A stretch of DNA of 64,000 nt, from assembly GCA_001029715.1 (NCBI GenBank), contig CP011212.1, positions 617,715 to 681,714 of the forward strand, in the 5' to 3' direction. The DNA comes from a candidate division TM6 bacterium GW2011_GWF2_28_16 (GTDB lineage Bacteria > Patescibacteriota > Microgenomatia > UBA1400 > PJMF01). Below, piece by piece: positions 1 to 64,000 of the stretch (position 1 is its first letter; each line of letters begins with the position of its first letter). A model generated the notes under the pieces. That model made no database searches, was not told the origin of the DNA, and worked only from the letters and a program-made list of their open reading frames with translations. The position numbers and the translations under genes were made by a program.

Positions 1-1107
1 TACACTCCACTTGGTCTTAAAGTTTTACGCAACATTGAAAATATTGTGCGCAAAGAAATGGACGCCATTGGTGGTCAAGAAATTTTAATGCCGGCTTTAC
101 ATCCAAAAGCCAATTGGTTAACCACTGGCGGTTGGGATAATATCGATGTACTTTTCAAGCTCAAGAGTCGCACTGATAGAGATTACGCCCTTGGCCAAAG
201 TCATGAAGAAATCGTCACTCCACTAGCCAAAGAATTAATCAATTCTTATAAAGATTTGCCATTGGCTCTTTACCAAATCCAGTGGAAATATCGTGATGAA
301 TTGCGTTCAAAATCTGGGATTTTACGCGGTCGTGAATTTTTCATGAAAGACATGTATAGCTTCCATGAAAATCAAGCAGATTTCGAAAAATTCTATGAAA
401 AAGTCAAGGCAGCTTACCTAAAAATCTTTAAAGAAATGGGTTTAACTGCCAAGGTTACTGAAGCTTCAGGTGGCAGTTTTACTGAAAAAATTTCCTATGA
501 ATTTATGGTTTTAACAGATGCTGGTGAAGATGATATTTTTTACTGCGATAGCTGTGATTACTGTGTTAATCAAGAAATTGCCAAAGTCAAAGAAGGTGAT
601 GCTTGTCCAATTTGTGGAGCTCCCCTCAAAGCTGCTCGAGCCGCTGAAGTCGGCAATGTTTTTGATCTTGGTCAAAAATTTGCCAAAGATTTTGAGCTGA
701 CTTTTGCTAATAAAAATGGCGAGAAACAATATCCAATCATGGGCTGTTACGGCATTGGCATTAGTCGCACTATGGGTGTCATCGTCGAAAAATATCACGA
801 TGATAGGGGCATTATTTGGCCAAAAGCAGTTAGTCCTTTTGCTGCTCACGTCGTCGCTCTTAATGGAGCAGAAGAATATGCAATTAAAATCTATGAAACT
901 TTAAAAGAAAATGGGGTCAGCGCTCTTTTAGATGATCGCGCTCAATCTGCCGGTAATAAATTTGCTGCTGCTGATTTACTTGGCATTCCAGTTCGCTTGG
1001 TTATATCACCAAGAAATGAAAAATTAATTGAATGGAAAAAACGCGACCAAGAAGAAATTGAATTAATTGATTTAAATACTGTTTTGACCAAACTCAAAAC
1101 TTCTTAA
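1..1107 (+). CDS. proS: Prolyl-tRNA synthetase (class II), 5'-truncated at window edge. The frame is open from nt 1; the ORF-track start at 46 is an internal GTG.
   Basis: Class II aaRS motifs (…FFMKDMYSFH…, anticodon-binding C-terminus, GCYGIGISR). The reading frame continues upstream to position 1 without a stop. Confidence 0.85.
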   Translation, partial: YTPLGLKVLRNIENIVRKEMDAIGGQEILMPALHPKANWLTTGGWDNIDVLFKLKSRTDRDYALGQSHEEIVTPLAKELINSYKDLPLALYQIQWKYRDELRSKSGILRGREFFMKDMYSFHENQADFEKFYEKVKAAYLKIFKEMGLTAKVTEASGGSFTEKISYEFMVLTDAGEDDIFYCDSCDYCVNQEIAKVKEGDACPICGAPLKAARAAEVGNVFDLGQKFAKDFELTFANKNGEKQYPIMGCYGIGISRTMGVIVEKYHDDRGIIWPKAVSPFAAHVVALNGAEEYAIKIYETLKENGVSALLDDRAQSAGNKFAAADLLGIPVRLVISPRNEKLIEWKKRDQEEIELIDLNTVLTKLKTS

Positions 1108-1110
1108 AAA

Positions 1111-1449
1111 ATGACTAAAATCATTTTAAGTAAACACGCCTTGGAAAGAGCTCGTTCTAGAAAAATGGAGCTTTCTTTGATTGAAAAAGTTGTTGCGAAT
1201 CCAGATAAAAAATTTGATCTTGAAGAAAATAAATCCAAATTTCTAAAAACAATAGATGGCCGTCGTTATCAGGTGGTCGCTACTTACTTACAAAAAGAAA
1301 ATAAATGGCTAGTAATTTCTGTTTGGGTTAGAGGAGAAGAAGACCAGTTGCCTTTTATTTGGATTTTAATCACTTCGCCTTTCCGTTTACTATGGTGGCT
1401 CATCAAGATTATTTGGCAGATTCTTGCAAAAATTGCTGTAAAAAAGTAG
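1111..1449 (+). CDS. Small DUF4258-like protein with a hydrophobic C-terminal tail
   Basis: N-terminal half (SKHALERARSR…IDGRRYQVVATY…LVISVWVRGEE) resembles the DUF4258 family. The C-terminus is strongly hydrophobic. Confidence 0.4.
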   Translation: MTKIILSKHALERARSRKMELSLIEKVVANPDKKFDLEENKSKFLKTIDGRRYQVVATYLQKENKWLVISVWVRGEEDQLPFIWILITSPFRLLWWLIKIIWQILAKIAVKK

Positions 1450-1639
1450 ACCTATATAATAATATCTGATTAGCCAGATATTAAAATTATAGAGCCATTT
1501 ATCAATCTTTTTTTCTTCTATATTTTTCTGTAAACAAATATATATTACTAGATATATCCCGGTGAGGAGTCCTACTAAAACCAAGCAATCTAGCTGGTTT
1601 TGGTAGGCGTTTTGAGTCGTCTAATGTTAGAATAGATTC

Positions 1640-2524
1640 ATGAACTTAATTCCTCGAAAACTCATCGTTACCCATCATGCCCCAGACCTTGACGCAATTG
1701 CTTCCGTTTGGTTGCTGAAGCGCTTCGATGGCCAAAGATATGCAACCGCTAAAGTTGCTTTTGTTAATCCCGGCGATACTATTTCCTTAGAAGAAGCCGA
1801 AAAAGAATTTAATTGCCAACTTCATGAAATCACTCATGTCGATACTGGTCTTGGCGAGTTCGACCATCATCAAGCAGAAAAAGCTGGACTAGAAATTTGC
1901 GCTGCTACTTTGGTTTTTGATTATCTCAAACAAGTTAGACCAGAAATTGCCAATGATCTTGCTTTAATCGAGATCATTAAAGTTATTGTCGATGTTGATC
2001 ATTTTGGAGAAATCTATTGGCCAGAGGCTAAAGAAAGTCGTTTCGTTTTCACTTTGCACGAACTCATTCATGGTCATGAATCCATCGACTCCACTGATGA
2101 CGACTCTCAATTACATTTCGGCATGAAAGCTCTCGACTGTGTTTATGCCGAAATGACCAATCGCATTAAAGCTGAAGAAATTATCTCTACCAAAGGCATT
2201 GAATTTGAAATTGAAGAAGGCAAATGTTTAGCCATGGAAACTCAGAATGATGAAAGCATTAAATTAGCTCAAGTCAAAGGCTATATTATGGCCATTCGCA
2301 AAGACAGCGAATATGGCCACATTAGAATTAAAGTTCGCCCTGATGCAAAATTAAATTTAGATAAGCTTTATAAAGCTATTCAAGAAATTGATCAAAAAGC
2401 TACTTGGTTCTATCACGCCAGTGGCAAAATGTTGCTCAATGGCTCAATTAAGCATCGTAATCAAACCGCTAGCTCACTCAGTCTCAGTGGAATTATTCAT
2501 CTTGTACAAAAGTTATATAATTAA
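1640..2524 (+). CDS. DHH-family phosphoesterase (NrnA/RecJ-like fold)
   Basis: HHAPDLDAIAS and GEFDHHQ motifs typical of DHH phosphoesterases. Confidence 0.6.
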   Translation: MNLIPRKLIVTHHAPDLDAIASVWLLKRFDGQRYATAKVAFVNPGDTISLEEAEKEFNCQLHEITHVDTGLGEFDHHQAEKAGLEICAATLVFDYLKQVRPEIANDLALIEIIKVIVDVDHFGEIYWPEAKESRFVFTLHELIHGHESIDSTDDDSQLHFGMKALDCVYAEMTNRIKAEEIISTKGIEFEIEEGKCLAMETQNDESIKLAQVKGYIMAIRKDSEYGHIRIKVRPDAKLNLDKLYKAIQEIDQKATWFYHASGKMLLNGSIKHRNQTASSLSLSGIIHLVQKLYN

Positions 2525-2527
2525 AAT

Positions 2528-2878
2528 ATGGCAGAAACAATTTTTAGCAAAATTATTAAGAGAGAAATTCCTTCAACCATTCGTTTCGAAGATGAGGACT
2601 TCATTGTCATTAATGACATCTATCCAAAAGCCCCTGTCCACGTCTTAATTATTCCAAAAAAGGCTTATGAGAGTTTGGAAGCAGTTGATCTAAATGATGA
2701 CATTTTTTACGCTAAATTGCTTAAAAAAGCCCGTCAAGTCGCCAAAGAACTAGGTATCTCCGATAACTACAAAATTTTCATGAATATCGGTAAAGACGTT
2801 CAAGATATTCAACATCTCCATTTACATTTGATGGGCGGCTGGAAAAATAAAGAACAGAAGTCGCTTTTTAGCGAATAA
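2528..2878 (+). CDS. HIT-family (histidine triad) nucleotide hydrolase
   Basis: Histidine triad HLHLHLMGG near the C-terminus, ~115 aa, HIT-like N-terminus. Confidence 0.85.
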   Translation: MAETIFSKIIKREIPSTIRFEDEDFIVINDIYPKAPVHVLIIPKKAYESLEAVDLNDDIFYAKLLKKARQVAKELGISDNYKIFMNIGKDVQDIQHLHLHLMGGWKNKEQKSLFSE

Positions 2879-2880
2879 GA

Positions 2881-3534
2881 CTAATTGTTCTTAAAAATGT
2901 ATCCAACGCCTTTGATCGTTTTTATAAAATTTTTACCCAATTTTCGCCTCAAATGAGAAATAGTCATTTCGATGCTATTGCCAAATAAGACTTCCTCTTC
3001 TTGCCAAATTTTTTCTGCCAGGGTGGCTTTGCTTAAAACTTGTTGGCGATGTTTGAGAAATAGTTCTAAAAGTAAAAATTCTTTACGATTAAGCTTAATT
3101 TCTTTGTCATCCATATGAACCTGATGAGCAAAATGGTCTAATTTCAGATTAGCGTTTTTTAGTTTTCGCACTGGTTGCTTGGAATTTTTCTCTAAAAGAT
3201 TGGAGATTTTGGCTTCCAACTCAAGCATGTTAAAAGGCTTAAGTAAATAATCCTCGCCATTTTGTAAACAAGAAACTCTCTTTTTAATATCTAGTTCCGC
3301 CGTCAAAAATAAAATGGGTAAAGTTATTCTGTTTTCCTTCAAATAATCACAAAGCTCATAACTCTTGCCATCTGGAAGAGATAAGTCAGTCAACAAAAGA
3401 TCATAATTTTTAATATCAAGAAAATAGTGTGCTTGCTCTAAATTTTTAGCTAAATCAAAGACGTGAAATTTGCTCAAATGAGTTTTAATTAGGGTGGCTA
3501 AAGAAAGATTGTTTTCTACAAGTAGGATCCGCAC
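2881..3534 (-). CDS. OmpR/PhoB-family two-component response regulator
   Basis: N-terminal receiver domain (MRILLVENN…LLLTDLSLPDG…LTA) plus C-terminal winged-helix trans_reg_C (…KEFLLLELFLKHRQQVLSKATLAEKIW…GYIF). Confidence 0.85.
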   Translation of the reverse strand: MRILLVENNLSLATLIKTHLSKFHVFDLAKNLEQAHYFLDIKNYDLLLTDLSLPDGKSYELCDYLKENRITLPILFLTAELDIKKRVSCLQNGEDYLLKPFNMLELEAKISNLLEKNSKQPVRKLKNANLKLDHFAHQVHMDDKEIKLNRKEFLLLELFLKHRQQVLSKATLAEKIWQEEEVLFGNSIEMTISHLRRKLGKNFIKTIKGVGYIFKNN

Positions 3535-3624
3535 TCGAGTAGTTTAGCAAAAATTGAGCTTCCAATCAAGCCTTTTCTAAGCTATGCACAGCATCTTTCA
3601 TACCAGCTGCTTTTTGCAATGCAA

Positions 3625-3653
3625 TTGCAAAAAGACAGGGTCTGAAATATAAT
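3625..3653 (+). promoter_or_regulatory. Near-consensus sigma70 promoter (TTGCAA-17 nt-TATAAT) upstream of rpsU. The -35 hexamer is embedded in an 11-bp/3-nt/11-bp palindrome (3610-3634).
   Basis: ttgcaa at 3625-3630, 17-nt spacer, tataat at 3648-3653. CTTTTTGCAAT-gca-ATTGCAAAAAG is a perfect inverted repeat. Confidence 0.6.
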
Positions 3654-3698
3654 CAGCTTCTTAATAGTTAATCAAAATGGGAGGGGAGGTGATTCTTT

Positions 3699-3950
3699 CT
3701 GCCAATCGTTATTAGAGCTAAAAAAAACCAGTCGACTTCAGATCTTATTAGACAGTTTAAAAAAGCTGTGGCTGCTACTGGCTTAGTCCAGATAGTGAAA
3801 GATCGTAGATATTTCCAAAAACCTTCCAAGATTAAATCTTTGAAAACTGCTGAAAACAGCCGTTTAAGAAAAAGAGCCCATTCTCTTAGAAAAACTAAAA
3901 ATATTTCCGCCCTTACTATTTCTAAGATCAGAGCAAGACTCGGATCGTAG
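3699..3950 (+). CDS. rpsU: Ribosomal protein S21. The start codon is uncertain: no ATG is available, so a non-ATG start (CTG/ATT region) lies upstream of the GTG the ORF track used.
   Basis: …IRAKKNQSTSDLIRQFKKAVAATGLVQIVKDRRYFQKPSKIKSLK…RKRAHSLRK matches the S21 pattern (…RRFKR…RR.YEKPS..RKR). A GGGAGGGGAGG Shine-Dalgarno at 3678-3688. The in-frame stop upstream is at 3690-3692. Confidence 0.6.
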   Translation: MPIVIRAKKNQSTSDLIRQFKKAVAATGLVQIVKDRRYFQKPSKIKSLKTAENSRLRKRAHSLRKTKNISALTISKIRARLGS

Positions 3951-4013
3951 TTGACTGAGCTCCAGCGAAGGAATGTCCGGAGTGGAGACGGAGAACTAAG
4001 TTGAAATTAAAAT

Positions 4014-4044
4014 TTAAAACCCGCTTGAAAAAGCGGGTTTTTTG
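4014..4044. terminator. Bidirectional Rho-independent terminator between convergent rpsU and the 4151-4648 gene
   Basis: AAAACCCGCTTgaaaaAGCGGGTTTTTT: a GC stem flanked by an A-tract and a T-tract. Confidence 0.7.
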
Positions 4045-4150
4045 ACCGAGCTTTGCGACTGAGTTATACGAAGGAGTGTCTGAAGCGTGGGCGGAAGACG
4101 AGAGGGAATGTCTGGAGTGGAGACGGAGGACGAATCCCTTACGTTAAAAA

Positions 4151-4648
4151 CTATAGCTTCTTCGCCTTAATCTTAGCTCTAATGCTGAAATCCCATTGAT
4201 CACCATCGCTGGTGTCAAAACTCATTGAATTAGTCAAAGCGTGATAATTAACCAAGTGGCTACTTAAAGTCTCTTCTAATTCTTTCTTTTGTTGATTGAG
4301 TTCAGCCACATCGATTTTTAGAGAGGTCGACTGAGGATCATTTTGCAATTGAACTTTGCGTTCTTTCATTGCTTCGTTGTGTTTTTCAACTTCTTCTTTG
4401 GCTTCCATTAATTGGACATCATTGTCGAAAACACTTTTCAAACTTTGTCTCTTTTCCTTGAGTTCACCATCGATACGAGTCAGCTCGCGGGCGTGCTTTT
4501 CGATTAAATTACTTAGAGAAGTGAGGGTCTCAGCCAATTCATTGGACTTGCTAATTTCCTCATCTCCATCAGCCTCCTGACTCGCTTGACTAAGCGCGTC
4601 CAAAGCTAAATCGTCGCTACTAGTGATTTGTTTTTGATCGTCTGCCAT
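4151..4648 (-). CDS. Acidic coiled-coil hypothetical protein
   Basis: Long ORF with charged heptad-like composition (E/K/L/Q rich). No recognisable catalytic motifs. Confidence 0.5.
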   Translation of the reverse strand: MADDQKQITSSDDLALDALSQASQEADGDEEISKSNELAETLTSLSNLIEKHARELTRIDGELKEKRQSLKSVFDNDVQLMEAKEEVEKHNEAMKERKVQLQNDPQSTSLKIDVAELNQQKKELEETLSSHLVNYHALTNSMSFDTSDGDQWDFSIRAKIKAKKL

Positions 4649-4702
4649 ATAATCTTACCTTTCAGATGACAGGTTAGCAAAATTCTGCGATATAATAAAG
4701 AG

Positions 4703-5040
4703 GAAGAACGTGGCACTAGGACAATGGATCTTGGTTCGCCAAGATAGGAAAGTCCGGACAACCGAGTAGAGGGTGCCTGACGAAAGTCAGGGATTGTTTT
4801 GGTTAGAGCAGTAATGCTTACTGCCAAAATAAGCCAGTCTAGAGCAACAGAGACGAACCGAGTAGCGTCGGCTGAAACGACCAAGCTTTTGGGTATTTCA
4901 CGCAAGTGGAATGGCAATCCTCCCCGTTGCGAGCTACGACTTTGACCTAAATGGTACTACTCCTTATCATGGTCATAATGTGAGCGCATAGATAAATCAT
5001 TGTCGAGAAACAGAATCCGGCTTACTAAACCACGTTCTTC
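4703..5040 (+). ncRNA. rnpB: RNase P RNA (bacterial type)
   Basis: The conserved AGGAAAGTCCGGAC (P4 region) and ACAGAATCCGGCTTA 3' element are present. The P1 helix GAAGAACGTGG (4703-4713) pairs with CCACGTTCTTC (5030-5040). A TATAAT at 4691-4696 sits just upstream. Confidence 0.8.
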
Positions 5041-5043
5041 ACT

Positions 5044-6558
5044 TTAAAGAAAAAAATCCCTAAAATTAAAGGCCTCCAGCACATCTTCTTTTTGAATCGT
5101 TTTTTTCTCTGCCAAATCCGCAATCGTTCTGGCTACTTTGAAAAGTTTGAAATAACCACGAGTGGATAATTTTTGGTGACTAGCCATTAGATCAAGAATT
5201 TTCTTGGCTTCTGTGGAAATCTCACAAAAATGTAAGACTGCCTGTGAATCTAAATTTGAATTATTAAGAAAAGCTGTTTTAGCGTAGCGTTGACGCTGTA
5301 GGGCAACTGCTCTCTCAACTCTTTTTTTGATCTGCAAAGAACTTTCCGCTCTATTCTCAACCATTTCCTTAATTTCGATCGCCTCAATCCTCAACATTAA
5401 GTCAATACGATCAAGAATCGGACCAGAAAATCTACTGCGATAGCGTTGCAGATCATATTCGCTACAACGACATTTATGTTTGCTACCAGCAAAACCGCAG
5501 GGACAAGGATTGCTGGCAGCAACCAGAGTAAAATTAGCTGGATAAATACATCTCTGCTTGCCACGATTGATTTCAATCAAGCCAGTTTCCAAAGGTTGAC
5601 GTAACATTTCTATAAGTTGGTGTTTAAATTCGGCAAATTCATCTAAAAATAAAATTCCCCGATGCGCCAAACTAATTTCTCCTGGCGTCTGATAAAAACC
5701 GCCGCCAATTAAAGCGATTTGCGAAATGCTTTGATGAGGCGAACGAAAAGGGCGACTGCTAAGCAAAGAATTTTGTAGTAAACCACAGAGCGAATAGATA
5801 CGATTCACTTCTAGAAATTCCTCTTCGCTTAAATCTGGCAAAATCGATAGTAAAGCCTGAGCTAATAAACTTTTGCCAGAACCAGGCGAGCCAAACATCA
5901 GGAGATTGTGTCCGCCAGCCGCCACAATTTCCAAAGCTTTCTTTGCCTGCGCGTGACCAAAAATATGAGCAAAATCTATTTGCTTAGTTTGCAAGTTAAT
6001 CAGTTTTTGAGAAGGCATAGCTTTGCGCAGACTCAAGCACCCACGCGTAAAAGCCAAAAACTCCTGCAAAGAAACCAGCGGATAAAACTCTAAATTACTA
6101 ATTTTTGGCAACTCACCTACATTTTCACGAGGAAAATAGATCTTTTTAAAACCCATAGTTCGCGCCGCTAAAACAATGGAGACAAAACCTTTGATTTTTC
6201 GCAATCTTCCATCGAGAGCTAACTCACCCAGAAATAAAGAATCTTCGGTATTAAAAGTCACTTCGCCATATAATTTCAGCATCGCCACAGCGATAGCCAA
6301 CTCAACACTGCTAGATTTTTTATCCAAATCTGCTGGTGCTAGATTGACCACTGTTTTCTTCGGTCTAATCCTAATTCCACATTGCGAAAGGGCAGCCGTG
6401 ATGCGTTCTCTAGATTCATCGATCACCCGATTAGCCAAGCCAATAATAATAAAAGAAGGCTTGCCAAAAATAGTTTTAATCTCAACTTCAATCTTAATTG
6501 TCTCAAGACCTTTATTGACTGCACTAAAAATTCTGCCCGACATAAAAATGCTCCTCAA
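5044..6558 (-). CDS. comM: YifB/ComM-family Mg-chelatase-like AAA+ ATPase
   Basis: N-terminal Lon-like/ChlI domain and Walker A GSPGSGKS. The CPCG…C…C zinc motif and a C-terminal Mg-chelatase ChlI region are present. Confidence 0.85.
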   Translation of the reverse strand: MRSIFMSGRIFSAVNKGLETIKIEVEIKTIFGKPSFIIIGLANRVIDESRERITAALSQCGIRIRPKKTVVNLAPADLDKKSSSVELAIAVAMLKLYGEVTFNTEDSLFLGELALDGRLRKIKGFVSIVLAARTMGFKKIYFPRENVGELPKISNLEFYPLVSLQEFLAFTRGCLSLRKAMPSQKLINLQTKQIDFAHIFGHAQAKKALEIVAAGGHNLLMFGSPGSGKSLLAQALLSILPDLSEEEFLEVNRIYSLCGLLQNSLLSSRPFRSPHQSISQIALIGGGFYQTPGEISLAHRGILFLDEFAEFKHQLIEMLRQPLETGLIEINRGKQRCIYPANFTLVAASNPCPCGFAGSKHKCRCSEYDLQRYRSRFSGPILDRIDLMLRIEAIEIKEMVENRAESSLQIKKRVERAVALQRQRYAKTAFLNNSNLDSQAVLHFCEISTEAKKILDLMASHQKLSTRGYFKLFKVARTIADLAEKKTIQKEDVLEAFNFRDFFL

Positions 6559-6637
6559 ACAATATTTTAAAGAAGCAAGGCTACAAGAAGTGTAGGAAGG
6601 GTGAAATTACTGCGAAATCTGCTATCATATTAGAATA

Positions 6638-7894
6638 ATGCCAAGTGAACTTATCTATCGACTCAAGAGACCTTATCATTTCTTCAAAACTGGCCTAATC
6701 AAGGGACTACCGGCCCGCATCAAATATCTTTTCCCAGATAAGAAACTCAAGATTATCGCCATTACTGGCACTGACGGTAAGACCACTTCTTCAACTTTGC
6801 TTTATCATTTACTTCAAGAAAGCGGCAAAAAAGTCGCTTTAATTTCTACTGTTGGCGCCTATATCGGTGATCAAAAAATTGAGACTGGCTTTCACGTCAC
6901 TAGCCCTAGTCCAGATCAGCTTTTTGCTTTCATGAGAAAGATGCTCCAAGAAAAAACTGAATACTTGGTCTTAGAATTCACTTCTCAAGGAGCTTATCAG
7001 TATCGTCTTTTTGGTATCAAGCCTTTGATCGCTGGCATTACCAATGTCGATCAAGATCATTTTGACTATCATCTCAATTACCAAAACTATCTGGAGGCCA
7101 AAGCCAGTGTCATGCAAAAAGCCAAGACAGTCGTCCTCAATGAAGACGATCAGTCATATTATCGCCTCAAAAAGCTTTTCCCTAGCAGTCAATATAATGT
7201 CTTGGAATATAGCCAAGAACAAAAATTAAATGCCAAAATTGAGCGCGCTATCAAAGAACGTTTTCCAGAGGCTTTTAACCAAAATAATGCTCGTTTGGTA
7301 AGCACCATTGCTTTGGAAATTGGTTTAGACGAAAAAGAAATTAGCCAATCATTAATTAGCTTTCAAGGAGTACCAGGCAGAATGCAATTTATCGAGAACA
7401 CCAAAGGTATTAAAATCGTTGTGGATTTCGCCCACACTCCGCAAGGTTTGCGCAGCGCTTTAACTGCTCTTCGTTTCATCATGAAGAAGGACAAGGTGAA
7501 TGGCGAAGCCAGAGAAGGTGCCCTAGGGCACAAGTTGCCAGGCAGACTAGTCGCTGTTTATGGCTGCGCTGGTCTTCGTGATGCCATCAAAAGACCAATG
7601 ATGGGGGAGATCGGTGCAGAGTTAGCTGACTTACTAGTTTTTACCGCTGAAGATCCACGTACTGAGGATATTTGGTCAATCATTCGACAAATGAAAGAGT
7701 CTTTAACTACTGGCCACGATAAAATTTCCTCTATTCCAAATCGCCAAGATGCCATTGATTTCGCTATCCAAAAACTAGCCAAAAGAGGCGATCTTGTCGC
7801 TATTTTTGGCAAAGGCCCAGAGCAAAGTATGTGCTACGGCACAGAGGAAATCGCTTGGAGTGATGAGGCGGCAGTTAAAAAAGCACTTAAATAA
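6638..7894 (+). CDS. murE: Mur-ligase family enzyme, most likely UDP-MurNAc-tripeptide synthetase (MurE-type) lacking the N-terminal domain
   Basis: ITGTDGKTT P-loop of Mur ligases and a central plus C-terminal Mur ligase domain. It lies directly upstream of murC. Confidence 0.65.
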   Translation: MPSELIYRLKRPYHFFKTGLIKGLPARIKYLFPDKKLKIIAITGTDGKTTSSTLLYHLLQESGKKVALISTVGAYIGDQKIETGFHVTSPSPDQLFAFMRKMLQEKTEYLVLEFTSQGAYQYRLFGIKPLIAGITNVDQDHFDYHLNYQNYLEAKASVMQKAKTVVLNEDDQSYYRLKKLFPSSQYNVLEYSQEQKLNAKIERAIKERFPEAFNQNNARLVSTIALEIGLDEKEISQSLISFQGVPGRMQFIENTKGIKIVVDFAHTPQGLRSALTALRFIMKKDKVNGEAREGALGHKLPGRLVAVYGCAGLRDAIKRPMMGEIGAELADLLVFTAEDPRTEDIWSIIRQMKESLTTGHDKISSIPNRQDAIDFAIQKLAKRGDLVAIFGKGPEQSMCYGTEEIAWSDEAAVKKALK

Positions 7895-7895
7895 T

Positions 7896-9278
7896 ATGGC
7901 ATTTCTAGACGCAAATAACTTCTACTTAGTCGGCATCAAAGGGGTTGCCATGACTTCCGTTGCTCAATGTTTGCTGGACGCGGACAAAACAGTGCGCGGT
8001 TCCGACATTGAAGAAGATTTTGTAACTGAAAAAATTCTTACCGAATTAGCAATCGAGATTGATAACATTTCTACCATTCCAAATTTTACTGAATTAAAAA
8101 TCGACGCGCTCATTTACACCGCTGCTCATCAGGGTGTGGATAACCCTCAAGTTAGAACCGCCATTGAAGCTGGCATTTCTGTTTATTCCCAAGCCGAAGC
8201 TTTGGCTGAATTTTTCAACCAAAAACAAGGCATTGCAGTTTGTGGAGTAGGGGGCAAAAGTAGCGTTTCCGCGATGATTAGTTTTGTTTTGGATAAACTA
8301 GCTCCCGAGCAATTATCTTTTTCCGTAGGCGTCGGTGAAATTATTGGCATGCCAAGAACTGGCCAGTGGAAAAATGAAGCTAAATATTTCGTTGCCGAGG
8401 CTGATGAATACGTCATCGATCCTCACGCTATCGAAAAAGGTGAAACACTCAGACCTAGATTTTCCTTCCTCAATCCTTTCATAACTATCTGTACCAATCT
8501 GAAATATGATCATCCAGATGTTTATAAAAACTTTGGCGAAACCAAAGCTACATTCAGCAAATTTTTTAGTCAAATTAAAAGCAATGGCTTTCTAATCATC
8601 AACGGCGACAATCAAGATTTAGTCGATTTAGCTAAACAAAGCGTCGGCTCTGACATTAAAATTCTGACTTTTGGCGAAAAAACTAATTGTGATTTCAGAC
8701 TCCAAGATTTTGACTTTGACCTCCAAGTCCCAGGTAAATTCAATCTCATGAACGCCCTCGCAGCATTAGCCTGTATTGCTCAACTTGGTTTCAGTGATCA
8801 AAAAATTATTAGCGCCCTCAAGGAATTCAAATCAACCAAACGCCGCTTCGAACTGATTGAAAAAACTGCAGAATATTCGCACTTTGACGACTACGCCCAT
8901 CATCCTTCAGAAATTTTAGCGGTCATTGATACTCTCAATGAAAAATTTGGCGACGAGAAAAAACTCATTTCCTTCCAACCTCACACTTTCTCTCGCACTA
9001 GAGAGCTGTTCAGTCAATTCGTTGATTCCTTAGCCATGCATACTAAGCCAAACGACGAAATTCTCCTGATCGACATCTTCCCCTCAGCCCGCGAAGCCTA
9101 CGACCCAGACATGAGCTGCGACAAACTAGCCGCCGCCGTCAAAAACAAATATCCAGAATGTAAAATCCAAAATCTCAAAGATGTCGAAGGCTTAGCCGAC
9201 TACGTCAAAAACCACCCACACAAAATCTTCATCACCATCGGCGCCGGCAACATCTACCACGCCCATGAATTAATCTAA
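7896..9278 (+). CDS. murC: UDP-N-acetylmuramate--L-alanine ligase. The true start is probably the ATG at 7896, which overlaps the murE stop; the ORF-track start at 7794 is an upstream extension.
   Basis: MurC N-terminus (YLVGIKGVAMTSVAQ), the GxGGKSS P-loop and a C-terminal Mur ligase domain. Confidence 0.8.
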   Translation: MAFLDANNFYLVGIKGVAMTSVAQCLLDADKTVRGSDIEEDFVTEKILTELAIEIDNISTIPNFTELKIDALIYTAAHQGVDNPQVRTAIEAGISVYSQAEALAEFFNQKQGIAVCGVGGKSSVSAMISFVLDKLAPEQLSFSVGVGEIIGMPRTGQWKNEAKYFVAEADEYVIDPHAIEKGETLRPRFSFLNPFITICTNLKYDHPDVYKNFGETKATFSKFFSQIKSNGFLIINGDNQDLVDLAKQSVGSDIKILTFGEKTNCDFRLQDFDFDLQVPGKFNLMNALAALACIAQLGFSDQKIISALKEFKSTKRRFELIEKTAEYSHFDDYAHHPSEILAVIDTLNEKFGDEKKLISFQPHTFSRTRELFSQFVDSLAMHTKPNDEILLIDIFPSAREAYDPDMSCDKLAAAVKNKYPECKIQNLKDVEGLADYVKNHPHKIFITIGAGNIYHAHELI

Positions 9279-9336
9279 TTGATCTTAAAATTACTCTCAA
9301 AAGCTTCGCCAAGGAGTGATATAATTTCAACGTTAA

Positions 9337-9420
9337 GCCGCGATGGCGGAATTGGTAGACGCGCGAGACTTAAAATCTCGTACTAGCGATAGTGTAAGGG
9401 TTCGATTCCCTTTCGCGGCA
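9337..9420 (+). tRNA. tRNA-Leu (anticodon UAA), long variable arm
   Basis: Acceptor stem GCCGCGA/TCGCGGC and anticodon loop CTTAAAA. A long extra arm is present and the T-loop is GGTTCGATTCC. An extended -10 (TGATATAAT, 9316-9324) lies upstream. Confidence 0.85.
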
Positions 9421-9469
9421 CGACTCTAGGGGCAAGATCACAAGTCTCGCCCCTAGATCAAATTAAAAA

Positions 9470-9543
9470 CGGAGAGTAGTTCAGATGGCTAGAACGTACG
9501 CTTTGGGAGCGTAAGGTCGCAGGTTCGAGTCCTGTCTCTCCGA
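9470..9543 (+). tRNA. tRNA-Pro (anticodon UGG)
   Basis: Acceptor stem CGGAGAG/CTCTCCG, anticodon loop TTTGGGA and T-loop GGTTCGAGTCC. Confidence 0.85.
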
Positions 9544-9550
9544 CAAATAC

Positions 9551-9580
9551 AAAAAAGCTGGCTATATGCCAGTTTTTTTG
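9551..9580 (+). terminator. Rho-independent terminator after tRNA-Pro
   Basis: AAAAAAGCTGGCtatatGCCAGTTTTTTT. Confidence 0.7.
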
Positions 9581-9727
9581 TATTTATTGGTGGAGGCAAA
9601 GGAGTCGGAACTATTTTAAGGTTCCGACGGAGAGAACGAGTTTTTTGTAAAACGAGTTCCCTCCTAGCACTCGAAGAGTGGAGTCCTACAAAAACCCAAA
9701 TCTCAAATCATAGTATAATTATCACAA

Positions 9728-10519
9728 ATGATTGAAGACAATTCATCTAAACAAGTTAACTCAGAAAAAGGTCATAAACTTAAAAAAATAATTTGGCCAA
9801 TACATAAAGAACAATACGAAGAAATTAACTTTTCTTCGATTACTGGTTTAAAAGAAATAGAAGCAAAACAAAAATCCATAGATGAAATTAATAATTTTTT
9901 AATTGACATTTTGCAATTTGCTCAAACAGTATTAAGCACGCCTGGTCCAAATACCCTACATATTAGTGCAGAACTAGATATTGATGTTGTCGCAACATTT
10001 TCTATTGATGATGAAGGAATTCCGCAGATAGATCTCTCAAAAATCTATTATGATTCCATCATAAATCATATCTCTCTTATTTTAAGCAAAAAATATTCGC
10101 CTGATAAAATAGTTAGTTTTGGAGAAAACGAAGAAATCAAAGAGATTTTTAAAATAGGAGTTGGTTTGGTTGTTTCTCAAGTTGTCTCTTCTTTAGGTCA
10201 TGAAATGTACCACTTGCGACAGGCTCATCAAGATTATGAATCTTATCAAGAAACTGTACAAGAAAACTGGCCACATCGTTTTTGGCGAGAAAGAGCAAAA
10301 GCAACCAATAATGCAGAACTAAAAAATCATGGAATGGATGTCTATAAAAATTCTTTAGGAGAGCGATCTGCAAACGGCTTTGCACTTAGATTTGTTTTGG
10401 AATACAAGAAAAAAATACTTGCCAAAAATGATAAAGATAGGTCTTTAATTGAAAAACTATTTTTATCTGGTGTAGATAAGGCCATTGAGATCTTCAAAAA
10501 AGATTTTATAAAAAATTAA
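9728..10519 (+). CDS. Hypothetical protein with an HExxH (zincin-like) motif. It is the first gene of an AT-rich three-gene block.
   Basis: LGHEMYHLRQAH motif, no signal peptide, and very low GC with AGA/ATA-rich codon usage unlike the flanking murC and ABC genes. Confidence 0.5.
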   Translation: MIEDNSSKQVNSEKGHKLKKIIWPIHKEQYEEINFSSITGLKEIEAKQKSIDEINNFLIDILQFAQTVLSTPGPNTLHISAELDIDVVATFSIDDEGIPQIDLSKIYYDSIINHISLILSKKYSPDKIVSFGENEEIKEIFKIGVGLVVSQVVSSLGHEMYHLRQAHQDYESYQETVQENWPHRFWRERAKATNNAELKNHGMDVYKNSLGERSANGFALRFVLEYKKKILAKNDKDRSLIEKLFLSGVDKAIEIFKKDFIKN

Positions 10520-10640
10520 CTCCTAATTTTTTATAACTTTTAAAAGTCTCCATTAATTGCAGAGTCCTACAATTTCCCTCACACCCTTGAATCACAAGGC
10601 TAAACCATCTACTATATTTGTAGTTACAATAAAGGTACTG

Positions 10641-12416
10641 ATGGCAATAATGGATGAGCTCCAAATAAATCAACAAAAAGAACCTGAAAAAAAAGTTGCT
10701 GGGGAAGATTTTTTTGCTCGTGAAGCCGTACTTATTCAAGATTTTGCCTCAGGTCTACCAGTAACATTCGAGCCTGGAGATGGCTGGCAAATCGATCCAG
10801 ATAAAGGGAAAGCCAACTATGATCCAAAATTTTTTACTGACAAAGGCTATTCACAATCTCAGACACTGTTTGCCACCCTACACGAAGTAGATCATTTTAA
10901 AGAAGCTACTCAGGCTAAAAAATCACCAAAAGATAAAGCTATTTGGGAAGCGCGACAAGAAAAAGAGCAGGCTAATCGTCGCTACCATTCACTGGATAAC
11001 TGCATAGATGATGTTGGCAACAATTATCGTGTTTTACAATTTGCTCCTGCACTAAAAGAAGAAACCAGGCGACTGTATGCTGAACAATTGACTAAGAGCA
11101 CAGACCTAACCAAACATTCTAGACACATGCAGTTGGCCTACGCCATCTTACGTCAAGGGATGTTGCCTCAAGATCAGATTCAAGTTGCAGAGGAAGTTGA
11201 ACAAGCACTCCAAGAACTAAAAAATGTTAAAGGGAAAAAAGGTAGCTACGACATAATTAAAATGGTCACTGATCCTAATTGCAACCCAGCCACCAAAAGG
11301 AAACTAACTGAAAAATATATTGATCCGATTTTTGATAAATTATTCGAACAAGATAAAAATGATAAACAGAAAAACAAAGACAACGATCCCAATCAACAAA
11401 ATAATGATAACCAAAGTAATTCAGAGGAAGATTTCACAGATGAATATGATGAATTTGACGAATCAATGCCGCAGGGATTTGAACAAGAACAAATAGAATC
11501 CGTTTCTAAACCAGAATTTGGTAAAGACATCGCTGCTCGTCAACAATCAGGATACGAGGCTGAACATCAAGTGTCACAAAAAGATATGCTTGATTACAAA
11601 CAAGAATTTCAAAAAGTTATTCAATATATGGAACCTATCAGAGAACAATTTAGAAGAATTGTCGCAGAGCGTTTGATTCCTAAACGTAGACTTATTTCTG
11701 GTCGTGATGAAGGAATTATGATTAATCCCGGTTTAGCGGGGATTGCGCAAGAAGCTTTCAATAGAGGTCAATATGATGGACCATTTTTTAATGATTTTGA
11801 GGGCAGAGTTGTACGAGAAGAACTACCATCAGCATTTGAAATTTCTGGAGTATTTGATCGTAGCGGATCGATGGCATCTGGTAACAGAATTGAAGAACAA
11901 AGAAGGGCGGCTATATTACTAATGGAATCTCTACAAGAATTCATGGATCAACCAGAAGTTAAAGAAAGACTCTTAGACCCAGATCTATATGCTTCATGTG
12001 AAATAAGGTCTTTTGGTGGAACGAAAGAAAATGTGGTTATCAAACCTTTCTCAAAAGAATTAGCTGAGAAACAAAGAATTGAAGTCTTTAAAGTTTTAAA
12101 TGATTGCTCTGGATGGTCTACCGATGACGATGTTTCTCTTGGACAAATATTAGATGAGATGAAAGCCAGAGAGCAGTTTGAGACAGGATATTTAAATAAA
12201 GTAAAAACTAGGAAAATTAAAAAAATAGTGGCTGTTTTTTCTGATGGTGGAAGTTCAAACCAAACAGTTTTCGATCAGAGAATACAAACACTTTCTGAAA
12301 TGGGCGTACAAGTCGTCCAGTATCGAAAAATTGATGGAGTAACTGAATTTGTACCAAAAATGTCAGAAGTTCTTAAACAAGGGTTGGATGAACTCTGCTA
12401 TCATGAAGAAAGGTAA
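10641..12416 (+). CDS. vWA (MIDAS) domain protein with an N-terminal HExxH putative metallopeptidase domain (DUF2201_N/DUF2201-like architecture). The ORF-track start at 10557 probably over-extends the N-terminus.
   Basis: An N-terminal LHEVDHF motif and a low-complexity acidic/N-rich linker. The C-terminal vWA has a MIDAS DRSGSM (DxSxS) motif plus downstream T and D positions. An ATG at 10641 is preceded by AAAGG. Confidence 0.6.
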   Translation: MAIMDELQINQQKEPEKKVAGEDFFAREAVLIQDFASGLPVTFEPGDGWQIDPDKGKANYDPKFFTDKGYSQSQTLFATLHEVDHFKEATQAKKSPKDKAIWEARQEKEQANRRYHSLDNCIDDVGNNYRVLQFAPALKEETRRLYAEQLTKSTDLTKHSRHMQLAYAILRQGMLPQDQIQVAEEVEQALQELKNVKGKKGSYDIIKMVTDPNCNPATKRKLTEKYIDPIFDKLFEQDKNDKQKNKDNDPNQQNNDNQSNSEEDFTDEYDEFDESMPQGFEQEQIESVSKPEFGKDIAARQQSGYEAEHQVSQKDMLDYKQEFQKVIQYMEPIREQFRRIVAERLIPKRRLISGRDEGIMINPGLAGIAQEAFNRGQYDGPFFNDFEGRVVREELPSAFEISGVFDRSGSMASGNRIEEQRRAAILLMESLQEFMDQPEVKERLLDPDLYASCEIRSFGGTKENVVIKPFSKELAEKQRIEVFKVLNDCSGWSTDDDVSLGQILDEMKAREQFETGYLNKVKTRKIKKIVAVFSDGGSSNQTVFDQRIQTLSEMGVQVVQYRKIDGVTEFVPKMSEVLKQGLDELCYHEER

Positions 12417-12421
12417 CTTTT

Positions 12422-14854
12422 ATGCAAGACATTAATGGAGAAATATCTCAACCATTTGCACCAGGTATATATCGAAAACTAGAAACGGCAGCTGGATCAA
12501 TAAAATCATTATTTGAATCAAAAATTAAAACGGAAAGCTCATCTAGCACAGTTGAAGAGCGAGCTAATACTTTACTCCAGTTATTATTAGATAAAGTTGA
12601 GCTACAAGTTGATATTGCTCGTCGAGCAACAACAATTGTGGATGCTTTAGGTCTAGATGGAAGTGCTCGCCAAAGAAAACTACAAGAACTTAAGTCATTA
12701 AATAATCAATCTTCAATAAATGAAAATAAGAACTCTAATGAGAGTCAATTGTCCGCAGCGAATATAAACGAAGCAGATATTGTAAGTGGTAAATTATCGA
12801 TGTCTGACTTAATGAAAAGTATTAAAACAACTCCAAAGACTGAAGGCATCAATTCACAAACAGAGCAAGAAAACCAGCTTTTAGCGGAGAGTAAAAGACA
12901 ATTATCTAAAATAAATGAACAGGCTGAAATACTAATAAACGATACTCAGGTTGTTGAGCATTATCAAAACATGCACCAAGAAAAACTAAAACTATACCGT
13001 AAAGTCAGAGAAGCGGCTTCTGGCAAGAAAGCTATTCGAGATATTGAAATCATGCAAGAGAGATTAGCTAGACAAGTTTTTCTAAATAAACGCACTTTTT
13101 CTCCTGCTGAAGAAGCGGTTACTAAACAAAATCAATTAATTTCAAAGGCGATTGAAAAACGCATTGCCGACCTTATATCAGATCCTGAGGTTTTTGATTT
13201 AATGAGATGGCGACAATTGAGAGAATATCAAATCGGTCTAAAAAAAGACAGATTTGCCGAAACTCCAAGCAGAACAAAAATGTTAGCTGAAATTAGGCAA
13301 ATGTGGTCAGAAGGTAGAAAAGTTTTAGCTACTGGTCCAACTGGAAGTGGTAAAACAGAATTATTTTTTCATGCTTCAAGATCTTTGCTTGGTAGCGAAC
13401 CAGAAAGAGCTACTGGTCATGAACTATTAACTTCATATGAAATATATGGCAAAGCTACTGGTAAAGGGTTTGAGCCAGGACCACTCACAAGAGCTATTGA
13501 TAACAATAAACCTTTTGTGTTGGACGAAATTAATCTAGTACCAAATAAAATTTTAATGCGTTTAAAGACTGATCTTAATGCTAGACCAGGGCAAGAAATA
13601 ACTATTCAAGAAGAAAATGGAGTGCGACATCAAGTCAAAGATAATTTCGTGGTTGGCGCCACAGCCAACGTAAAAAGCGAAAAACATCCAGATCGAGAAA
13701 AACTTGATCCAGCCCTAGTGCGTATGTTTGAACCGCTTCCAGTTGATTACCTACCACCAGAAGAATTGCACGACATGATGCTAGCTCTATTAATGGATAT
13801 AAAAGGTGGTATTCAGCTTTCAAGCAAAGATGATTTAGCTGCCTTAGCTGAACTATGTATGTCCACTACATGGACGCAAAAAGCGTATCAAGGATATGAA
13901 GTTGAATTAAATAACGGTGACAAACTCTATGCTCGCGGTGGGGAATCTACTGGCAAAATAGCCACACTAAGAGAAGCTGTTCTCGATCCAGGCAAAGCAC
14001 TGGATATGGTTAATGGTTGGGATGATTCAAGATTGAAGGGTAAAACACTTAGAGAACATATTAATGCCAAAATTATTCAATTTGTTAAAAACGAAAACTT
14101 TCCTGAAGAAGATCGTTATCACTTAATCCGCATTTTCGCCTTAAATGAATTTTTGAAAGGAGTAGACGTTAATGAGCTAGGAATTAGCGGCCTAGATCAA
14201 GCTACTTTAGATGCTTGGAATGGCTTCACTGGTCGTAAAGTGAAAGCAGGAGATTTATATCTCGATGCCAATAAAGTCGCCAAAATTGATCCTTTCGGAA
14301 CCGTAAGAAGGCCTGATGGGTCAGACGTTGATGATCTACTTGGCGAAGATGAAACAGAAGAAATGGAAGATGAGGACATAGACGAAGAAAACCATCTTGC
14401 GATTGGAATAAAAGCATTTGAGCAAAGAAGAAGAGAGAAAAACCAATCTACACAAATTGATCCAGAGGCAAAAGAAATTCTCGATCAACTAGATAAATCT
14501 GAGCTAAAAAAATTTCTAAAACGTGAAGATAAATATCAAATTTATCCAGACAAACTCAATGATATATATCTTATGTATCCATCTACTTTAGAAGAAATCA
14601 TAAGAAAATATAGAGAAATATTCTTTGACCAAGATACTCAGGAAAATATAGGCAATGTGTTCGATTTATTGAAAAGGTTTATAATACTAGTTAAAGAAAT
14701 AAAACAATCTAATGTTAATTTTCCAAAAGATGTAATGATAATTGCGAAAAAAACAGATAGTATTTTAGAAACATCTAATAGTGCATCTACAATGCCTACC
14801 ACTAGAGAAATGTGTGAAAAACTTGTCAAACAAATTTTTGAGCTAGCTAAGTAG
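12422..14854 (+). CDS. Large AAA+ ATPase of the MoxR/AAA_5 (dynein-related) class, partner of the upstream vWA protein
   Basis: The central AAA module has Walker A GPTGSGKT, Walker B FVLDEIN and sensor/arginine finger-like positions. A ~300-aa N-terminal coiled-coil/low-complexity region and a ~350-aa C-terminal extension with the acidic tract DDLLGEDETEEMEDEDIDEEN flank it. Confidence 0.65.
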   Translation: MQDINGEISQPFAPGIYRKLETAAGSIKSLFESKIKTESSSSTVEERANTLLQLLLDKVELQVDIARRATTIVDALGLDGSARQRKLQELKSLNNQSSINENKNSNESQLSAANINEADIVSGKLSMSDLMKSIKTTPKTEGINSQTEQENQLLAESKRQLSKINEQAEILINDTQVVEHYQNMHQEKLKLYRKVREAASGKKAIRDIEIMQERLARQVFLNKRTFSPAEEAVTKQNQLISKAIEKRIADLISDPEVFDLMRWRQLREYQIGLKKDRFAETPSRTKMLAEIRQMWSEGRKVLATGPTGSGKTELFFHASRSLLGSEPERATGHELLTSYEIYGKATGKGFEPGPLTRAIDNNKPFVLDEINLVPNKILMRLKTDLNARPGQEITIQEENGVRHQVKDNFVVGATANVKSEKHPDREKLDPALVRMFEPLPVDYLPPEELHDMMLALLMDIKGGIQLSSKDDLAALAELCMSTTWTQKAYQGYEVELNNGDKLYARGGESTGKIATLREAVLDPGKALDMVNGWDDSRLKGKTLREHINAKIIQFVKNENFPEEDRYHLIRIFALNEFLKGVDVNELGISGLDQATLDAWNGFTGRKVKAGDLYLDANKVAKIDPFGTVRRPDGSDVDDLLGEDETEEMEDEDIDEENHLAIGIKAFEQRRREKNQSTQIDPEAKEILDQLDKSELKKFLKREDKYQIYPDKLNDIYLMYPSTLEEIIRKYREIFFDQDTQENIGNVFDLLKRFIILVKEIKQSNVNFPKDVMIIAKKTDSILETSNSASTMPTTREMCEKLVKQIFELAK

Positions 14855-14874
14855 TCTTTAAATATAAATCAATT

Positions 14875-16638
14875 ATGTCCATCTTTCTCCGCCTCTACCG
14901 CTTCATCTGGCGACGCAAATGGCTCTTCATCATCGGCACTATCCCCATGATCCTAGCCCTCGTCCTCAGCAACCTCTCTCCATTCTTCGTCAAATGGCTA
15001 ACTCAAGCTGTTCAAGACGGCCAACTCGACCACGCCTTTAACCTCGTTCTCATTTTTGGCCTCGTCCTAGTCGCTAGCAACCTACTTGAAAACATTGGCT
15101 TCTTCATCACTGACAAAAACATGGTCGGCACCTCCACCGACATTTCCCATGCCGTCCTCACTCATATCCACAACCTAGACTTTGCCTATCACACCAACAA
15201 AAGCTCCGGCAGACTCATCAGTCTTATGAAAAGGGGCGACGACGCCTTTTTTACCTACTACGACATTGTTAACCGCCAATTTTTAGGCATTATCATCAGT
15301 TTCGCTGTCATGTTTACTGCTTTCGCACGCCTCCGTTATGACTACTTACTTTTTGCAAGCTGTCTTCTTATCATTACCATTCTCGTCGCCTTTTTTCTGA
15401 TCAAAATCAACATCCGCAAGCGTATTCTTTTCAATAATGCTGACGATGACGTCTCTTCGGCTAGAGTAGACAACTTAGTCAATTTCGACACCGTCAAATA
15501 TTTCGCCAATGAAAAATTCGAGCAAAAACGTTTTTCTAACCTGCTCAACATTTGGAATAAACGCCTCCAAGATTACTTCTTCACTTTCCGTTATTTTGAC
15601 GGCATCGTCGGTAATCTAATTAATATTTCTTTGGTCGGTATTATGTTTCTAGCAGTTCGTGATCTGCGCAGCGGACAAATTGTCCTAGCAGATTTCCTCT
15701 TAGTAACTACTTTTTCGATGACCCTTTTTCCCAAAATGATGCACCTACTTTTTAGTCTCCGTGAATTAGCCAAAAAACACACTGATATCTCTACCTATTT
15801 AAACTTACTCGACGAAGAAGTCTCCGTCAAAGATCCAGTTAATCCGCAAAAAATCGAGTCCGTAAAGGGAGAAATCACTTTCGACCAAGTCGGCTTTGCC
15901 TACGAAAACAAACAGTTAGTTTTGGAAGATTTTTCTCTGAATATTAAAAGTGGCGAAGCCATCGCTCTGGTCGGTTTTTCCGGCGCCGGCAAAACCACTA
16001 TCGCTAAATTACTGATGCGTATGTACGACCCAACCCAAGGTAAAATCTTAATTGACGGTGTAGAAATTAACAACTTACGCAAAGATGATTTACGCAAAAT
16101 GGTCGGTGTCGTTCCTCAAGATCCTTTGCTATTTAATAACACTGTTTATTTCAACATTTCCTACGCTAATCACCAAGCCAGTAAAGAAGAGGTCCTTGCT
16201 GCTTCCAAAGCCGCTCAGGTCGATGTTTTTATCAAAGACCTTCCTAACGGCTATGAAACCATCGTCGGAGAACGTGGCATTAAATTATCTGGTGGTCAAA
16301 GACAACGCCTCGCTATCGCTAGAGTTCTCCTAGAAAAACCAAAAATTATTGTCATGGACGAAGCCACTAGCTCACTCGATAGTGCTTCAGAAAAAATCAT
16401 TCAAGAAGCTTTCTGGGATCTAGTTAAAGATAAGTATAATCCTCGCACCAGTATCATCATTGCTCATCGCCTTTCCACTATCATGCAAGCCGATCGCATC
16501 GTCGTCATGGATGACGGCAAAATCGCCGAAGTCGGCAGCCACCAAGAACTTATCGATAAAGACGGCGGCATCTACCAAAGACTCTGGTCACTGCAGAAGA
16601 ATGGGTTTATAGGCGACGGAGAGGACGAATCTTCATAA
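14875..16638 (+). CDS. ABC transporter, fused permease/ATPase (MsbA/exporter type)
   Basis: Six-TM N-terminal domain and Walker A GFSGAGKTT. The ABC signature LSGGQRQRLAIARVL, Walker B IIVMDEATS and the H-loop are present. This gene is visibly more GC-rich than its neighbours. Confidence 0.9.
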   Translation: MSIFLRLYRFIWRRKWLFIIGTIPMILALVLSNLSPFFVKWLTQAVQDGQLDHAFNLVLIFGLVLVASNLLENIGFFITDKNMVGTSTDISHAVLTHIHNLDFAYHTNKSSGRLISLMKRGDDAFFTYYDIVNRQFLGIIISFAVMFTAFARLRYDYLLFASCLLIITILVAFFLIKINIRKRILFNNADDDVSSARVDNLVNFDTVKYFANEKFEQKRFSNLLNIWNKRLQDYFFTFRYFDGIVGNLINISLVGIMFLAVRDLRSGQIVLADFLLVTTFSMTLFPKMMHLLFSLRELAKKHTDISTYLNLLDEEVSVKDPVNPQKIESVKGEITFDQVGFAYENKQLVLEDFSLNIKSGEAIALVGFSGAGKTTIAKLLMRMYDPTQGKILIDGVEINNLRKDDLRKMVGVVPQDPLLFNNTVYFNISYANHQASKEEVLAASKAAQVDVFIKDLPNGYETIVGERGIKLSGGQRQRLAIARVLLEKPKIIVMDEATSSLDSASEKIIQEAFWDLVKDKYNPRTSIIIAHRLSTIMQADRIVVMDDGKIAEVGSHQELIDKDGGIYQRLWSLQKNGFIGDGEDESS

Positions 16639-16699
16639 GAAGACGAGGCCCCCGCCTAGTGCTCGTAGAGCGGGATGGGGAGGATGAGTAAATCGCCAC

Positions 16700-17848
16700 C
16701 TACCAACCTGTAATCTCTATTTCATCATCAGTTTGTGGTGACTTAATGCCGTTATTTTCTGCTAGTGTCTTTGACACAAATTCCTCACTGCTGTATTCTT
16801 CAATTTTCTTTTTATAAAATAAAACGTCGCTTTCTATTCTTTCCAATAATTGTGCTTTCGCCTCCTCTTTATTATCCAATTTTGCCAAAGCAATGGGCCT
16901 GAGTCTATCAATCATTGCTAATTTTCTTTGATAAGACAAGATGTTATTTTCAATTGCCTCTCTGGTTTTTGGTTTCCAGTCTTCTTCAGAAGCACTACGG
17001 TTAACAATATTAAAAAACATTGGGGTAAAATAATTTTGTATTAAATCACTCTGCGATTTTTCTTGTTTTGCATCTCCGACATAATCAAATGAGTTAATAA
17101 AATCAATAAATCCAAACCCTGATTTTTCATCATACATTATATTTTTACTCTTATTTTCCATTGGTAGACCTCTTTGCCAGGCAATTAATAAACTGTCGAA
17201 ACATTGATTAATCTGTTCATCGCTGATATTCTCTACCACATCTGGGTTTAATTTGTTCAGTTGTTGGCCGGGTATTTTTTCAGCAATTGTGACCCCATCT
17301 TCTACTGAAGCAGCTACAATCTGTTCAAAATGTTCTTCACCATCAATATATAAAGCACCCATCATATAAGCTCCTACATCACCTGGGCTTGGTCGATATC
17401 TCATCACATACTCTTTGCCGCTAATCACAACATTAAAAACATTTTGGGCAATATGAGCCTGATGACCTCTTATATCTTCAAGCTGTTTAATTTGCTGTAA
17501 AAAATCTCTTACCTCAGATTGGTATTGTTTGTAATTATTTAATCGCTGCTCCATATAACGAATAATTCGCTCTTTTTCTTCACCCAACGAATCCAAAAAT
17601 TGCTTATATTCTTCTGCCGATACTACATTGATGATGTCGCCCAACTTCATTTCTCTTCTTTCCCATCCATGATTCTTTATATCGTCTTTATTAACCTCAT
17701 AACTAATCCCCAGAAATGCTGCTCGAACAGCATTGCCCACGATATCGCTATAAATACGCTCTCTGTCACCATATTTAACTTCGTTATGACTGGCAAATCC
17801 CACCAATTTAGCTACATTGTAATTTTGATCTTCATTCATGTATTTCAA
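16700..17848 (-). CDS. Hypothetical protein with a possible degenerate protein-kinase-like (APH-like) fold
   Basis: AT-rich. The segment …NIMYDEKSGFGFIDF… resembles the catalytic-loop/DFG region of the APH/choline-kinase fold, but it lacks the HxD catalytic residues. Confidence 0.3.
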   Translation of the reverse strand: MKYMNEDQNYNVAKLVGFASHNEVKYGDRERIYSDIVGNAVRAAFLGISYEVNKDDIKNHGWERREMKLGDIINVVSAEEYKQFLDSLGEEKERIIRYMEQRLNNYKQYQSEVRDFLQQIKQLEDIRGHQAHIAQNVFNVVISGKEYVMRYRPSPGDVGAYMMGALYIDGEEHFEQIVAASVEDGVTIAEKIPGQQLNKLNPDVVENISDEQINQCFDSLLIAWQRGLPMENKSKNIMYDEKSGFGFIDFINSFDYVGDAKQEKSQSDLIQNYFTPMFFNIVNRSASEEDWKPKTREAIENNILSYQRKLAMIDRLRPIALAKLDNKEEAKAQLLERIESDVLFYKKKIEEYSSEEFVSKTLAENNGIKSPQTDDEIEITGW

Positions 17849-17925
17849 TTATGCCATAGTTTTTAGCAAACTTCAGTTATTTACTTAACCAGCTTTAGCA
17901 TAAAGCCAATGCTATACTAAAATAT

Positions 17926-18705
17926 ATGTCCAAAAATATCCTCATCACCGGAGCCTCCAGCGGAATTGGCAAAGCAGTCGCTTTGGAATTCGCTAAAAAA
18001 GACGGCTCCAAAAATCATTTAATCTTAGTGGCTCGCAATCAAGCTAAACTTGAGTTAGTCGCCGAAGAAGCCAGAGTTCTCGGTGCGACGGTTAGCACCT
18101 TCATTGCTGATCTTGGCAAAACCGCCGACATCGCCAAACTCTTTACTGATCTAGGAGAGAAAGTTGAAACTCTAGATCTGGTTTTCAATAATGCTGGCCT
18201 TGGTTTTGTCAAAGAGGTTCATCTTTTAAGTGATGACGAAATCGAGCAGATCATTGACGTTAACGTCAAAGGTATGATGTTAGTTGCCAAAAAAGCCACT
18301 CAAATGATGATTAAACAAGGTTATGGTCACATCATTTTTACTTCTTCTTTGGCAGGCTACGTTTTGCTCCCAACTTGGTCAGTTTACTGTGCCAGCAAGT
18401 GGGGTATCACTGCTTTTGCCAATGTTTTGCGCCAAGAAGTGGCCAAGCATGGCATCAAGGTCACCACTGTCCATCCTGGGCCAGTTAAGACCGAGTTTTT
18501 CGACCCAAACAAGGCCGATGTTGACCTAAGTAAAAGTGCTAAAACCATGCCGGCTATTCCAGCTAGTGACGTCTCAGCAGCAATTTACAAAATCGCCTAC
18601 ACTGATAAGCAAAGAATTTTCTGCCCACCTTCTTTGGTGGTCGCCGCAGAAGCTTTTAGATTCTTTCCTAATTTCATGCAAAAAATGTTTGCCAAAATGA
18701 CCTAA
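17926..18705 (+). CDS. Short-chain dehydrogenase/reductase (SDR) family oxidoreductase
   Basis: TGASSGIGKA Rossmann motif, NNAG, and the catalytic S…YxASK (YCASKWG). Confidence 0.9.
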   Translation: MSKNILITGASSGIGKAVALEFAKKDGSKNHLILVARNQAKLELVAEEARVLGATVSTFIADLGKTADIAKLFTDLGEKVETLDLVFNNAGLGFVKEVHLLSDDEIEQIIDVNVKGMMLVAKKATQMMIKQGYGHIIFTSSLAGYVLLPTWSVYCASKWGITAFANVLRQEVAKHGIKVTTVHPGPVKTEFFDPNKADVDLSKSAKTMPAIPASDVSAAIYKIAYTDKQRIFCPPSLVVAAEAFRFFPNFMQKMFAKMT

Positions 18706-18753
18706 ATGGTTTTGATGAACTTTCTTGCAAACTAGCTCTGTTATAAAAAAACA

Positions 18754-20232
18754 GTGTCTAGCGATTATGAAGTTCTGGCAATTACCACTTTGCAAAAATA
18801 CTTTGGCTTTAACAATTTTAGGCCAGGTCAATTGGCGATTATCACTGCCATTCTAGAAGGCAAAAACGTCTTGGCAATTTTACCAACTGGCGGTGGCAAA
18901 TCCATTTGTTTCCAAGTGCCGGCTCTCGCTCTGGATGGAACTGCTCTGGTAATTTCACCGCTCATTTCCCTAATGAAAGATCAGGTCGATCACTTGGAAG
19001 AGAAGGGCATTAACGCCAGTTACCTGAGTAGTAATTTAGAAAAAGCAGAAATTACTTTGCGTCTAAAAAAGCTGGCTGAAGGAAAATATAAAATCTTTTA
19101 TTTAGCACCAGAGAGATTGGCTAATCAAAAAATTATCGATATTTGCCAAAAAATAAAAATCTCTCGCCTCATCATCGACGAAGCTCATTGCATTAGTTTG
19201 TGGGGTCATCAGTTCCGTCCGAACTATCAAAAAATTCCCCAATTTGTCGAAAAAATTCAAAAAAAATCAGAAAAAATTGCTTTAGCCGCCTTTACAGCTA
19301 CTGCCACTAGCATGGTCAGTGTAGAAATTAAGAATTTTTTAGAATTAGAAAAAGCGACTGTTTTTAGTGGCGGTTTTTTGCGTAAAAATTTAATTTTTCA
19401 CAATTTAATTTGTGACTGCATTTGGACTAAAAATATCTATTTATTTAAGCTGCTTAAAGTCCACCAAAGTGAAAATATTATTATTTATTGCTGTACGAGA
19501 GTAGAGTGTGAGCGTTTGCTGAGACTCATTAAACATTATGATTTTAGCAATCGCTACCAGATAGATATTTATCATGGCGGATTAGACAAAGACAAAAGGG
19601 AAAACTGTCAAAATGATTTTCTAAGCGGCAAAATTAAAATTATTATTGCCACCAACGCCTTTGGTATGGGCGTCGATAAAAGCGATGTCCGCGTAGTTAT
19701 TCATTATCAAATTTCTGCCAATTTAGAAAATTATTATCAAGAAGCTGGACGTGCCGGTCGCGATGAAAAATTGAGCTATGCCTATTTGCTCTATAGTGAA
19801 AAGGATTTATTAATTCAAGCTGAAATGATTAATAAAAATTATGAAGATTTAGATAATCCAAGAAGAAAAATTGAAATTTCTAAACTTAAAACTATCAAAA
19901 ACTATACCATCAGTCGAAGCTGCTTACAAGAAAAAATTATTAAATATTTTGGACAAAACGAATCAGCTTCACTCTGTCAAAATTGCCATCATTGTCTCCA
20001 AAGAAAAATCGAATTAGACGAAAAAGAACAACAATTTATTCAAAAATTAGAACGAATCAATCAACTCTACCTAGAAAAATGTGATACTGAAAGTCTGCCT
20101 AATCTTTTTACTATTAAACAAATGGAGCTGATGGCGATTTTGGAAGTCAGAACCTTCAGCGAATTAAAAAAGATTCCTGGAGTCGGAAGTGGTATAATAA
20201 GCTTCTATGCAAATCAAAGAATTAGTGGCTAA
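18754..20232 (+). CDS. recQ: ATP-dependent DNA helicase RecQ (short form without the HRDC domain)
   Basis: RecQ N-terminus (…QKYFGFNNFRPGQLAIITAIL…PTGGGKSICFQVPAL), the DEAH box (IDEAHCISLWGH), helicase C and the RQC zinc-binding cysteines. Confidence 0.85.
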   Translation: MSSDYEVLAITTLQKYFGFNNFRPGQLAIITAILEGKNVLAILPTGGGKSICFQVPALALDGTALVISPLISLMKDQVDHLEEKGINASYLSSNLEKAEITLRLKKLAEGKYKIFYLAPERLANQKIIDICQKIKISRLIIDEAHCISLWGHQFRPNYQKIPQFVEKIQKKSEKIALAAFTATATSMVSVEIKNFLELEKATVFSGGFLRKNLIFHNLICDCIWTKNIYLFKLLKVHQSENIIIYCCTRVECERLLRLIKHYDFSNRYQIDIYHGGLDKDKRENCQNDFLSGKIKIIIATNAFGMGVDKSDVRVVIHYQISANLENYYQEAGRAGRDEKLSYAYLLYSEKDLLIQAEMINKNYEDLDNPRRKIEISKLKTIKNYTISRSCLQEKIIKYFGQNESASLCQNCHHCLQRKIELDEKEQQFIQKLERINQLYLEKCDTESLPNLFTIKQMELMAILEVRTFSELKKIPGVGSGIISFYANQRISG

Positions 20233-20563
20233 GTATCAAGAAATTGCTGACTTCTTAAATACCCGCTGGCCTCTCAAAGATCATAATCAAAGAGTCTTCG
20301 CTCGTACCATGAAAATCGTCGAGGAATTAGGTGAATTGGCTGATGAAATTCTAACTAGCATGAACTTGCAACGCAATTCAAAAATCGCTAAATTTTCCAG
20401 AGAGAATTTGGAGGATGAATTTGCCGACGTTTTAGGTTCTTTAATTTTGCTCGGTTGTGAATTAGAAATTGACGTCGAAGCCATCATCCAGAAAAAAATT
20501 GATTTCACCCGCGAACGTTTTGAAATGGATAAAGATAAAAAAGATCAAAGCTCCAAAAACTGA
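20207..20563 (+). CDS. MazG-like nucleoside triphosphate pyrophosphohydrolase
   Basis: EExGExxDE…EDEFADVL motif pattern of the all-alpha NTP-PPase family. Confidence 0.65.
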   Translation: MQIKELVAKYQEIADFLNTRWPLKDHNQRVFARTMKIVEELGELADEILTSMNLQRNSKIAKFSRENLEDEFADVLGSLILLGCELEIDVEAIIQKKIDFTRERFEMDKDKKDQSSKN

Positions 20564-22398
20564 TAAAGCTCGCCGTCGCTAAAACCTCGTTTTCTATAAT
20601 ATTCTTTTGTGCCAATCGCTGAGATGACGGCTAGTTTTTGATAGCCTTCTTTCTTGCTAATCTCTGCTGCTTTGAGAATAAGTTTTTTGCCAAAACCAAA
20701 ATGCTGAGCTTTTTCTTCACCTTTTTGCCCGATAGATAAACTACGACCATAGACGTGAATTTCTCTGATCATCGCGGCACCGTCGAGTTCTTCGATGACC
20801 TCATTCTTTTTTACAGTTGGTAAACTCAAACGCAAGAAGGCTAGAATCTTATCGCCATAAACAAATTGCAAAAACTTTTCTTGGCTGATGCTGGTTTTGT
20901 AATTAGTAATTTTGAGCTTCACTTCCTTAGGATCAAATACGGTTGAACGGATTTCGCGCGAACGAATATCTTGCATTTTTTGCTTAGTTTTATTGACGTA
21001 ATTTTCGGCGATTTGTCTAAAATTGCTCTTAGTATTACCCACCACAATATCTTGAGCAGGAATATCACGGATCATTCTAGTGATGCGACAATAGGCGGGA
21101 GTATGAGTCAAAGTGAAGGCAGTAATTTCTAATAATTCTTCGTGGGTATATGGTTTCCACAAACCTTTTTTGTAATATCTCATTAGCTCAGCAGTCTCGA
21201 TCAGAGAACAAGGATAGATTTTTAATTCATCTGGGCAAAAATCTTGATCGCTAAAAAGTTTTTTAAAATCTCTTTTATCTTTGACGACACTGCCACCATA
21301 AAGATTGGCCATAAAATGAATGTGCAATTTAAAACCAGCCTGACGCAAAAGCGCAAAAGCTTTTCTGATCGCTTGCACACCGTGACCTCTTTTATTTTTT
21401 CTTAAAATTTCATCGTCAAGCGATTGGATACCTAGCTGAACTTTAGTGGCCCCTAAGCGGCGAATATTTTTCACACTTTTTAGCGTAATTTCATCTGGTC
21501 GAGTTTCGATTACTAAACCCACGCAGCGTTGTAGCGCCGTCTCATTTTTAACTTGTTCTTTTTCTAATTCTAGCCAATCAGCTTTTTGATATTCAAGCAC
21601 CCCCAAAGCATTTTCTGGAGCTAAATAATACTTGGTGACCAATTGATTATAAGTATCAGAAATGTTTTCACCAGCAATTTGCAGCTTAGCAAAATTGGCT
21701 TGATTTTCTTTGGCATCAGTACTTAAAAAAGTCTTGGTCTGCCATTTTTTTTCAGTTTCTTTGAATTTTTTTTGAAAATTTTGGTATTTTTTTACAATTT
21801 TTACTGTGTCATTTTTAGTTTGAAAATCATTCATGGCTCTAAAGCATTCTTTCACAAACCAAATCTGATAAGTTTCTGGATAAGCCGTCCAAGTGCCACC
21901 TAAAATAATTAACTCAATTTTATCAACTTTGTGGCCCATGGAAAACAAAGCCTCTAGACGGTTGGTGGTTTGCAAATATGGATCGAAGTAATTTTTTTCA
22001 GCTCGCTGTGCACCTGGCTCACTAGCTAAATAACTTTTAGGCATACGCAAATCATTTGGACAAAAAATACATTTCCCCGGACAAGGATAGGGCTTAGTCA
22101 GAACTGTCACCGGTGCCACACCGGAAATAGTGCGGACTGGTTTTAATAAAATCTTTTCTACTAATTTGGGATTATATTTTTTAAGACCTTGCGTGCCAGC
22201 CAACTTTTTATATTCTTCAATAATCTCAGAATAACTCCAATGAGCGCCATTACTTTTTTGATATTTTTTAATCAAACGCAACAAATCCTCAATTGATTTA
22301 TCTAAGTTTTGCTCTAGTTCTTGTAGAAGAGAAATTATATTGTTTTCCATCTGGTGTTTATTATAACGCAAGTCTGACATAAAATAGGCTTGATGCAA
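20545..22398 (-). CDS. Elongator Elp3-like protein (radical-SAM domain fused to a GNAT acetyltransferase; tRNA wobble-uridine modifying enzyme homolog)
   Basis: A radical-SAM cysteine cluster (CPGKCIFCP) and an Elp3-type central region (…LGIQSLDDEIL…GHG…FKLHIHFM…). The C-terminal GNAT domain ends (…KGYQKLAVISAIGTKEYYRKRGF). Confidence 0.75.
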   Translation of the reverse strand: MHQAYFMSDLRYNKHQMENNIISLLQELEQNLDKSIEDLLRLIKKYQKSNGAHWSYSEIIEEYKKLAGTQGLKKYNPKLVEKILLKPVRTISGVAPVTVLTKPYPCPGKCIFCPNDLRMPKSYLASEPGAQRAEKNYFDPYLQTTNRLEALFSMGHKVDKIELIILGGTWTAYPETYQIWFVKECFRAMNDFQTKNDTVKIVKKYQNFQKKFKETEKKWQTKTFLSTDAKENQANFAKLQIAGENISDTYNQLVTKYYLAPENALGVLEYQKADWLELEKEQVKNETALQRCVGLVIETRPDEITLKSVKNIRRLGATKVQLGIQSLDDEILRKNKRGHGVQAIRKAFALLRQAGFKLHIHFMANLYGGSVVKDKRDFKKLFSDQDFCPDELKIYPCSLIETAELMRYYKKGLWKPYTHEELLEITAFTLTHTPAYCRITRMIRDIPAQDIVVGNTKSNFRQIAENYVNKTKQKMQDIRSREIRSTVFDPKEVKLKITNYKTSISQEKFLQFVYGDKILAFLRLSLPTVKKNEVIEELDGAAMIREIHVYGRSLSIGQKGEEKAQHFGFGKKLILKAAEISKKEGYQKLAVISAIGTKEYYRKRGFSDGELYQFLEL

Positions 22399-23181
22399 AA
22401 AGGCTTAATTAAAGCTCTCAACCAACTCAATCAAGATTTCTACGCACAAATTAGTGAAGATTTTAGTGCCAGCCGCAACTTTTCATGGCAAGGTTGGACA
22501 GAAATTATTAAATATTTACCAAAAAAAGAAAATCTAAAAGTTCTGGATATCGCTTGTGGCAATGGCCGCTTCGTAGAATTCTTAAAGCAAAATCTTCAAA
22601 GTTCTTTTTCCTATTTAGGTTTAGATAATTCCAAAAGCTTATTAAAAATCGCCCAAAATAAATTTAAGGAACAGCAATTTGAATTTTTCGATTTAATCAA
22701 AAATTATTTAACTAAAGAAAAAATTGTTTTTAATACTCAAGAAAAATTTGATTTAATTATTAGTTTTGGACTTAGTCATCATCTGCCTTCCGCCAAAATT
22801 AGAAAAGAATTTTTACAAAGTCTCAAAAGTAAACTAAACAAGAATGGCCTAATCGTCGTTAGCAATTGGCAATTCGCCAAAGAACAAAATCGTTTTCAAA
22901 AAAATACATTAAATTGGCAAAAAATAATTAAAAATCCAAAAATAAATCTTTGGCAAAAAATAAAACTCATTTTCCTTTTATTAAATTTAGAAAAAAATGA
23001 TTTTTTACTGGATTGGCGAAAAGGGGACAAAGCCAATCAAGTCTTTCGCTATTGCCATCACATCAAAGAAAAAGAAATGCTGGGCCTCGTCAAAAAAAGT
23101 GGATTAAAAGTAATCGCCAAATTATCTGCTGATGGTAAATCGCAACATCTCAATCAGTACTTCTTACTTACAGCACTTTGA
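22390..23181 (+). CDS. Class I SAM-dependent methyltransferase
   Basis: VLDIACGNGRF (motif I) and LIISFGLSHHL (motif II). It is divergently transcribed from the Elp3-like gene. Confidence 0.75.
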   Translation: MMQKGLIKALNQLNQDFYAQISEDFSASRNFSWQGWTEIIKYLPKKENLKVLDIACGNGRFVEFLKQNLQSSFSYLGLDNSKSLLKIAQNKFKEQQFEFFDLIKNYLTKEKIVFNTQEKFDLIISFGLSHHLPSAKIRKEFLQSLKSKLNKNGLIVVSNWQFAKEQNRFQKNTLNWQKIIKNPKINLWQKIKLIFLLLNLEKNDFLLDWRKGDKANQVFRYCHHIKEKEMLGLVKKSGLKVIAKLSADGKSQHLNQYFLLTAL

Positions 23182-23319
23182 AAAAAGACCTTGAGAGATT
23201 ATGCACAGCATCTTTCGTACCTGCTACTTTTTGTATGGTACAAAATTCGCTAAAGCATCTTTTGTACCGCAGGGTCCGAAATTCACACAAGGTATCTTTC
23301 GTACCAACTACTTTTTGTT

Positions 23320-23348
23320 TTGCAAAAAGATAGGGTCCGAAATATAAT
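23320..23348 (+). promoter_or_regulatory. Second copy of the near-consensus promoter module (TTGCAA-17 nt-TATAAT) driving tRNA-Gln. The upstream region carries internally duplicated copies of the element seen before rpsU.
   Basis: ttgcaa at 23320-23325 and tataat at 23343-23348. The region 23200-23349 shares TATGCACAGCATCTTTCGTACC…CTTTTTG…AGGGTCCGAAATATAAT with 3583-3653. Confidence 0.6.
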
Positions 23349-23368
23349 AGAACCCTTGCCTTGCATAT

Positions 23369-23439
23369 TGCCTGATCGTCTAATGGCAGGACAGAGGCCT
23401 TTGAAGCCTTCAATCTTGGTTCGAATCCAAGTCGGGCAT
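23369..23439 (+). tRNA. tRNA-Gln (anticodon UUG)
   Basis: Acceptor stem TGCCTGA/TCGGGCA (one G-U pair), anticodon loop CTTTGAA and T-loop GGTTCGAATCC. Confidence 0.8.
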
Positions 23440-23444
23440 CATTT

Positions 23445-23478
23445 TAAAAAATCTCACCAAAGCGTGAGATTTTTTAAA
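23445..23478 (+). terminator. Rho-independent terminator after tRNA-Gln
   Basis: AAAAAATCTCACcaaagcGTGAGATTTTTTAAAA. Confidence 0.75.
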
Positions 23479-23652
23479 ATTATGTGCTGGCAATTGGATA
23501 CGGGCACTTTAGTTCGCGCCACATGGCGAAAGAATTGAGCCAGGTTAGTGCATGCGAGCGATTGCAAAAAGCGAGTCGTAAATCTGAGGTTGAGTATTAG
23601 CTCGGTTACCTCACTTAAACAGTTATATTTATTTTTGCTATAATCCCAATAT

Positions 23653-24523
23653 ATGAACACTCCAATGAAAACTTTAAAAAATGGTTTTTCTATGCCCATG
23701 TTCGGCCTAGGCACTTGGCAAATGGGTGGCAGAGAAACTCGCGATTTTCAAAATAATGATCAAAAAGATATTTCAGCAATTCAGAAAGCAATTGAACTAG
23801 GTATTATGCACATAGACACAGCAGAAAGCTATGCTGACGGTTATGCAGAAACCCTTTTAGGCCAAGCAATCCTTGGATATGATAGGTCAAAACTTTTTTT
23901 AACGACTAAGATACATGCTGAACATCTAAAATATGATGACGTTTTGCGATCGTGTGAAGCCAGTTTAAAAAGAATGAGATACAGATTATTTAGATCTATA
24001 TCTCATTCATTCTCCAAGCATGCAAATCCCTATTCAAGAAACGATGCGTGCTATGGACAAACTAGTTCAAGATGGCTTAGTAAAAAATATTGGTGTTAGC
24101 AATTTTAAAACAGATCGCTTAAAAGATGTTCAAAAACACACAAATAATAAAATTGTTGTCAATCAAGTTTATTACAATCTTTTAATGAGGGAGCCTGAAC
24201 ATGAAGGGCTTTTAACATATTGCCAACAAAACGATATTTTTCTAGAGGCTTATCGACCATTAGAAAAAGGCATGCTTTTAGATAATCAATCAGCACTCAT
24301 TATAGATTTGGCAAAAAAATATAATAAAACCCCATCTCAAATTGCCATCAATTGGTTAATCTCTCAAGAAAACGTGATTACACTTTCCAAAACCTCAACC
24401 ATAGAGCATTTAGAAGAAAACCTCGGAGCAATAGATTGGAAAATGGATCAAGAAGATATTGAAAAACTAAGAAAAGATTTTCCAAATCAAGTGAAAATCC
24501 CTGAAAATCTGCCGTTAAAATAA
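23653..24523 (+). pseudogene. Aldo/keto reductase interrupted by a single frameshift near 23970-23985. It is split into ORFs 23653-24099 and 24020-24523.
   Basis: The N-terminal AKR motifs (LKNGFSMPMFGLGTW, …IDTAESY) are in frame 1. The continuation (…TDYLDLYLIHSPSMQIPIQETMRAMDKLVQDGLVKNIGVSNF…) is in the +1 frame. The switch occurs at the AAAAAGAATGAGATACAG region. Confidence 0.7.
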
Positions 24524-24562
24524 AATATTTAAAAAAGGTTCTAATTTAAGAAAATAAATCAT

Positions 24563-25177
24563 ATGCGACATATTCTTTTTGGCGACAGCATCGGTTTCGG
24601 CGTAGGGGACTATGAAAATGGTGGTTGGGCTACTCAGCTGAGACTTTTCATTGATAGAGATAAAAAATCCAAAGATCACAATTTAATTAATCTAAGCGTT
24701 TCAGGTGACACCACCAGAAATCTCCTCAATCGTATGGAGAGAGAAGCTAAGCTTAGAATTAGAGACAATAAGCCAGAAGAATTTAAATTTTTAATTGCCA
24801 TTGGTACCAACGATGCCAGAATTGATAAAGAAAAATTTAATAATAATATTTCGCTTGAAGAATTTGAGAAAAACATACTTCAAATAATTGAAATTGCTCA
24901 AAATTTATCCAAAGAAGTTATTTTAATCGGTTTAGTTCCGGTTGATGAATCGCTGACTAGACCGTACAAAGAAAACAAGCATTACTTAATAGAGCAATTA
25001 AAAAAATATAACCAAATTTTAAAAAATGTTGCTCTAGAAAAAAACTTAAAATTTATTGACATGTTTGATGAGTGGATGCAAAAAGACTTGCCATCACTTT
25101 TTGCTGATGGGCTACACCCAAACACATTGGGACACCAAATGATTTTTGAAGCTGTAAAAACTAATTTATTTAAATAA
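24563..25177 (+). CDS. SGNH/GDSL-family hydrolase (lipase/esterase-like)
   Basis: N-terminal GDS motif (ILFGDSIGFG) and C-terminal DGLHPN catalytic block. Confidence 0.8.
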   Translation: MRHILFGDSIGFGVGDYENGGWATQLRLFIDRDKKSKDHNLINLSVSGDTTRNLLNRMEREAKLRIRDNKPEEFKFLIAIGTNDARIDKEKFNNNISLEEFEKNILQIIEIAQNLSKEVILIGLVPVDESLTRPYKENKHYLIEQLKKYNQILKNVALEKNLKFIDMFDEWMQKDLPSLFADGLHPNTLGHQMIFEAVKTNLFK

Positions 25178-25180
25178 CTT

Positions 25181-25630
25181 ATGAACTTTTACTTAATAAT
25201 ATTTACTATTTTTGTATCAAGCGTGTTTGCTCTTCTTGAAATTCAGATCGAAGGTGAAAATGGATGGGCTAAAAATTTACCAACTTGGAAACGGCCTAAT
25301 CCTTTCAAAAAAATTATAAACTGGCCATACATTACTGGATATCATTTATTCCTAAACTTATTTCTCTTTTCTGTTTTCCAATTTCCATTCTTTATCGGAC
25401 TTGATCTAAATTTAAATAATGAATTGCTAGTTGCCGAAGTTCTCTTAACCATATTTATATTAGAAGACTTTCTTTGGTTTGCTTTTAATCCTAAATGGGG
25501 TGTGAATCGATTCTTTAAAAAAGAAATTCCGTGGCATGCTAATAAAATTTTATATTTACCAAAAAATTATTGGGTTGGTTTGATTGTTTTAATAGGATTA
25601 GATTTACTGAGAAAATTTCTTTTACACTGA
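25181..25630 (+). CDS. Hypothetical integral membrane protein
   Basis: Three to four predicted hydrophobic helices. No known motif. Confidence 0.4.
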   Translation: MNFYLIIFTIFVSSVFALLEIQIEGENGWAKNLPTWKRPNPFKKIINWPYITGYHLFLNLFLFSVFQFPFFIGLDLNLNNELLVAEVLLTIFILEDFLWFAFNPKWGVNRFFKKEIPWHANKILYLPKNYWVGLIVLIGLDLLRKFLLH

Positions 25631-25652
25631 TTAATAATCATTTGATATTTAT

Positions 25653-25958
25653 GTGGCACATGATAGAATCTCTTTTTACAAAGAAGATATGACAGAAGAT
25701 TTAAATAAAAAACTAAGTGATGAAGAATTAAAAAAATTTATTAACGAGGCCCTAGAAGTCGGAGAAACTTATACTATTATATCTGCACTGGCAGCTCTGC
25801 AAGATATTCAAGATAAATATCAAGAACTAGCTGATTTTTTACAAACTCCTGAAGCTGTGTGTGCTATTATTTGTCTCATTACTAAAACAAATTTTGATTG
25901 GGGTGATAACAGCTATAAAATGGTCTGGAATGGCTTCGTAGCTCCTAAAGAATCTTAG
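25653..25958 (+). CDS. Hypothetical protein
   Basis: ORF only, in a dense coding context. Confidence 0.35.
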   Translation: MAHDRISFYKEDMTEDLNKKLSDEELKKFINEALEVGETYTIISALAALQDIQDKYQELADFLQTPEAVCAIICLITKTNFDWGDNSYKMVWNGFVAPKES

Positions 25959-26562
25959 TCAACTCTTCACTCGCTTTTTCAGGATTTTGGTCATCATATG
26001 TAAATGTCTGCCAACCACGTTTTATAGCCACCTCTGTATTAGAAGACATATTATCAATAAACATAATTTCCTCTGGTTTTAGACCAGTTTTTTGCTCAGC
26101 TAATTCAAAAATCTTTGGATTAGGCTTCTCAAAGCCAACTACGCTTGAATCAATAATCAAATCCCACTTAATATCTTGCATTAGACCAGCTTTTTGGATT
26201 GAACTAAGCATTCTTGGATACATATTAGTTAGCATACCCACTTTTTTGCCAAGTTTCTGAGCTTTTCTAACCACTGGCCAAATATAAGAATTAACTTCAA
26301 ATCGAGAAATAAAATCGTCGAGCATGGAATATTTTTTTGGAAAAACGAGACCAGTTTTTTCATGTAGTTCTGGAATCATATTATCTATGTCGTAATCAAT
26401 CCCTCTTCTATATTGATATTTTTGCCACACTGATTCAAACGCTTCATCGGTTTTTTTCGTCACCCCTAAATCGCTTTTCATTTGCGACCATTTATCAGTA
26501 TTGGAAAAATCCAAAATCAAAACCCCGCCTACATCAAAAAAAATAAATTTAGTTTGGTTCAT
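25945..26562 (-). CDS. HAD-superfamily hydrolase
   Basis: Motif I FFDVGGVL (DxG) and downstream HAD motifs (…GMLTN…, …DD…). Confidence 0.7.
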   Translation of the reverse strand: MNQTKFIFFDVGGVLILDFSNTDKWSQMKSDLGVTKKTDEAFESVWQKYQYRRGIDYDIDNMIPELHEKTGLVFPKKYSMLDDFISRFEVNSYIWPVVRKAQKLGKKVGMLTNMYPRMLSSIQKAGLMQDIKWDLIIDSSVVGFEKPNPKIFELAEQKTGLKPEEIMFIDNMSSNTEVAIKRGWQTFTYDDQNPEKASEELTKIL

Positions 26563-26590
26563 AAACTTTATTATGTGCTATTCTTAAATT

Positions 26591-26866
26591 ATGAGCAATC
26601 TAGAAAATTTGTGTTTCAATGGTCAACGACTTATAAGTAAAGAGCTCACAATAATAGCGACTAGTAGAGTACCAATTACTCCAGAGCAAAAAGCAATGTA
26701 TCTAGAAATGAGAAAAACAAACATACGACTAACCGATCAAGAACTTATGGCTCAGGTTATCGCCAAGACTGCCGATCTCGAAAACGCGAAACAATTTCTC
26801 CTTGCATTTCCAACCGTCGTCTTAGCAAATTGTCTAGCAGATATTCCAGAGTTAGCTATTTCTTAA
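26591..26866 (+). CDS. Hypothetical protein
   Basis: ORF only. Confidence 0.3.
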   Translation: MSNLENLCFNGQRLISKELTIIATSRVPITPEQKAMYLEMRKTNIRLTDQELMAQVIAKTADLENAKQFLLAFPTVVLANCLADIPELAIS

Positions 26867-27328
26867 ACCCTCAATCAGCTTATCTACCTTCTCAACAATC
26901 AGTCTAAATGTCTGTTCTGTTAATTCAATATGATTGATATCTGTTTCAAGACCAGATTGAGTAGAAGGCATAAAACCATCCATTTCATTCAAGTCAGGAA
27001 CATCCCACACTTCAAATTCTCCAGTATAACCCATTCCATTCTGGCAAAAATCTAAATGTTCTTGGCGCATACAAATCAGCAGATCGACTCCGCTCAAAAG
27101 TTCTTTCGTTGTTTGTTGCTGCTGCCATGACATAAATTCAATCAGAGCATTACGTTTCATCAACCTCATTGCATACCAACAAATCGGTCCATTGCCAAAT
27201 TTGTGTAAACTTGCCTCTATTCCACTAGAACTAACTTTTATTTCTTTTGAGCCAAGTTTAGATTTTAAATAAGCCTCTGCCAAACGGCTTCTGTAAGAAT
27301 TTCCAGAACAAACAAAGTGAATATGCAT
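26852..27328 (-). CDS. Low-molecular-weight protein tyrosine phosphatase/arsenate-reductase family
   Basis: P-loop VCSGNSYRS (CX5R) at the N-terminus and a DP motif near the C-terminus. Confidence 0.8.
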   Translation of the reverse strand: MHIHFVCSGNSYRSRLAEAYLKSKLGSKEIKVSSSGIEASLHKFGNGPICWYAMRLMKRNALIEFMSWQQQQTTKELLSGVDLLICMRQEHLDFCQNGMGYTGEFEVWDVPDLNEMDGFMPSTQSGLETDINHIELTEQTFRLIVEKVDKLIEGLRNS

Positions 27329-27331
27329 ATC

Positions 27332-27983
27332 TTATTTCTTCTTCCTCAGGGTAAATCTTCCCTCAGAAAGATACATTTTCATCCTATATAAAAAATGGAG
27401 AATGCAAACTACACCAAAAACTATAGATAGTTCCACATGCAGATAGAGTAGACTGGGCGTCGCAATCTCCATAGCCATCAATATTCCAAAGATAAAAGAT
27501 GGAATCAAACCAAGTAACATTACACTGTTCCAAATAAAATCATGTTTAGGTTTGACCAATAATTTCATGCTCAGGAAATATAAAACAATGGTTATCAGAA
27601 ATGGTAGAAAAACGTTATATTTTTTAACTGTGTTATTGACCGGAACTGAAGTCGGAGAAATATTCGACACAGTACTTAAAGTCCCAATTTTATAATTAAC
27701 CAATAGTTCGTCCGCTTTTGGACTATGATCCTTTCCACGACCAGCTTCAGTATTGTAATCTTCGCTGGCATCCGAGCCACACCATGGTCTGATGTCGAAC
27801 TCGCGATCATGCTCTGATAAATAAGCGCTTACATTATAGACAACTCCATCAATAGCCATCCAACAATCAGTGGAACTGGCATGCATGGCAATTTCTTCCA
27901 AGGTATATGAATTAACTGCTTTGGCAGAACCCATAGAAAGAACTAATAATAAAAAAGCAACAAAAATAGCACTAAAAAATTTC
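27332..27983 (-). CDS. Membrane-anchored cytochrome b5-like heme/steroid-binding domain protein. The ORF extends to 28003; the start is probably MKFF at 27983.
   Basis: A signal/anchor helix precedes the b5-like core YTLEEIAMHASSTDCWMAIDGVVYNVSAYLSEH…KDHS, which carries both candidate axial His. Two C-terminal TM helices follow. Confidence 0.5.
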
Positions 27984-28043
27984 ATAATTAAATGATATAC
28001 CAAAACTTCTGAGAAAACACTGAAAATTTGTTATACTTTTCTT

Positions 28044-28511
28044 ATGAAGAAAATTCTCACCCTCCTCGTCTCGATCATCACTTGTCAGTTGGCTGGCGCC
28101 ATTGGTTCAATTTTTACTTTTTCTGCCATTCCAAACTGGTATAGCACTATTAATAAACCATTTTTTAACCCACCAAATTGGCTTTTTGGACCGGTTTGGA
28201 CTTTGCTTTATTTATTCATGGGCATTGCTCTCTATCTAATTCTCATTACAAAAAAGACTGCCAAAAGAAAAACAGCGTTGATTGTCTTTTTTACTCAACT
28301 AGGATTGAACTCTTTATGGTCAATAATATTTTTTGGTCTGCACTCACCGGGTTTCGCATTTATTGAAATCATTTTCTTGCTAATCTTCATCGTGCTTAGC
28401 ATTTTAAAATTCCTGCCAATTTCTAAAAAAGCAGCCTATCTCTTAGTCCCATACTTGCTTTGGGTAAGTTTTGCTAGTATTCTCAACTTTAGTATTTTCT
28501 TACTCAACTGA
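28044..28511 (+). CDS. tspO: TspO/MBR (translocator protein, tryptophan-rich sensory protein) family
   Basis: Five TM helices with the conserved PxWxFGPVWTLLY, GIALYL, NSLWSIIFFG and LLVPYLLWVSFAS blocks. Confidence 0.85.
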   Translation: MKKILTLLVSIITCQLAGAIGSIFTFSAIPNWYSTINKPFFNPPNWLFGPVWTLLYLFMGIALYLILITKKTAKRKTALIVFFTQLGLNSLWSIIFFGLHSPGFAFIEIIFLLIFIVLSILKFLPISKKAAYLLVPYLLWVSFASILNFSIFLLN

Positions 28512-29578
28512 TGAAAAAACTACAAAGACTTCCAAACGCAGATTTAATCCGAGTTCTAGCCATGATTATGGTGATTTTTCTACATACTATTTTGAATTTC
28601 ACCATTAGACCAGATTTTTTTGCCACTAAACTATATTTTCTATTAGAACCGATTATCGCTATCTCAAAAACCTGTGTTCTTTTATTTTTTATGCTGAGCG
28701 GTTATCTCGTGGTTTCTAAAAATCGTAGCCTCAAAGAAAACACCACTAAAACTATAAATAAAATTATATTGCCACTTGGATTTTTCACTTTGCTTAATAT
28801 TGCCTATGCTTTTACTAAGTTTGAATATAATGGCAACAACATTGATGTTTTTGTAATTGAGCAATTGCGCAGAATGGCAAGTTTTCCAAGTTCACCAATG
28901 TGGTTTTTAGTTGTCTTGGCTTTCCTTTATTTGTTAAATCCAGTTTGGCAATTAATTTTTGCAAAAACTCAAAAGCCAGCGTTAGCAAGATTTATAACGG
29001 CTGCAGCTCTAATATTTTCCTTATTAATAACGATCATCGCATTTCCCATTAATAAAATTGATTTAATGTTCAATAGTTTTACCAGTTGGACCGGATTTGC
29101 TTTTTTCTATTTGTATGGAGCTTTAATTAAAAATAAATGGATTGAAATTAACAAACCAAAAATTAATTTACTAATGATTGGGTTGGGAATTTCTCTAACT
29201 ATTTTTGGAGATTTTATAACTATGTGGCAAAAAGTTAATGCGGTTCCATTTATCTGGAATGATTACACTGGAAATTATCTAAGTATCCCTGTAACTATGA
29301 CCGCTATTGGTCTTTTTAATTTGTTAATCAAAACAGATTTGCATTGGCTTAAATCAAAATTACTAGTTTATCTAGCCAGCATGTCTTTTGGTATTTATTT
29401 GATTCACACTTATGTAATCAGCCTTTTTACCGACATCATCGGCTTTGATTTTAATAAGTTAGGAATTAATGTCTATCTATACAATTTTCTCAATGTTCTA
29501 TTAGTATTTTCGATTAGTATCATAATCGTCACTATCTTAAAAAAGATTCCTAAACTAAAAACTGTTGTCGGAGGCTAA
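28511..29578 (+). CDS. Acyltransferase family 3 (OafA/YrhL-like) membrane protein
   Basis: About 10 TM helices and the N-terminal R…RVLAMIMVIFLHT block typical of acyltransferase_3. Confidence 0.7.
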   Translation: MKKLQRLPNADLIRVLAMIMVIFLHTILNFTIRPDFFATKLYFLLEPIIAISKTCVLLFFMLSGYLVVSKNRSLKENTTKTINKIILPLGFFTLLNIAYAFTKFEYNGNNIDVFVIEQLRRMASFPSSPMWFLVVLAFLYLLNPVWQLIFAKTQKPALARFITAAALIFSLLITIIAFPINKIDLMFNSFTSWTGFAFFYLYGALIKNKWIEINKPKINLLMIGLGISLTIFGDFITMWQKVNAVPFIWNDYTGNYLSIPVTMTAIGLFNLLIKTDLHWLKSKLLVYLASMSFGIYLIHTYVISLFTDIIGFDFNKLGINVYLYNFLNVLLVFSISIIIVTILKKIPKLKTVVGG

Positions 29579-29632
29579 AATCAATCAGGCTTGCCATCTG
29601 AAAAAAAATTGGTATATACTAACTCCTTGTCT

Positions 29633-30319
29633 ATGAAAAAAGAAAATATTTTAGTTGTAGTTCTAGCCGGATTTTTACTTTTTGTTGCTGTCCTCAGCAT
29701 TAAAAAAATGAATAGAAGCCAGGCAAACACTGCCGACAAAAATAACAATAGTATTAAGTACAACAATAATGAGGATAAGAGCATGCCAGCTAGTCTGTCA
29801 GCCAACAAAAAAATGAACAAACCAGAAATGATCGTTGATCAAAATAAAACTTACAACGTCACACTCCACACCAGTGAAGGCAATATCACCATCAGCATGG
29901 ATATTAAAAACACTCCTCTCACCGCTAATAATTTTATTTCTTTAGCTAAAAGCAATTTCTACGACGGAGTTATTTTTCATAGAGCCATTAAAGGCTTTAT
30001 GATCCAAGGCGGTGATCCTCGCGGTGATGGCACTGGTGGGCCAGGATATCAGTTTGACGATGAAGAATTCACTGGCGAATACCTTCGTGGCACCGTAGCC
30101 ATGGCAAATGCTGGTCCAAACACCAATGGTAGCCAATTTTTTATCATGCATCAAGATTACGCACTACAACCCAATTATGTTATTTTTGGTCACGTCATTA
30201 GTGGCATGGAAGTGGTTGATAAAATCGCCGAAGCTGAAGTCAGTACCAGTTTCAGTGGCGAAATGTCTAAGCCAATTAACCCAGTTAGCATAGATTCTGT
30301 CAGCGTTGAAGAAAAATAG
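29633..30319 (+). CDS. Cyclophilin-type peptidyl-prolyl cis-trans isomerase with an N-terminal membrane anchor. The ORF track starts at a TTG at 29591.
   Basis: FHRAIKGFMIQGGDP…GTGGPGYQFDDE…GTVAMANAGPNTNGSQFFI cyclophilin core. Confidence 0.85.
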   Translation: MKKENILVVVLAGFLLFVAVLSIKKMNRSQANTADKNNNSIKYNNNEDKSMPASLSANKKMNKPEMIVDQNKTYNVTLHTSEGNITISMDIKNTPLTANNFISLAKSNFYDGVIFHRAIKGFMIQGGDPRGDGTGGPGYQFDDEEFTGEYLRGTVAMANAGPNTNGSQFFIMHQDYALQPNYVIFGHVISGMEVVDKIAEAEVSTSFSGEMSKPINPVSIDSVSVEEK

Positions 30320-31180
30320 TTAAATAAACTCTTTGATTGCTTTGGTCAGATCAACCTTGTTTGGGAATTGTTCAATAAGAGTCTTCTCATTTAACTGAGG
30401 AATTCCTTTGTGGTAAGCAGAGCGATTATTGTTTTGATATAAAATTCCCAAACTAAGTTTCTGACTGTTTAGTATATCTGTCATTGCTTGAGCTTGATTA
30501 CTAGGATCGTAAGCTTCATCTAAATCAAAAACATTTTCCTGATACCAAGCGTAGTCTTGTTCTTTGTTAAAACTTGGGCAAGGCTGCTGAACATCAATCA
30601 AAGAAAAACCCTCGTAAAGAATACCTGCCTTAATTAGTTCGACCATTTGTTTAAGTTTGCCAGCATAAGCTCTAGCCACGAAGCCAGCTCCATTACCAAT
30701 AGCAATATTCAAAGCTAAGAGAGGAGTTTCAATTAAACCCTGAGGAGTAGATTTACTAACTGTTCCTTGAGCTGAGGTAGGAGAAGACTGACCAGTAGTT
30801 AAGCTATAGCGATGATTATTAAAAACCAAAGTCGTAATATCATGATTCCCACGACAAGCCGCCACTAGATGATTCAAGCCTTCACCATAAATATCACCAT
30901 CGCCACCGATCATAATTACTTTTTGCTTATGATTGGCTAATTTAATACCAATGGCATTTGCCATACCACGGCCATGAAGTCCATGCAAACCATAACACTT
31001 GATGAAATCAGCGGTATTACCACTGCAACCAATGCCAAAAACAATTACTACTTCCTCCATTGACAAGCCCAATTCAACTAAAGCCTGTTTCAAGGCAGTT
31101 AAAATGCTGAAATTACCACAACCAGGGCACCAAGTCGGTTGCATTGGAGACAATAATTTATCTAAAGTAATTTCTGTCAT
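30320..31180 (-). CDS. 2-oxoacid:ferredoxin oxidoreductase, beta (TPP-binding) subunit
   Basis: PTWCPGCGNF motif and the TPP-binding GGDGD block. It overlaps the stop of the alpha subunit gene. Confidence 0.85.
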   Translation of the reverse strand: MTEITLDKLLSPMQPTWCPGCGNFSILTALKQALVELGLSMEEVVIVFGIGCSGNTADFIKCYGLHGLHGRGMANAIGIKLANHKQKVIMIGGDGDIYGEGLNHLVAACRGNHDITTLVFNNHRYSLTTGQSSPTSAQGTVSKSTPQGLIETPLLALNIAIGNGAGFVARAYAGKLKQMVELIKAGILYEGFSLIDVQQPCPSFNKEQDYAWYQENVFDLDEAYDPSNQAQAMTDILNSQKLSLGILYQNNNRSAYHKGIPQLNEKTLIEQFPNKVDLTKAIKEFI

Positions 31181-32946
31181 ATTAATCGATATTGTTCATT
31201 TAGTTTTTGACTTACTAAAAATTCTAAAATGTCCTCACTATAAAAAGGTCGACCATCATAGCGCAAAATTGAACGCAAATTTGTCAAGCTAGTTTCTTTT
31301 TTAATCAAAGCTGCTAATTGTCCAGTTGAATCACCCTCTAAAACAAATAGCTCTGCTTTTTTATTTTTGACTAATTCTTCCAATTCAAGAGTAGGGAAAG
31401 GACAAACGCATGGCAGATGAATAAGAGCAATGTTTTTGGCTGCTTCATCAAGTAAAACTTCTCGCAAAACATTAACCGTCGAACCAAAAGAGATTAAAAT
31501 CTTTTCTGGATTCTCAGAACCCAAATAAAGAGGCTTTGGCAAATCTTTTCGTAAAGCTTCTAATTTAGCCGCTCGCTTATCAACTGCCTCTTTGGTAGTG
31601 ACCGCATCTTCCGTGGCAAAACCATATTCATCATGTTCATAGGAATTAGTTAATTGTAGAGCATTGGTCTGGCCAGGAATCGAACGCAGCGAAATGCCAT
31701 TCTCGCTTGATTTATAACGTAAATATTCGCCATCAACTAAGCCAGTCTCACCTAATTTGCCATCATTTAACATTGAAAAACGAGCATTCTGATTAGATAA
31801 AATCATCTTTGGCATACTCTGATGAGATTCCAAAATATATTTATCTGACATGATCAAAACTGGAAGCTGATATTTTTCGGCTAATTCGACTGCTAATTTA
31901 GCTAACTTATAATGTTCTTCCACATCGCCAGGAGTTAAAACCACTCGCAAAAATTCACCATGACCAGCACTTAGAATAAAATTCAGATCTCCCTGAGAAG
32001 TCCAGGTCGGCAAGCCAGTGGCTGGGCCCTGTCTAACTGCCTCTACTACAACTAAAGGAACCTCTGCCACTCCAACAAAAGATAGCGATTCAACCATAAG
32101 AGCAAAACCACCACCAGAACTGCCGGTCATCGCTCTCACTCCAGCAAAAGCAGCTCCAATAGCATGATTAATGGCTCCGAGCTCATCTTCGGCGTGTTTG
32201 ACTACAATTGGGTAGTCATTCTGTCTAGCAGCTAAATAATGTAAAATACCAGTGGAGGGAGTCATTGGATAAGCAGAATAAAACTGCAAACCAGCTGCCA
32301 AAGCACCAAGACCGATAGCCTCACTGCCAGTCATCAAAAGTTGTTCATCTACACCTGTAGAAATTAATTTACCAAAAGATTGCAGCTCACCCTTTTCAAT
32401 GAATTGTTGAGTGATCTCAAAGGCTGTTTTCAGCACTGCTAAATCTTTGACAGCAGCTTCCTTACTTCTGGCAAATTCATCTATTACCACTCGACCCATT
32501 GTCTCCAAGTCCATGCCAAACAAACAAGCACTTAGACCAAGAGCAGCAATGTTACTGGAAAGAGGATTAGCCCCTTGGTCTCTGGCAATTTTAGTTAAAT
32601 TAATGGCTATAACTTTAGCTTTCAATTCTGGATATTTACTAGCATCAAAAGCATTAGCATTAACAACTACTAAAGAGCGTTCATTTAGTTCTGCCAAATG
32701 ATCAAGAATAAATTTTTCGTGAAAAACAATTAAAAGATCTAGAAAACGACGCTGACAAGTTGCCCCTCTTAAAGCAGCGTGCACTTGACCACTCTGCAAA
32801 CCACCCTTAATTAGGGAAGGATATTCATAATAATTAAAAACGGCGAGACCTTGTTTTTTACAAGCTTTAGCAAAAAGCTTGGCTGATGACATAACCCCTT
32901 CACCAGCTTTAGCAGAAATTTTCCAATTAAGCGATTCCAAGTCCAT
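31177..32946 (-). CDS. 2-oxoacid:ferredoxin oxidoreductase, alpha subunit (fused gamma+alpha domains)
   Basis: An N-terminal POR gamma-like domain, then the pyruvate-flavodoxin/ferredoxin oxidoreductase core (…YPMTPST…, …GGGFALM…). Confidence 0.85.
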   Translation of the reverse strand: MDLESLNWKISAKAGEGVMSSAKLFAKACKKQGLAVFNYYEYPSLIKGGLQSGQVHAALRGATCQRRFLDLLIVFHEKFILDHLAELNERSLVVVNANAFDASKYPELKAKVIAINLTKIARDQGANPLSSNIAALGLSACLFGMDLETMGRVVIDEFARSKEAAVKDLAVLKTAFEITQQFIEKGELQSFGKLISTGVDEQLLMTGSEAIGLGALAAGLQFYSAYPMTPSTGILHYLAARQNDYPIVVKHAEDELGAINHAIGAAFAGVRAMTGSSGGGFALMVESLSFVGVAEVPLVVVEAVRQGPATGLPTWTSQGDLNFILSAGHGEFLRVVLTPGDVEEHYKLAKLAVELAEKYQLPVLIMSDKYILESHQSMPKMILSNQNARFSMLNDGKLGETGLVDGEYLRYKSSENGISLRSIPGQTNALQLTNSYEHDEYGFATEDAVTTKEAVDKRAAKLEALRKDLPKPLYLGSENPEKILISFGSTVNVLREVLLDEAAKNIALIHLPCVCPFPTLELEELVKNKKAELFVLEGDSTGQLAALIKKETSLTNLRSILRYDGRPFYSEDILEFLVSQKLNEQYRLI

Positions 32947-33017
32947 AATATATGGACATTGTACGAGCCTGCCTTTGAATGGTCAATTACTTATCTATTT
33001 GCTACAATGAAAATATT

Positions 33018-33476
33018 ATGGCAAATACTTTACTCATTTACGGAAGCTTAACAGGTAATACTGAGGGTGTCGCTCATAAAATTCAAGAAATGAGCCAAGC
33101 AAGAGGAAAAGAGATTGAAGTCAAAAATGCTCTTGACGCAGACCTAGCAGATTTGACCGGACCTTATAGTAGTTTTATTTTTGCTTCTTCAACTTGGGAT
33201 GATGGTTTACCACAAGCCGATTTTGCCGACTTTATCGAAAGAGTTAGTGCCTCCAAACCAAATTTATCCGGCAAAAAAGTTGCCATCTTAGGTTTGGGAG
33301 ATAGTAATTATGTACACTTCTGCGGAGCTACTGAAACCATTGAACAGCTTTTTATCGGAGAGATGGCTGGTCAGAAAATCATCGAGAACTTACGCATCGA
33401 CGGCTATCCAGAAATGGAAGAAAACCAGACCGCTCTTAAAAATTGGGTAGATAAATTAGTTGAGCTTATTGACTAG
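33018..33476 (+). CDS. Flavodoxin. The ORF-track start at 32979 is likely an N-terminal extension.
   Basis: LLIYGSLTGNTEGVA FMN-binding loop and …FIFASSTWDDG…. Confidence 0.8.
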   Translation: MANTLLIYGSLTGNTEGVAHKIQEMSQARGKEIEVKNALDADLADLTGPYSSFIFASSTWDDGLPQADFADFIERVSASKPNLSGKKVAILGLGDSNYVHFCGATETIEQLFIGEMAGQKIIENLRIDGYPEMEENQTALKNWVDKLVELID

Positions 33477-33763
33477 GCTTTCTTTTTGTTAGAAACAGTT
33501 TTGGCTTTGGCAACAACTTTTTTGCTGATTCTTTTTGCTTCGACGCCGGCTTTTTTAGCCATTCTTCTGGCGAAAGCTTCAGGATTTTTCTTAGCTTCAG
33601 CGGAAAGTTTCTTTAGCTGAGCTTTGCCTTTTTGAACAGTTTTTTCTGCTTTAACACGATTCTTCTTATCAGAAAAGAAAACTGCGGCTGCACCAGCAAC
33701 TGCACCTACTAACATTGGGAAGACGCCACCTCTTTTATTTGACATATACATTAAGCATAGCAA
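33473..33763 (-). CDS. YtxH-like small lysine-rich membrane protein
   Basis: A glycine-zipper helix (GAVAGAAAVFF) is followed by a K/A-rich amphipathic tail. Confidence 0.45.
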   Translation of the reverse strand: MLCLMYMSNKRGGVFPMLVGAVAGAAAVFFSDKKNRVKAEKTVQKGKAQLKKLSAEAKKNPEAFARRMAKKAGVEAKRISKKVVAKAKTVSNKKKA

Positions 33764-33768
33764 ATAAA

Positions 33769-35172
33769 TTACTTGACGTCTACTAAAAGCAAACTATCGG
33801 TTTTACGAGCGGCAGTTTTTTCACCCATGCCAGCAATGATTAAAACTTTTTGACCAGATTTGACGACTTTATTATCTTTGAGATTATCAATAATGCTTTT
33901 CTCACTAGAGTAGTCAAAGCTTTTATCGCTTGTCAAAATTGGATCAACTCCATAAACAAGAGCTAATTTGTTGTAAACAGTTTTATCGCAAGTAACGGCT
34001 TTTATCTGTACATCTGGTCTGAAACGAGAAAGCTGACGAGCAGTTCTACCACTTGCAGTTAAACAAACTACTAAATCAACTTGCTCTTTGCTCGAATCAA
34101 GTAAGGAGAAAGCAGCGTGAGTAATGGCAGAAACATCGCCGTCATCAGCCCAATCCCAGAGATAGTTCTCAGTAAATGGCTCATTGTAAGCAGCAATTTT
34201 GGCTTGGGTTTCAACACACTGAACCGGATATTTCCCAATAGTAGTTTCTTCAGAAAGCATAACTGCATCAGTACCATCATAGATAGCGTTAGCGACATCA
34301 CTAACCTCAGCTCTGGTTGGACGAGGTTCAAAAGTCATGCTCTTTAACATTTGAGTAGCAGTAATGACTGGTTTACCAGCATTACGGCATTTCTCAATAA
34401 TCATTTTTTGGTAGTAAGCCAGTCTCTCAAAAGGAACTTCAACTGCTAGATCACCACGAGCCACCATGACTGCATCTGAAGCAGCAATAATTTCATCTAA
34501 ATTATCGATAGCAGATTGGTTTTCAATCTTAGCCACCACATCGGTATGAAGACCTCTTTTCTTGAGTTCATCACGCAAAATAGCGATGTCTTTGGTATCA
34601 CGTACAAAAGACAAACCAACAAAATCAATGTCATCATCGGTCATATTGTCTAATTGCACTAGATCATTTGGAATTAAAGAAGGCATATCAATTGAAATAC
34701 CTGGAGTATTCATGGTCTTACGATGTTTGACGGTGATATTAGTAGGAGACTCAACGGTCACGCTAGTTTTATCTTTTTTAATAACTTTATATTCACAAGC
34801 ACCATCATCAGTAGAAACAGTATCACCAACTTGCAAAGCTTCAATAACGTTGGCTGGAATACTCATTTCCTTATCACCTGGCTCTGTGGATACAAATTTA
34901 GCTGTTTCACCAGCTTTAAGTTCAAAAGAACCACCATCCTTAACATTAATGCGAATTTCTGGTCCTTGGAGATCAAGTAAAACACCGACTGATTTGCCCA
35001 TTTTCTTAGCAACGTCTTTAACGCGGTGAATACGCTCCAAATGCCATTCTGGAGTACCATGTTTAGTATTAAAGCGAGCAATGTTCATACCGGCTTTAAT
35101 CAAGTCCTCCATAACTTCTGCTGTTTCTGTGGCTGGACCTAATGTTGCGACGATTTTGGTGAGTTTGGACAT
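33769..35172 (-). CDS. pyk: Pyruvate kinase
   Basis: MSKLTKIVATLGPAT…, NIARFNTKHG, and MVARGDLAVE active-site blocks. Confidence 0.9.
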   Translation of the reverse strand: MSKLTKIVATLGPATETAEVMEDLIKAGMNIARFNTKHGTPEWHLERIHRVKDVAKKMGKSVGVLLDLQGPEIRINVKDGGSFELKAGETAKFVSTEPGDKEMSIPANVIEALQVGDTVSTDDGACEYKVIKKDKTSVTVESPTNITVKHRKTMNTPGISIDMPSLIPNDLVQLDNMTDDDIDFVGLSFVRDTKDIAILRDELKKRGLHTDVVAKIENQSAIDNLDEIIAASDAVMVARGDLAVEVPFERLAYYQKMIIEKCRNAGKPVITATQMLKSMTFEPRPTRAEVSDVANAIYDGTDAVMLSEETTIGKYPVQCVETQAKIAAYNEPFTENYLWDWADDGDVSAITHAAFSLLDSSKEQVDLVVCLTASGRTARQLSRFRPDVQIKAVTCDKTVYNKLALVYGVDPILTSDKSFDYSSEKSIIDNLKDNKVVKSGQKVLIIAGMGEKTAARKTDSLLLVDVK

Positions 35173-35254
35173 TTTTTCTTTCTATATATCTACTATTTAA
35201 TTTTTAACTGAAGCATTCATTATCCCCCAAGGATAGTTTATAATCAAGAAGCTT

Positions 35255-35887
35255 ATGAAAAAAATCTATTTTGTTAGACACGGAGAAAGTGAGGGAAATG
35301 TTACTAAGAGTCATCAAAGTGCTAAAACCCCTCTTTCAGAAATAGGTCAATCACAAGCTAAAATAGTTGCCCTGCGCTTCACTAAGATTCAAGCATCGCT
35401 CATTATTGCTAGTCCTTATTTGAGAGCTCAACAAACAGCTCAGACAATAGCCGAAAAAAATAATTTAAAGATTGAAACAAGTGAGCTTTTCAGAGAAAAA
35501 AGTGGCCCAAGTGAATTGTTTGATCTTTCCCATGAAAACTTAAAATCTGTAGAAACTAGAAAAATAATTGCCAGCCATCTTTTTGATCAAAATGGTAACT
35601 GGCGATATTCTGACGAAGAAACTGCTCGTGAGTTTATTGATAGAGTTGAAAAAGCCCTAGACTTCTTACGTCAAAGATCAGAAGAAAATTTAATTGTCGT
35701 TTGCCATTCTTTGATTTTGCATATGATTTTTACCAAAATCTTAAGTCCAAAGAGTGACTTGAAAGAGCTCTACGCTATTCAAAATAATTTTAAAATTAAT
35801 AACACTAGCATTAGTGTTGCTTCATATGATGAATTGAAACAAAAATGGAGTGTTGATTGTCTCAATGATTATTCACACCTTGGCTAG
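35255..35887 (+). CDS. Histidine phosphatase (phosphoglycerate mutase-like) family protein
   Basis: N-terminal RHGESEGN catalytic motif. Confidence 0.8.
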   Translation: MKKIYFVRHGESEGNVTKSHQSAKTPLSEIGQSQAKIVALRFTKIQASLIIASPYLRAQQTAQTIAEKNNLKIETSELFREKSGPSELFDLSHENLKSVETRKIIASHLFDQNGNWRYSDEETAREFIDRVEKALDFLRQRSEENLIVVCHSLILHMIFTKILSPKSDLKELYAIQNNFKINNTSISVASYDELKQKWSVDCLNDYSHLG

Positions 35888-35920
35888 TAATTAGTTGTAT
35901 ATAATAGTTATAATAAAATC

Positions 35921-37168
35921 ATGAAAAACCCAACCTTTATCGTTTTAGCTGGAGGGATTGGTAAAAATTTTGCTCCTTTAGTAACCAATAAAAGTATTTT
36001 TCCTTTCTTTGGTAAACCTTTTATTGCTCATGTTCTAGAAATGATTCAGGTTGCTGGAGCAAAACAGGCCATTGTTGTTTGTAATAGTAGAAACCAAGAA
36101 ACCATTCAAAAGTTATCTAGTAAGAATCTTAGCGTTAAAACCGTCATTCAAGATGAAGCCATTGGTCAAGCAGATGCAATTTTACTTGCCTCTAAATTAA
36201 TTGTCAGCGATCAGCCAATTATTATCATCAATGCCGTTGATTTGATTGAGCCAATGTTCCTAAAAAATTTTCGCAAAAGAGCAGCTGGCAATTATGCTCA
36301 AATCGTCGGTATGAAAGTAAAAGAATACTTTCTAGGTGGCTATCTGAAAGTTGAACAAGATAAAGTAGTCAGTATTGTAGAAAAACCAGTTAAAGGTCAA
36401 GAACCCAGTGATATCGCTAATTTATTCTTTCATTATTTTTCCAAGCCACAAGATCTTTTTGCCCTACTTAGTAAGCAAAATGGAGTAGACGACGCTTACG
36501 AAAGAGCCCTAGACGAGATCATGAAAAATAAAGAAATTAAATTTATGATTTACGAGGATTACTGGCAGAAACTGAAGCAAGCTCACCACGTTTTGGACAT
36601 AGCTCAGTTATTCCTTAAATATAAGCTAAAAAATAAAATCGCTAAAACAGCCCAAATAGATAAAAGTGCCAAAATTATCGGTCCCGTGCAAATTGAAGCT
36701 GGCGTTAAAATTTTAGCTGGTGCAATTATCAAAGGACCAGCCTACATTGGCAACAATGTCATTGTTGGCAATCACTCTCTAATTAGAGATTCAATTGTTG
36801 AATCAGGTAGCGTCATTGGCTTTGGTTCAGAAATTGCTCGTAGCTACATTGGACCAAACTGTAAACTCCACCATAATTTTATTGGTGATAGCGTTCTGGA
36901 AGCAGAAGTTAATCCAAGCTATGGCACCTGCACCGCTAATTTACGTTTTGATCAAGCTAAAGTTAAAATGCGTTTGTCCAATGGAAATGCTGAAGATTTA
37001 TTAATCGAAACCAATAAAGACAAACTCGGTGCCATTATGGCCAAAGGAGTCTTTCTCGGTGTAAATTGTTCAATTCTCCCAGGAATTACCATTGGTACCA
37101 AAGCCAACGCTATGCCTGGATCAGTAATTAAACGAGCCATTAAAAATGGAGAAATGTTCAAAGAATAA
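35921..37168 (+). CDS. Sugar-1-phosphate nucleotidyltransferase with a C-terminal left-handed beta-helix (hexapeptide) domain
   Basis: N-terminal LAGGIGKNFAPL nucleotidyltransferase motif. The C-terminus has repeated [LIV]-G-x-x-x-x hexapeptides (IGNNVIVGNHSLI…). Confidence 0.7.
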   Translation: MKNPTFIVLAGGIGKNFAPLVTNKSIFPFFGKPFIAHVLEMIQVAGAKQAIVVCNSRNQETIQKLSSKNLSVKTVIQDEAIGQADAILLASKLIVSDQPIIIINAVDLIEPMFLKNFRKRAAGNYAQIVGMKVKEYFLGGYLKVEQDKVVSIVEKPVKGQEPSDIANLFFHYFSKPQDLFALLSKQNGVDDAYERALDEIMKNKEIKFMIYEDYWQKLKQAHHVLDIAQLFLKYKLKNKIAKTAQIDKSAKIIGPVQIEAGVKILAGAIIKGPAYIGNNVIVGNHSLIRDSIVESGSVIGFGSEIARSYIGPNCKLHHNFIGDSVLEAEVNPSYGTCTANLRFDQAKVKMRLSNGNAEDLLIETNKDKLGAIMAKGVFLGVNCSILPGITIGTKANAMPGSVIKRAIKNGEMFKE

Positions 37169-37173
37169 AGGTT

Positions 37174-37485
37174 ATGTCAGAAAACTTAGCTAATAATCCA
37201 GAAAATAAACCAACAGTTGGTTCGCCAGAATGGAATATTAATTACATTCTCAATGACTTAAACGATCAAGCTAAAAGTGGAGGTAAAGATCAAGCAAACG
37301 TAGAAAATCGTTTTTCTACAGCTGGTCCATATTGGCCAAAAGAGATTTGGTTTCGCTACTGCGGAAGAGTTAAAGAACAACTAATTAGCAATGGTTATTC
37401 TGAAAAAAAAGCTGACGAGGCAATTGCTAAAGCCACAGAAAAAGCCAAGCTAGTTGAATATAAACTGGTTTCTTCAGATAAATAA
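37174..37485 (+). CDS. Hypothetical protein
   Basis: ORF only. Confidence 0.35.
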   Translation: MSENLANNPENKPTVGSPEWNINYILNDLNDQAKSGGKDQANVENRFSTAGPYWPKEIWFRYCGRVKEQLISNGYSEKKADEAIAKATEKAKLVEYKLVSSDK

Positions 37486-37544
37486 GTTTTATAATTATTT
37501 AATCGCATTGATTTATCTATTATGATCTACTAAGATATATAGAT

Positions 37545-37964
37545 ATGCCTCAGCTAGTTGAGCAATTAGATCACTTGCTAATAAACACAGAATTGTCGTC
37601 ATGTGCTAGCTGTCCTTTTTTGGCTCAGGCAAACGAAACTACTTCCAACAATTATCTGCAACTATCTTGGGTTTTAGCTTTCATGGTTAAACACTTAGCT
37701 ATGAGTTCTGAAGAGCGGCAACAAATTGCGAACACTGCTGACCATATTAAACAAGCTATGATCTATCCTGGAGTAGGCGCTGATAAAGAATTGTTTCTTT
37801 GCGAGCTTACCGATTCAGTACAACGAGCTCAGCAACGAGGTCAAGATCTGATTGCCGCTGGACACAAAATTAACGAAATCAATTTTGTAGAATCTTTTTC
37901 TAGAGGAAAACAAATAAATACTGATTGTCCTAAAAATTACCCTGCAAAACTTAAAAAGGTTTAA
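37545..37964 (+). CDS. Hypothetical protein
   Basis: ORF only. Confidence 0.35.
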   Translation: MPQLVEQLDHLLINTELSSCASCPFLAQANETTSNNYLQLSWVLAFMVKHLAMSSEERQQIANTADHIKQAMIYPGVGADKELFLCELTDSVQRAQQRGQDLIAAGHKINEINFVESFSRGKQINTDCPKNYPAKLKKV

Positions 37965-37971
37965 ACAACTT

Positions 37972-38280
37972 ATGCCAGAAAAATTAGATCAAATACTAAA
38001 TCGTGCCATTATTCAGGCAAATCGTTTAATAATTACTGATGGAAAGTATGAGCACATTGATGGAAGTGAAATGCTTGTTTTATACAATGTTGTGTTTGAC
38101 ACTATGCTGCAATCTATTCCAAAATTTTTACCAGATTGTGAATCAACAAAGAATATAACTGGTGACTACAGCGAGATATCAGACGCCGACATGGAAAAGT
38201 TTATAAAACTAGCCAACAGCGTAGCTATATCTGTTTTATCAGAACATTGTGCCAAAAAAATTGATGGTTTTAAATTTTAA
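37972..38280 (+). CDS. Hypothetical protein
   Basis: ORF only. Confidence 0.35.
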   Translation: MPEKLDQILNRAIIQANRLIITDGKYEHIDGSEMLVLYNVVFDTMLQSIPKFLPDCESTKNITGDYSEISDADMEKFIKLANSVAISVLSEHCAKKIDGFKF

Positions 38281-38282
38281 TT

Positions 38283-38360
38283 TGGGTGGCTGACGAGACT
38301 TGAACCCGCGACCTCCGCTTTCACAGAGCGGCACTCTAAACCAACTGAGCTACAGCCACC
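38283..38360 (-). tRNA. tRNA-His (anticodon GUG) with G-1, encoded CCA
   Basis: Reverse complement GGTGGCTGTAGCTCAGTTGG…CTGTGAA…GGTTCAAGTC…CAGCCACCCA. An extra 5' G pairs with the discriminator C. Confidence 0.8.
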
Positions 38361-38392
38361 GTTTAATGTTAAAGATTTCAATCAAACAAAAG

Positions 38393-38466
38393 TATGCTGG
38401 GTGGGATTCGGACCCACGACCTACTGCTTAGAAGGCAGTTGCTCTATCCAGCTGAGCTACCAGCAC
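38393..38466 (-). tRNA. tRNA-Arg (anticodon UCU)
   Basis: Reverse complement GTGCTGGTAGCTCAGCTGGATAGAGCAACTGCCTTCTAAGCAGT…GGGTCCGAATCCCACCCAGCAT. The anticodon loop is CTTCTAA. Confidence 0.8.
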
Positions 38467-38577
38467 TTTTTATGATAAAACCTCAGGGGAATTATAAGTA
38501 AAATAGGGCAAAAAGTCTATACTTCAGCAAAAGAGCGCTAAAGCAATATTTATTGATATATAATAGGTAGTTCTAAA

Positions 38578-40698
38578 ATGAAATTTAAGCTCCACTCACC
38601 ATACCAAGCCACTGGCGATCAACCTCAAGCAATTGAGGCTTTAGTTGATGGAATAAAGAACAAAGTTGATGACCAAGTTTTACTCGGTGTGACTGGTTCT
38701 GGCAAGACTTTTACCATTGCCAATGTTATTGAAAAAACTCAAAAAGCCACTTTAGTAATTGCTCATAACAAAACTTTGGCTGCTCAACTTTATCAGGAAT
38801 TACGTGATTTCTTTCCAGAAAATGCGGTTTCTTACTTCGTTTCTTATTACGATTATTACCAACCAGAGGCTTATCTACCTAGCAGTGACACCTATATTGA
38901 AAAAGAAGCCACCATTAACGAAGAAATCGACAAGTTGCGCCTCGCTGCCACTACTTATCTGATGACTAGACCAGACGTCATTATCGTTGCTTCTGTCTCC
39001 TGTATTTATGGTCTTGGATCCCCAGCTGACTACAGTAATTTTGTTTTAGAAATCGTTGAAGGCGAATTGATTGATCGCCAAACTTTACTTTTACAACTTA
39101 GCAATCTCCAGTATGAACGTAGCAACACTGATTTACTCAGAGGTAGCTATCGTTTGCGTGGCGATGTTATTCAACTTTGGCCAGCCTATCAAGATACTGC
39201 CATCAGAATTGAAACTCTTGGTAATGAGATCATTAGTATTAAAGATATTGATCCTATTTCTGGCGCAATTGTCGAAAAAGAGGCTAATCCATTTTATAAA
39301 AACAAAATGGCTATCATCTATCCAGCCAAACACTATATGGTGGAAAGCAAAGGTCAAAAAGAAACTATCGCTCAAATTCGCAAAGACATGGAGGCTAGAG
39401 TAGAAGAGCTCAAACAAGAAGGTAAAAGCATCGAAGCTTATCGCCTCGAACACAAAGTTAATTATGATCTAGAAATGATTGAAGAATTTGGTTCCGTCAA
39501 TGGCATCGAAAACTATTCACGCTATTTCGATGGTCGCCAAACTGGCGAAGCCCCTTACACTTTACTTGATTACTTCAAATATAACCAAGAAAAATTTGGC
39601 CAAGATTCATTTTTGACCGTCATCGACGAAAGCCACATTAGTCTGCCTCAAATCAAAGGCATGTATTTTGGCGATCGCTCCCGCAAAGAGACTTTAATTA
39701 ATTATGGTTTCCGTTTACCCAGTGCCATCGATAATCGTCCGCTACAACTCAATGAATTTTTACAAAGAAAACAACAGGCTATTTACGTTTCCGCCACTCC
39801 TAATGAATGGGAGCTACAAAGAAGTAAAAACAGAGTCGTTGAGCAATTAGTTCGTCCAACTGGTCTTCTTGATCCAAAAATAGATATTCGTCCAACCGGC
39901 AATCAAGTTGAAGATTTGACTCTAGAAATTATTAAAAGAAAAAAACTTGGTCAGCGTGTTTTAGTCACCACCTTGACCAAAAAAATGGCAGAAGCTCTCA
40001 GTGATTATCTCAACGATCATGAAAAAATTAGCAAATTAGTCAAAAAAAATCTTGGCTATGATGGCCAAGAAATTGATTATCCAGAAGTAGCTTACCTGCA
40101 TTCTGATGTCAAAACTCTCGATCGCAGCGACATCTTAGACGATTTGCGTAATGGTAAATATGACGTTTTAGTTGGCATCAACTTATTGCGTGAAGGTCTA
40201 GACCTTCCAGAAGTTAGTTTGGTCGCAATTCTCGATGCCGACAAAGAAGGTTTTTTGCGTTCTAGCACTGCTCTCATCCAAACTATGGGTAGGGCGGCGC
40301 GCCACGTCGAAGGCTTAGCCATTCTTTACGCCGACAAGATTACTAAATCAATGGATTTTGCCATCAAAGAAACTACGCGCCGCCGAGAAGTGCAAGAAAA
40401 ATATAACTTAAACAATAAAATTACTCCAATTGGCATCAGTAAGCCAGTTAGAGAGAAATTAATGCAAAGAAAAAGCAAGGAAGAAACTTCCGAAGAAAAT
40501 AAGAAAAGTATTTTGCTAAAAATTTCTAGTAAAGAAAAAATAAATCTTTCAGCCATTAATTCAGAAGAGCTAACTCCTGGAGAAAGACAAGGTTTAGTTA
40601 AAAAATTGCGCACCCAAATGAAGAGGGCAGCTAGTGATCAAGATTTTGAACTAGCAGCCATTATCAGAGATAAAATTAGCGAAGTTGAGTCTTCTTAA
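38578..40698 (+). CDS. uvrB: Excinuclease ABC subunit B
   Basis: UvrB N-terminus, Walker A GVTGSGKTFT, helicase motifs and a C-terminal UVR domain (…RDKISEVESS). Confidence 0.95.
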   Translation: MKFKLHSPYQATGDQPQAIEALVDGIKNKVDDQVLLGVTGSGKTFTIANVIEKTQKATLVIAHNKTLAAQLYQELRDFFPENAVSYFVSYYDYYQPEAYLPSSDTYIEKEATINEEIDKLRLAATTYLMTRPDVIIVASVSCIYGLGSPADYSNFVLEIVEGELIDRQTLLLQLSNLQYERSNTDLLRGSYRLRGDVIQLWPAYQDTAIRIETLGNEIISIKDIDPISGAIVEKEANPFYKNKMAIIYPAKHYMVESKGQKETIAQIRKDMEARVEELKQEGKSIEAYRLEHKVNYDLEMIEEFGSVNGIENYSRYFDGRQTGEAPYTLLDYFKYNQEKFGQDSFLTVIDESHISLPQIKGMYFGDRSRKETLINYGFRLPSAIDNRPLQLNEFLQRKQQAIYVSATPNEWELQRSKNRVVEQLVRPTGLLDPKIDIRPTGNQVEDLTLEIIKRKKLGQRVLVTTLTKKMAEALSDYLNDHEKISKLVKKNLGYDGQEIDYPEVAYLHSDVKTLDRSDILDDLRNGKYDVLVGINLLREGLDLPEVSLVAILDADKEGFLRSSTALIQTMGRAARHVEGLAILYADKITKSMDFAIKETTRRREVQEKYNLNNKITPIGISKPVREKLMQRKSKEETSEENKKSILLKISSKEKINLSAINSEELTPGERQGLVKKLRTQMKRAASDQDFELAAIIRDKISEVESS

Positions 40699-40755
40699 AT
40701 ATTAACTCCATAGCTCTTGCCCATCTATCAGATTTAGTGATTAAATAGATAGAGC

Positions 40756-41520
40756 ATGAAGAAATTGCGTAAACAAGCTAAATTCAAAAGCAGAAATAGA
40801 AATAAATTCTTAGCTGGGATAGCTATGGTCATACTTCTATTCCTTGGGTTTGTTAGTTCCATTATTTTAATTAATCAGAGGCACGATGATCGCAGTCAAG
40901 CTTCTTTTACTGGTGGAGCATTAATTAATTTCAAAAAAGTTGGACCATTTCCAAAGAACACTCTCGTTTCTGTGCCAGTTTATTTAGACACTCAAAACAT
41001 AGACCTTAATCTCTTAAATCTTAAAATCAATATCGTAGGTGAAGTTGAAAGCCTAGGAATAAAAATTAATTCAAAGTTACCAATTAAAAAGGTAGATGAA
41101 AAGATTGAAGACAAAAGCGTTTTTATCTCTCTCACTGAGCTAGAACCAGATCAAGGTTGGAATACAAACCAAGATACAGAACTTTTAAAACTAAATTTCA
41201 TTTATGATGGAGATGGAGAAATTGGATTGAGTTTTGATCAAAAAGAAACTATAGCTAAATCAGCTGCTAGCGATGAAAACATCATTACTCTCGGTGAAAA
41301 TACTAATATTAGAATTGGCAACATAACTCCAGCAGAAGTAGCTCCAGTTCAAACAGAAGTAATTTCAAAAACAACTGATAAAAAAAATAACGATATAAAT
41401 AACAACCTATTAATTGGCATAATTACTAGCTCATTTTTAGCCTTCTTTATGACCACGCTCTATATTTCAAGAAATCAAAAAAGAGAAAAACAGAGTCAAA
41501 CAATGAGAGTTGCTGCTTAA
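40756..41520 (+). CDS. Hypothetical bitopic surface protein (N-terminal and C-terminal TM helices)
   Basis: KR-rich N-terminus followed by a TM helix, and a C-terminal TM helix followed by RNQKREKQ. Confidence 0.4.
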   Translation: MKKLRKQAKFKSRNRNKFLAGIAMVILLFLGFVSSIILINQRHDDRSQASFTGGALINFKKVGPFPKNTLVSVPVYLDTQNIDLNLLNLKINIVGEVESLGIKINSKLPIKKVDEKIEDKSVFISLTELEPDQGWNTNQDTELLKLNFIYDGDGEIGLSFDQKETIAKSAASDENIITLGENTNIRIGNITPAEVAPVQTEVISKTTDKKNNDINNNLLIGIITSSFLAFFMTTLYISRNQKREKQSQTMRVAA

Positions 41521-41559
41521 CTAGAAATTTACCTATTTTTCCGCTATAATACCCGCCCT

Positions 41560-44514
41560 ATGGCTTTGAGAAATACTATTAAGATTACCGGAGCTCGTGA
41601 GCATAATCTCAAAAATATTAACTTGGAATTTGAAAAAAATCAGTTAATTGTTTTTACTGGTCTTTCAGGTAGTGGTAAAAGCTCTTTGGCTTTTGATACC
41701 CTGTACGCTGAAGGTCAACGTCGTTACGTTGAATCACTCAGCTCTTATGCTCGTCAATTTTTGGGCGTAATGAATAAGCCAGATGTTGACCAAATTGATG
41801 GTTTGTCTCCAGCAATTTCAATTGACCAAAAAACCACCTCTCACAATCCTCGCTCAACCGTTGGTACCATTACTGAAATTTATGATTATTGTCGTTTACT
41901 TTTTGCTAGAGTAGGGCATCCTCATTGCCATAACTGTGGTAAAGAAATTAGCACTCAGAGTATTGATCAAATCATTACTCAAATTTTTAATCAGATTGAA
42001 GAAAAATTTGCGAAAGCAAAAAACACTCCGCAAAAAATTATGATTTTGTCGCCAGTCATTAAAGAGAGAAAAGGCGAATTTGATAAGTTGCTCCAAAACC
42101 TAATTAAAAAAGGCTATAACAAGGCTAGAATTGATGGGCAAATTTATAACTTAGATCAAGAATTAAACCTTATTAAAACTAATAAACACAGCATTGATGC
42201 CTTGATTGATCGCTTGGTAATCAGTAAGGTTCAGTTAAATGACAAAAAAGAATCAACTATCTTAAAAAGTAGACTCAATCAATCAATTGAAGAAGCTCTT
42301 AAACTTGCTGGAGGCTTAGTTATTGTTAGCTGGGTTAACGATTCTAGCTTTACTTTTCCAGAGAATCCTCAGGATACTAAAGATTTTCTTTTTAGTGAAA
42401 ATCTCGCTTGTAGTGATTGTGGTATTTCTCTTAAAGAGCTGGAGCCACGTTCTTTCTCTTTTAATTCGCCTGAAGGAGCCTGTCCGAAATGTAATGGTCT
42501 AGGCTCGATTTTAAAAATTAATCCTGACAGAATTATTGCTCCAAGTTTAACCATGAGCGAAGGGGCAGTTATTCCTTTTGCGCGCATGATGGGCAACGAA
42601 GGTTGGTTTGCTCGTTTAGTCAGAATTGTTTTGGAAGATTTTTCTGCCGATTTTCGTATGACTAAATGGGAAGATATGTCCAAAGAATTGCAAGATATTT
42701 TGCTTTACGGTAGCGAGAAAATTTATGATGTGGTTGGCGAGAACCGTTTCGGCAATATGACTAGTTATCAAAGTAAATTTGAAGGTTTTATTAAAAATCT
42801 CGAACGTCGCTACACTGAAACTGATAGTGAATTTATTCGTCGAGAAATTAATCAGTTTATGCATAAGGAAGTTTGCCCAGATTGTAAGGGTGCTCGTCTC
42901 AAAGAAGAAGTGCTTTCTGTCACCATTGATGAAATCAATATTTCTCAATTTAGCCAACTAACTATTGATCGCAGTTTGAAATGGATTGAAAAAGTCAGTA
43001 ATCCAAAAGAAAAAATCCTATCCGCTAAAGAACTACAGATTGCCACTTCGATTCTCAAAGAGATTAAAACTCGTTTGCACTTTCTTTCTGCTGTTGGTTT
43101 AAACTATCTAACTATTTCTAGAGAAGCAGCTAGCTTGGCTGGTGGTGAGGCTCAAAGAATTAGACTAGCTTCACAGATTGGCACAGGCCTCACAGGCGTT
43201 CTCTATATTCTTGATGAACCAACTATTGGCCTTCATCAAAGAGATAATCGCCGTTTAATCGAAACTCTCCAAGAATTAAAAAATAAAGGCAATACTATTG
43301 TCGTCGTTGAGCATGATCGCGACATCATGATGGCGGCTGATCACATTATTGATTTTGGACCTAAGGCTGGCAGTGAGGGTGGAGAAATAGTTTTTGATGG
43401 TAGCTATGAAGAAATTTTGAAAGCCAAAGATTCTCTCACTGGCAAATATTTATCTAGAAAAAAAGAAATTAAAAGAGAAAAAACTGCTAATAAAAAAGAT
43501 GTTCATAAAAAGGCTAAAATTGCTATTCATGGTGCAAAATATAATAACCTAAAAAACATCGACGTAGAGATACCACTCAATGCTCTTACCTGTATCACTG
43601 GTATTTCTGGTTCTGGCAAATCTACCTTATTGCATAATGTCTTACATAATCATTTAGCAAAAAATCTTGGCTATACTTATTCTGGAAAATTAGCGGAAGT
43701 AGAAAAAATTTCTATTCCACCACAAGTTAAAAGACTAAGCATGATTGACCAAAGTCCAATTGGTAAAACTCCAAGATCTAATCCGGCCACCTACACCAAA
43801 GCTTTCGATTATATTCGCCAGATTTTTGCTCGCACTAAAGATGCGGCCATGCGTGGCTATAAAATAGGTCGCTTTAGTTTTAACGTTAAGGGCGGCCGCT
43901 GTGAAGCTTGCCAGGGTGAGGGCCAAATCAAAATTGAAATGCAGTTTTTACCAGATGTTTATGTAGAGTGTGATGTCTGCCATGGTCAACGTTACAACGA
44001 AGAAACTCTGCAAGTTTTATATCAAGATAAAAACATTGCTCAAGTCTTAGATCTCAGCATTGATGAAGCTTTTGATTTTTTCAAAAATCACAGCAACATC
44101 CGTCAGCGCATGCAAACTCTTAAAGAAGTTGGCTTGGGTTATTTGAAACTGGGTCAACCAGCTCCAACCTTAAGTGGTGGTGAAGCACAAAGAGTTAAAT
44201 TAGCCAAAGAGTTAAGTACTAGGTCTCATGATCATTTAATTTATCTTTTAGATGAACCAACTACTGGACTCCATTTTGCTGATATTCAAAAACTACTCAA
44301 CGTCTTACATCAATTAGTTGAACAAGATAACACTGTGATTTTAATTGAACATAACTTAGACGTCATTAAAAATGCTGACTGGCTAATCGATCTCGGACCA
44401 GAGGGTGGAGAATACGGTGGCGAAGTGGTTGCTTTTGGCACTCCAGCTGAAGTGGCAGAAAACGAGAAATCCTTTACCGGTCATTATTTGAAAGAAGAAT
44501 TAAGCAGAAATTAA
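41560..44514 (+). CDS. uvrA: Excinuclease ABC subunit A
   Basis: Two ABC ATPase modules (GLSGSGKSSLAF, GISGSGKSTLL). Zinc-finger cysteines and LSGGEAQR signatures are present. Confidence 0.95.
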   Translation: MALRNTIKITGAREHNLKNINLEFEKNQLIVFTGLSGSGKSSLAFDTLYAEGQRRYVESLSSYARQFLGVMNKPDVDQIDGLSPAISIDQKTTSHNPRSTVGTITEIYDYCRLLFARVGHPHCHNCGKEISTQSIDQIITQIFNQIEEKFAKAKNTPQKIMILSPVIKERKGEFDKLLQNLIKKGYNKARIDGQIYNLDQELNLIKTNKHSIDALIDRLVISKVQLNDKKESTILKSRLNQSIEEALKLAGGLVIVSWVNDSSFTFPENPQDTKDFLFSENLACSDCGISLKELEPRSFSFNSPEGACPKCNGLGSILKINPDRIIAPSLTMSEGAVIPFARMMGNEGWFARLVRIVLEDFSADFRMTKWEDMSKELQDILLYGSEKIYDVVGENRFGNMTSYQSKFEGFIKNLERRYTETDSEFIRREINQFMHKEVCPDCKGARLKEEVLSVTIDEINISQFSQLTIDRSLKWIEKVSNPKEKILSAKELQIATSILKEIKTRLHFLSAVGLNYLTISREAASLAGGEAQRIRLASQIGTGLTGVLYILDEPTIGLHQRDNRRLIETLQELKNKGNTIVVVEHDRDIMMAADHIIDFGPKAGSEGGEIVFDGSYEEILKAKDSLTGKYLSRKKEIKREKTANKKDVHKKAKIAIHGAKYNNLKNIDVEIPLNALTCITGISGSGKSTLLHNVLHNHLAKNLGYTYSGKLAEVEKISIPPQVKRLSMIDQSPIGKTPRSNPATYTKAFDYIRQIFARTKDAAMRGYKIGRFSFNVKGGRCEACQGEGQIKIEMQFLPDVYVECDVCHGQRYNEETLQVLYQDKNIAQVLDLSIDEAFDFFKNHSNIRQRMQTLKEVGLGYLKLGQPAPTLSGGEAQRVKLAKELSTRSHDHLIYLLDEPTTGLHFADIQKLLNVLHQLVEQDNTVILIEHNLDVIKNADWLIDLGPEGGEYGGEVVAFGTPAEVAENEKSFTGHYLKEELSRN

Positions 44515-44527
44515 TGTAAAATAAAGT

Positions 44528-46558
44528 TTGATGCTTATTCGTTTTATCAAGAAGATTATCTTTTCTTTTTTCCTTATTGTTGTTTTTTCAACTCAAATTG
44601 CTTCTGCCCAAACGAGTGAAGCCCTTGATGAAATTCCTGCTGATGGTTCTGAAAATTTCACCATTACTCTACACAGCACTTACACCGTTACCGCCACTGG
44701 TAAAACCATTGTTGAGCAAAAATTTCAGATCAAAAATAAAAACCCAGAATTATTCGTCAGTAAATATGGGATCGTCGTTAGCTCCACAAATTTAAACAAT
44801 GTTAAAGTCAGCCACAATGGTAAAGAGCTAGAACCTTTGACTACTAGTCAAAAAGGTCAAACCAGCATTGGGGTAACTTTTGAAGATAAAGTTGTCGGCG
44901 AAGGCAAAAACAACGAGCTGGTGATTAGCTACACCGATCAAGATATTGCTCTAATTAGTGGCAAAATTTTGGAAGTTAATATTCCCAAGCTTTCTGACCA
45001 TTATCAGTATCAGAGCTATCAATTAGAGCTACGCGTGCCAAGCATTTTTGATACTCCTAGTCGCATTAGCCCAAGTACTTTTACTCTTAAACAAGATGGC
45101 GACTATAATGTTATTAGCTATAGCGATCTTAAAGATCAGTCTGTTTCAGCAATCTTTGGCAACAAGCAAATTTTTGATTTAAAATTAAATTATTATTTAG
45201 ACAACCCAAGTAGTCAAAATGCCCTAACTCAGATCACTCTTCCCCCAGAAACTCCCTACCAAAAAGTTTATTATCTAAATCTTGATCCTATGCCTAATAA
45301 TATAAAAGAGGATCAAGATGGCAATTTCATTGCTACCTATGAAATTCCTGCTAATAATTCTTTTAATGTTGAGCTTTTTGCCCAAATTACATTAACTCTT
45401 CGTGAAAATCCACTCATTCCTTTTAGTCCTGTTTTGCCTGCTCATCTCACTGAACAAAAATTTTGGGAAATAAATAGCCAAGAAATAATCAGTGCTACTC
45501 AAAATCTTGATGGTGTTAAAAGTATTTATGACTTCACTGTCGAAAAGCTAAATTACACCTCAAAAAATCTTGACCAAAATTTTGAAAGACTGGGTGCAGT
45601 GACCGCACTCAATAAGGCAAATGAAAATGATGCCACCTGTCAAGAGTTTACCGATTTATTTATTACTTTGGCCAGACAGGAAGGTATTCCTGCACGCAGG
45701 GTGGTTGGCATTGCTTATTCAAATAATGAAGAGTTGCGCCCTAGCAATTTAGCTAGCGATATTTTGCACACCTGGCCAGAATATTATAATCAAGAACAAA
45801 AAGCTTGGTTAAGGTCAGATCCTACCTGGGAAGATACTACTGGTGGCATAGATTACTTTAATAATTTCGATCTTAATCACATCGCCCTAGCAATTAATGG
45901 CTCATCTAGTACTTTGCCTTACCCTGCAGGTTCATATTTGGGGAATAATGATGAAAAAAACAAAAAAATATATTTAGATTTTTCTAAAGAAGAGCTAGCC
46001 GAAATTAATCCTGATTTAGAAATAAACTTACTTAATAAAAAAGTCTCTGGTCTTAATATTCCAGGGAATTACGACATACAAATATTTAATAAAACTGGCA
46101 AAGTTTGGTATTTCTCAGATGTAAAAATTAGTGGCAATGATTTGGAAATTGTCATCAATCAAGATCATGAAGTGCAAAAAATTCTGCCTTTTTCCAAAAT
46201 AGTTTTGCCAATCACAGTTTATAATAAGGATAATAACATTACTCAAAAGTATAAAATCGAGGTAGTGGTCATTTTAAAAGAAGGCCAATTCGCTAAAAAT
46301 GAATTCGAAGTCAAAGCAAGTCCTCAACTCAAAATTGAAGATCCCAAAAAAATCATTTTCTTGGGAGCTGGATTTATTATCTCTACCCTCATCACCGGGA
46401 GTTTATTCTTTCTTGGACGCAGATGGGCAAATTCTTTACGTAGGAAAGGCCAAAAACTTGAAGAAGAGGGTCACAAGCTACAAGAGATCTCAACTGCTCT
46501 CAAAGAAAATCAAGAAAATGACGGAGTTAGCAAGGAGAGTGGAACACCAAGTTCTTGA
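44528..46558 (+). CDS. Secreted/surface protein with a transglutaminase-like (papain-fold) core and a C-terminal TM anchor
   Basis: Signal peptide. The motif …TCQEFTDLFITLARQEGIPARRVVG… matches the G/TCxxFA…R..GIPAR.V.G Cys motif. A downstream HTWPEYY supplies His and D-containing blocks follow. The C-terminal TM helix IIFLGAGFIISTLITGSLFFLG is followed by RRW. Confidence 0.6.
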   Translation: MMLIRFIKKIIFSFFLIVVFSTQIASAQTSEALDEIPADGSENFTITLHSTYTVTATGKTIVEQKFQIKNKNPELFVSKYGIVVSSTNLNNVKVSHNGKELEPLTTSQKGQTSIGVTFEDKVVGEGKNNELVISYTDQDIALISGKILEVNIPKLSDHYQYQSYQLELRVPSIFDTPSRISPSTFTLKQDGDYNVISYSDLKDQSVSAIFGNKQIFDLKLNYYLDNPSSQNALTQITLPPETPYQKVYYLNLDPMPNNIKEDQDGNFIATYEIPANNSFNVELFAQITLTLRENPLIPFSPVLPAHLTEQKFWEINSQEIISATQNLDGVKSIYDFTVEKLNYTSKNLDQNFERLGAVTALNKANENDATCQEFTDLFITLARQEGIPARRVVGIAYSNNEELRPSNLASDILHTWPEYYNQEQKAWLRSDPTWEDTTGGIDYFNNFDLNHIALAINGSSSTLPYPAGSYLGNNDEKNKKIYLDFSKEELAEINPDLEINLLNKKVSGLNIPGNYDIQIFNKTGKVWYFSDVKISGNDLEIVINQDHEVQKILPFSKIVLPITVYNKDNNITQKYKIEVVVILKEGQFAKNEFEVKASPQLKIEDPKKIIFLGAGFIISTLITGSLFFLGRRWANSLRRKGQKLEEEGHKLQEISTALKENQENDGVSKESGTPSS

Positions 46559-47669
46559 TAGTGAAATTGAAGCCTTACTAATTGAGGCAGAACTCATCAA
46601 AGCTCACCAACCATACTTCAATAGCCGATTAAAAGATGATAAGTCCAATATTTATCTTTTGATTAGCAAAGAAAAATTTCCAAAAATTTTAAGAGTTCGT
46701 AAAACTGATTTAAGTAAAAAAAAGTACCAAGAAAAACTGGCTCTTTTTGGCCCCTTCGCCAGTAGCTATCGTTTAAATGAATTATTAAAAATCATTCGTC
46801 CTATTTTTAGATGGTGTAATCAAGCCAATCAAAAACAAAATAAAGCCTGTCTCTATCATCACATCGATCTTTGCTCTGGAGCCTGTTGCCAAAAAATTAG
46901 CGAAGAAGAATATCAAAAAGACATTCAACAATTAATAATTTTTCTAAAAGGACAAAAAAAAGATCTGCTTAAAGAATTAGAAAAAGAGATGCTGGCCCTT
47001 GCCAAAGAAGAGGCTTTTGAAAAAGCTCAGCTCAATAAAAACAAGCTCGCATTAATTAAAGAAATTACCAGTAATAAATATAAGTTGAAGTCAGACCTTA
47101 TTTTGCCAAATTTCTCTCAAGAAGAAAACAAAGAAGCTCTGATTCACCTAAGAAAAATTCTTCATCAGGATGGTGTAGTTGGTCAAAACCAAGAATTCAA
47201 GCGTATTGAAGGTTATGATGTCAGCAATACCATGGGACAAAACGCCACAGTTTCTATGGTTGTTTTAACAAATGGAGAAGCAGACCAGAGCCAATATAAA
47301 TTTTTCAAGATTCGCACATTAAATACTCCCAATGACTATCAAATGTTACAAGAGGCATTAAAAAGAAGACAAAATCATCCAGAATGGGGAGAACCAGACC
47401 TAGTTATGATGGACGGTGGCAAGGGCCAAGTCAGAGCAGTTGCCAAAATTTGGCAAAGTCAGACCCCAGTTATTGGTTTGGTAAAAAATCCAGATCGTCT
47501 AGTAATTTGTTTTAAAAATAAAGAAAAAAAAGATGCTTTAGAAACAAAAATTATTCAACTACAAGAAAACCATCCAACTCTTAAAATGTTGCAACGACTA
47601 CGCGATGAAGCTCATCGCTTCGCCAAAAAACAGCATACTCGACTTAGAGAGAAAAATCTTCTAAAATGA
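46299..47669 (+). CDS. uvrC: Excinuclease ABC subunit C, short form lacking the C-terminal (HhH)2 domain. The start is uncertain, and the gene overlaps the 3' end of the upstream gene in another frame.
   Basis: GIY-YIG motif [33 protein letters not shown], a UvrB-interacting UVR-like region and an RNase-H-like endonuclease domain ([11 protein letters not shown]…[11 protein letters not shown]). The protein ends ~150 aa earlier than canonical UvrC. Confidence 0.8.
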   Translation: [456 protein letters not shown]

Positions 47670-47673
47670 AACT

Positions 47674-48036
47674 ATGAAATTTATTAAAGCGATCATTTCC
47701 TCAATTCTAACCATTGCTCTTTTAGCCTGGTTTTTCCCAAATATTAATTACAGTGGCTCACTTACTTTAATTATTGCTGCTGTTGTTTTGACTTTGCTAG
47801 AAAAACTCGTCAGGCCAATTCTTAAAATTTTGTTTCTGCCAATTAACGTAGTAACTCTAGGGCTTTTCTCTCTGGTTATTAATGTTTTTATTCTTTACTT
47901 AGCTACTTATCTTGTCCCGGGTTTTGTAATCAGTAACGTGGTTATATTTGGAATTCACTTCAATCAATTCTTTTCATTGCTTCTGGTCTCATCCTTGATT
48001 GGTTTTCTGCAAGGGGCTTTCGCCATGATCTTGTAA
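47674..48036 (+). CDS. DUF360/phage-holin-4_2 family small 4-TM membrane protein
   Basis: LPINVVTLGLFSLVINVFILYLATYLVPGF block characteristic of PF04020. Confidence 0.6.
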   Translation: MKFIKAIISSILTIALLAWFFPNINYSGSLTLIIAAVVLTLLEKLVRPILKILFLPINVVTLGLFSLVINVFILYLATYLVPGFVISNVVIFGIHFNQFFSLLLVSSLIGFLQGAFAMIL

Positions 48037-48055
48037 AATGTTATAATAAAAGATA

Positions 48056-49087
48056 ATGAAAATTACTCAAATTGCCCTAATCTCCTTTGTTTTATTTCAG
48101 TTCCTAATCAGTTCCTTGATTAGTCCAAGGTTTGCTTTAGCTCAAACCAGCACTGCTAAAACAATTAATGTCTCAACCACTGATACTTTATTAGAAAATC
48201 CCGAGGCCACTCTTGCTGGAGAGGCAGCCGAATCCACTGATAGTGGCAAGCTTTCTTCACCTTCAGCTGAGGTAGTAGAGAAGTTGCAACAGAAAACCGA
48301 CCAAGATATTACAGAAACTAGTGGTCAGAAAAAAAGTGTTTTAGCTGCTTATTTAGACGAACATCCAGTCGGAAAATTGAGCTGGAATAACCTTATTCAG
48401 AAAGCCATTCGTAAAGCTATTTCTAGTGGTATGCCTGCCAATATTATTGTTATTTTGCTTATTTTCCCAATTATTGCCTCCTTAGTTGCTTTTTCTAGAC
48501 ACGTCATTGGTTTAAAAGGCTTTGGCATCTATATCCCAGCTGTTTTATCAGTAGCTTTTGTGTCTACTGGTATTTTAACTGGAGTAACCGTTTTTGTAGC
48601 TGTTTTATTAGCTGCTCTTTTCACCAGACCAATTCTTAAAAAATTGAAGCTACCAATGCTCCCAAGAACCGCCATGCTACTTATGAGCGTCTCGATTACA
48701 GTTCTGGCATTGATGTTAGTTGGTTCAATTTATAACATTGATTTAGTTATTGATATCAGTATCTTTCCTCTGTTAATCATAATACTTTTGACCGAAAACT
48801 TCATGGAGACCCAGCTTTTTAATAGTCAAAAAGAAGCTCTGCAAATAACTTTTGAGACTTTACTTATTGCTGTTCTATGTTCACTAATTCTTGGTTCAGA
48901 AACTATCCAAAAATTTGTTATTTTAAGACCAGAACTCACCTTAATCGGAGTCGCTCTAATCAACTTCGCAATTGGTAAATACACTGGCTTACGCTTCCTT
49001 GAATATCTAAGGTTTAGAGATCTGCTAAATCAAAATAATAAGTTTAAAGACACTTCTTCAGATAATAATTCTCAAGAAGAGGAATAA
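48056..49087 (+). CDS. Seven-TM membrane protein with an N-terminal secreted region, resembling the 7TM module that partners RimK-like ATP-grasp/transglutaminase systems
   Basis: A signal peptide and ~110-aa extracytoplasmic segment precede seven predicted TM helices. It sits immediately upstream of the ATP-grasp gene. Confidence 0.5.
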   Translation: MKITQIALISFVLFQFLISSLISPRFALAQTSTAKTINVSTTDTLLENPEATLAGEAAESTDSGKLSSPSAEVVEKLQQKTDQDITETSGQKKSVLAAYLDEHPVGKLSWNNLIQKAIRKAISSGMPANIIVILLIFPIIASLVAFSRHVIGLKGFGIYIPAVLSVAFVSTGILTGVTVFVAVLLAALFTRPILKKLKLPMLPRTAMLLMSVSITVLALMLVGSIYNIDLVIDISIFPLLIIILLTENFMETQLFNSQKEALQITFETLLIAVLCSLILGSETIQKFVILRPELTLIGVALINFAIGKYTGLRFLEYLRFRDLLNQNNKFKDTSSDNNSQEEE

Positions 49088-49092
49088 GTCTA

Positions 49093-50382
49093 ATGTTTGT
49101 TAATAAAGCCAAAGATCTCTTGGGAATTAATGCTCGTAATTCTTTGTACCTGAGCCGTAGTTCTGGTAAAGCCAAGGCTATTGTTCATTCCAAATACGCT
49201 ACTAAAATTCTTTTACGAGACAATGACATAGCCACTGCAGAAATTTATGGCATCCTTGGTACAGGAGAAGATGTTAATGATTTTGATTGGCAAAATTTAG
49301 ATAAGAATTTCGTGATCAAACCAACCAACGGCTATGCTGGCACTGGAGTAGTAGCTTTTCGTGAAAAAACTGCCGATGGTGTTTGGATTGACATGCTCGG
49401 TAAAAAATGGGATTTAGCCGACTTAAAATTGCATTGCGATGATATTCTCTCTGGTCAATATAGCATTCATGGATTAAATCATAACGTTATTATTGAAGAA
49501 AGAATTCCAATTCATCCAAAATTACTTAAATATTCATATAAGGGAACCCCTGATATTAGAGTCATTGTTTTTAACAGTGTTCCAGTCATGGCTATGTTGC
49601 GCTTACCAACTGAAGAATCTGGTGGCCGCGCTAATGTTACCCAAGGAGCAATTGCTGTTGGTATAGATATCGCCACCGGAATTACTACTTATGCCGTGGC
49701 TCATAAAAGTAATGCCATCCGTTATTTGCCAGGTACCAAAAAGAAACTTAATGGAATTATTATTCCAGAGTGGGACAGAATGCTCGAGACTGCAGTTACT
49801 GCTAGTAATGCGGCTGAGCTAAATTTTGCTGGCGTAGATCTTTTCATACACAAAGAAAAAGGACCCATGGTCGTGGAGCTCAATGCAGCACCTGGACTAA
49901 CTATCCAAGCTGCTAATCGAGCAGGTTTGCGTAGACGCTTGGAAAGAGTCGAAGACCTTAGTATCCAAAATCCAAAACATGGAGTAAAAGTTGCTCAGGC
50001 ACTTTTTGCCAGCGATTTTGCATCTAAAATTAAAAATAGGGCAGATTTCCCAGTTGTTTCTCTCCAAGAAGAAGTTATTGTTTGGGGAGATGATAAACAA
50101 AAGATTGAAACCACTGCCTTTTTAAACACTGGTCGTTTCAGTAGTGCTATCTCTAAAAAATTAGCTCAAGAACTTGGCTTAATTGATGTTGATGACTTAC
50201 TCTGGTTCCAGTCAGAACAAGAAGAGGGAAAAGTTCCAGTAGTTGAAGTCAAATTTAAGATTAAGGAACAAGTTGTTAAAACAACTATGATCGTCAGTAA
50301 TAAATTAAATAGCAAAAAAAATAAAATTGAAATTGGCCGTCAGGATTTAAAAAACTTTATCATTCGTTTTGATGAAGAATAA
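49093..50382 (+). CDS. RimK-like ATP-grasp ligase (alpha-L-glutamate-ligase-related) fused to a C-terminal retropepsin-like (RimB/PF05618-like) domain
   Basis: ATP-grasp blocks FVIKPTNGYAGTGV and AGVDLFIHKEKGPMVVELNAAPGL. The C-terminal ~120 aa has FLNTGRFSSA in place of the DTG(A) retropepsin catalytic motif. Confidence 0.65.
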   Translation: MFVNKAKDLLGINARNSLYLSRSSGKAKAIVHSKYATKILLRDNDIATAEIYGILGTGEDVNDFDWQNLDKNFVIKPTNGYAGTGVVAFREKTADGVWIDMLGKKWDLADLKLHCDDILSGQYSIHGLNHNVIIEERIPIHPKLLKYSYKGTPDIRVIVFNSVPVMAMLRLPTEESGGRANVTQGAIAVGIDIATGITTYAVAHKSNAIRYLPGTKKKLNGIIIPEWDRMLETAVTASNAAELNFAGVDLFIHKEKGPMVVELNAAPGLTIQAANRAGLRRRLERVEDLSIQNPKHGVKVAQALFASDFASKIKNRADFPVVSLQEEVIVWGDDKQKIETTAFLNTGRFSSAISKKLAQELGLIDVDDLLWFQSEQEEGKVPVVEVKFKIKEQVVKTTMIVSNKLNSKKNKIEIGRQDLKNFIIRFDEE

Positions 50383-51352
50383 AAACATGCCTAAACTAAA
50401 TGACTTAGTTCCAACTAATTTAGAGAGTGAAAAAGAAAAATTTTTTGCTTCTGGTTTTCGTTATAATCCGCAATTCATTTATCAAAAGAATATCTCCGAA
50501 AAAGAACTAATCAGATATGGCAAACCAAAATTATGGTACTTATTTTTGGCCAAAAGAATTCTCAGAAAATATTTGAAACAGAATGATCTTGTAAGTCAAA
50601 AAATAAATAATAAGATTTTTCTTGACCAAGATGGAGTAGAGGACTTAATTGAAGAAAGATTGGGCAACTATGGTTTAGCTAGTCGCTATAAAATTATTTT
50701 TTCTAAAGATTTTATCAGTCGGATTGCAGTCAATAATAACAATGAAGTTATTAAAGTGCGCCTGCCAATAATGATCGATAAAAACGAGATTGAAGCCATC
50801 CTAAATCATGAGATAGATACCCATATAATTAGACAGTTAAATTATGAAAGGCAACCTTGGTTTAAAAAGAAAAAAAGCAACGCTTTTAAGCCATATCTGC
50901 GCACCGAGGAGGGTCTCGCTGCTGTCAATGAGTTGATTGTAAGCGAATCTAAACTAGCTTATAAATCAGCAGCTAATTATTTGGCAGTTGATCTGGCTCT
51001 TAAAAAAGATTTTGTGACGGTTTTTAATTTCTTCTATAAAATCTGGCAAGATTCGGAGAGAGCTTGGACTTGGACTTTGAAGAAAAAAAGAGGAATAAGA
51101 GACACTAACAAAAAAGGAGCTTTTACCAAAGACTTAGTTTATTTTGAAGGTTTCATGCAGGTTCTACGTTATCTCAAAAAAAATGATTGCAATCCAACTG
51201 AGCTTTACTATGGAAAGATAAATTATAAAGACGTAAAAAAAGCCAAAAAAAACTGCTCTCAAGAAGAATTAATTTTGCCAAAATTTTTCACAAAAGACAA
51301 AGAAGCTTACAAACAAGCCGTAACTGAAATTATTAAGAATAATTTATTTTAA
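50369..51352 (+). CDS. DUF1704/MATCAP-family putative metallocarboxypeptidase (QEGLA-motif protein)
   Basis: Atypical zinc motif HEIDTH (HExxxH) followed ~30 aa later by TEEGLAAVNE (QEGLA-like). Confidence 0.6.
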   Translation: MMKNKNMPKLNDLVPTNLESEKEKFFASGFRYNPQFIYQKNISEKELIRYGKPKLWYLFLAKRILRKYLKQNDLVSQKINNKIFLDQDGVEDLIEERLGNYGLASRYKIIFSKDFISRIAVNNNNEVIKVRLPIMIDKNEIEAILNHEIDTHIIRQLNYERQPWFKKKKSNAFKPYLRTEEGLAAVNELIVSESKLAYKSAANYLAVDLALKKDFVTVFNFFYKIWQDSERAWTWTLKKKRGIRDTNKKGAFTKDLVYFEGFMQVLRYLKKNDCNPTELYYGKINYKDVKKAKKNCSQEELILPKFFTKDKEAYKQAVTEIIKNNLF

Positions 51353-52592
51353 TAGCTTCTTTCACCTGTTTAAACAACTGAATAGCTAGATTTTTACTCT
51401 TTAAACAATCATTAGCCTCTACATAAAAACTCACAATAGTTTTTCCACCAAACTTAGCTTGCTCCGCTAAATCACCAATTTTATCTCTTATTTTTATGTT
51501 GCTGACAGCTGGATTTTTATACAAAAAATCTAAATCTATTTTTTTAATCAAGCCTTTCTTATCAGCAAAATATTCCACTACTGAAATGGCTCTTTGTGGC
51601 TGATCTATTTCTTCAATATCAAGACCAGCGGCAGTTTGAAACACTGCAAGACTATAATCAAATCCAGTGGTCAAAATTGTCATTTCAGCACGATTGCCAC
51701 CACCCCTAGGGGTAGATTCAATTACTGAGTACTGATTGTTTTTCTCATCAAAAAATACTTCAGTGTGGCAAACACAGTTTCTAGCAGAAAGAGCATTGAG
51801 GGCTTTTGTCACCGTTTGATAAACTAGCTTTTCTTGGCGCTTCGTAAGCACGGTCGGCATAGTTCTAATTGGTAAATAAGTATCATCTAACCCCAACTCA
51901 TGAGCCATAACGTATTCACAAATAGGAGTATGAATGAGACGATTCCCTGAAACAAAGGTGTCAACTGTCAACTCTCTACCATAAAGCATTTCTTCCAATA
52001 AAAACTGACAATCCTCTGATTTATGTTTATAACCCTCAACTGGTTTGGAAGTGACATAACCGCTAACTTGGCTTTTCAAAAAAGCTAATTTTTCAAACAG
52101 ATCTTCTTTAGATTTAACTTTAACCACATAATTCGAATGAGCAGCTGAAGTTTTTTTAAGGATTAAAGGAAAAGAATGTCTTTCCAAAAATTCATCTAGA
52201 TGATTTAAATTGTCTAGACAAATCCCATCGGCACAGGGAACCTGTGCTGCTAGCCATTTTTGCTTCATTAAATATTTATTACAAAAATTTCTAGAGGTTG
52301 CATAGTCAATACCATCTAAACCAAGATATTGGTTAATCGCTCCAACTATAGTTACATAGTTCTCATGCCTTGTTAAAACAACATCAATTTTTTCGCCCTG
52401 ATCTATGGCATTTCTTAATTGCTTCCAATTGTAAATATCTTCAACCACTAAGACTTGGTTAAAAAGTTTTTCATATTCATTTTTGTACTTATCACGATTA
52501 ATTAGTAAACTAATTTTAGCGTCAGTTTTTAAAGCTGATTCTAAATAAATTTTCTTTCCACCAAAGCCAATCATGAGAAAATGAAGTTGCAT
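51333..52592 (-). CDS. ATP-grasp domain enzyme (carboxylate-amine/peptide ligase type), convergent with the DUF1704 gene
   Basis: PLILKKTSAAHSNYVVKV, EEMLYGRELTVDTF and C-terminal ATP-grasp blocks. An N-terminal pre-ATP-grasp domain is present. Confidence 0.6.
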   Translation of the reverse strand: MQLHFLMIGFGGKKIYLESALKTDAKISLLINRDKYKNEYEKLFNQVLVVEDIYNWKQLRNAIDQGEKIDVVLTRHENYVTIVGAINQYLGLDGIDYATSRNFCNKYLMKQKWLAAQVPCADGICLDNLNHLDEFLERHSFPLILKKTSAAHSNYVVKVKSKEDLFEKLAFLKSQVSGYVTSKPVEGYKHKSEDCQFLLEEMLYGRELTVDTFVSGNRLIHTPICEYVMAHELGLDDTYLPIRTMPTVLTKRQEKLVYQTVTKALNALSARNCVCHTEVFFDEKNNQYSVIESTPRGGGNRAEMTILTTGFDYSLAVFQTAAGLDIEEIDQPQRAISVVEYFADKKGLIKKIDLDFLYKNPAVSNIKIRDKIGDLAEQAKFGGKTIVSFYVEANDCLKSKNLAIQLFKQVKEAIKINYS

Positions 52593-52655
52593 ATTTTTAT
52601 CTTTTTATGATTTCAAAGAAGGTATTTTAGTACAATATGTCTGTTACGCAATATG

Positions 52656-54698
52656 TCAAATTTTTTTGATTTCTAGGGGAATCTCTTCTTCTTTTTTCTC
52701 GAGGGAAAACAATTGGCTGGCTGAGATCAGGCCATCTTTTTCTAAAGCATAGTTTTTAGCAAAAGCAGAGATGAAAACTTTGTCAAAAGAATGCTTAATA
52801 ACTTTAGATTTTGAAAATTCAAAAGGCATAACCAATGATTGAGCTTTTTCACTGCCTTCTTCAAATAACGACATAATCAGGTTGTTGGAAAATTGATTAC
52901 CACTAGATAATTTTACTAATAAATTTAAAGATTTTTGCTTTTTAAGTAAGTAGAACAATTTATAAATAAGGATAAACAAATAGACTAATAAAATTGCACT
53001 ATTAAACATACTTTGATAACGCAAAGCAAAAAGCAAAGCAAATAATAAAGAAATAATCAAAAACCAAAATGGATAATCTAATAAATACAAAACAAAAATA
53101 CGCAATCTCTCAAAAAATGGCAACTTTTCTTGACCGGTAGCCCGCAAGGTAGGAATTAAGATCGGCTGACCATGATAATTCTCATCATCAAACATTTGAT
53201 TTTGATAGAACTGCCAAAAATCTAGTTGATTTGGCTTCTCATCGCCAATTGGATAATAGAAGTTACCATCTTTGACCTGCAATCTCCAAGAGCTACTGAT
53301 TGGAAAATTTAAATCGTTGAAATTACCCTGCAAATTAGTAATAGTAAAATCAAGCAACTGCTCATTTTGATCAAACAGCTCCACTTTCACTAGGGGACTG
53401 GCTAAAGTTTCCTTATATTCAAAAACCAAATGCTTATTAGCTTTAAATATAAACGGGAAAAGGAGCATTGAAACTTTTTTTAACAAGGAAATGGAAATAT
53501 CTTTCATAAACTTGCTTAGTAAAAGCAAAAAGGCTGAGAAATAAAATAAAAGCAAAAATAAAGAAGTGAGAAATAAGGATAAGTTTAGCCAAGTTTTCGA
53601 CTTTAAAAAAGTTCTTAGATAATCTCCAGTTGTCTCTGGCAAAAGTTCTATCAATTCGTCCCCAACTTCATGGATAATTTCTTTTGGCGGAACAATTGGA
53701 ATAATTCCAGTCGGTGCTGGTGATTGGGTTGAAGTCAAAGTTGGACTAATGCTTGGTTTAGAACTTGGCTCAACACTCGTGCTAACACTAGGGCTTAGCG
53801 TTGGAGTTGCAGTTGGAGTTGTCGTTATAGTTGTCGGCGTGGCTGTTGGCCAGTATTGTAGACTGATGCGAAAATAAACTTTTTCCAAAACACTAACCTG
53901 ACCAGCCTGATCAGTAATAATAAAATCAAGCCTAATATCAACATCGCGAGGTAGAATTCCCAGTTTTAATTCATAATAACCACTACTATCAATAGTAGTA
54001 TTAAAAATCTGAGTAGGATCGTCTGGGATAATAACAGTCAACTGAACGTTACTATTAGCTTCGCCACCAGCTATAAGGATTGGCTCATTAGCAGTAGCAT
54101 CATTTTGAAAAATAAGGATTGGGCTACTTGGCACAGTTCCCACATCTGCGGCTGAAATACTTACAACAGTATCTCCAATTTTTGTAAGTATAAAGCTTGG
54201 CGCCTGAGTATCAATTCTAAAGTCCCAGGTATCCGATGATGCACTCAGCCCTGCATAATCAACTGCCACTATTTTCCAGGTGGCAGAACCGTCTGAAAGA
54301 GCGTTTTTTGGAGTTAGAGTGTAAGTCCCATCTATTCCATCATAATCTAACAAATAATGGCTATTATCAGTGTCTACCAAGGGAACATTGCTATAAAAAA
54401 CATTATTATTTAAATAAAAAACGTAATGTGACAAAGCAAGATTGTCAGTTGATTCATACCATTTAAAAGAAGGGGTGCTGTCACTTAAAATCGCTCCATC
54501 ACTAGGTTCTATTAGAATTGGTGCTGATGGTGCTTCTAAATCTGGTATGTTTGCACTTATATTTATATCTTCAGCTAAAACCACAGATTTAGCAGAAAAA
54601 AGCAAAAAAAGAGTCAAAAAAGATAAGAAGAAATTAGTTTTCTTGCTGTGGATTTTTAGGTTCTTCATTATTTGTTTCCAAATCAGTGGTGGAAGCAA
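52656..54698 (-). CDS. Large surface/membrane protein: signal peptide, Ig/FN3-like repeats, Thr/Pro-rich linker and a C-terminal multi-TM domain
   Basis: Signal peptide, beta-rich repeats, the linker TATPTTITTTPTATPTLSPSVSTSVEPSSKPSISPTLTSTQSPAPTG and at least 5 hydrophobic helices at the C-terminus. Confidence 0.5.
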   Translation of the reverse strand: MLPPLIWKQIMKNLKIHSKKTNFFLSFLTLFLLFSAKSVVLAEDINISANIPDLEAPSAPILIEPSDGAILSDSTPSFKWYESTDNLALSHYVFYLNNNVFYSNVPLVDTDNSHYLLDYDGIDGTYTLTPKNALSDGSATWKIVAVDYAGLSASSDTWDFRIDTQAPSFILTKIGDTVVSISAADVGTVPSSPILIFQNDATANEPILIAGGEANSNVQLTVIIPDDPTQIFNTTIDSSGYYELKLGILPRDVDIRLDFIITDQAGQVSVLEKVYFRISLQYWPTATPTTITTTPTATPTLSPSVSTSVEPSSKPSISPTLTSTQSPAPTGIIPIVPPKEIIHEVGDELIELLPETTGDYLRTFLKSKTWLNLSLFLTSLFLLLFYFSAFLLLLSKFMKDISISLLKKVSMLLFPFIFKANKHLVFEYKETLASPLVKVELFDQNEQLLDFTITNLQGNFNDLNFPISSSWRLQVKDGNFYYPIGDEKPNQLDFWQFYQNQMFDDENYHGQPILIPTLRATGQEKLPFFERLRIFVLYLLDYPFWFLIISLLFALLFALRYQSMFNSAILLVYLFILIYKLFYLLKKQKSLNLLVKLSSGNQFSNNLIMSLFEEGSEKAQSLVMPFEFSKSKVIKHSFDKVFISAFAKNYALEKDGLISASQLFSLEKKEEEIPLEIKKI

Positions 54699-55641
54699 CT
54701 GGATTAATTTCCTTACTAGCTTCTTTACGCTTCTTTACTGAAATGAACAAAATAATGCCTATCAAAATTACAACTAAAGTTAATAAAATTATTTTGACAG
54801 GAATCAAATATAAACCAGCGCTTGCCACCATCACGCCACCTTGACTACCATAGGCTGACTCGACAATTGCTTTATAGTAACCAAGACCCCAAACTTTATT
54901 CCAAGTTCCAGAAAAACTTCTATTACTTTTTGGGAAAATGTTTTTAGCCTCAAGCTCAATACTTTCAATTTCTTTGCCAAATAAATTATAAATTTTTAAA
55001 ATTGGCTTCGTATTAATATGGACATCTGACTCATTATTTATATCCAAAGAAAAATCAACTGGACCGTTTTCTAAAAACTTTGGCCAATTAAAACTGGTTA
55101 TATAAGCTTCTTCATTAATTGGACCTGTTACTATCACATAGAGTAAAGTTCCCACCCTTTGTGAAATACCAGCTCCAGAATCTACAACTGGATTTGAATT
55201 TATTGGGCGATGATAAATCATTGCATAGTGACCACCAGGAAGAGCGTCTTTTGGAACTTCAATTAAAACATTCACTATCGCAACTTCTTCATTGGCCAAG
55301 GTATGTTCTGCTGGAGCCAAAGTTAACCAAGTAGCTAGACTCCAACGTAAATCTGCTTCTTCTGCACTAATTACTATGGGAGTAGAACCATCTTCAGCCA
55401 CTACAAAATCGGCAACCTGACTTTCTAATACAACTTGGTCAGTAGAACCATTGCGCACTTTGATTTGAACTTGTTTTTTCTCTCCAGGAGCAAGACTAAT
55501 GCTGAAATCGTCCCCTAACCGAACTGGTGTTGCTGTTAAAGACATTGAAGAAGAAGCTTGGGCTTGATTGAAGAAGGAAAAAAGAAAAAATAAACTTAAA
55601 ATAAGAGTATTAATTATTGAAGATGGGCAGATCTTTTTCAT
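54634..55641 (-). CDS. Membrane-anchored cell-surface protein, DUF916/DUF3324-like (PapD-like beta-sandwich N-domain), paralog 1
   Basis: Signal peptide, then LTATPVRL…GEKKQVQIKVRNGSTDQVVLESQVADF. A C-terminal TM helix is followed by KKRK. It is similar to ORF 57160-58218. Confidence 0.45.
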   Translation of the reverse strand: MKKICPSSIINTLILSLFFLFSFFNQAQASSSMSLTATPVRLGDDFSISLAPGEKKQVQIKVRNGSTDQVVLESQVADFVVAEDGSTPIVISAEEADLRWSLATWLTLAPAEHTLANEEVAIVNVLIEVPKDALPGGHYAMIYHRPINSNPVVDSGAGISQRVGTLLYVIVTGPINEEAYITSFNWPKFLENGPVDFSLDINNESDVHINTKPILKIYNLFGKEIESIELEAKNIFPKSNRSFSGTWNKVWGLGYYKAIVESAYGSQGGVMVASAGLYLIPVKIILLTLVVILIGIILFISVKKRKEASKEINPVASTTDLETNNEEPKNPQQEN

Positions 55642-55656
55642 ATTTTTGTTTTTAAT

Positions 55657-57111
55657 TTAAAAAGTAGCAGAGGCCGTATAAACAAGATAATTTTCATAAC
55701 CTCCAGCCGCATTGGTAGCAGCAGGAGTAATACGATAACAAACGTCGACTATGTCGCTAGATGCTACGGTTGCTTTATTAAAAATGGTTTGTGCCACTTC
55801 AGAATCTGCCAAATCAGCAAATTGCTTAGCTGAAAAAGTTCTACTAGATTCATTATAAGTAAAAACCAAAGTCGGAGTACCTGCAGCCGCAACTAAACTA
55901 TAACCAAAACCAGGATCTCCAGAGGCATCTGTCCAATCAGCTGAGGCAGTGTGAGAAGCTCCAGTAACACTAGCGTCACTTATACAGCTAATGCTCGCTG
56001 AACCATCTCCAGCACAAGCAGCGGCATCGCGACCAAGCTGATCATTTTCAGCAGCAGTAACCGAATAGCCTCCAATGGCATTAGTCGTGACAGTCAATCT
56101 TTGGGCAGCATCTGTAAAAGAAGCAACGGTTAGATCACCGAAAGGAACAGTTAGGGCAGTGGTAGTTACATCAGTACTAATTCCGCAAGCAGAGCTACCA
56201 GAATTTAAACCAGCAATTGTAAAAGTTAGCTGTGGAGCAATGGTGGCAGAAACCTTGACTGCATCAATTACGCCTATTTTAGTAACAGTTTGATCAATTA
56301 CAGAATCAGCCGAATCTCTTTGCTGAATAATAACCGCATAAGTGTCTGCCTGGCCAAGCACGTGATCAGTAGAACCTGATTTTGGAGCTGGATTAATCAA
56401 GTCAGAAATAATAAAAGCCTCTTCAGTTGTCCCATCAAAAGGAGTTCCAACAGCACCCAAGCCGTCATAAGCACAAATAAAAGAGTGATAGTTTATTCCA
56501 TCGAGTGTTACTGGAACAGCCTCGGCATTATTTGAAGTAGCAGTGAAAGTACCATAACTAGCAGTAACTGGACAGGCAATCGAAGCTGGAGTTCCATCAG
56601 TATTACCAAACTCAAAACCACCTTCATCTGGATAGCCATCGTGAGAAGTACTGGTGGCTGAAACTGCAGGAACTAAGATTCGAAAAGAACCAGCATTTAA
56701 AGCACTGATGGTAGTTAAGCGCACTGTTAAAGTAGCAGATTGAGAAGCATAGACACCAAAATCATCTGTTATATCACTTGCATCTAAACCAGCAGTTAAA
56801 TTAAAAGTATTGTCGCTAGCGTCATCAATAGTTGTCGCTACAGTATATTCAGAATCATTAATCAAAACAGTGTCACGGTTTTGTAGTTGTAAAACTGATT
56901 CAGATGGGTAATTGGTAACATCAATAGTTACCAAAGAGGAACCGGTTATCTGAGCTCCTTCCAAAGCACCTTTAAAAGAAAGCCTTGCATTACTAAGGGT
57001 GGCTGAAGTACTAGTAAATTCTCCAGAGAAAACTACAAACTTTTTAGCTACAAAAAAGACAATAAAAACTGATGACAGTAAAAATAAACACTTCTTAATA
57101 TTTAAGTTCAT
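55657..57111 (-). CDS. Secreted T/S/A-rich surface protein sharing a conserved C-terminal domain with ORF 58230-59000
   Basis: A signal peptide and repetitive beta-rich sequence. The C-terminal block …ADWTDASGDPGFGYSL…AKQFADLADSEVAQTI…GGYENYLVYTASATF is shared with …TSWTDPAQAGFGFNASG…FRQFADNEASEAMQQI…GNYQTSIVFVAVPGY. Confidence 0.5.
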   Translation of the reverse strand: MNLNIKKCLFLLSSVFIVFFVAKKFVVFSGEFTSTSATLSNARLSFKGALEGAQITGSSLVTIDVTNYPSESVLQLQNRDTVLINDSEYTVATTIDDASDNTFNLTAGLDASDITDDFGVYASQSATLTVRLTTISALNAGSFRILVPAVSATSTSHDGYPDEGGFEFGNTDGTPASIACPVTASYGTFTATSNNAEAVPVTLDGINYHSFICAYDGLGAVGTPFDGTTEEAFIISDLINPAPKSGSTDHVLGQADTYAVIIQQRDSADSVIDQTVTKIGVIDAVKVSATIAPQLTFTIAGLNSGSSACGISTDVTTTALTVPFGDLTVASFTDAAQRLTVTTNAIGGYSVTAAENDQLGRDAAACAGDGSASISCISDASVTGASHTASADWTDASGDPGFGYSLVAAAGTPTLVFTYNESSRTFSAKQFADLADSEVAQTIFNKATVASSDIVDVCYRITPAATNAAGGYENYLVYTASATF

Positions 57112-57159
57112 AGTTCGTATTGTTTTGATTTAAATTTTACTATTTTAATATAAACCACT

Positions 57160-58218
57160 TTAATTATTCAAGTCAACAGGTTTTTTAAAAGATTTAACAA
57201 GCAAATTAAAAGTCCAATATATGAGCGGTAATAAAATAGCGATTAATAAAACAGAAAAAGGTAAAACAATCACTCTTTTTTGTAAAATATCATCACCAAC
57301 TTTTAGTTCTAAATCATAAGCTCCAATAAGGAAACTTTTTTTGTAAAATTGTTTTGTTTTTAATTTTTCATTAATAAATTTTGCTTTCTTTGCTTCGTAG
57401 TCTTCGCCAGCGGCTATTTTAATATCTTTGCTTTCCTCCATTTTTGCTAAAGTTTCAAGATCTTCCTGCAACATTGACCTTACTAATCTTTTTCCTCCAG
57501 CTAAAACCATGTCTGGATAAAGCTCATATATTTCTACATTCTGATCTGGCCAATGACTAATTTTAATATACCCATCGACTGAAGTAGCATTAATTCCTAT
57601 GTTTTTAACTAAAGCCGAAAAATTAAAACCAATAAAACTATCAGCCATTTTTGGCAAAAAGAATTGTTCAATGGTCAACTCTCCGCGATTTTGATCATCA
57701 GCACTAACTAACAAAATCACATTACTAACTACGACTGCAGAAAGAGAAGTGTCTTTACTAGAATCATTAGTGTAAAGAAGTTGCTTAGCTTGAAAAAGAA
57801 TAGATAAGTAATGTTCCTTATATTCAGCATCAGAGGGTAGAGCAATTACAAAATTAAGAGTTTGCTCTTCACCTGGCTTAATAATAAAGCTCTTACTCCA
57901 TTTATTTTCATCACCATCAAGATTGAGATACTTAAAATCACTTTTCTGCTCCAAAATTACTTGACCCACTTGATCGTCGCTATGAAAATTAACCAAAGCA
58001 GGAGTAATTTCTAAAGTATAGAGCCCATCATTTTTTAATTTAATTTGATGATTAACACCAGCTCCTGGTTTAACCGACAAATACGAAGTAGGAGGAAAAA
58101 CTTTTAAATCCAAAGCTGAAGCAGCTTTGATAAGATTGGAATTGATGGCTAAAAAAAATAATGCAAAAAAGCAATAACGCATGCAAACAGTGACTTGATT
58201 TAAAAATTTTAAAAACAT
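57160..58218 (-). CDS. Membrane-anchored cell-surface protein, DUF916/DUF3324-like, paralog 2
   Basis: Signal peptide, then LKVFPPTSYLSVKPGAGVNHQIKLKNDGLYTLEITPALVNF. A C-terminal TM helix is followed by a KSFKK tail. Confidence 0.45.
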   Translation of the reverse strand: MFLKFLNQVTVCMRYCFFALFFLAINSNLIKAASALDLKVFPPTSYLSVKPGAGVNHQIKLKNDGLYTLEITPALVNFHSDDQVGQVILEQKSDFKYLNLDGDENKWSKSFIIKPGEEQTLNFVIALPSDAEYKEHYLSILFQAKQLLYTNDSSKDTSLSAVVVSNVILLVSADDQNRGELTIEQFFLPKMADSFIGFNFSALVKNIGINATSVDGYIKISHWPDQNVEIYELYPDMVLAGGKRLVRSMLQEDLETLAKMEESKDIKIAAGEDYEAKKAKFINEKLKTKQFYKKSFLIGAYDLELKVGDDILQKRVIVLPFSVLLIAILLPLIYWTFNLLVKSFKKPVDLNN

Positions 58219-58229
58219 ATTAACTTAAT

Positions 58230-59000
58230 CTAATACCCTGGTACCGCTACAAAAACTATACTGGTCTGATAATTGCCAGCCGTTTGATTGCCAGGCATTG
58301 AAGCCTTGTAACTAATGGTGGCAGTGCGATCCAAGGCAACATTACTCGAACCCATAATCTGTTGCATCGCTTCGCTCGCTTCATTATCAGCAAACTGACG
58401 GAAATAATTAGTGTTTACAAAATCACTAGATACATCGTCACCGCTGGCATTAAAACCAAAACCAGCCTGAGCTGGATCGGTCCAAGACGTAGCAATTGTT
58501 TCATCACAATCATTTGCATCACAAGTTGTGTCAATAATAGTATCCGAACCAGCAACCATTCTTAAAGGATGGTTTTCAAAAGCATAAACTCCATAACCAC
58601 CAGCTCCATTAGTGGTAATATTAATTGTATGGGAATCAGTTTTAAAACTGTTTGCAAAAAGCTCTCCTAATTCAATACTCAACTTAGAAATACTAAAAGC
58701 AAAATAATCTATTTGATAAACGTATTGAAAACCACTCCCAATAAAATAATTGCTACTACCATATTGTCCATAAGGTCCAACTGCTAAACCACCCATGGTG
58801 TCAGATAAAATATAAGTATCTCCAGATCTTTTTCCAGAAGCCATATTGAAATTACCAAACTGAATTTTGTAAGAGTCAGACTCCATGTTGTCAGCAAAAA
58901 CCTGGCTTTTTTGTCCGGCAAAAAAATAAAACAGAATAAAAAATAAGAAAACCGGTTGAAAAAGTTTAGCTTTCATCATTTTTTTGAGCCGAGAGCTCAA
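58230..59000 (-). CDS. Secreted surface protein sharing a conserved C-terminal domain with ORF 55657-57111
   Basis: Signal peptide and shared WTD…GFG…QFAD…Y…VxxA C-terminal block. Confidence 0.5.
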   Translation of the reverse strand: MSSRLKKMMKAKLFQPVFLFFILFYFFAGQKSQVFADNMESDSYKIQFGNFNMASGKRSGDTYILSDTMGGLAVGPYGQYGSSNYFIGSGFQYVYQIDYFAFSISKLSIELGELFANSFKTDSHTINITTNGAGGYGVYAFENHPLRMVAGSDTIIDTTCDANDCDETIATSWTDPAQAGFGFNASGDDVSSDFVNTNYFRQFADNEASEAMQQIMGSSNVALDRTATISYKASMPGNQTAGNYQTSIVFVAVPGY

Positions 59001-59742
59001 TTTCTACCTCTTCTATTAAAGCCTCCATTTTTTCATCATTCAGCTTGTTTTTTTCAGCAATTTGTTTTGTTAGCAGATTCAAATCTCTTTTAAGCACCTT
59101 AACTTCCGATTCTATTGTTGACTTATTTTTTTCAGGAAAGCTGAGAAGGAATTCCAACATTGGCAACCGTCTATCTAGAAGAGAAGAAACGAATTCAGCA
59201 ACTGCTCGATCGTCGCTCTGAGCCCTATTTAACTCTCTCGCCTCAGCGTCAACTAACAAAGAGCTATGGTAAGCCTTCTCATATTGATCCTTAGCAAAAA
59301 GATAAAAAATCATCACCACTGGCAAAGCCAATAAATTAGATAATTCTGAAACTGACAAAACAAAATTACTACTTGTGGCAATACTCAGGCTGAAATGAAA
59401 AACCATGATTTCTAAAGCCATTAAAATTGCGACTTTATTAAGAGTCGCTAAAGCAATAAAAAACAATTCAATAAAAGTCAAAGCAAAAAATGGAGAAGAG
59501 AGCGAACCGCTGGCTCCTATTAATAGTAAAAAAGCAAAATTAATTAAAGCTAAATTAGCTGAAGAATTTTCAGGTAAAATCAAATAAACACGCCCTCTTT
59601 GTTTTTTTTGCAAAATTAGATATATAGCGGTAATTAAGGCAAAAACTTGTAGTGAATAATGTCTCAAAAAAGGCACTTGTAAATACAAATAAGCACCAAG
59701 AACACTCATCGTTAACAAAATAGCATGTTTAATGGCAGGCAT
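58966..59742 (-). CDS. Polytopic membrane protein with a cytoplasmic coiled-coil tail; first gene of the surface-protein operon
   Basis: About 5 hydrophobic helices followed by a charged coiled-coil C-terminus. It overlaps the next gene by 35 nt. Confidence 0.45.
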   Translation of the reverse strand: MPAIKHAILLTMSVLGAYLYLQVPFLRHYSLQVFALITAIYLILQKKQRGRVYLILPENSSANLALINFAFLLLIGASGSLSSPFFALTFIELFFIALATLNKVAILMALEIMVFHFSLSIATSSNFVLSVSELSNLLALPVVMIFYLFAKDQYEKAYHSSLLVDAEARELNRAQSDDRAVAEFVSSLLDRRLPMLEFLLSFPEKNKSTIESEVKVLKRDLNLLTKQIAEKNKLNDEKMEALIEEVEIELSAQKNDES

Positions 59743-60069
59743 ATTAAAAAGTATAAAGTAAATAAGCCATATTGACTATTGTCTTTTAACAAACTTGCCC
59801 TTAAAATAACTCCCACTTAACAGTTTTGTTCTCAGTAGGGATAAAATTCCTCAGCGTTTAAGAGATTAGGGAAAGCTAATAAAAGTTTTCTTTCCTTTTT
59901 TTGCCTTTTGCGCTTAGCTTAGTTGAGTAAAAGATCTTTAAAAAGTAAACAGCCAAATAATTGGAAATAAATATAGTGATAGAAAGTGTGCAAGGATTTT
60001 TCTCCAAAAGAGAAAGATCCGTCAATTTTTTAAGTAAATCAAATTAGTTTTTATAGAGCTAATCAAACT

Positions 60070-61557
<1,488 letters not shown>

Positions 61558-61710
61558 TAAGGAGAATGGGTAGGGGTTTTTTCACGACCTCCTTCTCCCA
61601 TCTAGGGTGACCTAGATGAAACAACAACAAAATCCTATGACCAAGTGTCTAGGTCTCACTTTCTGTCACTGTATTTGTATCTAAATTGGCTTTTTACTTT
61701 TGCTTTTGAT

Positions 61711-61737
61711 GAACCGCTTTTTATGGCGGTTTTTTTG
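61711..61737 (+). terminator. Rho-independent terminator ~150 nt after the 16S 3' end
   Basis: AACCGCtttttatgGCGGTTTTTTTG. Confidence 0.65.
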
Positions 61738-61803
61738 TGCCAATTTCACAAATTTAGATCGATAGGTTACAATCGGATTAAATTTAGTTAAAAGAAAGAA
61801 ATT

Positions 61804-62025
61804 ATGACAGAACAAAAGTATAGAGATCACAGTCAAGAAACTATGAGAAAAGGAATTCCTCCCGATCCAGAAATAATGAAAAGATTTGAACAAAATAGAA
61901 CAGAAGTTGTTAGAGCATTCAAAAATCCCGACCTATCTTACAAAGAAGCAATGGCTTTAGCGATTGATTTACTTGGAGAAGAAGAAGCAAGAGCAATAGG
62001 AGAGGGGCTGACTAAAGAAAATTAA
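61804..62025 (+). CDS. Small hypothetical protein (73 aa) in the 16S/tRNA-Ile spacer
   Basis: ORF with a plausible promoter (TTCACA-17-TACAAT, 61751-61779). It shares an A(M)ALA..LLG.EEA motif with the next ORF. Confidence 0.4.
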   Translation: MTEQKYRDHSQETMRKGIPPDPEIMKRFEQNRTEVVRAFKNPDLSYKEAMALAIDLLGEEEARAIGEGLTKEN

Positions 62026-62033
62026 GGAAAAAC

Positions 62034-62234
62034 ATGACTACCTATCGTGAGGAAGAAAATAACAAATTGATAAGCGATTTTCAAGAATTAAGAAAAGAGC
62101 ACGATAGTAAAATGGAAAAAGCCAGAGAAATACTAAAGCAAGACCTTCCTCCGTTTTTAGCATTAGCAATGGCATCTAGAATTATTGGCAGAGAAGAGGC
62201 CAAAAAACTGCAAAAAACTATTTCTAAAAAGTAG
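62034..62234 (+). CDS. Small hypothetical protein (66 aa), weak paralog of the preceding ORF
   Basis: The two are tandem with an 8-nt gap. The shared motif is LALAMASRIIGREEAKKL vs AMALAIDLLGEEEARAI. Confidence 0.4.
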   Translation: MTTYREEENNKLISDFQELRKEHDSKMEKAREILKQDLPPFLALAMASRIIGREEAKKLQKTISKK

Positions 62235-62461
62235 TCTAAAAATAATTACTTCTGTTTTTAATAAATATATCGAAATGTATCAAAATATATACTGATATAT
62301 CAATTCTTCTGCCTGAGAGAGCAAATTGGCAGAGTCATCTAATGATTGCTAATTAGCCGATGTAGTGCTAAAATTTTTAAACAAGATAATTATTCAAATC
62401 CTTGAGGAAAAATTTGATGGTAAAAAATCCATCATGTGTTAAAATATAACTCTGTTTAAAT

Positions 62462-62535
62462 GGGTGTGTAGCTCAGATGGTTAGAGCGCAGTCCTGATAA
62501 GACTGAGGTCCTTGGTTCGATTCCAAGCACACCCA
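62462..62535 (+). tRNA. tRNA-Ile (anticodon GAU)
   Basis: GGGTGTGTAGCTCAGATGGTTAGAGC…CCTGATAAG…GGTTCGATTCC…CACACCCA. Confidence 0.85.
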
Positions 62536-62605
62536 CTATAGAGCGAGAATGGCGCCTGTCTAGTACTCTAAAAGTACTCTATCTTTCCTCAAAGGTGCTT
62601 GAAAT

Positions 62606-64000
62606 ATGTTGAAACAAAAATCTCTACCAGCTAGCCAACTCACCTTACCAGTTATTCCTATTCGTGAGGGCGTTTTATTTCCATCGACTGAATCGGTTTT
62701 AACTTTTGGTAGAAAATTATCACTGCAAGCTATTAAACAGGGAGAAGGAAACGGTAAATACGTTGTTTTGTTAACTCAAAAAAAAGCCAGCTTAGAAAAA
62801 CCTAAGAGTTCAGACTTATATCAAATTGGTACTTTAGGCATTGTTGAAAAAACATTAACCACTGGCGACAGCGTCAGTGCTCTTGTGAGAGGCGTCGGTC
62901 GTGTCAGAGTCCAAAATTTTATCCAAGATCGTCCTTTTATCATTGCTAGCGTTGAAAAACTTTATGATTTGTTCGAAAGAGATGAAGAGCTAACAGCTCT
63001 TAATAATCAGCTTCAAAAACTTTTTAAAAAAACTGTCCAAATGGGCAAACAAATTGAATTCTTAAACTTCATTAAGTTGTTGAGTGGTGTCAACGAAGGG
63101 GAAATGGCTGACCAAATTGCCAGCACCCTTAGTTTGTCCACCAAAGAAAAACAAGAAATTTTAGAAATTTCTGAGGTTAAAAGTAGAATTAAAAAAATTA
63201 TTTTTCATTTATCCAAAGAAGTTAAAGTTTTGGAAATTGAAAAAGACGTCTCCAAAAAAACTCAAGCTAAATTTGACCAGCACATGCGCGAAAGCATTTT
63301 GCGCGAACGCATGCACACCATTCAAAAAGAATTGGGCGAAATCGATGATGAAGAAGAAATAATCAGTGATTACTCTAAAAAACTTAAGAAAATTAAGCTT
63401 CCTAAAGAAATAGCAGAGCGCGTTCAAAAAGAAATTAAAAAGCTAGAACAAATGTCGCCTAACAATCCTGAAGGATCTTATATTCGTAGTTGGCTAGACT
63501 TAGTTTTGGAATTGCCTTTTGGCAAATTCAAAAATAAGCAAATTGACATTAAAAAAGCATCCGAAATGCTAGACAAAGATCATTATGGCTTAGAAGACGT
63601 CAAAGATCGTGTCCTTGAATACATGTCAGTTTTACAGCTTAAACAAAAACAAAAGAGCAAAAAAAGTAAAAATATTCCTACCATTCTATGTTTTGTTGGC
63701 CCTCCTGGAGTTGGTAAAACTAGTATTGGTCGTTCTATTGCTAACGCACTTGGTCGCGATTTCACTAAGATTTCTCTAGGTGGAGTGAAGGATGAGGCAG
63801 AAATTCGTGGTCACAGACGTACCTATGTTGGCGCTATGCCAGGTAGAATCATCAAAGCTATTTCCAACGCCAAAAGCATTAATCCTGTTTTTATGCTTGA
63901 TGAAGTCGATAAACTTGGTAACGATTTTCGTGGTGATCCTAGCTCAGCTCTCTTGGAAGTACTTGATCCAGAACAGAATCACGCCTTTGAAGATCACTAT
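62606..64000 (+). CDS. lon: ATP-dependent Lon protease, 3'-truncated at window edge
   Basis: Lon N-terminal substrate-binding domain (…LPVIPIREGVLFP…), a coiled-coil region and the AAA+ module with Walker A GPPGVGKTS and Walker B FMLDEVDK. The ORF is open to the window end. Confidence 0.9.
   Translation, partial: MLKQKSLPASQLTLPVIPIREGVLFPSTESVLTFGRKLSLQAIKQGEGNGKYVVLLTQKKASLEKPKSSDLYQIGTLGIVEKTLTTGDSVSALVRGVGRVRVQNFIQDRPFIIASVEKLYDLFERDEELTALNNQLQKLFKKTVQMGKQIEFLNFIKLLSGVNEGEMADQIASTLSLSTKEKQEILEISEVKSRIKKIIFHLSKEVKVLEIEKDVSKKTQAKFDQHMRESILRERMHTIQKELGEIDDEEEIISDYSKKLKKIKLPKEIAERVQKEIKKLEQMSPNNPEGSYIRSWLDLVLELPFGKFKNKQIDIKKASEMLDKDHYGLEDVKDRVLEYMSVLQLKQKQKSKKSKNIPTILCFVGPPGVGKTSIGRSIANALGRDFTKISLGGVKDEAEIRGHRRTYVGAMPGRIIKAISNAKSINPVFMLDEVDKLGNDFRGDPSSALLEVLDPEQNHAFEDHY

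Follow-up and report, generated by a model that had tools for sequence, protein, structure and literature searches.

The Pam pilus has been described in Candidatus Mycosynbacter amalyticus (Troman et al. 2026, bioRxiv 10.64898/2026.03.03.709456). Experiments have revealed Pam pili in a single Saccharimonadia species, and they are thought to give ultrasmall parasitic CPR bacteria the first contact with their hosts. Their parts are two-domain pilins stabilised by disulphides, a single-domain tip pilin and two PapD-like chaperones with a C-terminal TM helix, and there is no usher; homologues extend to the Microgenomatia (Troman et al. 2026). NCBIfam has models for PamR, an RbmA-like terminator or anchor (NF058578), PamT (NF058579) and the Pam pilin C-terminal domain (NF058581). 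A second system of relevance is encoded by the WxL clusters of Lactobacillales and Bacillales, in which a helper protein, WxLIP (CscA), consisting of DUF916, DUF3324 and a TM helix, accompanies small and large WxL proteins (CscB/CscC) (PMC10599100). Published descriptions present it as a platform bound to peptidoglycan, without a filament, in which a hairpin loop of WxLIP completes the beta-sandwich of the WxL protein (PMC10599100).

Here we analysed a six-gene operon in a stretch of 64,000 nucleotides, in the following called the window. The operon probably encodes a divergent Pam pilus of Microgenomatia type, a thin surface filament that would be built by donor-strand exchange, with A as the proposed tip, A' as the proposed shaft and B and B' as putative chaperones.

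The six-gene operon and its conservation

Six co-oriented ORFs on the minus strand follow each other in the order P1-A-B-A'-B'-P6 (Table 1), in agreement, both in position and in size, with the minus-strand operon proposed in an earlier note on this DNA. The intergenic spacing is -14 nt between P1 and A, 11 nt between A and B, 48 nt between B and A', 15 nt between A' and B' and -35 nt between B' and P6. When started at TTG, A covers 58230-59000 (-) and 256 aa; public gene calls use the ATG (248-249 aa). The full ORF of P6 covers 52656-54698 (-) and 680 aa. Export or membrane insertion of all six products runs through Sec. Scans for promoters and terminators found no enrichment compared to shuffled sequences.

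Table 1. Features of the operon, with positions in the window
Feature	Position	Strand	Basis
P1, polytopic membrane protein, 258 aa	58966..59742	-	ORF, hydropathy, position conserved in 7/7 loci
A, small secreted PamT-like subunit, 249 aa from ATG	58230..58979	-	CPR_Pam_pilin_C match, gene conservation
B, membrane-anchored DUF916/WxLIP-family protein, putative chaperone 1, 352 aa	57160..58218	-	hhalign, hydropathy
A', large secreted two-part pilin (proposed), 484 aa	55657..57111	-	AF2 model, homology of the C-terminal domain to A, Cys
A' linker strand, aa 283-301, AVKVSATIAPQLTFTIAGL, candidate donor strand	56209..56265	-	family conservation
B', membrane-anchored DUF916/WxLIP-family protein, putative chaperone 2, 335 aa	54634..55641	-	PF06030, AF2, Foldseek
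B' flexible loop and conserved strand, aa 147-172, NSNPVVDSGAGISQRVGTLLYVIVTG, candidate complementing (G1-like) strand	55126..55203	-	low pLDDT
P6, 670 aa from ATG	52656..54668	-	Big_13, SdrD B-domain match, last gene in 7/7 loci

The window matches GCA_018817305.1, a MAG of a Patescibacteria group bacterium. Similar loci, for which the earlier note had suggested a search, do exist: the same gene order was kept in all seven divergent Microgenomatia-type loci, with flanking genes that vary from locus to locus while the six-gene block stays. The block flanks 16S rRNA or leuS-comEA-comEC, whereas Pam is flanked by ATP synthase. Homologues with named hosts came from Pacebacteria, Woesebacteria and Patescibacteria, in line with the restriction of Pam to CPR bacteria. 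The locus represents a compact, six-gene Pam-like version conserved across Microgenomatia-type genomes.

The secreted subunits A and A'

According to topology analysis, A has a signal peptide as its only membrane-directed segment, has no TM helix and stops directly after the last beta-strand. A very conserved N-terminal segment of 65 aa, rich in Gly and aromatic residues, precedes a Pam-type C-terminal domain (aa 93-249, nt 58233-58703). A matched the NCBIfam model CPR_Pam_pilin_C from position 5 to 148 of 148 (E=2.6e-7, 30.8 bits), and 51 of the 52 members of its family matched this model, all scores against the Pam pilin model lying below the curated NCBI cutoff of 55 bits. The model for CPR_pilus_PamT was matched by 25/52 members (best E=8.9e-11); members that were examined individually aligned end-to-end (model 5-241 of 241) with 27-32 bits, the equivalog cutoff being 240 bits, and the A protein of the window itself gave no PamT match at E<=1. 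A is the best-conserved gene of the block (52-59% identity), and its cysteines C153 and C158 are invariant in the family. Because A holds only the C-terminal domain and a short conserved N-terminal segment, we propose that it is a PamT-like tip or cap subunit.

A' is composed of a signal peptide, a beta-rich N-terminal part (aa ~31-282), the linker strand and a Pam-type C-terminal domain (aa 302-484), again without TM helix or charged tail and with the chain ending directly after the last beta-strand. Its AF2 model (pLDDT 92.8) is all-beta, the N- and C-terminal regions being joined by the strand of residues 283-301, which is the arrangement of beta-sandwich, linker strand and C-terminal domain known from two-domain pilins. 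The N-terminal part has about 16 strands, compared to the 9-11 described for PamB and PamA. Fold searches with A' returned only generic beta-sandwich proteins with low TM-scores, and sequence searches with A and A' against PDB chains, in copies lacking the Pam structures 25PZ and 25QA, gave nothing relevant.

The earlier note had claimed a C-terminal block common to A and A'. This block is homologous and no low-complexity coincidence, as seen by BLASTP (E=4e-11 across 165 aa, with WTD, GFG and QFAD included), by cross-matches of the family HMMs (6.5e-16 and 2.6e-20) and by hhalign (99.4%, E=8.9e-22, A 99-246 versus A' 319-481). CPR_Pam_pilin_C was matched by 17/58 members of the A' family and gave no direct match to the A' protein of the window. 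Within the A' family, conservation is highest in the linker (mean entropy 0.95 versus 1.37-1.52 for the N- and C-terminal domains), and the C-terminal strands rank next. This matches the pattern in PamA and PamB, where conservation likewise peaks at the linker (Troman et al. 2026). Six cysteines are invariant in the A' family; together with those of A they fit the disulphide-stabilised Pam pilins. For A' we propose the role of shaft subunit.

The operon had also been likened to the Csc/WxL organisation, and for the secreted partners this did not hold. PF13731 was matched by none of the 58 A'-family members (E<=1) and none of the 52 A-family members (E<=10). When compared to a validated WxL alignment by hhalign in local, relaxed and global mode, A and A' stayed below 1% (E=0.17-0.96), whether taken full-length, mature or as domain only. 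Both proteins have a single Trp, that of WTD, and lack a W-x-L motif; at the level of sequence A and A' are therefore rejected as WxL domains. We also considered the Pam-type C-terminal domain as a diverged WxL domain, given that the ends look alike by eye (YQTSIVFVAVPGY versus TLTWxLxDxPxN), and discarded this at sequence level, given the same hhalign value of <1%.

The anchored proteins B and B' belong to the DUF916/WxLIP family

B has a signal peptide, two beta domains, of which the second carries a charged insertion of ~35 aa, and a TM helix (aa 310-344, nt 57187-57291) followed by a KSFKK tail; its family comprises 513 representative homologues. In B', the signal peptide is followed by a DUF916-like domain (aa 35-146, nt 55204-55539), then by another beta-sandwich (aa 163-279) and by a TM segment placed at aa 268-306 by hydropathy and at 282-311 by the AF2 helix (nt 54709-54798), after which KKRK follows. 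The TM helix with lysine-rich tail noted earlier for both proteins is thus present. Their proposed paralogy was likewise confirmed, over the full length: BLASTP gave only E=0.007, the family HMMs cross-matched at 5.7e-7 and 4e-17, and hhalign aligned 281 columns (99.6%, E=2.4e-24) that include both beta domains and the TM helix.

The comparison with DUF916 that the earlier note had suggested was positive. B' matched PF06030 with E=1.6e-5 and 25.3 bits, close to the cutoff of 27.3, and 45/57 members of its family did so with a best E of 1.8e-8; a protein 99% identical to B' is named 'DUF916 domain-containing protein' at NCBI. For both the B and the B' family, homology to Firmicute DUF916 was found: hhalign against Firmicute WxLIP/DUF916 gave 97.4% (E=1.1e-11) for B and 97.9% for B', and the relaxed alignment was colinear through the TM helix and the basic tail. 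The best sequence match of B' in the PDB was EfmWxLIP1 (E=0.0015). In the AF2 model of B' (pLDDT 86.7), two beta-sandwiches are followed by the TM helix. Top Foldseek matches were 9i1y_A and 9i25_C, the WxLIP of Enterococcus faecium (E=5e-13), aligned over ~260 residues and both domains with a TM-score of 0.55. RbmA came next and then the chaperones CfaA, YadV, CupB2, DraB and CsuC, the chaperone-usher chaperones having E-values of ~1e-8 and TM-scores of ~0.5. Reversed controls for the hhalign and Foldseek links to WxLIP were clean. A Nat Commun 2025 paper on 'signal-strapping', considered as the origin of 9i1y and 9i25, is not their source.

The second domain of B and B' was not matched by sequence to DUF3324, which had been suggested as well: PF11797 hit 0/57 members of the B' family and hhalign with domain 2 only gave ~2%. 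The flexible loop of B' is the only internal segment of low pLDDT in the model, and together with the following strand it aligns with the loop and strand of EfmWxLIP1. Plausibly it is the same element as the WxLIP hairpin loop that completes the WxL beta-sandwich (PMC10599100).

The likeness to WxL clusters is therefore half right, as B and B' belong to the WxLIP family and A and A' are not WxL proteins. B, B' and WxLIP have the same overall architecture, in which two Ig-like domains follow a signal peptide and precede a TM helix with a basic tail, and in both WxLIP and B' a flexible loop is predicted to complete the beta-sandwich of the partner. Both clusters encode a small and a large secreted partner with a common C-terminal domain next to an anchored helper. 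In contrast to WxL clusters, which have one helper, this operon has two, and a CscD-type protein with LPxTG is absent.

Proposed assembly, alternative readings and the flanking membrane proteins

With the Pam pilus the operon shares a CPR host, a two-part pilin with a conserved linker and a C-terminal Ig-like domain, a putative single-domain PamT-like subunit, two PapD-like chaperones with a C-terminal TM helix (the B' model and its paralogue B, compared to PamC and PamD by description), conserved pilin cysteines, the single-operon layout and the lack of usher and sortase. It is, however, much more divergent, and has one large pilin instead of PamA, PamB and PamE. Neither P1 and P6 nor the families of B and B' gave a match to any NCBIfam Pam model.

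If the operon encodes such a pilus, B and B' would act as two-domain chaperones of the PapD type, fixed in the membrane through their C-terminal TM helix. They would hold freshly secreted subunits via a strand from the flexible loop with which domain 1 ends, and would then hand these over to the growing fibre. There, the linker strand of A' would fill the groove in the C-terminal domain of the neighbouring subunit by donor-strand exchange, leading to polymerisation; the conservation of the linker and the C-terminal domain supports this indirectly. The adjacency of the genes suggests that B would serve A and B' would serve A'. P6 may tether the base of the fibre to the membrane, with its Pro/Thr-rich linker speculatively spanning the wall, and the fibre might, as proposed for Pam pili, establish host contact.

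The Pap, Fim, CFA/I and Csu chaperone-usher pili have the two-domain chaperone fold in common with B' (Foldseek), and strand complementation followed by exchange and a dedicated tip subunit would be further likenesses. Here, on the other hand, usher and outer membrane are lacking, the chaperones sit in the membrane instead of being soluble, and the donor strand would be an internal linker and not an N-terminal extension. Pfam PapD, Usher and PapC matched none of the six proteins, and no other candidate for an outer-membrane usher was found within the conserved block.

A different reading is that of a static platform of the WxL/Csc type, in which B and B' would hold A and A' non-covalently on the cell surface as monomeric adhesins, a proposal made for the WxL clusters of Firmicutes, and no filament is formed. 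The DUF916/WxLIP homology of B and B' speaks for it, as do a top fold match that is a WxLIP bound to a long WxL protein, the canonical layout, in which an anchored helper accompanies a small and a large partner, and the fact that in WxL clusters the helper loop completes the partner sandwich with no reported polymerisation (PMC10599100). We nevertheless consider it unlikely, because none of the WxL features tested was found in A and A', which match models of filament-forming Pam pilins instead, and because the linker of A', its most conserved part, is more in keeping with a strand that is donated than with a passive connector. Even less probable, in our view, is that these Ig-fold proteins form a generic, envelope or S-layer-like set without a specific assembly relationship, their likeness to Pam models and to chaperones then coming from the ubiquitous beta-sandwich fold. 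The generic fold matches of A' and Pam model scores under the curated cutoffs would agree with this; against it stand E-values of 1e-7 to 1e-11 across whole models in nearly all A-family members, the high specificity of the links to WxLIP with their clean controls, and a six-gene synteny that is strict across lineages at 45-59% identity. Traits of sortase-dependent pili were not found: an LPxTG-like signal and a YPKN pilin motif are absent from all six proteins, A and A' have no TM helix or charged tail, and no convincing sortase signature was detected in the window. A covalent, sortase-assembled pilus of the Gram-positive type is excluded by the missing sorting signals, and we give it practically no weight.

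A broader reading would make the Pam pilus and the WxL/Csc system branches of one ancient, monoderm-specific and usher-less system, with WxLIP as a pilus-type chaperone. In either branch, secreted subunits whose Ig fold is incomplete would be completed and delivered by a membrane-anchored chaperone of DUF916 type. We regard this as a tentative idea that is rather doubtful as a whole. Its helper-protein half is established here, as B and B' are of the same DUF916/WxLIP family as the helper of WxL clusters; for the partner half, the sequence comparison of A and A' with WxL proteins gave no signal. If true, polymerisation or strand exchange might occur in WxL clusters, and the Pam pilin C-terminal domain would have its diverged counterpart in the WxL domain. 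In the Pam preprint the helpers are called FimC/PapD-like chaperones and neither DUF916 nor WxL is mentioned (bioRxiv 10.64898/2026.03.03.709456). In the WxL literature, the DUF916 family figures as an 'interacting protein' that binds peptidoglycan and the host, and chaperones are nowhere mentioned (PMC10599100). The link of DUF916 to Pam, absent from the preprint, is the most interesting by-product of our analysis. It joins two bodies of literature between which there are no citations. If it holds, each system benefits from structural work on the other.

P6 starts with a signal peptide and two Ig-like domains (aa ~40-265; Big_13, E=7e-10), followed by a linker in which 38/60 residues are T, P or S (aa 271-330, nt 53679-53858). 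Of its three TM segments, TM1 (aa 359-389) is separated from a TM hairpin (aa 522-577) by a CarboxypepD_reg/SdrD-B-like beta domain, and a second beta domain lies beyond the hairpin; an SdrD B-domain match was found with E=4e-6. Pfam hints in the orthologues support these domains, and the architecture is conserved across the alignment. The mature N-terminus of P6 was tested for resemblance to the A' donor linker. It ranked first in no more than about half of the loci, and the peptides are short and rich in T, V and A, so that it was kept as a weak hint only.

P1, the first gene of the operon, has orthologues of 28-47% identity in all seven loci and matched no Pfam or NCBIfam family. Hydropathy places 4-5 TM segments within its first ~150 aa, and the C-terminal ~100 aa are charged and probably helical. 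P6 and its orthologues did not match the PamR model, the sole match being one P1 orthologue (E=0.023) by a trivial overlap of TM segments. In place of a detectable PamR orthologue, the operon has the conserved membrane proteins P1 and P6. Possibly P6 is a membrane anchor or the base of the fibre, and it may be a functional analogue of PamR. The absence of a detectable PamR, together with the conservation of P1 and P6, makes these two proteins candidates for fibre anchoring in another CPR class.

Gene content and conservation of the six-gene block

ORF calling returned six minus-strand genes in the order and with the sizes reported in an earlier note on this DNA, encoding a membrane protein (P1), a small secreted protein (A), an anchored helper (B), a large secreted protein (A'), a second anchored helper (B') and another membrane protein (P6). 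The public gene calls on the same DNA (GCA_018817305.1, JAHIUB010000002.1, a 751-kb contig of a Patescibacteria MAG) give 258, 248, 352, 484, 335 and 670 aa. The operon is tight, with successive intergenic distances of -14, 11, 48, 15 and -35 nt, and its GC content is like that of the remainder of the window. Hydropathy analysis agreed with the topologies proposed before: A and A' carry a signal peptide only, and B and B' a signal peptide, one C-terminal TM helix and a tail rich in Lys/Arg. P6 combines a signal peptide with three TM segments and a 60-residue linker containing 38 Thr, Pro or Ser residues. P1 is charged in its C-terminal part and has 4-5 TM segments.

The suspected paralogy of A with A' and of B with B' is real. 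BLASTP aligned A and A' over the C-terminal 165 aa, including the WTD, GFG and QFAD blocks (E=4e-11), the family HMMs matched reciprocally (6.5e-16 and 2.6e-20) and hhalign gave 99.4% (E=8.9e-22). For B and B', BLASTP was weak (E=0.007); the family HMMs matched each other (5.7e-7 and 4e-17), and hhalign gave 99.6% (E=2.4e-24) across 281 columns that take in the two beta domains as well as the TM helix. No additional copies of either family were found by the family HMMs within the 64-kb window.

The same six genes were present in unchanged order in all six further loci sampled (A' orthologues 45-56% identical, one locus from a Woesebacteria MAG), and orthology at each position was upheld by BLAST. 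Among the six genes, identity is highest for A (52-59%) and lowest for B (24-43%). The flanks vary, with leuS-comEA-comEC upstream in most loci and a 16S rRNA gene in the window. Since gene set and order persist despite differing flanks, the block behaves as a functional unit. In locus L129, the B and A' orthologues are separated by a gene for a 527-aa TPR-repeat protein on the opposite strand, so the six genes are not always one transcript. Locus L004 carries an additional gene between the A and B orthologues (236 aa, weak N_methyl match, type IV pilin-like), for which BLAST against all six window proteins gave no match.

Anchored proteins B and B' and the WxLIP family

The earlier note likened the operon to the Csc/WxL complexes of Firmicutes. 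A canonical WxL cluster encodes a small and a large WxL protein together with a single WxLIP (PMC10599100). The analogy holds for the helper proteins and the overall layout but not for the secreted partners. B' scored 25.3 bits against Pfam PF06030 (WxLIP_PGBD, DUF916; cutoff 27.3), and 45 of its 57 homologues match this model; a protein 99% identical to B' bears the NCBI name 'DUF916 domain-containing protein'. The AF2 model of B' (pLDDT 86.7) has a pair of beta-sandwich domains, then a TM helix and a disordered tail. In the fold search, its top solved structures were 9i1y, 'WxLIP from Enterococcus faecium' (E=5e-13, TM 0.55), and 9i25, 'WxLIP ... bound to long WxL', followed by RbmA and then the chaperone-usher chaperones CfaA, YadV, CupB2, DraB and CsuC. 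Against PDB sequences, EfmWxLIP1 was the top match of the B' family profile (E=0.0015).

As an independent test set, 120 Firmicute loci with the conserved DUF916 motif supplied a WxL cluster of 231 members and 104 ORFs for WxLIP; on checking against Pfam, samples of the former matched WxL (E=1e-44 to 1e-73) and samples of the latter WxLIP_PGBD plus WxLIP_HBD. With hhalign, the B' and B families matched the Firmicute WxLIP alignment at 97.9% (E=4.6e-13) and 97.4% (E=1.1e-11), compared to less than 6% for reversed-profile controls, and relaxed alignments were colinear across the entire architecture. Domain 2 of B/B' alone was not recognisable as DUF3324 by sequence. Homology of the helpers to the Firmicute WxLIP family is demonstrated. 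Matches to the back-translated DUF916 motif included contigs under the labels Chloroflexi, Bdellovibrionales and Gammaproteobacteria (L017, L049 and L064); about four chance matches were expected, and these may be false positives or DUF916 proteins beyond Firmicutes and CPR.

According to a prediction in the WxL paper, a hairpin of WxLIP, itself disordered, turns into a strand that 'completes the WxL beta-sandwich'; chaperones are not mentioned there (PMC10599100). In effect, the predicted completion is donor-strand complementation, though not called so. In the B' model, confidence drops internally at one place only (aa ~147-162); this stretch aligns with an EfmWxLIP1 loop and strand and is plausibly the corresponding hairpin loop.

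For the secreted proteins, no A- or A'-family member matched Pfam WxL, and hhalign of A/A' with the WxL domain stayed below 1% in all configurations. A and A' have one Trp each, no W-x-L motif was found in either, and WxL chains were not among the top fold matches. We consider a static WxL-like platform without polymerisation rather improbable. A generic set of Ig-fold envelope proteins is unlikely, being disfavoured by the specific profile matches and the strict synteny. A sortase-type pilus was excluded.

A probable divergent Pam-type locus and its proposed assembly

The Pam pilus is known from Ca. Mycosynbacter amalyticus, whose thin filaments were resolved by cryo-EM in the 2026 preprint from which the Pam models stem. 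Subunits interlock by donor-strand exchange, each linker occupying the C-terminal domain of the following subunit. The tip pilin PamT has a single domain, the chaperones PamC and PamD are FimC/PapD-like and carry a C-terminal TM helix, and PamR is an RbmA-like anchor. The system is without an usher, and its homologues are reported from Saccharimonadia and Microgenomatia; DUF916, WxL and Csc are not mentioned (bioRxiv 10.64898/2026.03.03.709456).

A matched NCBIfam NF058581 (CPR_Pam_pilin_C, 'Pam pilus system pilin subunit') over the whole model (E=2.6e-7); 51/52 A-family and 17/58 A'-family members match this model. NF058579 ('CPR-type pilus protein PamT') was matched by 25 of the 52 A-family members, end-to-end in those individually examined. 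All these scores (~27-34 bits) lie far under the NCBI curated cutoffs, so the matching proteins are distant relatives and not equivalogs. The AF2 model of A' (pLDDT 92.8) is all-beta; a linker strand at 283-301 joins an N-terminal region to a C-terminal domain. This linker is the best-conserved segment of A' among 58 homologues (entropy 0.95 vs 1.37-1.52), followed by the C-terminal strand and the C-terminal domain core, the pattern given in the preprint for PamA/PamB. The invariant Cys residues, six in A' and two in A, agree with the description of Pam pilins as disulphide-bonded.

The locus is most likely a divergent member of the Pam kind and not a new kind, because that kind was described in 2026, is already in NCBIfam and has reported Microgenomatia homologues. 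Distinctive of the operon are its compact organisation of six genes, the conserved P1 and P6, and the lack of a detectable PamR. A charged, probably helical insertion of ~35 aa (KMEESKDIKIAAGEDYEAKKAKFINEKL) in domain 2 of B is absent from B'. The preprint describes an additional element in PamD that PamC lacks, but places it at the hinge, so its correspondence to the domain 2 insertion is uncertain. Of greater interest is the B/B'-WxLIP homology: it suggests that Pam pili and WxL clusters may derive from one ancestral usher-less monoderm assembly system; the secreted partners gave no sequence signal for this.

The mechanism as a whole is largely inferred. Every component would be exported by Sec, and membrane-anchored B/B' would cap the open groove of freshly exported A/A' with their loop-strand. 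A, as a PamT-like single-domain subunit, would begin the fibre at its distal end, and A' subunits would then join by strand exchange, linker into groove. P6 would place two Ig-like domains outside the cell, a Pro/Thr-rich linker across the wall and three TM segments in the membrane. This architecture and its position as final gene in 7/7 loci make P6 a candidate base or anchor; it did not match the PamR model. By analogy with M. amalyticus, the fibre may contact a host cell.

The mature first strand of P6 (INISANIPD, consensus xVTAxVPD) resembles the A' linker (VKVSATIAPQ, consensus VKVTATVAPQ), and the mature B' start (SLTATPVRL) looks similar. Since the P6 match to the linker ranked top in no more than about half of the loci, the resemblance is weak and could be chance among T/V/A-rich strands.

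Neighbourhood of the operon

No 23S follows the 16S rRNA gene, so the rRNA genes appear unlinked. Two minus-strand ORFs wholly within the 16S rRNA gene are almost certainly spurious. The cluster adjoining the operon has the appearance of a peptide-ligase/transglutaminase membrane system, probably without connection to the pilus. All its members except ATP-grasp_4 were also seen downstream of the block in locus L126, and none downstream of the block in more distant loci.

Coordinates of features in the window and in loci outside it (L)
Feature	Sequence	Position	Strand	Remark
16S rRNA gene, complete	window	60069-61556	+	divergently upstream of operon
Two small ORFs	window	61804-62025, 62034-62234		after 16S rRNA gene
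tRNA-Ile(GAT)	window	62462-62536		after small ORFs, then lon (region 60069-62607)
165-aa ORF	window	60073-60570	-	within 16S rRNA gene
105-aa ORF	window	61313-61630	-	within 16S rRNA gene
Adjoining cluster	window	47674-52592		Pfam ATP-grasp_4, MATCAP, ATPgrasp_ST/RimK, 7TM_transglut, Phage_holin_4_2-like
Related cluster	L126	12647-17455		downstream of block
P6 first strand	window	54551-54580
A' linker	window	56209-56265
B insertion region	window	57283-57462		aa ~253-312
TPR-repeat gene	L129	6388-7971		opposite strand
236-aa gene	L004	8029-8739
Giant ORF	L004	16719-21428
Giant ORF	L127	16437-17494
Giant ORF	L128	14646-17452
Giant ORF	L129	14759-17473

No giant ORF was found at the corresponding position downstream of P6 in the window. 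In four other loci, the P6 orthologue is followed 2-4 kb downstream by giant ORFs (2,511-4,322 aa) with Phage_int_SAM_1 matches, that of L129 also matching Peptidase_S74. They may be the 'tail fibre-like protein' co-localised with pam operons (bioRxiv 10.64898/2026.03.03.709456).
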